Below, in pieces: positions 1 through 28,420 of a DNA stretch of 28,420 nt. The notes beneath the pieces are model-generated. The model was given only the letters and a program-made list of their open reading frames with translations. It was not told the DNA's origin and made no database searches. Position numbers and translations under genes: made by a program. Numbering within the stretch: the stretch's first letter is position 1; each line of letters begins with the position of its first letter. This DNA comes from Catajapyx aquilonaris (Eukaryota), in contig KZ538697.1 in assembly GCA_000934665.2 (NCBI GenBank), positions 62,001-90,420 on the forward strand, read 5' to 3'.

Positions 1-1054
1 TAGTACTTTTGAGATGTCTGAATACCGCATGTTTCAGAATTGAGCTCATGTATTTCGCGGAAGTGACTCTCCCTCAGCGAATATGGGTTCAATTATGAAG
101 CACACGTTACATATCACCACCATGATCAATTTTCCATATACCTAATTGAACTTAGCACCGATTTTTTTTTTGTGGTGGTGGGGAGGGGGGGGGGGGGGTA
201 AAATTCATGCGCCAGCTGCGTTATTAGGTACCATGGATATGGAGTGGCTGGAAGAGTTCTTTGAAACGTGATTTTCCGACAAACCATGGGTCCCCCATCC
301 CACACGCTTTTTCTCCCTCCCCCCATTTTTTTATCCCCCCTCTCCCCTTCCCCAGCATCCCTCCCTTTCCAACCCTCAGGACTTTGGATGGAGGGGGGGG
401 GGGGGGGTTGCAGTGCCCTGGAGGGATCCGTCCACCCCTCCCGGTCACCCCCCCCCCTCCCACTCTTTTGCAGGGCGTGATGCATGTAACAAGGGGCAAT
501 GCAGCAGCCTGTCAACTCGAGGCAACCCCTTGGAGAATTGCGGCGTGGCGGTGCTAAAGTGCACATTTGTGCCTGGAAAGAGGGTTATGCAAGATGAATA
601 CTTTTATCCCCTGGACTTGTTGCATCCTCGCCCAAATGAGCTGCAACCTCTCATTTTACATGAATCATTTCGGCATTAACGTCATATTTTTTTCTCTCTC
701 TCTCTAATAGTGTAAATCGGGTTCAGGAAGTTGGCTTTGGAGAAAAACATGTTAACCGCCAATGTTTTTCTCCCTATAGCCCTTCAATGGGATCCTACCC
801 TACATTTTGCAAACCAATTGTAAAAAAAAATCGTCCTCATTTAAAAATAAATTTGGCTGTTGTTTTGTTTGTTTGAAGAAATACGTATTAGTTTTCGAGC
901 TATGGTCGATCAAAGATCATATTAATTATACGGTATCGTATTGCCCTCTGATGTCACTGCGGCTAAACAGTGCAGAGGCAGGAACGCACCTGGGATGCTT
1001 TATTGTTTCTTTGTTTGTTTGCTTTGTTGGCGCGCCTACCAACGGAAACGAACG

Positions 1055-1145
1055 ACAGCCAAGGAAACCGGTCTGCTGACGTCAGTGTGGTTAGGCAGGA
1101 GTGGGAATGCGCCTTTTAGGCCACGCCCCCCTTTCCCCCGCCAAT
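1055..1145. promoter_or_regulatory. Promoter-like motif cluster: X half-site GGAAAC (1063-1068), CRE CTGACGTCAG (1076-1085), Sp/KLF box GGCCACGCCCCC (1119-1130), CCAAT (1141-1145)
   Basis: Four canonical promoter motifs within 90 bp; target transcript unknown. Confidence 0.4.
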
Positions 1146-2460
1146 TTGAGTGACTTTTAAACCCGCGATAATTATTTTGGTGCTGAAAAGTGGTGGAATG
1201 CTTGTTTACATGTAATGCGTGCACATATTTCTCAAATCCCAGACCAACTCTATTAGGACCCATTGTCCATTTATTTAAAATAATGACCGTCCCACATATT
1301 CTGTCCGTTCCATCTGTTCCTTCTATAGCCATAAGTTTATTGGGAAACCGCAGTCCTTGTCATTAATTCTCGCTTTTGGCCGGCATGAATATTGCAGAAG
1401 CTCTCCTGATCTGCGTTCTTGCCGGCGCCTATAATGAACGACTTGGTTGCTAACAACACAACAAATCCTTGCACTCACATGTCTTAATGCCCAGCCAGTC
1501 CACACGCTGAGATTATCGCCCCATATTGTGATCCTACCCCCCCCCCCTCCCCAATGCTCTTACTCATTAATTTTAATAGCGAGTAATGAAGCAAGGACTT
1601 GACAGATAACATCTTTTGGCTGGCATTGCATGCCGAAGTCGTCACACGCGCGCTTTTTTAGATGAGCGACACCCTTCGGAAGACACCCACATATTCAAGC
1701 GAGAGGCAAAAAGAGTCCGGAACATTCATTATGCAGGGAAAAGTGTACATGCCAGTGAGCATGTGCATGTCGGAGGATAATATATTAGCACGGCAGTCGA
1801 GATGTCAGGTCCGAAAGAGGGATAAAGAGAACACAGGGGTGTGTGTCATCGGAAGTTAGGATAATCCGGACCCCGGATTTACCGGCGATAACATAATTAC
1901 GTCGGGGAAGGGTAGGTCTGGGAGGTATCCCTCGGATTAGGTGCGATGGAAGCAAATTTATGTGGAGAGTGTTACAGGCCCCCGCAATGGACACATACGC
2001 GGTATGAAAAAAAATCGGTATAAACATATTCCTTACAGATCGATCCGAAGAAAACTGCGCGTATTGTGTATCGATCACTGGCATTTATAGGATTACCAGC
2101 ACAGTTGAGCATGAAATCTGATTTTTTCCGACCCAGATCCGGTGTGGGGTCATACGGTTTTAATTACTCTTTGAGGTCCAACGTGCTGCTGGAGGTGAAA
2201 CCTCAAAAAATAATGCATATACTGGAATATGAGCGGCTTCCCTTTTCTCCGTTCCTGGAACCGCATGCATATAGTGCGCTATGCAAAACGTGTTCAGAAA
2301 TTAAGTTGGAGCAACATTATTATTTGACTTGCGAATTTCCGGAAATGGCCGGAAAATCTGTGTATAATTATGTGACCTCGTTTCTTAACTGGGTCACGAA
2401 TTTACCTTGTTATTTACGCCAGTACTACTGATGTGAGAACCAAACCTTGACCGTGTTTAA

Positions 2461-2560
2461 ATGCACATATATCAGGTCAGTTCTTCGCCTATGCACATAT
2501 TATATCAGGTCAGTTCTTCGCCTATGCACATATATCAGGTCAGTTCTTCGCCTATGCACA
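2461..2560. repeat. Tandem repeat, ~3.2 copies of the 30-bp unit ATGCACATATATCAGGTCAGTTCTTCGCCT
   Basis: Copies at 2461-2490, 2491-2523 (+3 nt) and 2524-2553, plus a partial copy. Confidence 0.95.
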
Positions 2561-2622
2561 AGTAATTAAATAATTAACCCCCCTAGCACGGGGTACAAAA
2601 AAAATTAAAACATTAAGGCCCC

Positions 2623-2740
2623 TAGTCTGATGACCCTGGGTAAGCTATCCCGGGGGCAATCACCATGGCAGCATATGTAAAAGGATAGCAGTAAACAACC
2701 AGTTACCCCAGGGGGCAAGCTACCCCGGGTCACCAGACTA
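2623..2740. mobile_element. Short MITE-like element, 118 bp
   Basis: Ends TAGTCTGATGACCCTGGGTA / TACCCCGGGTCACCAGACTA are inverted repeats with 2 mismatches in 20; internal subrepeats GGGGGCAA and AAGCTA. Confidence 0.65.
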
Positions 2741-3681
2741 TATACCTAAGAAATCGTGGCCGTTGATCATACGATGTTATTGCCGTTTTGATTTCCAGTA
2801 TCACGCTGAGGTGCATATGCAAAATTTCGAATATATTTGGCTGGAGTTATGAACCTTTATTTTTTTAATGAGCCGAGGCCGTCTCTTCTTCCCAGAGACC
2901 CTCATTAAGATTAAAATGTATACTGTTGGTCACCTACACCACATTTCTCGTTAGCAGATATGTAACGCCGGACATATGCAGTGTTAATTATGAAGGCTCT
3001 CAGTTAGTGTCCGAACATCAGAAACATGCAATTTTTTAATTTAAAACGTAGATTTGGCACCAAGTTTATCAAGATGGGAATATGACCATCGTATAACAAT
3101 GATTCCTCTGACTCTCAAAAATCCTGCAAAATCTAGTCTGGCATTGTATTTTTTATATTAAATATAGCATAATGAGAAGGCTCATAGTGATGTTTGTAAC
3201 TGGATATCCTCTGTATTATTAGTCAAATGACACATGCCCTTGTCTCCACGTATTATTCTAAACATGGAAATTTTGTGTGACGGCCGCCCTACTGTTCATC
3301 AGTCTGGTTTGTACGTCACTATCAATATAGCAAGCTTAAACATGGACCCAAAACCGCAAATGCTGACAGTCCCTTTGCGGCAATGAATCTCTAAACGCCA
3401 ACTTGTATTTGCCTCAAACCTGACAAGCCGGGCCATGTCGGAGACAATCAGAAAAAAAAATGTTGCAAATTGAGGCAATACCCGGTGTCTTTTCCTTTGA
3501 AACAACAGGGTCTATATAATAATAAAGGCCTGCGACTGACAATGCGATGATTGGTTGAAGGGGGGGAAGTTTGCAAGGAAGTGGATCTCGTGTCTTGTTC
3601 CGGAACTTCTCTCCAGGATATGGGGTAGGTAGGTGGAAAGTGGAGAGGGTGTATATGGAGCTGCTGGGAGGGAAATTGCAA

Positions 3682-3694
3682 GTTGCCCGGCAAC
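3682..3694. promoter_or_regulatory. Perfect palindromic RFX X-box GTTGCC-C-GGCAAC
   Basis: Exact inverted GTTGCC half-sites with a 1-nt spacer, the high-affinity RFX1-3 dimer site. Confidence 0.6.
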
Positions 3695-4512
3695 AATCAT
3701 CCGACTGTGGTCCGGTAGCCACGCTTCAGAGGTTAGTCAGCAGGCTGAGAGAGGTAAGGGAGGGGGGGAGGGGCAGACGTTAGGGGGGAGGGAGGGGGTA
3801 CAAGTGAAATCCGGAGATTGCAGGGGAGATGAGGATTAATACGGGCCTTTTGGGATGGAAAGAGATACAGCAGAGAGAGGATGCTGATTCCCTCCTCTCC
3901 CCCCCCTCCTTCTCTCGTCGACATGCGATCCTCTCCACCTGCTCTCGGATGAACAGGTAATCACCCCTGGCTCTAATCATCGGAGTTGTCAACTCGTGGG
4001 GACCCGGGCGTGTAAGGTCCAATCTGGAGAGATGGAATATTTCAGACATGAGTCACGTCGCTGGAATTAATCTTATTTCGTTTTTACGTAATGAGGTCAT
4101 AACTACTGATGACTCCGCTTTTGAGGGGCAGGGGGTTACAACAGGTGTCTGACGCCGCCCTAAAAATTTCGTTTGGCGTATAAACCTGTTGGCGGACCGT
4201 ACTGAACACCGATTTTTTAAAAAAATTATCGGGTTCAAATTTATTTTTAAAAAGTTTGTTCAACATGCAGGTAATAAGTGCCCAAAGAGATAGAGCCAAA
4301 CAAACGTTATTAATACGGCAGAGTATATGCACAGGGTGAAGCCTTTTGTCAAAAGCAACAACAATGGAGGCGAGGGAGAAGTTGTAAATTATCTGCTCCA
4401 GCAACTAGTTTAAAACAAAGGCGACAATCACGAATGTTAATGTGGCCTTTTCATAGCTTCTCATGAAAGTGGTTTGCTGGAGTAAACAATGCGTAACTTC
4501 TCTCCCCTCCTC

Positions 4513-4561
4513 NNNNNNNNNNNNNNNNNNNNNNNNNNNNNNNNNNNNNNNNNNNNNNNNN
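4513..4561. other. Assembly gap (49 N)
   Basis: Run of N flanked by C-rich and G-run sequence. Confidence 1.
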
Positions 4562-7500
4562 GGGGGGGACGTGGATGCAGCAAATTAAATAAAATCAGGC
4601 AAAAACTCTTTGTGCTTCATAAATAATATTGCTGTTGCTTCAGTTCAGTGGTCCAAAAAGTATAATTTTAGAGATGTGTAATTAACTATGAACTTGTTCG
4701 TTCGACCTTAATTTTTGCCAAAATGCTCGGCAGATCAAATCTCAGGAAGTAGGATTTGTGCCACACTAAAAGTCATGACTAAACATCGTTACGTTCAGAC
4801 TGAAAGGTTCGCTGAAAGGAGTCCAGCAGGTTTTCAGGGCTTGAAAGCTTAAATATTATTCCTCACATGTCCATTCATTGGTATATGAAACAAAAACATG
4901 CAATTGCAGTTGTCCGTCATCGCATGACCGGCGCATATATTGACCTACCGTCAAAAAGGCACGTACTTTATCTACGTATACCTGTATTATTCTAATGCCA
5001 AATCGCATGTTGATAAGGCACTCACATGTAACTCATTTTGGCATACCAGGGGACAGTAATTTTTCCCAGGTACGAGACGAGTTATAATCACGGAAGGAAC
5101 CGTGAATGCCTACAATTCGAAAACGAGGTCGTATCATAGCTCATCCGACATTATTGTGCAACCTCACACTGAGTCGCAAATTTTATATGGCCCGAATGTA
5201 CAGTATACGGCGTGTATATTTTCGCAATAATTGGTTGGAGGGGCGAGAGTATACAAACACTTGTATAGATGATACGACTTCAAACATGGGTCTGTACTGT
5301 ACTTGGCAGACTGGATAATTCGAAAACCGACCGTACAAGATATCCAAAGCGAAATTCCCCTGAAACTCATATAGCCAATCCCACGGGGCAAAATAATTGT
5401 TGGACGGGAATATCTTATCATAAAACCCAACCGTGCAGCTGTTGCTGTTCTCGCTGCTTGTATATATGTTTTTGGGCATGATTGCAAATGGACTGTATAT
5501 GCTGCAATCATGTTACATCAACGCCTGTAATAACTCGGCAAATTGTGCTACACGCATGTAAATAACTAGATTTTCATTACCATACGCTTGCGAAATGTGA
5601 TTTTTGTCACGCAATATTGTGATGCAGTTTTTTTTCCATCCATGTTTCCTTTTGCTTCCCTTTCCAGCCTCCCCTTTTCTCTCTCCGTGTACCCCCCACG
5701 TGCACTCCCGATTTGGTGTTGACATAATGAAGTAGAGCCGGAGCGTGGGGTCTAATTTGCAGGGCGAGGACCCGTGGAGTCAACAAAATGAGCCCCAGAG
5801 AAAGTCTGCACTCTACTCCTCTGATCTGATTGTGCACAGGGCGCAACGGGGTTATGGCTTGGCTTGGGCTACGGGGGCTTCCTATACACTTGGGAATCGC
5901 ATTTTCTGCCTTATACAATGAATCGAATCAAGGTTTTAAATAGCTGGAAAAATATATAGACGAGTTTCCTCCATAGATTTGTGGCGCAGAATAATTCTGC
6001 ATATCTGTAACAGTTTCTTGACCTGAGTGCGTGGGTTGTGAGGTGTGCGACATATGCCCCATGAGAGATAGTGAGTGAAGTCGGTCCATATGGCAACGTG
6101 AGCACCTAGATGGATTTCGCTTTGGTCTTGACATAGATTACGGTTGGGGTTGAGCGGCAAATTAGTTTCTGCAGATTATCGTCTGTTGCGTCAGGACGTG
6201 TTAACACGAGCAAATTAGAAGGGCTGTTTGATCAAAATTGTGTGCTGGTCCGGGAGGCAAAAAAAACTGGCTATATTTGAGTTAGCTCTAGTGCGGTTTT
6301 ACATCGAATGTGGAACATTGTCGACGTAAGTGATCACATGATATAAATTGTAGGATCGTCAATATCCAGTTACCCGCACAGTGCAGCAGTGTCAACACTG
6401 CAGGAGAGGTAATTCAAAAATGAAACGGTATAGTCCTGGGAAATGATATTTACGGATCATGAAGCTTTAATTTGTTAAATGTCTAGTTGTATAAGCACAA
6501 AGCGTCTCTGATTAATGCATTAATATTCGCACATATTGCAAGCCCTGCAAGTTTAAGTAGACGGAACCAGACATAAATTAGCAGTATCCCGGACATGCCT
6601 GAGATTGTCGGGACAATTGATTTTTTTCATCCGTCGATAACGTACACGTTAGCGTCAACTTTTAAGCACCCTTGGAGCTAAAATCGAACAAAAACTCCGA
6701 GTGTAACGATTAGCTGTATCGCCAAATCACGACAACGCTTTTTTTTTATTATTCCTCCAGACGCCACTTCCCGATGTGACATTCCCTTGTTGCCTTCCAA
6801 AGGTAGCATTTACGATGTCGGATGTCTCCCAGTACGAATTTGCCTTGCATGAGAGTAGGAGGCGAAAGAACACCTTGTATCCCCCCCGTATGGGCAAAAG
6901 TTGAGACCCGGTGTTTATCCTGGAAGCGTTTTCCACGTGTGCGGAACGTGCTGAGCAAACTTTTCTAAGCTGACTACCAGAGCCCATGCATTTAGGAGAC
7001 GTGTTAAGTTTCGCTTGGAAGGTGTTATTTTGACCACCCTCCCTCCCTCCTCTTTGTTTTATGCTAAAAAGTTCGCTTTCTCGTTGGCTTACATTTTTGA
7101 GAGTGGTCTGCGCAGAGGAAGTCCGATATTCAGATGAATATTCTATCTTGTTTTATGAGAGCAACAGGGGAGCGGTCGTAAGAATAGGGGATTGAGATGG
7201 CGAGGAAAGGAGTTGAGGTCTTTTCATCAGGCTGTAACTCCATGGTGAAAGTGTCGGATCATAACGCCGAATACTACCCTTTTAAGACCATCGGCTGCTT
7301 CTCCCCGTTCTCAGTAGTAAGCTGTCACAACGTTTACTTTACGGGGGTCGAAAGAGAAGAGTGGAGAGCTAGGGGGGAGGTTAAACGAGGCCATTTTTCG
7401 ATACTGAAGGCGCACTCTCTACAGATGCGACACGTGTACCGGAATTTATTAAGCATTCTTCAGGCAGATAAAATGTCCTGACCTGTTCATTTGCTGCTAA

Positions 7501-8061
7501 CCACACTTTGAAGCTTCACAATGTAACCTGGATTTCCACGTGATATTTCGGTGAGAAAAGTAGTGTATTTATTTATTGAGTAAGTGTCGATTTTGTTGTG
7601 AGAACATGCGTGATATATTTCTGCCAGGAGCTCTTGGTATATAGATGCATCTTTCTCCACCTTATTCCACTTCAGATTTCCAGCGCACCCACCCTCACGC
7701 ATCTCCAATGTTTTGACAACGACGTTGCCAGAGTTACTCCCCAGGGGCCAAAAAAAATGTTTCACACCCATTAGCCTCTTAGGTTTGTTTGCAACGTCGC
7801 AAACTTCCATTTTGTTTTCCCCCCAAGCATAGCGTTGGGAATAAGTGCAGCTCTGTATGCCAACTATCAATTGATAATGCCAACCGTGCACGCTGCGCAA
7901 ACTGTGGTGCGCAGTCGGTTGCGTTCGTTAAAAAATCCATTTATAGTAGGCTACATTATATTAAATTTATTAATATCACCTGAATTTACAATCGAATTTA
8001 TTGGATTAATAAATATTCGCATTATGGCACCAGGCGTGGCGTGCACGTATCTCGTGATCAG

Positions 8062-8428
8062 GTCTTGACTAAGGTGTGGGGACGGAAGTCTGTGGTTTTA
8101 CTGTAGCTGTGAGGACCAGTTCCAATTGTGGGGACATTTGTCGGTCCCCACAGTCTCACACACGCGAAGTGTACCATTACAGTGGGGACATGTGTAAATT
8201 AGTGGGGACATGTCCCCACTATTTTCATTTGTAGGTTTTCACAAAAGTCCATTTTTCTCAGCCTAGGTTACTTAGGGTAGGGTAGGTTAGGTAGGATAGG
8301 TTAGGTAAGGTTAGGTTAGGTAAGGTAAGGTTAGGTTAGGTTAGGTTAGGTTAGGTTAGGTTAGGTTAGATCAGTTTACACTCGCAGTGAAAAGTGATCA
8401 ATGTCCGTCCCCACGCCTTAGTCAAGAC
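8062..8428. mobile_element. Non-autonomous TIR element (MITE) carrying an internal (TTAGG)n array
   Basis: 25-bp TIRs GTCTTGACTAAGGTGTGGGGACGGA (8062-8086) / TCCGTCCCCACGCCTTAGTCAAGAC (8404-8428), 1 mismatch; internal GTGGGGAC(A) repeats including a perfect 20-bp palindrome at 8201-8220; no clear TSD. Confidence 0.8.
8264..8369 (+). repeat. (TTAGG)n telomere-type repeat, degenerate at the 5' side
   Basis: About 20 pentamer units of TTAGG/TAAGG/GTAGG. Confidence 0.95.
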
Positions 8429-11400
8429 AAGAGTGTGTGTGTGTGCCGTGTGTTGGCCGAGTGCTACAAATCTCTGCACAACCGTTATGTTCATTCACAC
8501 GTTTGAAATGTGCGAGTGTGTGAGTGTGCGTGGTGAGTATTGTATGGGGGACGGGCCAGGGAGAGAGAGAGAGAATATAACTTTTATCCAAGTCCCCTCC
8601 CCCATTCCCCCCCNCCCAATTTCACTCCCTCCCCCACTTCTCTCCCCCTCAACCCTCCCTCCAGCCGACAGACACTTCTGTTTACATGAGTGTGCCATGG
8701 CAACAAGGCGCGAGAGGGTCGGGAGTGTACGCATTTCGGGTGACGTGCACACACACACACCTTCACCTGAACAGGTGAAAAAGTAGCAGGATCCACTACT
8801 ATACACTGGGGGGGAGAGCAGGATACATATGCATGCCATTTTGGGAAAGTGTGGGGAAGGTTTTGAATTGCAGTTTTTTGCCTTCGGGATTCACACGTGT
8901 GGAAGGGTCACACGTGTGGGAGGATGAACTGGGTGTAAATAAGGGTTCATGAAAATTTACATTTGGGGGGAAATGAGGATCGAAAATTGTGTATGATGTG
9001 GGTTTTTTTTTCCAAATTTCTATTGCTATTAATAATATGTTGCAAACGATTAATAACAATATTGTAATACACCTCGAAAGTGCAGCTGGCCTTAAATACG
9101 TTGAACAGTGATTACGTCTGAGTGTCAATGTCGACTGTTACCACCTTCGAGTGAATTGAATTTGGTAATTTGAGAGCCATGCAATACTGTGGCAATATTA
9201 GAGCTTTTAAAATAGATTTAATGAAGTCGTTCGGGCATACACTTGCTGCCAAAGTGCATCATTAAAATAGCTGTTAAAATGAATTGAATTTCGCTACACC
9301 TGGTAACCTACATATTCTTTTTTATTGTTTAATATTTTCATTCCACACTTGCGTTGCGTCTGATGGATGATTTGTTGTGGAATTTTATATAAAATTGTAT
9401 TATTTATATTTGGGTGTATGTCACAATTTTTTTAACGCTGAAAATTGCAAAATTTTTGTTCGCAAATACATGCCAGGCCAATATGGAGCACACTAAATGT
9501 TAGCAATTTATTTCCATTTCGGCATTTTTTTTAAAACTATGCATAAAATGAATCGTAAATGTCAATTTATCGAACAATTTGGAATATTTCTCAGTGTTGT
9601 TAAGGGCCACCCTGATGGAATGCAACTGATTTAAATACAAACATTCCTCGAATGACGGGACATTTGAGGACCAAGTTAATTATTCATGGGCTGAATGTTT
9701 GCCTGGCAGAGCATAGAGGGGGGGGACCATCGGCCTTGATTTGATCCTGGACTGTCTGTCACCTTGCAGCCTCTTTTGTGTTGCGGGCGAGATGCTTTCA
9801 GGCGTTCTCTCTCTCGAGGAGAGAGGCCTGCAGACTCTCACATCTGACACAGGCCTTCTTTTTTACTTCTACTGTACTGTACACAACTTGGACGCATGTC
9901 CTCCTGCGTTCGATGGATTGATATCCTGACTGATGTTGAAAATTTTTGACGCTTTTCGACTGGAGGCTCACCATGTTGAATTAAATAGGTGCTGAATTAT
10001 TTATGAATGTAGGCTATGAGGAGCCCGATTAGTGTATGCAACAATTAAGAACTTATTGGCTCACTAAAGACTCCCAATTATGCATTGGATAGGAATTATC
10101 AATCAGATGATAATGATTTATTGAGGTTTTGTAGTGAGTGCTTCGGCCGCTTTCGTTATTGGGCAGAAGCTAACACAGTTTGTGAAAAGAGCTTTGTGAC
10201 ATCGCTTTTTTTCCGGCTAAATGTAGGTTGCATATTGTTATAGAAATGTGAGATAATCATGATGTCGCAGTTCATTTATGAAAACAAGTCCGAACGACCT
10301 AATTTGAAAACTGTCATTGTCTGTGGCGTATTTTTACTGGGAAATGATCGCATTATTAGTTATTTTTTCGGATCCGAGGTACTGTATATGTTACCTGTAA
10401 AAGCTGTTGCATACTATTAACTTCATCATAATTTTGACATGGATTTCACCACAGCACTGCAGCTTTCTCATTTTAAAAATAACGACCTACTTTATTCGAG
10501 ATAACTTCTGCCTTCTATTAATTATTATGCGCACTTTATAGTTTGGATCGCATTTATGAAGGTGGATTGTAGAACTCAGGATGAATTAACTACTCGGTAC
10601 TTACCCGCCAAGTTCTCTATTGCACTATTGTCCTCTAATTGTGCAATGCGGTGTATAGGACTGGCTCAATACAAGAGGGAGTTAACTGTTTTCCATCAAC
10701 ACTATTGTCGGGAGAGCTGCTGGTTGGGATGAATTTTTGTTGGTGGAACTCTGAATGGCATTCAGGCCTTTAAAAACTAGTGTTTGTCAGACGCTCAGCA
10801 CAGTATGCAGGTACAACACTGCTACACTAAGCAGAAAAGCGGTGTTGCATGGTAGGCCACAAAAGTGTGAGTGAGTGACGGATAATCCCTGGTTTGTGGT
10901 GGACAGCAACAAAGCAACCAGCGGCCAACGAAATTTGCTCTATACATCAGTTAGTCGCATATATATGTCACCTCCAGATCATGTTCGTACAGTTAAGGCA
11001 CGAGAAAAAGCCCAACTTAATTTTTCTGAAACGCTTTAAATTTACAATTATTTTACATTCATGGGCCGTTGTCAGAAATGCGCCATTTTTGCCCTTTCGC
11101 CCACAGTTTAAACCGTTGCATTGATCCTTTTTGTGCATCAGTGGGCCATATTTACACCCGGAGTGACAAATAGTCGCCATTGTGTGAGAACTGCACGAGA
11201 ATAGAATCACCAAGCAAAGAACAAGAGCTGGATGTATAGATTCTGAGGTCGTAATGCATCGAATGCTCTCACTCTTGATGCCAATTAGAGTAAGGTGAAG
11301 GTTAAGGGGTAAATTCGAGTCGACTGTTGTTCAGAAACGTGCTTGGGGATCGCATGGGCTTCTGCCATATTGAATCTCCCAGGTCCCAGTTCGAGTGGAG

Positions 11401-14400
11401 TCAAGTTCGTATCAACAACGAAACAGAAAGAAAAGAAAAGAAAAGTTCAATTCCGCACAGTCTCCAGGATTGCTCCCAACTTTTCCCGTTACCGTAAGCT
11501 ATTCTTCTGATAGCAGCACCACAAGTGCACGAGTCGGTTTCGAAAATATTTTCAGACCCTCTATACAGTACAGTTAATATTGTAATCGTCGCACCTGATG
11601 TCGCATTGCCTAAGAATAGTACCCACAAAAAAATGAAGGCATGGACAGGTGAGGTGGGATCAAGGTTTGCACCGAGGGAAATCAGTGCGACTGATTAGTT
11701 TGCAGGGTATATGAAGTTCGTGAGAGACGAATATTGACAGATGATTCCCCCCCCCCATACATATAACCTCCCCTCTTCAATAATTTTCCACCCACCTACC
11801 AGTGTACCCGCAAAGGCGTGTCTCGCATGAGGAAAAGGACTGTCGCCTTGACTCCAAGGGTTGAGCCTAACAAAAGCACCTTTTTTTTTTTGCACCACCT
11901 TTTGTTACCGTGTGTCAAATCGATGCTCACCTGCCCTCCAATGACGCTTCGAGTTTTATGTAACTGATAGAGCTGACGGTATTTTTAAAAAATACAACTG
12001 TTAATGGACACTGGGCAGCAGTCGAATGTATATTTCGAAAAGAAGTTTAAGAAACGCTTCTAGGTTGCTTTCTGTGTAAACGGGATTATCCGGGGGGTGA
12101 AAATTTCCGTGGGAGGAACAGGTGAGAGGCGACGAGTCAGGATCCGGTGTTTACACTTCTCCGGGGGCGAAGAGAGGGAAGATTACGGTGAATCACACCC
12201 CCTTTTTTCCGGGGGAGAAGTAGCAAAGAGAGAGAGAGAGAGGAAAAAAAAACTTCTGATGCCCAGAAGGCATATTTCTCAGAACTTGAAGAGTTAAGTT
12301 GGGAAATATATATTCATAAGTTTTTTTTTACCTTGATCCGTTCAAAATGTAAACGGGCCTTGGGCGGTCATATCGCGTCCAGATTCATTTACGTGGAGGG
12401 ACTATAAATCTGGAAATGTTTAAATGTGGATGTAACAATTTGATATATTGTTTTAGTTATGTAATAATGTGCGCTGTTGTACTGCTGTACATTGATCGAG
12501 TAGCCAGCCAATACCTATATGGATTCAAAATTAATTGGCTTCCTGCACCGTAAGCTATTTAATTGTGTGAGTCGGATAGGCCGTCATTATTGGAAATGTA
12601 TAAAGAGCGGATGGTTTTGCTTTTCTGAGGAATATTGAATGATGTCGTCGATATCGTATTTCCATAATATCTAATAAAATGGCGTTGATGGCAACCGTGG
12701 TTTTGTGAGCTGTAAAAGTAATGTTCAGACCAGTTTGAACTTTTTGCGAGTATACAGAGCTGCTAAAACTGCGGGTTCTCACGATTTGCTGACTTAAAAT
12801 GACCAACTGAAATGCGGTTTTGCGACCGCAGGCGACGCTAAAATCCGCCGCATGTGCTATTTGGTAACGCACAATCCTGCATGTCGGTTCCTTTTAAACA
12901 GAGTTTGAGGAAACACCTCATTTGTTAGGAATTATCTGGCTGCCATGGGCTTATGTGAATTTATTGGGCTAATCCTGCATCCTATTGAGTATTGGAAGGG
13001 GGTTAGAATTGTCAATATATACAGTGCTTGATACGGCTTACTGGTCGCATTATGGGGACAGTCACCGGGTTGATTATTGGAATTAGTTACGCAAATTATT
13101 TCTGACATAATTCACTCACAGTTTTAAATATTTTGTGTAGTGATTGGCTCTATGAGAGCAATGTCTATTACTTGCTCTTCATCTCATTTCGGCTGATACT
13201 ATACTGCGAGAAACCGCAGCATAAAGGGAATTCACTGCATTTATCTGACAGAATTCTTGACGAGACCTTCCAACCGCTTCACAAGGGATTTCCTAATGAG
13301 GAATGTCAGGATCTTAAGAGCAATATTGTTGTCATGATATAGTAAGGCCGTGCCACGATTTTATATATCATCTTCGCAGCGATTTTTTTTTTCCAGTTCA
13401 TGGAAACGTCTTCGAATACTGGAAATTCAATGAATTAAGTTCACATCCGGCTTAGCCTGATTGCTATTTATGGCTTGAAGCTCAGAGATGTAAATTTTTG
13501 AAATTCGTAGAAAGAGCCTTGTACTGCCTTTCCTTTCCCCAAAAAATTTGCTCTAGATTCCAGTGCCTTGCACTTCTCCATGGTGCAGAAATGGTGCGTA
13601 ATCGGCTTTGTATTAGAAATTCTCTTTGCCCGTTTCCTCAGTCAGCTGCCATAAAATGGTCGTACTATTGTGCCAGAGTTCAATAGAACAACCTTCTCCT
13701 GTGCCCCAGATTAAGGTCTGTTGGAGGCTTATTCAACTGGAAATGCTTCTTGCACAAATCTGGTGTTTGTCCAAGGTTCCAACCAGAAGCCAGCCAGATT
13801 TCATATTCAGATTTGCGGTGCATAAAGGCCGAGTGACCCAAGGTACACTCTGGCCCATTTAAGAATATGCTGCACACTTCAGCCTTGAGAAATCGACATT
13901 TGAAAACAAAACGGTGCTGGTTCTTTGGGTTAAGTTTTTATCCCAAATATTATATTGGTTACTACCATTGTTGGTCACATGTATAAAATCTGCCAACAAT
14001 AATGGCTGCTTCTCACTGGTTTTTCGATAACACTTTCCAAGCATGGAAATCAATACTAATATTCCAAGAAATGCTCTCACCTATAGTACATAGTGCTATA
14101 TAGTTAATAACACGACGTGACCGTGAAATCCATTAGTTGTATCATATTGCTGAAGGCCTTCTTGCGTGAGAGATAGTACTATTGGACGTATTATCTCTCC
14201 AGTGAAAGGAGGCCATTAGGGTGTGTATTTTGTCGTAAACCTCTTAAGATTAGAAGGGTTCATAAGTGTACATCGGATCCTTTGTTTGTTAGACTTTGTA
14301 GAAGGGACAACTGTCTTACACTTTATGACGCAAAAAGTTAGCAACGTCATTTTTACAACGAAGATGATGTCTAAATGATAAGTATAGAACCCTGAAACAC

Positions 14401-15681
14401 ACACGAAGGTCGTGAGAAAATATTTTAATGGTATGGGGATGAGCCGAGATGTTGCTGAGAAATACATGGGCCAATATTTTGCTAACGGGACAGATTGAAT
14501 GTGGCGAGGAAATTTTTTAGTTTATTTACTTCATTAATTTATTCTTTGTAATGTCACGATTTGACAAGGTAATAATTTTACTGTCATTGACATTACCTCT
14601 TAGCATTTTATTGCATTAAAACGTCACTCTCTTATTTTTTACGTACAAATGTTTTTGGCACACTTCTCAGACCTCCACAATTTGGGAATAAAATTATCAA
14701 CTTTATTATATATAATTATTATTAATTATATATTATTAAATTATATAATTATACAGCACGCATGCAATAATTAGACTGTATATAAAATACTTACATTATA
14801 TTGGCGTCAAATCACCGGTTCACATATAGTTATTTTCTAAATTATGAAGACAGAATTGATGCAGCGACGGAAATTGGCATTAAATAATTAGCGTTCCTGA
14901 TGCATATAATTATCTTGTTCAAATAAGTATTTTTGTCAATTTTAATACATATACGTGACCCTCAAATGTCGGTATGGCTCTATGCACTAAATTATTATGG
15001 ATATCTGTTGCAAAATAACAGTTATAATGGCACAACTCTCTTAATGCGTGCAAGTATGAAAAGTGTAATTTTATACCCACATTGTGAAGGTGTGGCAAGT
15101 GCATTAAAAAATCCCTAATATAATAGTCTATATATTCCGGATTTTCATGCACATCCCAAAGTAAAAACTCCACCTACCTATATGCACAATGCCGCCGATA
15201 CGGTTTTCTTACGAAAAATGGTCGGATGGTCTTGGATTACAAAATGCGTCCTGCTCTATATACAACAGTTGACGTGAAGACGCGTAACACAAGACTCACT
15301 GTTTATATACAAAACTTCCATTCTTCATTCCTGCGTCTCTTTTGCTGACATGGATGACACGGAAGTTTCCTATAGGTAGACAGGGACCCCAGAAAAAAAA
15401 GGGCCGGATAAAATTTATATAGGTGGGTATCTCACAGGTGGAATGCTTGCTGCTCGTTGAGCGGGGCTTTCTCCTTTGTAGGTTTTGTGCCCTGTATATG
15501 GGAAGGGATCACGGGGCTTGGGATGCTGCTGCGTATAGGTGGGGGACTGGGGGACCTGTATATACAGCCTGGGCATAGAGGTAAACTGAACCCAACAAAG
15601 TGGGATTGGGGGAGAGTATGCAAGGGTTTCAAAGGTCCGGCACACTGCGGATCGGCTCAATTAGATACGGAGATGGCCCCG

Positions 15682-15695
15682 GTTGCCTGGGCTAC
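15682..15695. promoter_or_regulatory. X-box GTTGCC-TG-GGCTAC
   Basis: One mismatch from a perfect palindrome, 2-nt spacer, ~740 bp upstream of the first coding exon. Confidence 0.45.
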
Positions 15696-16438
15696 GGCGA
15701 CGCTGCAGAGATACACAAACAAAAGGCCTCCGGGTCTGCACACCTGTGCAAGGCCTGTTTGCCATGTCAATAGTGTATTGCTCATTCATTGATCTTTGAT
15801 CCCTCCCAAACTTTTTTTTATACTACCTCCCCTCAAAAAGCGCGCCAAAGCGGCTTAATTTACCGCGCGATCCCCGGCGATTCGGGAGACCTGTAAGCAG
15901 AATGCCCCCCGAATGAAAGTTTTGTCGAATGTCGCAGGTCAGGCTGGAGTTAAGCCCTAATTCGGAGAGGGAAGTGTATACAAAATGCGGATAATTGAGC
16001 ATCACTTGGGCTGAAGCTATACACAGCCAACCTGTCATCAGTCCGATCCCCGGATTATATAGCATAATTTACACAAACCGCATAACATATTTTGCAGTTT
16101 CAGATTTTCTCAAATTTTCCCATATTTGCCCCCCATCATTTTCCTAATACACTTTGCCAAATATTGGCAACAGGTTCACTACAGCAGATGAGTGCCAAAT
16201 AATCTCTTCGCACATGTCGGCGTCAATGCGCGCAGTAGCGCACTGAGCAGCAGGGGTAGGGGCGATGCACAAAAAACCGCAGTCTGGAAGCCGAATATCG
16301 ACGGCCCGTGTTATGCGTATGAATCTTGTTTACATACGCAGCAGTTTTTTTAGTGCTCAACAGAGCGGTGCAATGCAATATATGCTGTAATTGTGTGTGC
16401 TTTTTTTTTGTGTGTGTGCAGATTGCGGCCCCCTCGCC

Positions 16439-16976
16439 ATGACGACGGCGCCGCCGGCATTCATCCAGGTGGACATGCAGGGGCTTAGCTCGTGTGCGTC
16501 GTCGACGGCTGCGACGGTCACGGTGGTCACCACCTCCACGCAGTCAGGCGCCGGTAGAGAGGGCGCCGGGTCTGGTCCGGGCGGAGGCGGCGGCGGCGGC
16601 GACGGAGGAGGAAGCAGCGGAGGAAGCGACAATGGTGCGTCGTCCGTGGACGTCCACTCCGAGTCGGAAAGCCCTCCGATTAACCCCCAGCAGCAAGCGG
16701 CGGGCACCCCGTCCCCGCAGGTCACCGCCCAGGTGGTGGTCAGCAGCACCAATCCATCCGCCGCAGCCGCCGTGGTCCCTGCCCCTGGTCCAGGCTCGGG
16801 GCCGCCCCTGACCCCTACCACCCCGGGGCAGACCCCGGAGCACGTGGCGGCCGCGGCTGCTGCAGCGGCGCAGCAACAGGGTTCCTCGGCGGCGGCGGCG
16901 GCTGCTGCGGCTGCGGCCGTGGCTGCCGCAGCCTCCACCACCATCGTCAACTCGTCCCAGTACATCACCGTGCCTG
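16439..16976 (+). CDS. Rfx: Rfx first coding exon (MTTAPPAF...QYITVP; Gly/Ala/Ser-rich low complexity)
   Basis: Acceptor tgtgcag ends at 16421; GCC-ATG at 16439; GC-rich open frame; donor G|GTCAGT at 16977 (phase 1). QYITVP-VSE resembles the RFX1 QYIVVTVSE motif. The acceptor implies an upstream non-coding exon. Confidence 0.85.
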
Positions 16977-19900
16977 GTCAGTCTCATTACCCACCTCAAA
17001 AACTTATTGCCAATTACACCTCCACTCTCCCTCTCTCTCTCTCTGTACTAATAATAATAACCAGAAGCATGATCTGTATAACTAAACCAGCTTTGGTGGC
17101 ACAATTTGCGGTCTTTTTCGGGATTTAACTGTGGAGGACTTTTGGAGTGGGGAAGATGAGGAGATTTCGTACTGTTAAGTGGTCCCCCGACTTGTTCGCG
17201 AAACTTATTCACTTCCAAATCATAAGCGAGTGATAACCAGAAGCAGAAATCATAATCCGCACAAGCTCTTCTTACATTGCAACAATCCATATTCCGTCCC
17301 TATGTCATTATTGGTAAGTAAATGCCTCACTATAGACTGTTAGCTCAAGTTTCACACGCAGTTCAGTTGAACCCGTTGCTGCTAATTTTAGTGTAAAACA
17401 CCCATTTATTAGTCATGTGTGATTAACTGATGAAATTTCATTCACTTGACTTTACTGTTGTGAACTATTCTCATCATACCCGGATCAGTATGGGATAGTT
17501 TGGTAAATATGCAAAATTATGCGGCGCAATTTGCACATTCTCTATAGCAGCCCTCAACTTTTTTTCCCCCCTCTTGTTGGCCTTGTAATTAAGTAGAGCG
17601 GAACATTGATGCTTAAAAATATGTCGGAGTTGAATAGAACTTTGGATTGCTCAATTTGCATGAAATCTGGACCACTTTGAACTTAAGCTCCTCAGGTATA
17701 TATGCTAAGTTGCATTGTATTGTGAACCCGAGAGAAGGTTAGTAACGGTATATAAGGAATTGTTCCACGCATTCCCGTTTTCTATATATATATATATATA
17801 TATCTGTACGTTTTCACTCCAATAATATCGTAATGCTCTTTCTCTCTTTGCTGGCAATGCGAAATGAGACCTAGGAGGGAAAGTTTAATGAGCACTTTTT
17901 TCCCATTGTCCGGGAAGATCCGATTTGAAACCCCCTTGATGCTTCTTTTCATGCCTGCCTTTAGAGGGGAGCACCACTCGATCGTATACTTCCCTCACCC
18001 CAGTTAATCCCACCATAGGTAAGACGCAGTTTTACCTTTGATCTCTGGCACACACCGGTATACCAACAACACGATGAGGGAAATAAAAAGAGGAAAGAAA
18101 ATGACAAAAAAATATAACAACAACAAAAATATATATGTGTGACTCCCAAGTTTTGCAAAAATATGCACCATCGCTTTTGTTGATAAAATTTGCAGTTAAT
18201 ATCTCGAGTCTCTTGGGAAGCAACTAATTAGTAGATCAATTAACGTAGGTGCTCTCTGAAGTCGAAAATGGCACAATCTCACAAGAGTTTTGGAGGAGGA
18301 TTTGCGGGGGGAGCTTGATGGGAAGGCACATTTTGCACACTTACTAATTGCATTTTAGAGGCTTGACATGATGACGATTGTGGCTAATCCCCTGTATAGT
18401 GCATGTTTGAAAGATAATAATCTGAAGCAGTTGGCTAAAGTGGGGAAGGGGGGAAAACATATCTTCAAACAAAATAATTTTTAATAATAAATGAGGGGGG
18501 GAAATATATACCTAACCAGGGACTTCGTTCTTGCAGTGTCTGAAGCTGATGGAGTGGGCTGTGACACAGTTTCTTCAGCTGTCCATTCTACGTATGTGCA
18601 TTATGTAGAGGGTTCCACAGATCCCACTATATACACCGCTACTAACGGGCAGATGTAACTATCTCTACTAATTATCTACGGTTGTCTGTGTGTGCGCTTT
18701 TTTTTTAAAAAAAAAAAGCTTATGTGAAGTGTTGAGCTAGCACTTGGCCTTTTTGCATCGTTGCTGTTGCATGTGTGTTCCTACTAAACACTGGTTATTT
18801 TTTCATGTTGTTGTTGTAATTCCCCCGACTCCCAACCCCTTTTGTTGACTAATTTGAAAATGTTTCTGGCCAATTGGATGTTTTTGCAGGTTTCTCTCCC
18901 CCTTTCACGTGTACAGGCAGGTTCAAAATGCTCTGTTTTTTTGTGTGATTCATTCCCAGTTGTTTATTTAGCCGGTACTGTCAGCAAAACAGCGCAATTT
19001 GCAACGACAATTTGTGCAGTTTTGGTCTATGTATTGTGCAATAAACAATTATTCTGCAACCGTATTATAGCTGTAGTTTTGTGAGCTAATTTAGCTCTTT
19101 GGGCGGTTTGAAAGCAGCAGGTTACAGTCATGACCGCTTTTATGTTTTATAGGACTTGTAAAATTAAACATTTTTTTTTGTTTGCCTGGGGCTGCAGTTA
19201 GGCGTTTATTGGACGCTGTAATCCACTCAGCCAAGCTTCTGTATTATGAATAAAATTGCGGAAACTATCGGCCAGCAATACTTTGGGTTGCCCATCACGT
19301 TTCCCTCCATGATTGCTATTTCATAAAACGTGTAGACTGAGTTTGATTCATTTCAATGGTATTCACCCTTTCTCCAGCACTTGAAATAGGACCTACTGTT
19401 TCTGAGTAAAATATTTTCTCTCAACTGATGACTCAATTTGTGGCACATTTAATCAAATTTGTATAATATTTTATATAGGCATTGCAATGTCAGTTGAAAG
19501 GTATACTATTTCAATTAGAGATTGAAAACCCCCCATTGAAAATAATTCAGTACAAATCGAAGGCAAATTGCACCCAAGTTATGTACCTCCTGACCTCGTT
19601 ACAGAGATATATGAATTTGTTGACCATCATTCTCCATTTTTCCGCTTGCATTATAGAAAATCATGTCCTTTGGAGTGTAATCACGGAGGTCCAACAAAAT
19701 TAGGGCGAACACCCCAGTGGGTAATTGGATGTCCTTCCTGTACTGTACGTCCTCTGAGAATATAATCCGAGGCTCTCGCGACGTATATGCATGAATATTT
19801 TTCTTTCAATATTAAGTCTACCTTCACGCACCGTAATTTGACATAACCAGGCGTAATGGCGCAGGCGATTAATTAATCGAATAATCGACCCCTCTAATTG

Positions 19901-22763
19901 CGCCGTTATGTTTTCCCTATCAGAACTTGTTAATGTTCGGCTTTAAAGCTGTGGAGGGGGTGAAAATTCTCACATTTTTTTTTCGTGTTATTTGTTTTGC
20001 ACTGTAGTATTTTGGGGGNTACTACAACACAGGGAATTCGACTGCTGTGACCTATTCTCAGGTGAGTTTTGCAGCGTTGTTCCTTTCTCCGTTTTATTGG
20101 TGTTGAAACCTTTTTTTTTTAAAAAAAAAAACGTGTGACACTATTGTCGTACGTTATCAAAAGGAATATTGAACACGCTGCCTTTCCGGTTGGATGCTGA
20201 TAACATGAGGATCTGGGTTGCCAAAAAAAGCGACCAATACCTGTCAATATTACAGGATTTTAAAAAAAGAAGTTGTCTTCAAAAATGTATCTCACTATGT
20301 AGATGTCGTTTTAACTAGTGCGAGCACATACAGAATTATTTGTTGTTATCACGTAGGCCTATATACATGGATGCTGCATCGGTATCATTAACACGACATG
20401 CAGTGTGACACTTTGCCAGGGAATCACACATGCAAACAATTTACATAAATGAATTTGTTGTCATCAGTCCCACCACCCGTGAACGTCAATAAAATAATTT
20501 ATAAATTGGAGAATATTAACTGCCAACTCGGCTGGTCACATCATGACCGGTCGTACAGACATTTTGTCATTGTCCAGTTGTTGTCAACTGCTGGAAAATC
20601 CATTTCGTATAGTAATTTAAGGCTATTCAATGACATTTAAAAGGTGCCTATTATTCTCCAAGTGGTATTGTGCTGGAGTAATTTTTGTCTCTCGATCAGT
20701 GACATCGGCTGTTTTTGTAATCAACCATTCAGATGTAGTTGGCTGCAATTTCATATATAAATATGAGAAAATTTGCAATGCAGTTTTGCCAGAGAAGTAG
20801 AGGCGAACTCGACTTTTTTTTTTGCACATCCGGCGGGAATGCGGTTACCAAAAAAAAAACAAAGACAAATGCCAACAATATTGTTGTTGTCATGGGAACA
20901 GTGGTCGTTAGGAATCTCCCGAAAAATTGCGTCAACTTTTTGTCCCCCCTCCATTTCTCCCAAATTTTCTGGTTCCTATGACGAAGGTTGTGTTGGTTAT
21001 TACCTCCTCTCTTTAGGTGACGGGCAGCATATCGCAGGGTAGCGGCGCCATGGCCAACCAAAACCAGCTGCTCACGCAGGGAGGAGGAACGTACCTGATC
21101 CAACAAGGAGTCGAAGCCGAAGCTCACACGCTTATCAATGCGGCCAGGGCTTCACCTCAAGCCGTAAGTTGCATTTTTATATTTTAAAATTATTGCATCA
21201 ATTTATCCAACCATATACATATTACGGGGGGAAAAAATTGAAGCAAACTCTTTCATTATTTTTTTTAAAATGCTCTCGCGGTGTATCGTCGAACGCTCGA
21301 ACCACTCGAACGTATATCAACAATGTCCCTTACTGTCTCCAGCAGGATGGCGGAGTGACTTACATGGTGACCGGTAACTCCAACGCGTCGCTGGAAGGAG
21401 ACGGTCATCCCAGCCTGTCCCACGCCACCAGGGTATCTCCAGCCACGGTACGTTGTGAACTACTGTACAGTACAACATATTCCCAGTGTTTCAAACAGCC
21501 CGCGCTCTTCGGTACACTGCGCGCGCATTCCCCCGTGACGTCACCCCCCCNTTCACGACAAGTCGGACGCGCGACGTTCCAAAAGAAATCTCCTTTTGTC
21601 CTTTATATTTCCTTCCTCGTCGCGGTTGCCCCTGGAGATAATATGTGGAGCCAGGTCGGGCCATCATCTTCAGGAGCCATGCCCGTGGAGGGGCTGGAGC
21701 TGGTCGCGGCGGGGCCTTCAGCTGCTGACGACCCTCTGGGACATTTCACCCAGGAGGAGCTGGAGGCGATCATGCCCAATCTGGCCGAACTGGACGTGTC
21801 CCAGTTCGAGATAATGGACGACCAGATGGGACTGTCCTTCCTGGAAGGTTTCGAAGGGTTCCAGCAGGACGTCAAGCCGCCCACCCCTAGCCAAGTGCAG
21901 GAATCGGTATATACACATCACGTACATCTCCATCCATAGGCATATTCGACAGAACGATTTATGGCGCTTTTTTTTCTCTCTCTCTCGAGTGTGTTCAGCT
22001 GATGTCAGAGAACAATTGTGGGAATAACATTTTTGCTTGTTTATTTAGTTCGTAAGGCTTACTGTTGGCAGCATTTTGTTGTTTTCTAATTTTTACATGC
22101 AGCCGAAATAATGTTTGCCTGACTCCAGTGCAGTTACAGAATTTCGACGTACCGTTATCCTCAAAGTCTAGTGTTGGAGTCTCTCATGATCAATTTTTAA
22201 TGCTCTTCTAATGCTCAGCTGATGCTTTTTTTAGCAACAAAAAGCATCACAAGAGCATTAGAATAGCATTAAAAATTGATCATGAGAGACTCACCAGTGA
22301 TGCTCTTTTAATATTTTTGCGGTTTACTACGTAGGTAATTGGATTGTATTGTTGATTTTCAGTTGTGCCAACTCAAAAGTGCCAAGTGTACCAAATCATG
22401 TTTACTATCAACAGTCCGCTAGTTGGCACAACTGGAAACCAACAATACAATTCAATTACCTATGTATCCTGACTTTAGAGTTACCCTGTACTTTTGTTTG
22501 GAGCTGACAGATGACTGAGGAGATGACATGTAATCTCATGTGGAACAATGAATTCTTTTGTCAAAATAATTACTTTCTCGCTATACCATGAGTGCTAATA
22601 GGACACCGAATATTGGAAGTAGTCTACAACCCATTTGGCAAACACATTGAATACGCACATAATCACAACAGTGGATTAGACTGTAGCATTATGAACAGAT
22701 ATTTTGCATTACGAGACTTTAATCACAATGTGGTAGCCCCAGTAGGCCTATCATGAAGTATCA

Positions 22764-22794
<31 letters not shown>

Positions 22795-24660
22795 GACACA
22801 CCATCATGTATCCTTTTTCCCTAAAGCCACCAGAAAGGGATGTGAAGCCTTTTGCGACAGACTGCACCCCACTCTCCGATGGCGATCAGAGCTATGCATT
22901 TCCTCTGCAGCTGACCACAGTCAGAACCCGTGCATCCTACCCAAATGATGCCAACTCCTCTTACATCCCAGTCAACCTGATAAGTAGCACCTCTCGGTCA
23001 GGCAGCAATGGAAGTGGGCTGACACAGAACCAAACCCGGGCCTGCCCTATCACAGTGAGCTCCCAGCTAACCTTTCTTTTCCTCCCCCTGATCCTGAAAT
23101 ATGAAATAGTAGGATCTCATCACATTTTTATGTAGCTGAAGCATTTCACATTAATTTTATTTGTGTATTTGTAAAGTGAGATAGGTTTGCGATAGTGCAG
23201 TTTTTAAAATTTCACTGTGTTGTTTCTAATAAGGCTCTCAAGAGTATGCAACAAGCACATAGTATTGTTCAAATCTGTTGAAATTGCCAGGAATAAGTGT
23301 GCTCTACAAGTTTGTGTTCAGTGTTGCATTAATGTTCACAGTAACGTATATCAACAAGCCTGTGGATAGGAAGAAACAGTGATAATATATTAATGTATGT
23401 ATTAGGCACTTCTTCAAAATCAGTAAACAAGATTTTGCAGTAACATTATAGCATTCTCTCGATATAGTTACCTTGAAGAGTTGTGGCTTCCTCATAGTCA
23501 CTGGTATCCCTTACAGTTACAGGAACAAACTGTGAAGTAAACGTAATGTATGTGCACATAATTATGTATGAAGCATTGCAAGTACGAATTTTTTTACTAC
23601 ATGCTAAGATGAGTTCCTGTAGGGAGGGATAGTATATGGACACAAGTTTTCAGTTTTCCTCAGTTGTCCACTGCTATGGATACCGTATTTGCTTTGTTAT
23701 GCACTGGACATTGGTCATGTTTCCTAACTTCCTTCTTGCTCCCTGAAACCCGAGACATTCCTTGGAAGAAAACTTTCTAATTCACAGTTTATTTAGCACT
23801 CAAATGACATCAAGAGGAAACTGCATTACGCATTAAGAATTTCAGTCAATTTATTTTCCATTGCCCACAGTGTGTAGTCCCACTTTGGATTCGATGAGCT
23901 GCAAGAGTATGGGACAATGCCTTGTTAAACTTTGGTTTATGTCATCAAGACCATCCAGATTGTGCATTTATGTTCAGTGATTGGATTCGTGCATTTGCGA
24001 TGTAATATTATTACTATTTGTATTCATTCTCTCCCCCTTTTCCCACTAGGTCCAGTGGCTGCTGGACAACTATGAGACAGCTGAAGGAGTGAGCCTTCCT
24101 CGGTCAACGTTGTATGCCCATTACCTCCGGCACTGTAATGAACACAAGCTGGACCCAGTGAATGCAGCCTCCTTTGGCAAGCTGATCCGATCCGTGTTCC
24201 TAGGTTTGCGCACCCGCCGCCTAGGCACTAGAGGGAACTCCAAGTATCACTATTATGGAATCAGGGTGAAGCCCACATCTCCGCTCAATCAGGTGATTAT
24301 GTTGTACTATTAGGGGGCAGTACTGTGGCGTAGGGGTTACCATCACAGCATTCCACTTGTAAAGGACCCATGTTCAATCCCTGGGTTGTAGAGAGGGTTT
24401 TCTCATGGGGAAAGAGCTTCGATGGGTTTTCTCTGTGTTTGCATGCATTTTCGGGGGATCCTCCTGCTCTTTTCCCATGTCAAAACCCATCAGCAGTGCA
24501 GGAATGGAGAATAAAAATGGAAATGGAAGAGGAATACCTAAGAAGGCACAGGCCTTGTGTGGAAGGAGTGTTTCAAGGCTGCTTAGCATGGGTTTTCAGT
24601 ATTGCAATTATTCTGCATCCTCAGTGCTCTGAAGGAGTCAGTGATAGTGCATTATTATAT

Positions 24661-24727
<67 letters not shown>

Positions 24728-25004
24728 GGATACCCCGTGATAGGCCCCTTGGGCCTCTTAGGGGATCGTCTTTTTGAATAACCGACTTTAATCATTTACC
24801 TGTAATGTGATGGATTTTGATAGCGGGAGGAAACGGGAGAACCCCGAGAAAACCCACGCGAACACGGAGAGAACCCATCGAAACTCTATCCACATAAGTA
24901 TCCTCCGTCCGACCCGGGGATCGAACTCGGGACCTTAGAGGTGGAAGGCTAACCACTCCGCCACCGTGTCGCCCACTTATTATTATTACTACTACTACTA
25001 CTTC

Positions 25005-25073
<69 letters not shown>

Positions 25074-27826
25074 TATTATTTCCAGGTCACTGCCGCTTCA
25101 ACAGGTGAAGATGGCAATGGAGCTGTTGGTGGCCAATTGCAGATACAGGGTGGGCAAGGACAAGTGACGCCTGCACAGCAGCAGCAAGGAGGGCAGACGC
25201 AACCAACAATCAGGCAACAACCAGCATACCAGAAGAGGTTTAATAAAACAGTGGGAGCAAAAACTGAGTATGACGGAAATGCCACAGGTGGAGCTGGCCC
25301 ACACAACTCGGGCTCTGATTCCACGTCGCCCCAGCACCACCAGTATTTAGGAGACCCAACAGGAGCTGTGCCAGCCCTGCCCGAAATTGACACTGATCTT
25401 TGCTTGCTCCCAGACTCACTTACCCAAGACGATGTGGATACCTTTCGCAGTATGTACGGAGACCATTGTGAATCGCTCCTAGAAGCAGTGACCGCACTCC
25501 AGTTTACCTCGGTGGAGCAGCTGTGGCGCCAGTTCTGGCGGGGCCCCAATAACAACAACAACAGTGAGTCCGAGTGTGAAAAGGCACTTCCAAAAGCGAA
25601 GCTCTACATGTTGTGCAAGCTGGAACCAGTGCAGAAATTTGTTCGGTCCGTTGACTACCAGTTCTACCAGAACTTGGTGGATGTTTTGATAGCAGACGTG
25701 TTGAGGCCCATACCCAGCTCCCTGACGCAGGCCATCCGCAACTTCGCCAAGGGGCTGGAGGGATGGATGACTTCAGCCATGAACGGGAGCCCAGAGGATA
25801 TGTTGCATGTGAAGGTGCCCGCTGTTAGTGCATTTGCGCAGACGCTCCGAAGGTACACCTCGCTGAACCACCTGGCCCAGGCGGCCAGGGCCGTCCTTCA
25901 GAACGCCGCCCAGATCAACCAGATGCTGGCTGACCTTAACCGGGTTGATTTCCATAACGTCCAGGAGCAGGTATGTTATGCTTCTCAGTAATAATATTGT
26001 GCATACAGGAAGATGAAAGGTTGGTTGGTTGGTTGGTATAGGAAGGGTTACCCAGCTTGTATGGCTCTGTCTGAGTCGAGCCTTGGCAGCCGGGGGTAGG
26101 AGAGGAAGGTGTGGGATTGCAAGGTAGGGTGGGTTAGAAGGGTGGGGGAGAGGAGGGCTGGCCCCGGCTGTACTGCAATGCCGGGTCCAACCCAGGGACG
26201 GGGGTGGGATATTCTCCCAAGCACCCCGTCCGACCAAGAAATGCGAGTCAGGTCCGAGGACCTTTCGAGGAAGAGAGTACCGTCGCTGGCGAACCAGCCG
26301 GGACCTCATATACATGTATGATATTATATATTTAAGATGAAAGGAAAACAACAAAATCAAGGCATCAGATTTTCTCCATTTCTGTCAACCTACTTGTAAT
26401 TAACAAGAAATGTGAAGCAGGCTGGAAGAAGGCTGCTTGCATACTTATGACAACATATTGGTTGTCTGTTGCCTCAAGTAGTACGTAAGGTGACAATCAC
26501 CTAGTGAATTTTAGACAGTAGTAAAAGAGTTATATGACACACATGAGAATGATAGTGTTACCATAATGGTGTCTAAAGGGCACTCTGGGACATTTGCAGG
26601 CCTCGTGGGTCTGCCAGTGCGAAGACGGCCTGGTGTCCCAACTGGAGGCAGACTTCAAGGTGACACTGCAACAGCAGAACTCCCTGGAGCAGTGGGCTGC
26701 CTGGCTGGAAGGTGTTGTCAACCAGGTGCTCAAGCCATATGAGGGGAAGCCTGACTTTGCCAAGGCTGCCCGACAGTTCCTGCTCAAGTGGTCCTTTTAC
26801 AGGTACCGGTATTGTTCTGTTTTAGTAAGTCTTGGATATGAACAGCTTGAAGAGGATGGGGAGATTAACTGCAATTTGCTTCTTTCTTTATTCAACAGCT
26901 CTATGGTCATAAGGGACTTGACGCTGCGCAGCGCAGCAAGCTTCGGGTCCTTCCACTTGATCCGTCTTCTGTACGACGAGTATATGTTTTACCTCATAGA
27001 GCACAGGGTAGCCTCAGCCACCGGGGAGACACCCATCGCGGTCATGGGCGAGGTAAACCACATGCAATACATTTTGTTTTCATGATGAAGGTGTCAGGGT
27101 GGTTTGTATTATTCCATCATAAAGGCCATGGTATCGAACTGTTGATTAATAGCTTATGCATAATTTGTAGTTAGATTGTTATGCGGGAATGAAATATTTG
27201 CATTTCTAATTAAACAGTGGGAAGTTTTTTCAACCCAACGCTGTAAAAGTAAGTCTGTTTTGCCTTTTTGGCAGTCCATGCAGGTCTGTTAAATTAGGAA
27301 CAAGCAAGAATATGTAGCTTTGATATTTTATTTTATGTTTTATATTTATTTTAGTCCAATGTACATATTTATAAAAACTTCAACACTTTTCCTTTTTGGC
27401 CAGAAGCCTCGTGAGATTTTGATGCCCCTGCCGCCATCCCCTCCGTCCCTGGGCAGCAGCAATCCGTCCACCTCTGAGTCCGACATCAAGGGCGAAGGGG
27501 TAAACAACATGAGCCTAGGTGGAGGTGATGGCAACAGCAGCGGCAACGTGTACAACAATGGATTGATGGTCTCGCCCACGTCTGTCTCTGCTGCTGGCAT
27601 CGGCACTAGCATCAACGGCAGTGGCGTCATGTCTAACCACCACCACCAGCATCACCAGCAGCAGCAGCAAGCACAGCACCAGCAGCACCATCACCATCAC
27701 CTCCCACAGCAGTTGCAGCAGCACCACCAGCAACAACAGCAGGACCAGAAGATGGTGATGGTTGCCATACCATTGCATGACGGAAGTGGTGAGACACCGA
27801 CTGCAAAGAGGCTCAAGACCAGCTAA
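16439..27826 (+). CDS. Rfx: RFX1/2/3-family winged-helix transcription factor, spliced gene (long isoform roughly 960 aa)
   Basis: Exons translate to hallmark RFX motifs: [44 protein letters not shown]...[15 protein letters not shown] (DBD), [80 protein letters not shown] (dimerisation). GT-AG junctions are phase-compatible except one unresolved junction between 18654 and 20008. Confidence 0.97.
18537..18654 (+). CDS. Rfx: Rfx exon (VSEADG...[22 protein letters not shown]), activation-domain region
   Basis: ttcttgcag acceptor ending 18536; phase 1 matches the previous exon; 118 nt open; motif matches RFX2/3 VQYVEGSDTVYTNG; donor AT|GTAACT (phase 2). Not in the ORF track. Confidence 0.9.
20008..20061 (+). 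CDS. Rfx: Rfx small exon (..[14 protein letters not shown]); 5' boundary uncertain
   Basis: Strong donor CAG|GTGAGT at 20062 (phase 0) joining VTG of the next exon; Tyr/Thr-rich peptide typical of this RFX region. The apparent acceptor tgtag ends at 20007, but an N lies at 20019 and the phase does not match the preceding exon. Confidence 0.7.
21017..21163 (+). CDS. Rfx: Rfx exon (VTGSISQG...[10 protein letters not shown]...AARASPQA)
   Basis: ctcctctctttag acceptor; 147 nt = 49 codons open; GTAAGT donor at 21164; GGTYLI and RASP motifs of the RFX N-terminal region. Confidence 0.9.
21343..21447 (+). CDS. Rfx: Rfx exon ((Q)[10 protein letters not shown]...[10 protein letters not shown]), immediately N-terminal to the DBD
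   Basis: ctccagcag tandem acceptor (start 21343 or 21346); donor ACG|GTACGT at 21448 (phase 0); [10 protein letters not shown] matches the conserved SHTTRASPAT that precedes VQWL. Confidence 0.92.
21518..21639 (+). promoter_or_regulatory. Putative internal promoter: TGCGCGCGCA palindrome (21518-21527), CRE GTGACGTCAC (21535-21544), X-box-like GTTGCC-CCT-GGAGAT (21625-21639)
   Basis: Motif cluster in a CpG-dense patch directly 5' of ATG 21643. Confidence 0.5.
21643..21906 (+). CDS. Rfx: Putative alternative first coding exon of Rfx, acidic/hydrophobic 88 aa (MWSQVG...QVQES)
   Basis: GC-rich island with strong coding-like codon usage (CTG, GAG, GAC, TTC) inside an AT-rich intron; ATG at 21643; TCG|GTATAT phase-0 donor at 21907, where composition drops back to intronic. 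Confidence 0.7.
22177..22292. repeat. Near-perfect palindrome / fold-back element, 116 bp
   Basis: GAGTCTCTCATGATCAATTTTTAATGCTCTTCTAATGCTC..TGATGCTTTTT pairs with AAAAAGCATCA..GAGCATTAGAATAGCATTAAAAATTGATCATGAGAGACTC around a short loop. Confidence 0.9.
22328..22466. mobile_element. MITE with 46-bp TIRs and TA termini
   Basis: 22328-22373 versus reverse complement of 22421-22466: 4 mismatches in 46; both ends are TA, compatible with a Tc1/mariner-type TA duplication. Confidence 0.8.
22765..22794. repeat. (ATT)n microsatellite
   Basis: About 10 ATT units. Confidence 0.9.
22827..23054 (+). CDS. Rfx: Putative alternative Rfx exon (PPERDVKPF...QTRACPIT); shorter form may start at 22911
   Basis: Pyrimidine tract cctttttccctaaag ending 22826 (second acceptor tttcctctgcag ending 22910, same frame); 228 nt open; ACA|GTGAGC phase-0 donor at 23055; ends in TRACPIT, a variant of TRASPAT. 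Confidence 0.7.
24050..24292 (+). CDS. Rfx: Rfx DNA-binding (winged-helix) domain exon
   Basis: Long pyrimidine tract + tag acceptor; [90 protein letters not shown] donor; 243 nt. Confidence 0.98.
24314..24490 (+). mobile_element. Degenerate tRNA-derived SINE with V-domain-like core
   Basis: tRNA-like head (TGGCGTAGGGG; GTTCAATCC) followed by GAGCTTCGATGGGTTTTCTCTGTGTTTGCATGC..., alignable by eye to the minus-strand copy downstream. Confidence 0.65.
24662..24974 (-). mobile_element. tRNA-derived SINE with V-domain-like core and (AAT)n tail
   Basis: Minus strand reads GGGCGACACGG-TGGCGGAGTGG (A box, 24953-24963)...GTTCGATCC (B box, 24918-24926)...GTTCTCTCCGTGTTCGCGTGGGTTTTCTCGGGGTTCTCCCGTTTCCTCCC (V-SINE-like), then a 3' stem-loop region and (AAT)n. 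Confidence 0.85.
24977..25080. repeat. (ATT/ACT)n microsatellite abutting the splice acceptor
   Basis: About 34 trinucleotide units directly before TTTCCAG. Confidence 0.95.
25086..25970 (+). CDS. Rfx: Rfx exon: post-DBD linker, B and C boxes, start of dimerisation domain
   Basis: tttccag acceptor ending 25085; 885 nt open; [63 protein letters not shown] donor at 25971. Confidence 0.96.
26021..26333 (-). mobile_element. GC-rich retroposed insertion (SINE or LINE 3' remnant) with (CCAA)n tail
   Basis: Flanked by the 11-bp direct repeat AAGATGAAAGG (26010-26020 and 26334-26344); GGTT repeats at the left end read (CCAA)n on the minus strand; composition contrasts with the AT-rich intron. Confidence 0.6.
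26600..26802 (+). CDS. Rfx: Rfx dimerisation-domain exon (ASWVCQC...QFLLKWSFY)
   Basis: tttgcag acceptor ending 26599; continues VQEQ|ASWVC; AG|GTACCG donor, phase 2. Confidence 0.96.
26899..27052 (+). CDS. Rfx: Rfx dimerisation-domain exon ([29 protein letters not shown]...PIAVMGE)
   Basis: ttcaacag acceptor ending 26898; restores conserved WSFYSSMVIRD; GAG|GTAAAC donor at 27053. Confidence 0.96.
27404..27826 (+). CDS. Rfx: Rfx terminal coding exon, Ser/Gly- and His/Gln-rich, ending in basic PTAKRLKTS
   Basis: cttttcctttttggccag acceptor ending 27403 (CAGAAG tandem site allows 27407); phase 0; TAA at 27824-27826; C-terminal AKR.K motif resembles the RFX2/3 C-terminal basic motif. Confidence 0.88.
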   Translation, partial: KPREILMPLPPSPPSLGSSNPSTSESDIKGEGVNNMSLGGGDGNSSGNVYNNGLMVSPTSVSAAGIGTSINGSGVMSNHHHQHHQQQQQAQHQQHHHHHLPQQLQQHHQQQQQDQKMVMVAIPLHDGSGETPTAKRLKTS

Positions 27827-28420
27827 CATCCCAAGGAGCTTTGTTACTCCCGCCTGTCCGCATCCTCGTTTTTTGTGCCCCCACGTACTGGTACCATTTC
27901 CAGTTGAGTTTGTTTGAGTAGCCGTGTGTGTGACGGGTTTTCCTTGAGATGACTTGCTTATAAATTCTTTTTTTTTAAAGTCCTTTCACGACGGTGTGAT
28001 TCACTGCATGCGAGGGGAGAGAGAGAGAGAGAGCGTGAGAGAGACGTCTCAAACCATTCCTACTCTGTACTCCTATCTCCACCTTTTTCCCAATTATTGT
28101 TCCCACCTTTTCTTTATTTTTTTTATAACATAATATTTTATGACCAAGCAAGTTAGATAGGTTGAAATCAGTTTCCAACGATTGTTGGAGATGTCCGGAA
28201 CAGCCTCTTCTGTGGCATTGTTCACCTATTATTGTGACCTCTTTTAAAATGCAGATCGGGGCCATTGTTTGAGGTAGTGGAAGGAGTGGCAGTTCTCATC
28301 AGGTGTGAATGACAAATTAAGCATTTTACTTAAACAAACAGTATTTTGTTAAAGATTGACTGTTTTCTGTGTTGTTTTGTGCTGTAGGACAGTTTTTTTT
28401 TTTTTTTTTTTTGTAACTTG

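What the first reader, a model, noticed from the sequence alone, without database searches (positions are those of the whole stretch)
21518..24292. Nested alternative N-terminal module: internal promoter + acidic exon + second pre-DBD exon giving a distinct ~799 aa RFX isoform
Seen: inside the intron between the [10 protein letters not shown] exon and the DBD exon lie two extra phase-0-donor open segments, 21643-21906 and 22827-23054. Joined to the DBD and downstream exons they total 2400 nt (799 aa + stop) with no frame break. The first encodes 16 Asp/Glu versus 1 Lys in 88 aa with interspersed L/F/M, a classic acidic activation-domain composition, unlike the Gln/Tyr/Ala-rich long N-terminus. 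A CRE palindrome, CpG cluster and X-box-like site sit just upstream. Known: C. elegans daf-19 uses internal promoters to make short isoforms with different roles (ciliogenesis versus neuronal). Inference: this gene swaps activation domains on one DBD via an internal promoter, and I do not recognise this peptide from known RFX proteins.
Basis: partly seen in the sequence, partly recalled or inferred. Interest (0 to 1): 0.85.

Follow-up and report, generated by a model that had tools for sequence, protein, structure and literature searches.

The report
Candidate alternative N-terminal exons of RFX
Inside an arthropod RFX transcription-factor gene, two extra open segments just before the DNA-binding exon look like real coding exons that could give a shorter protein with a different, acidic front end, but no RNA data or close relatives could be found to prove they are used.

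Summary
Segments 21643-21906 (A) and 22827-23054 (B) are open, have GT donors, and B has a good acceptor. Joined to the RFX DNA-binding exon and downstream exons they give 2400 nt, which is 799 aa plus stop.

A is very probably coding:
- Its codon-usage score, trained on the gene's 10 known exons, is 0.62 bits/codon in the claimed frame and at most 0.32 in the other five.
- It beats all 124 non-exon ORFs.
- It shows training-free 3-base periodicity, p=7e-6.

B is moderately supported by codon usage and splice sites, but shows no periodicity.

A CpG cluster and a full CRE lie about 100 bp upstream of A's ATG. Intronic CpG o/e falls from 1.08 upstream of A to 0.49 downstream, which fits an internal promoter only circumstantially. 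The "X-box-like" site is at chance level.

No homolog of A or B turned up anywhere, but the nearest available relatives are only about 60-66% identical even in conserved exons, so conservation is untestable here. No RNA run was listed.

Verdict: a plausible, lineage-specific alternative N-terminal RFX isoform. It is a variant of a known theme (daf-19, RFX4) and is unproven.

The parts
21343..21447 (+). Exon E5 of the long isoform (…[10 protein letters not shown]). It is phase 0-0 with donor ACG|gtacgt.
   Evidence: tblastn of arthropod RFX proteins, 65-69% identity. Boundaries. Codon score 0.66 bits/codon, leave-one-out.
21400..21700 (.). CpG cluster and candidate internal promoter region. It is the 3' end of a roughly 2-kb stretch (19.5-21.7 kb) without CpG depletion.
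   Evidence: 18-19 CpG per 200 bp, o/e 1.1-1.2. Intronic CpG o/e is 1.08 for 19501-21642 and 0.49 for 21907-27403. No ATG lies between 21400 and 21643.
21536..21543 (.). Full palindromic CRE TGACGTCA (extended palindrome GTGACGTCAC), 100 bp upstream of the ATG of A.
   Evidence: There are two copies in the window (1077 and 21536), so it is not significant alone.
21625..21639 (+). X-box-like site GTTGCC-CCT-GGAGAT. It has one mismatch to the consensus and is at chance level.
   Evidence: 108 sites with at most 1 mismatch in the window. Consensus taken from PMC2375033.
21643..21906 (+). Candidate exon A: ATG plus 88 codons of acidic peptide, with phase-0 donor TCG|gtatat. It is probably an alternative first coding exon.
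   Evidence: - Codon score 0.62, against at most 0.32 in the other five frames.
- 0 of 124 non-exon ORFs reach it.
- Synonymous-only score 0.32, z=6.0.
- 5th best coding segment of the whole window, ending exactly at 21906.
- Periodicity p=7e-6.
- The donor scores 2.3 bits, against 4.2-12.4 for the known donors.
22827..23054 (+). Candidate exon B: 76 codons, S/T/P/N-rich, phase 0-0. Its acceptor has an 80% pyrimidine tract and its donor is ACA|gtgagc.
   Evidence: - Codon score 0.24-0.25, against at most -0.06 in the other frames.
- 0 of 124 null ORFs reach its score or margin.
- Synonymous-only score 0.12, z=3.7.
- Donor 5.3 bits and acceptor as given.
- GC 0.54 in introns of 0.36-0.37.
- No 3-base periodicity, p=0.6.
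24050..24292 (+). RFX DNA-binding-domain exon, phase 0-0. It is the common acceptor for E5, A or B.
   Evidence: Pfam PF02257 at 5.3e-35. 89-95% identity to arthropod RFX.
25086..27826 (+). Shared downstream exons 25086-25970, 26600-26802, 26899-27052 and 27404-27826 (stop). They encode the B/C/dimerisation region and the C-terminus.
   Evidence: Pfam BCD_RFX PF25340 at 6.8e-64. tblastn. Frame check.

Best explanation
The window holds an arthropod RFX1/2/3-type gene.

Segment A (21643-21906) is a genuine protein-coding exon. It is most likely an alternative first coding exon, transcribed from an internal CpG-rich, CRE-bearing promoter in the intron after the [10 protein letters not shown] exon.

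Its phase-0 donor joins, probably through the phase-0/0 exon B (22827-23054), to the DNA-binding-domain exon. The product is a 799-aa protein, or 723 aa if B is skipped. It keeps the DBD, B/C and dimerisation regions, and replaces the roughly 320-aa Gln/Ser/Gly/Ala-rich N-terminus with a lineage-specific acidic, hydrophobic-studded, largely disordered segment.

Shown here: the coordinates, frame arithmetic, coding statistics, CpG landscape and motif positions.

Inferred: transcription from an internal start, the splice joins, and any function of the peptide as an activation domain.
For: 1. Frame-specific codon usage, trained only on the gene's 10 known exons. A scores 0.62 bits/codon in the claimed frame and 0.03-0.32 in the other five. 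B scores 0.25 against at most -0.06.
2. 0 of 124 non-exon ORFs of 60 or more codons in the window reach either score (null maximum 0.15) or either margin over other frames.
3. Synonymous-codon choice alone gives A 0.32 (z 6.0) and B 0.12 (z 3.7). The null ORF maximum is 0.077 and known exons range from -0.23 to 0.37.
4. An unbiased maximal-segment scan of both strands ranks 21619-21906 fifth in the window, above known exons E4, E5 and E8, and the segment ends exactly at the proposed donor. B scores 13.4. Only one other non-exon segment passes the threshold, at 12.3.
5. Training-free 3-base periodicity for A gives p=7e-6, with GC1/2/3 of 0.70/0.40/0.75 as in exons E8-E10. Of the 124 null ORFs only one reaches a comparable p (1.7e-5), and it overlaps a trinucleotide microsatellite.
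6. The sliding score is about zero or negative across 21433-21642 and rises at the ATG. There is no ATG between 21400 and 21643. The ATG has A at -3.
7. The only in-frame acceptor for a cassette reading (21655) has 35% pyrimidines, against 45-95% for known acceptors.
8. CpG peaks at 21400-21699 with a full CRE at 21536. Intronic CpG o/e is 1.08 in 19501-21642 and 0.49 in 21907-27403. Exons E1-E5 give 0.88 and exons DBD-E10 give 0.51.
9. All joins are phase 0, and the 2400-nt reading frame is intact.
10. There is precedent for lineage-specific exons at this position. A Centruroides isoform has a 66-aa insert between the equivalent exon and the DBD, and several Hymenoptera isoforms have an 8-aa one.
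Against: - A's donor TCG|GTATAT scores 2.3 bits with a recalled generic donor matrix. That is below all nine known donors of the gene, which score 4.2-12.4.
- B has no 3-base periodicity, p=0.6. Its segment score of 13.4 is close to a non-exon segment at 12.3.
- No homolog of A or B was found in: 1.84 billion protein representatives (A only); the word-indexed 5.8-billion set, longer proteins only; 120 arthropod RFX proteins; 80 metagenomic RFX loci; or five genomic loci that hold both the SPAT-type and the DBD exon.
- None of the 120 listed arthropod RFX proteins shows an A-like N-terminus next to the DBD.
- The codon model was trained on only about 950 codons of the same gene. It also partly reflects amino-acid and GC composition.
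- The CRE (2 in the window) and the X-box-like site (108 as good) are not significant alone.
- No Inr, TATA (strict), DRE or E-box motif was found in 21400-21700.
- The E5 frame stays open through the 65 intronic codons into A, so read-through cannot be excluded.
Confidence: 0.5

Rival explanations
1. A and/or B are internal cassette exons, or a retained or extended exon, of the long isoform. There is no internal transcription start. They would insert extra linker sequence between the [10 protein letters not shown] exon and the DBD.
For: - All exons in this part of the gene are phase 0-0, so any combination stays in frame.
- The E5 frame is open through 21448-21642 into A (ORF 21043..21939).
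- A pyrimidine-rich run at 21590-21622 and AG dinucleotides at 21636, 21648 and 21653 precede A.
- Other arthropod RFX genes have cassette exons at this position and skip the neighbouring exons.
- B has a good acceptor, so E5-B-DBD is plausible.
Against: - The in-frame acceptor at 21655 has only 35% pyrimidines.
- The better-looking AG at 21636-21637 puts the exon out of frame.
- The 65 codons between E5 and A score as non-coding, -0.33 to 0.26.
- The coding signal starts at about the ATG.
Confidence: 0.18
2. Neither segment is translated. They are chance open frames in a GC-rich, CpG-rich regulatory island (an enhancer, or the promoter of a non-coding transcript), or decayed former exons.
For: - Most of the six frames are open around A.
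- No homolog of either peptide exists anywhere searched.
- A's donor is weak.
- B lacks periodicity.
- The AlphaFold2 model of A has low confidence, mean pLDDT 53.6.
Against: - A's claimed frame beats the other five frames and all 124 null ORFs, including the 16 with GC of at least 0.55. This holds for the total score, the synonymous-only score and the margin.
- A's periodicity of p=7e-6 needs no training set.
- The other GC-rich non-coding blocks of the window score at most 0.15.
Confidence: 0.17
3. A, or A plus B, belongs to a separate small gene nested in the RFX intron on the same strand. Unspliced, A would give a 98-aa product, reading on to the TAG at 21937-21939. A+B ending at the stop at 23133-23135 would give 190 aa. 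Neither would join the DBD exon.
For: - A has its own ATG, a candidate promoter and a weak donor.
- Both ORFs run on to nearby stops.
- The peptides are unrelated to any RFX protein.
Against: - No AATAAA or ATTAAA lies in 23055-24049.
- The coding signal of A ends exactly at the donor.
- B ends in a good GTGAGC donor in phase 0, matching the DBD acceptor.
- No homolog of such a small protein was found.
Confidence: 0.1

Closest known systems
C. elegans daf-19 isoforms (A/B, C, M)
   Same: One RFX gene gives several proteins that share the DBD and dimerisation regions and differ only at the N-terminus, with different roles. I read passages of bioRxiv 10.1101/2021.02.03.429678; that preprint cites Senti & Swoboda 2008 and Wang et al. 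2010, which I did not read. The proposal here has the same logic: a common DBD and C-terminus with an alternative N-terminus.
   Different: [quoted passage not shown]
- Here a 164-aa novel module with a strongly acidic first part would replace it.
- Use of an internal promoter is shown experimentally in the worm and only inferred here.
- There is no sequence similarity.
Human RFX gene TSS diversity, especially RFX4
   Same: Human RFX genes use several start sites, some of them testis-specific (pC@RFX1, pE@RFX3, pB/pC@RFX4). RFX4 start sites give different protein variants. I read passages of PMC5838959.
   Different: - That paper states that RFX start sites of one gene typically give the same protein, with RFX4 as the exception.
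- For an RFX1-3-type gene, swapping the whole pre-DBD region would therefore be unusual.
- Nothing here is shown at the RNA level.
Pre-DBD alternative exons in other arthropod RFX genes (predicted isoforms)
   Same: Predicted isoforms of Centruroides, Hymenoptera, Bemisia, Ischnura and others include or skip exons directly before the DBD. One example is a 66-aa lineage-specific insert in Centruroides P0116.
   Different: - All of these keep the canonical N-terminus.
- Of the 120 listed proteins, the few with a short pre-DBD N-terminus (P0014, P0025, P0026, P0045) have no A-like sequence there.
- None shares sequence with A or B; the best BLASTP E-values are 6.6 and 1.0.
RFX transcripts with short charged N-termini (probably the RFX4/6-type group)
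   Same: 3 of the 80 metagenomic RFX loci (L035, L038, L039) encode only about 80-90 charged residues before the DBD. This is an architecture like the proposed short isoform. Human group 2 (RFX4/6/8) lacks the activation domain (PMC5838959).
   Different: - Those loci have only 72-73% DBD identity to this gene, so they are probably another paralogue group. That assignment is my inference and was not tested.
- Their N-termini have balanced charge (D/E 14-19 against K/R 13-15), whereas A has 16 against 1.

Membership tests
RFX1/2/3-type (group 1) RFX transcription factor gene | RFX winged-helix DNA-binding domain | tested here: met
   Pfam PF02257 at 5.3e-35 on 24050-24292. 89-95% identity to arthropod RFX DBDs.
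RFX1/2/3-type (group 1) RFX transcription factor gene | B, C and dimerisation region downstream of the DBD | tested here: met
   Pfam BCD_RFX PF25340 at 6.8e-64 on 25089-25991. tblastn colinear with arthropod RFX2/RFX3 proteins through 27052.
RFX1/2/3-type (group 1) RFX transcription factor gene | Long conserved N-terminal region before the DBD (the activation-domain side) | tested here: met
   Exons at 16439-16976, 18537-18654, 20008-20061, 21017-21163 and 21343-21447 align to insect and scorpion RFX N-termini. One short exon is not located.
daf-19-like internal-promoter N-terminal isoform system | A transcription start inside the gene, upstream of the DBD exon | not testable with these tools
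   Only indirect signs are available: a CpG cluster, a CRE, a boundary in CpG depletion, no upstream ATG, and onset of the coding signal at the ATG.
daf-19-like internal-promoter N-terminal isoform system | The alternative N-terminus joins in frame to the shared DBD and C-terminus | tested here: met
   In silico only: 2400 nt, 799 aa and a single terminal stop. The junctions were not observed.
daf-19-like internal-promoter N-terminal isoform system | Isoform-specific expression or function | not testable with these tools
   No RNA data could be examined.
Acidic transcriptional activation domain | Net negative charge with interspersed bulky hydrophobic residues in a disordered or short-helix context | tested here: met
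   - 16 D/E against 1 K.
- 21 W/F/Y/L/M/I in 88 aa.
- Residues 33-75 have net charge -10 with 15 hydrophobics.
- AlphaFold2 gives pLDDT 53.6 with helices at 37-48 and 61-74.
Acidic transcriptional activation domain | Activates a reporter when tethered to DNA | not testable with these tools
   This needs a GAL4-fusion or similar assay.
X-box (RFX binding site) upstream of exon A | Match to GYTRYY-N1-3-RRHRAC | tested here: not met
   The site at 21625 has one mismatch, and 108 sites at least as good exist in the window. There are 8 exact matches elsewhere, none within 21400-21700.
CRE-dependent promoter | Full palindromic TGACGTCA close to the start site | tested here: inconclusive
   The motif is present at 21536-21543, but the start site is unknown and the motif occurs twice in 28.4 kb.

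The most novel reading that the evidence does not exclude
The RFX gene of this arthropod lineage has acquired a de novo, lineage-specific acidic effector module (A, with linker B) driven by an internal CRE-bearing promoter.

Under this reading the internal promoter is the start site used in the germline. Heavy CpG depletion, the footprint of germline gene-body methylation, begins only just downstream of exon A, while the 2 kb before it stay undepleted.

The result would be an RFX1-3-type gene that produces two factors from the same DBD and dimerisation core. One is a somatic or ciliogenic long form with the conserved Gln-rich N-terminus. The other is a germline form with a new activation (or export) domain.
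Probability: 0.2. Interest if true: 0.55.

Novelty: new variant of a known kind. Interest (0 to 1): 0.35.

Why it matters
RFX factors control cilia, sensory-neuron and sperm programmes. How a single invertebrate RFX1-3-type gene serves different programmes is mainly understood from the daf-19 isoforms of C. elegans.

If it is real, this would be an arthropod RFX gene that exchanges the whole conserved pre-DBD region for an unrelated acidic segment through an internal promoter. That would be a clean natural case of effector-domain swapping on a fixed DNA-binding core, and of the birth of a new coding exon.

It is also directly testable with RT-PCR, 5'RACE and a tethering assay. As it stands it is a well-supported gene-model prediction, not a demonstrated isoform.

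Tried and rejected
RNA evidence:
- The look-up of sequencing runs with exon A, kind rna: no RNA holder was listed.
- No whole genome is held for the window.

Homology searches for A, all empty:
- phmmer against 1.84 billion representatives: 0 hits at E<=0.001.
- Word-indexed search, longer proteins only: 0 hits.
- Protein Atlas: no usable hit.
- Pfam: 0 families.
- PDB sequences: 0 hits.
- Metagenome contigs: 596 pattern matches, 0 confirmed.
- Earlier scan notes: nothing.

Homology searches for B, all empty:
- Word-indexed search, longer proteins only: 0 hits.
- Protein Atlas: none.
- Pfam: 0 families.

The 'near' and 'shorter' length classes of the word-indexed search were not run for either peptide.

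These blanks carry little weight. Even the conserved 300-aa exon finds nothing above 66% identity in the best 120 of 3221 hits. The closest of the 80 metagenomic RFX loci is about 60-63% identical. The source lineage is therefore not represented.

Transposon origin:
- No repeat of A or B within the window.
- No Pfam hit.
- Rejected as far as it could be tested.

The Amphibalanus model P0001 carries 72 extra residues between SPAT and the DBD. Its last part aligns to the polypyrimidine tract before the DBD exon, and the model also duplicates the BCD region. I treated it as a faulty gene model and did not use it.

NES reading of A: three regex matches ([10 protein letters not shown] and two others). 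The same regex hits 1.62 times per 100 aa in the 120 RFX homologs, so it is not informative. The NES spacing rule is recalled.

Analogous acidic ORFs in the SPAT-DBD introns of five metagenomic arthropod loci: none convincing; those introns hold retroelement-like ORFs.

Literature searches listed no paper on an arthropod RFX isoform of this kind. Only listings, plus passages of three papers, were read.
Full report
**What is in the window.** The + strand carries an RFX1/2/3-type transcription-factor gene.
- Exon 24050-24292 matches Pfam RFX_DNA_binding (5.3e-35). Exon 25086-25970 matches BCD_RFX (6.8e-64).
- A search with the 300-aa BCD exon returned 3221 proteins. The best 120 are all arthropod RFX2/RFX3/Rfx proteins at 55-66% identity.
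- The source is therefore an arthropod whose own lineage is not represented in the protein collections.
- tblastn of six of these proteins, followed by inspection of splice sites, gave this exon map: E1 16439-16976, E2 18537-18654, E3 20008-20061, E4 21017-21163, E5 21343-21447 (…[10 protein letters not shown]), DBD 24050-24292, E7 25086-25970, E8 26600-26802, E9 26899-27052, E10 27404-27826 including the stop.

**Check of the observation.** The two segments are as described.
- A (21643-21906) is 264 nt, starts with ATG and is followed by gtatat.
- B (22827-23054) is 228 nt and lies between ...ttttccctaaag and gtgagc.
- A+B+DBD+E7-E10 is 2400 nt and translates to 799 aa with one terminal stop.
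- A has 16 D/E, 1 K and no R.
- TGACGTCA lies at 21536-21543, and CpG density peaks at 21400-21699.
- The X-box-like site at 21625 has one mismatch to GYTRYY-N1-3-RRHRAC (consensus read in PMC2375033). There are 108 sites as good in the window, so this element is at chance level.
- The CRE occurs twice in the window, against about 0.4 expected by simple arithmetic.
- Most of the six frames are open around A, so openness alone says little.

**Are A and B coding?** I trained a codon model on the 10 known exons (about 950 codons). The background was the trinucleotide frequencies of all non-exon sequence, with A and B excluded from both.
- Known exons, left out one at a time, score 0.02-0.69 bits/codon in the true frame. 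In 9 of 10 the true frame is the best of six (E2 after correcting my frame anchor; E9 is the exception).
- A scores 0.62 in the claimed frame and 0.03-0.32 in the other five. B scores 0.25 against at most -0.06.
- Among 124 stop-free non-exon segments of 60 or more codons on both strands, the maximum is 0.15. None reaches the score, or the margin over other frames, of A or of B. The 16 of them with GC of at least 0.55 also stay at or below 0.15.
- Using only synonymous-codon choice, A gives 0.32 (z 6.0 against background-sampled synonyms) and B gives 0.12 (z 3.7). The null ORF maximum is 0.077.
- A maximal-segment scan of the entire window on both strands ranks 21619-21906 fifth, above the known exons E4, E5 and E8. 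Its 3' end falls exactly on the proposed donor. B passes at 13.4. The only other non-exon segment passes at 12.3.
- The known DBD exon does not pass that scan, so its sensitivity is limited.
- A chi-square test of base by codon position, which needs no training, gives p=7e-6 for A. That is comparable to E8, E9 and E10. Of the null ORFs only one reaches a comparable p (1.7e-5), and it overlaps an (ATT)n microsatellite.
- B shows no periodicity (p=0.6), but neither do the real exons E4, E5 and DBD.
- I conclude that A is very probably a coding exon (about 75-80%) and that B is probably one (about 55-60%).

**First exon or cassette?**
- In the frame of E5 and A, 20-codon windows score -0.33 to 0.26 across 21433-21642, then rise to 0.48-0.80 from 21643 on.
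- There is no ATG between 21400 and 21643. The ATG has A at -3, and a second in-frame ATG at 21679 has a GCC context.
- The in-frame acceptor that a cassette reading needs (CAG at 21652-21654) has 35% pyrimidines in its upstream 20 nt, against 45-95% for the nine known acceptors. The better AG at 21636-21637 is out of frame.
- These points favour a first exon.
- Against this, the E5 frame remains open through the 65 intronic codons. My arithmetic puts the chance of that at roughly 4-8%.
- A's donor TCG|GTATAT scores 2.3 bits with a recalled generic matrix, below all nine known donors at 4.2-12.4. B's donor scores 5.3.

**Promoter evidence.** All of this is indirect.
- The CpG peak and the CRE lie about 100 bp upstream of the ATG.
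- More informative is the CpG landscape. Intronic CpG o/e is 0.59 in 16977-19500, 1.08 in 19501-21642, and 0.49 in 21907-27403.
- Exons E1-E5 have 0.88, A has 0.60, B has 0.38, and exons DBD-E10 have 0.51.
- In animals with gene-body methylation, CpG depletion marks germline-methylated transcribed DNA, and undepleted islands mark unmethylated promoters. This is established knowledge applied here by inference.
- An undepleted 2-kb island ending at exon A, followed by sustained depletion, fits an internal germline-active promoter. It would also fit an intragenic enhancer, or simply 3'-biased methylation.
- No strict TATA, Inr, DRE or E-box motif is present in 21400-21700.

**Relatives.** No homolog of A or B was found.
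- phmmer of A against 1.84 billion representatives: none.
- Word-indexed searches of A and B, longer proteins only: none.
- Protein Atlas: none.
- Pfam: none.
- PDB: none.
- BLASTP against the 120 RFX homologs: best E-values 6.6 and 1.0.
- A metagenome scan with A: none.
- tblastn against 80 metagenomic RFX loci totalling 454 kb: none for A at E<=10, and the best for B is E=0.56.
- Five of those loci are genomic and hold both the SPAT-type and the DBD exon. Their introns contain no A-like or B-like ORF.
- The closest of these relatives is only about 60-63% identical in the conserved E7. A disordered acidic exon would not be recognisable at that distance.
- The test 'frame conservation in relatives' therefore remains open.
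- Other arthropod RFX genes do carry lineage-specific or skipped exons directly before the DBD: a Centruroides 66-aa insert, a Hymenoptera 8-aa insert, and Bemisia exon skipping.
- The few of the 120 listed proteins with a short pre-DBD N-terminus have no A-like sequence there.

**The peptide.**
- A is acidic (net -15) with 21 bulky hydrophobic residues.
- AlphaFold2 without an alignment gives low confidence (pLDDT 53.6), with two short helices at 37-48 and 61-74.
- This is the composition expected of an acidic activation domain, but that is inference. The generic nuclear-export spacing pattern also matches, though it matches RFX homologs 1.6 times per 100 aa.
- B is S/T/P/N/G-rich with zero net charge, like a linker.

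**Comparison with known systems.**
- DAF-19 isoforms share the DBD and dimerisation domain and differ only at the N-terminus, with distinct roles (passages of bioRxiv 10.1101/2021.02.03.429678).
- Human RFX genes use several start sites, including testis-specific ones. They mostly give the same protein, and RFX4 is the exception (passages of PMC5838959).
- The present case would work like these. It would differ in replacing the whole conserved pre-DBD region of an RFX1-3-type gene with an unrelated acidic module.
- Searches of the paper library listed nothing on such an arthropod isoform. I read only the listings and the passages named.

**Verdict.**
- Confidence that A is an alternative first coding exon joined, with or without B, to the DBD exon is about 0.5.
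- The rivals are: cassette or read-through exons without an internal start (0.18), untranslated chance ORFs in a regulatory island (0.17), and a separate nested small gene (0.10).
- This is a new variant of a known kind, of moderate interest until RNA evidence exists.

Noticed in passing
window 3682-3694: A perfect palindromic X-box, GTTGCC-C-GGCAAC, matches the restricted Drosophila consensus on both strands. It lies about 12.7 kb upstream of the E1 ATG. It could be an RFX autoregulatory site or belong to a neighbouring promoter.
   Followed up: no
window 22177-22292 and 22328-22466: Two hairpin, MITE-like inverted repeats lie in the A-B intron. One has 54-nt arms at 93% complementarity with an 8-nt loop. 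The other has 46-nt arms at 91% complementarity with a 47-nt loop.
   Followed up: partly
window 18655-20007: E1+E2 end in phase 2, but E3 starts in phase 0. Homologs have about 17 more residues here. A short exon of the long isoform is therefore missing, or is hidden by the N at 20019. A pattern scan found none.
   Followed up: partly
window 16415-16438: E1 is preceded by a polypyrimidine tract and an acceptor (…gtgtgcag|ATTGCGG) 16 nt before the ATG. The long isoform therefore has at least one 5'UTR exon, and its promoter, further upstream.
   Followed up: no
window 21043-21939: One 298-codon open frame runs through intron, exon E5, the 65 intronic codons after E5, and exon A. The intronic parts score as non-coding. 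The continuity is unexplained and may be chance.
   Followed up: partly
window 26050-26340: A GC-rich block (0.57-0.63) lies in the E7-E8 intron. It has several open frames on both strands but no frame-specific coding signal. It may be a repeat or a regulatory element.
   Followed up: no
window 22763-22795, 24640-24720, 24950-25080: Long (ATT)n/(TAT)n microsatellites lie in introns. One lies directly before the E7 acceptor and produces spurious 3-base periodicity in ORF scans.
   Followed up: no
P0001 (Amphibalanus RFX3 model): This public gene model duplicates the BCD region. It also extends the DBD exon upstream into what aligns with the polypyrimidine tract of the intron. It is likely mis-annotated, which inflates its score (483 bits).
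   Followed up: partly
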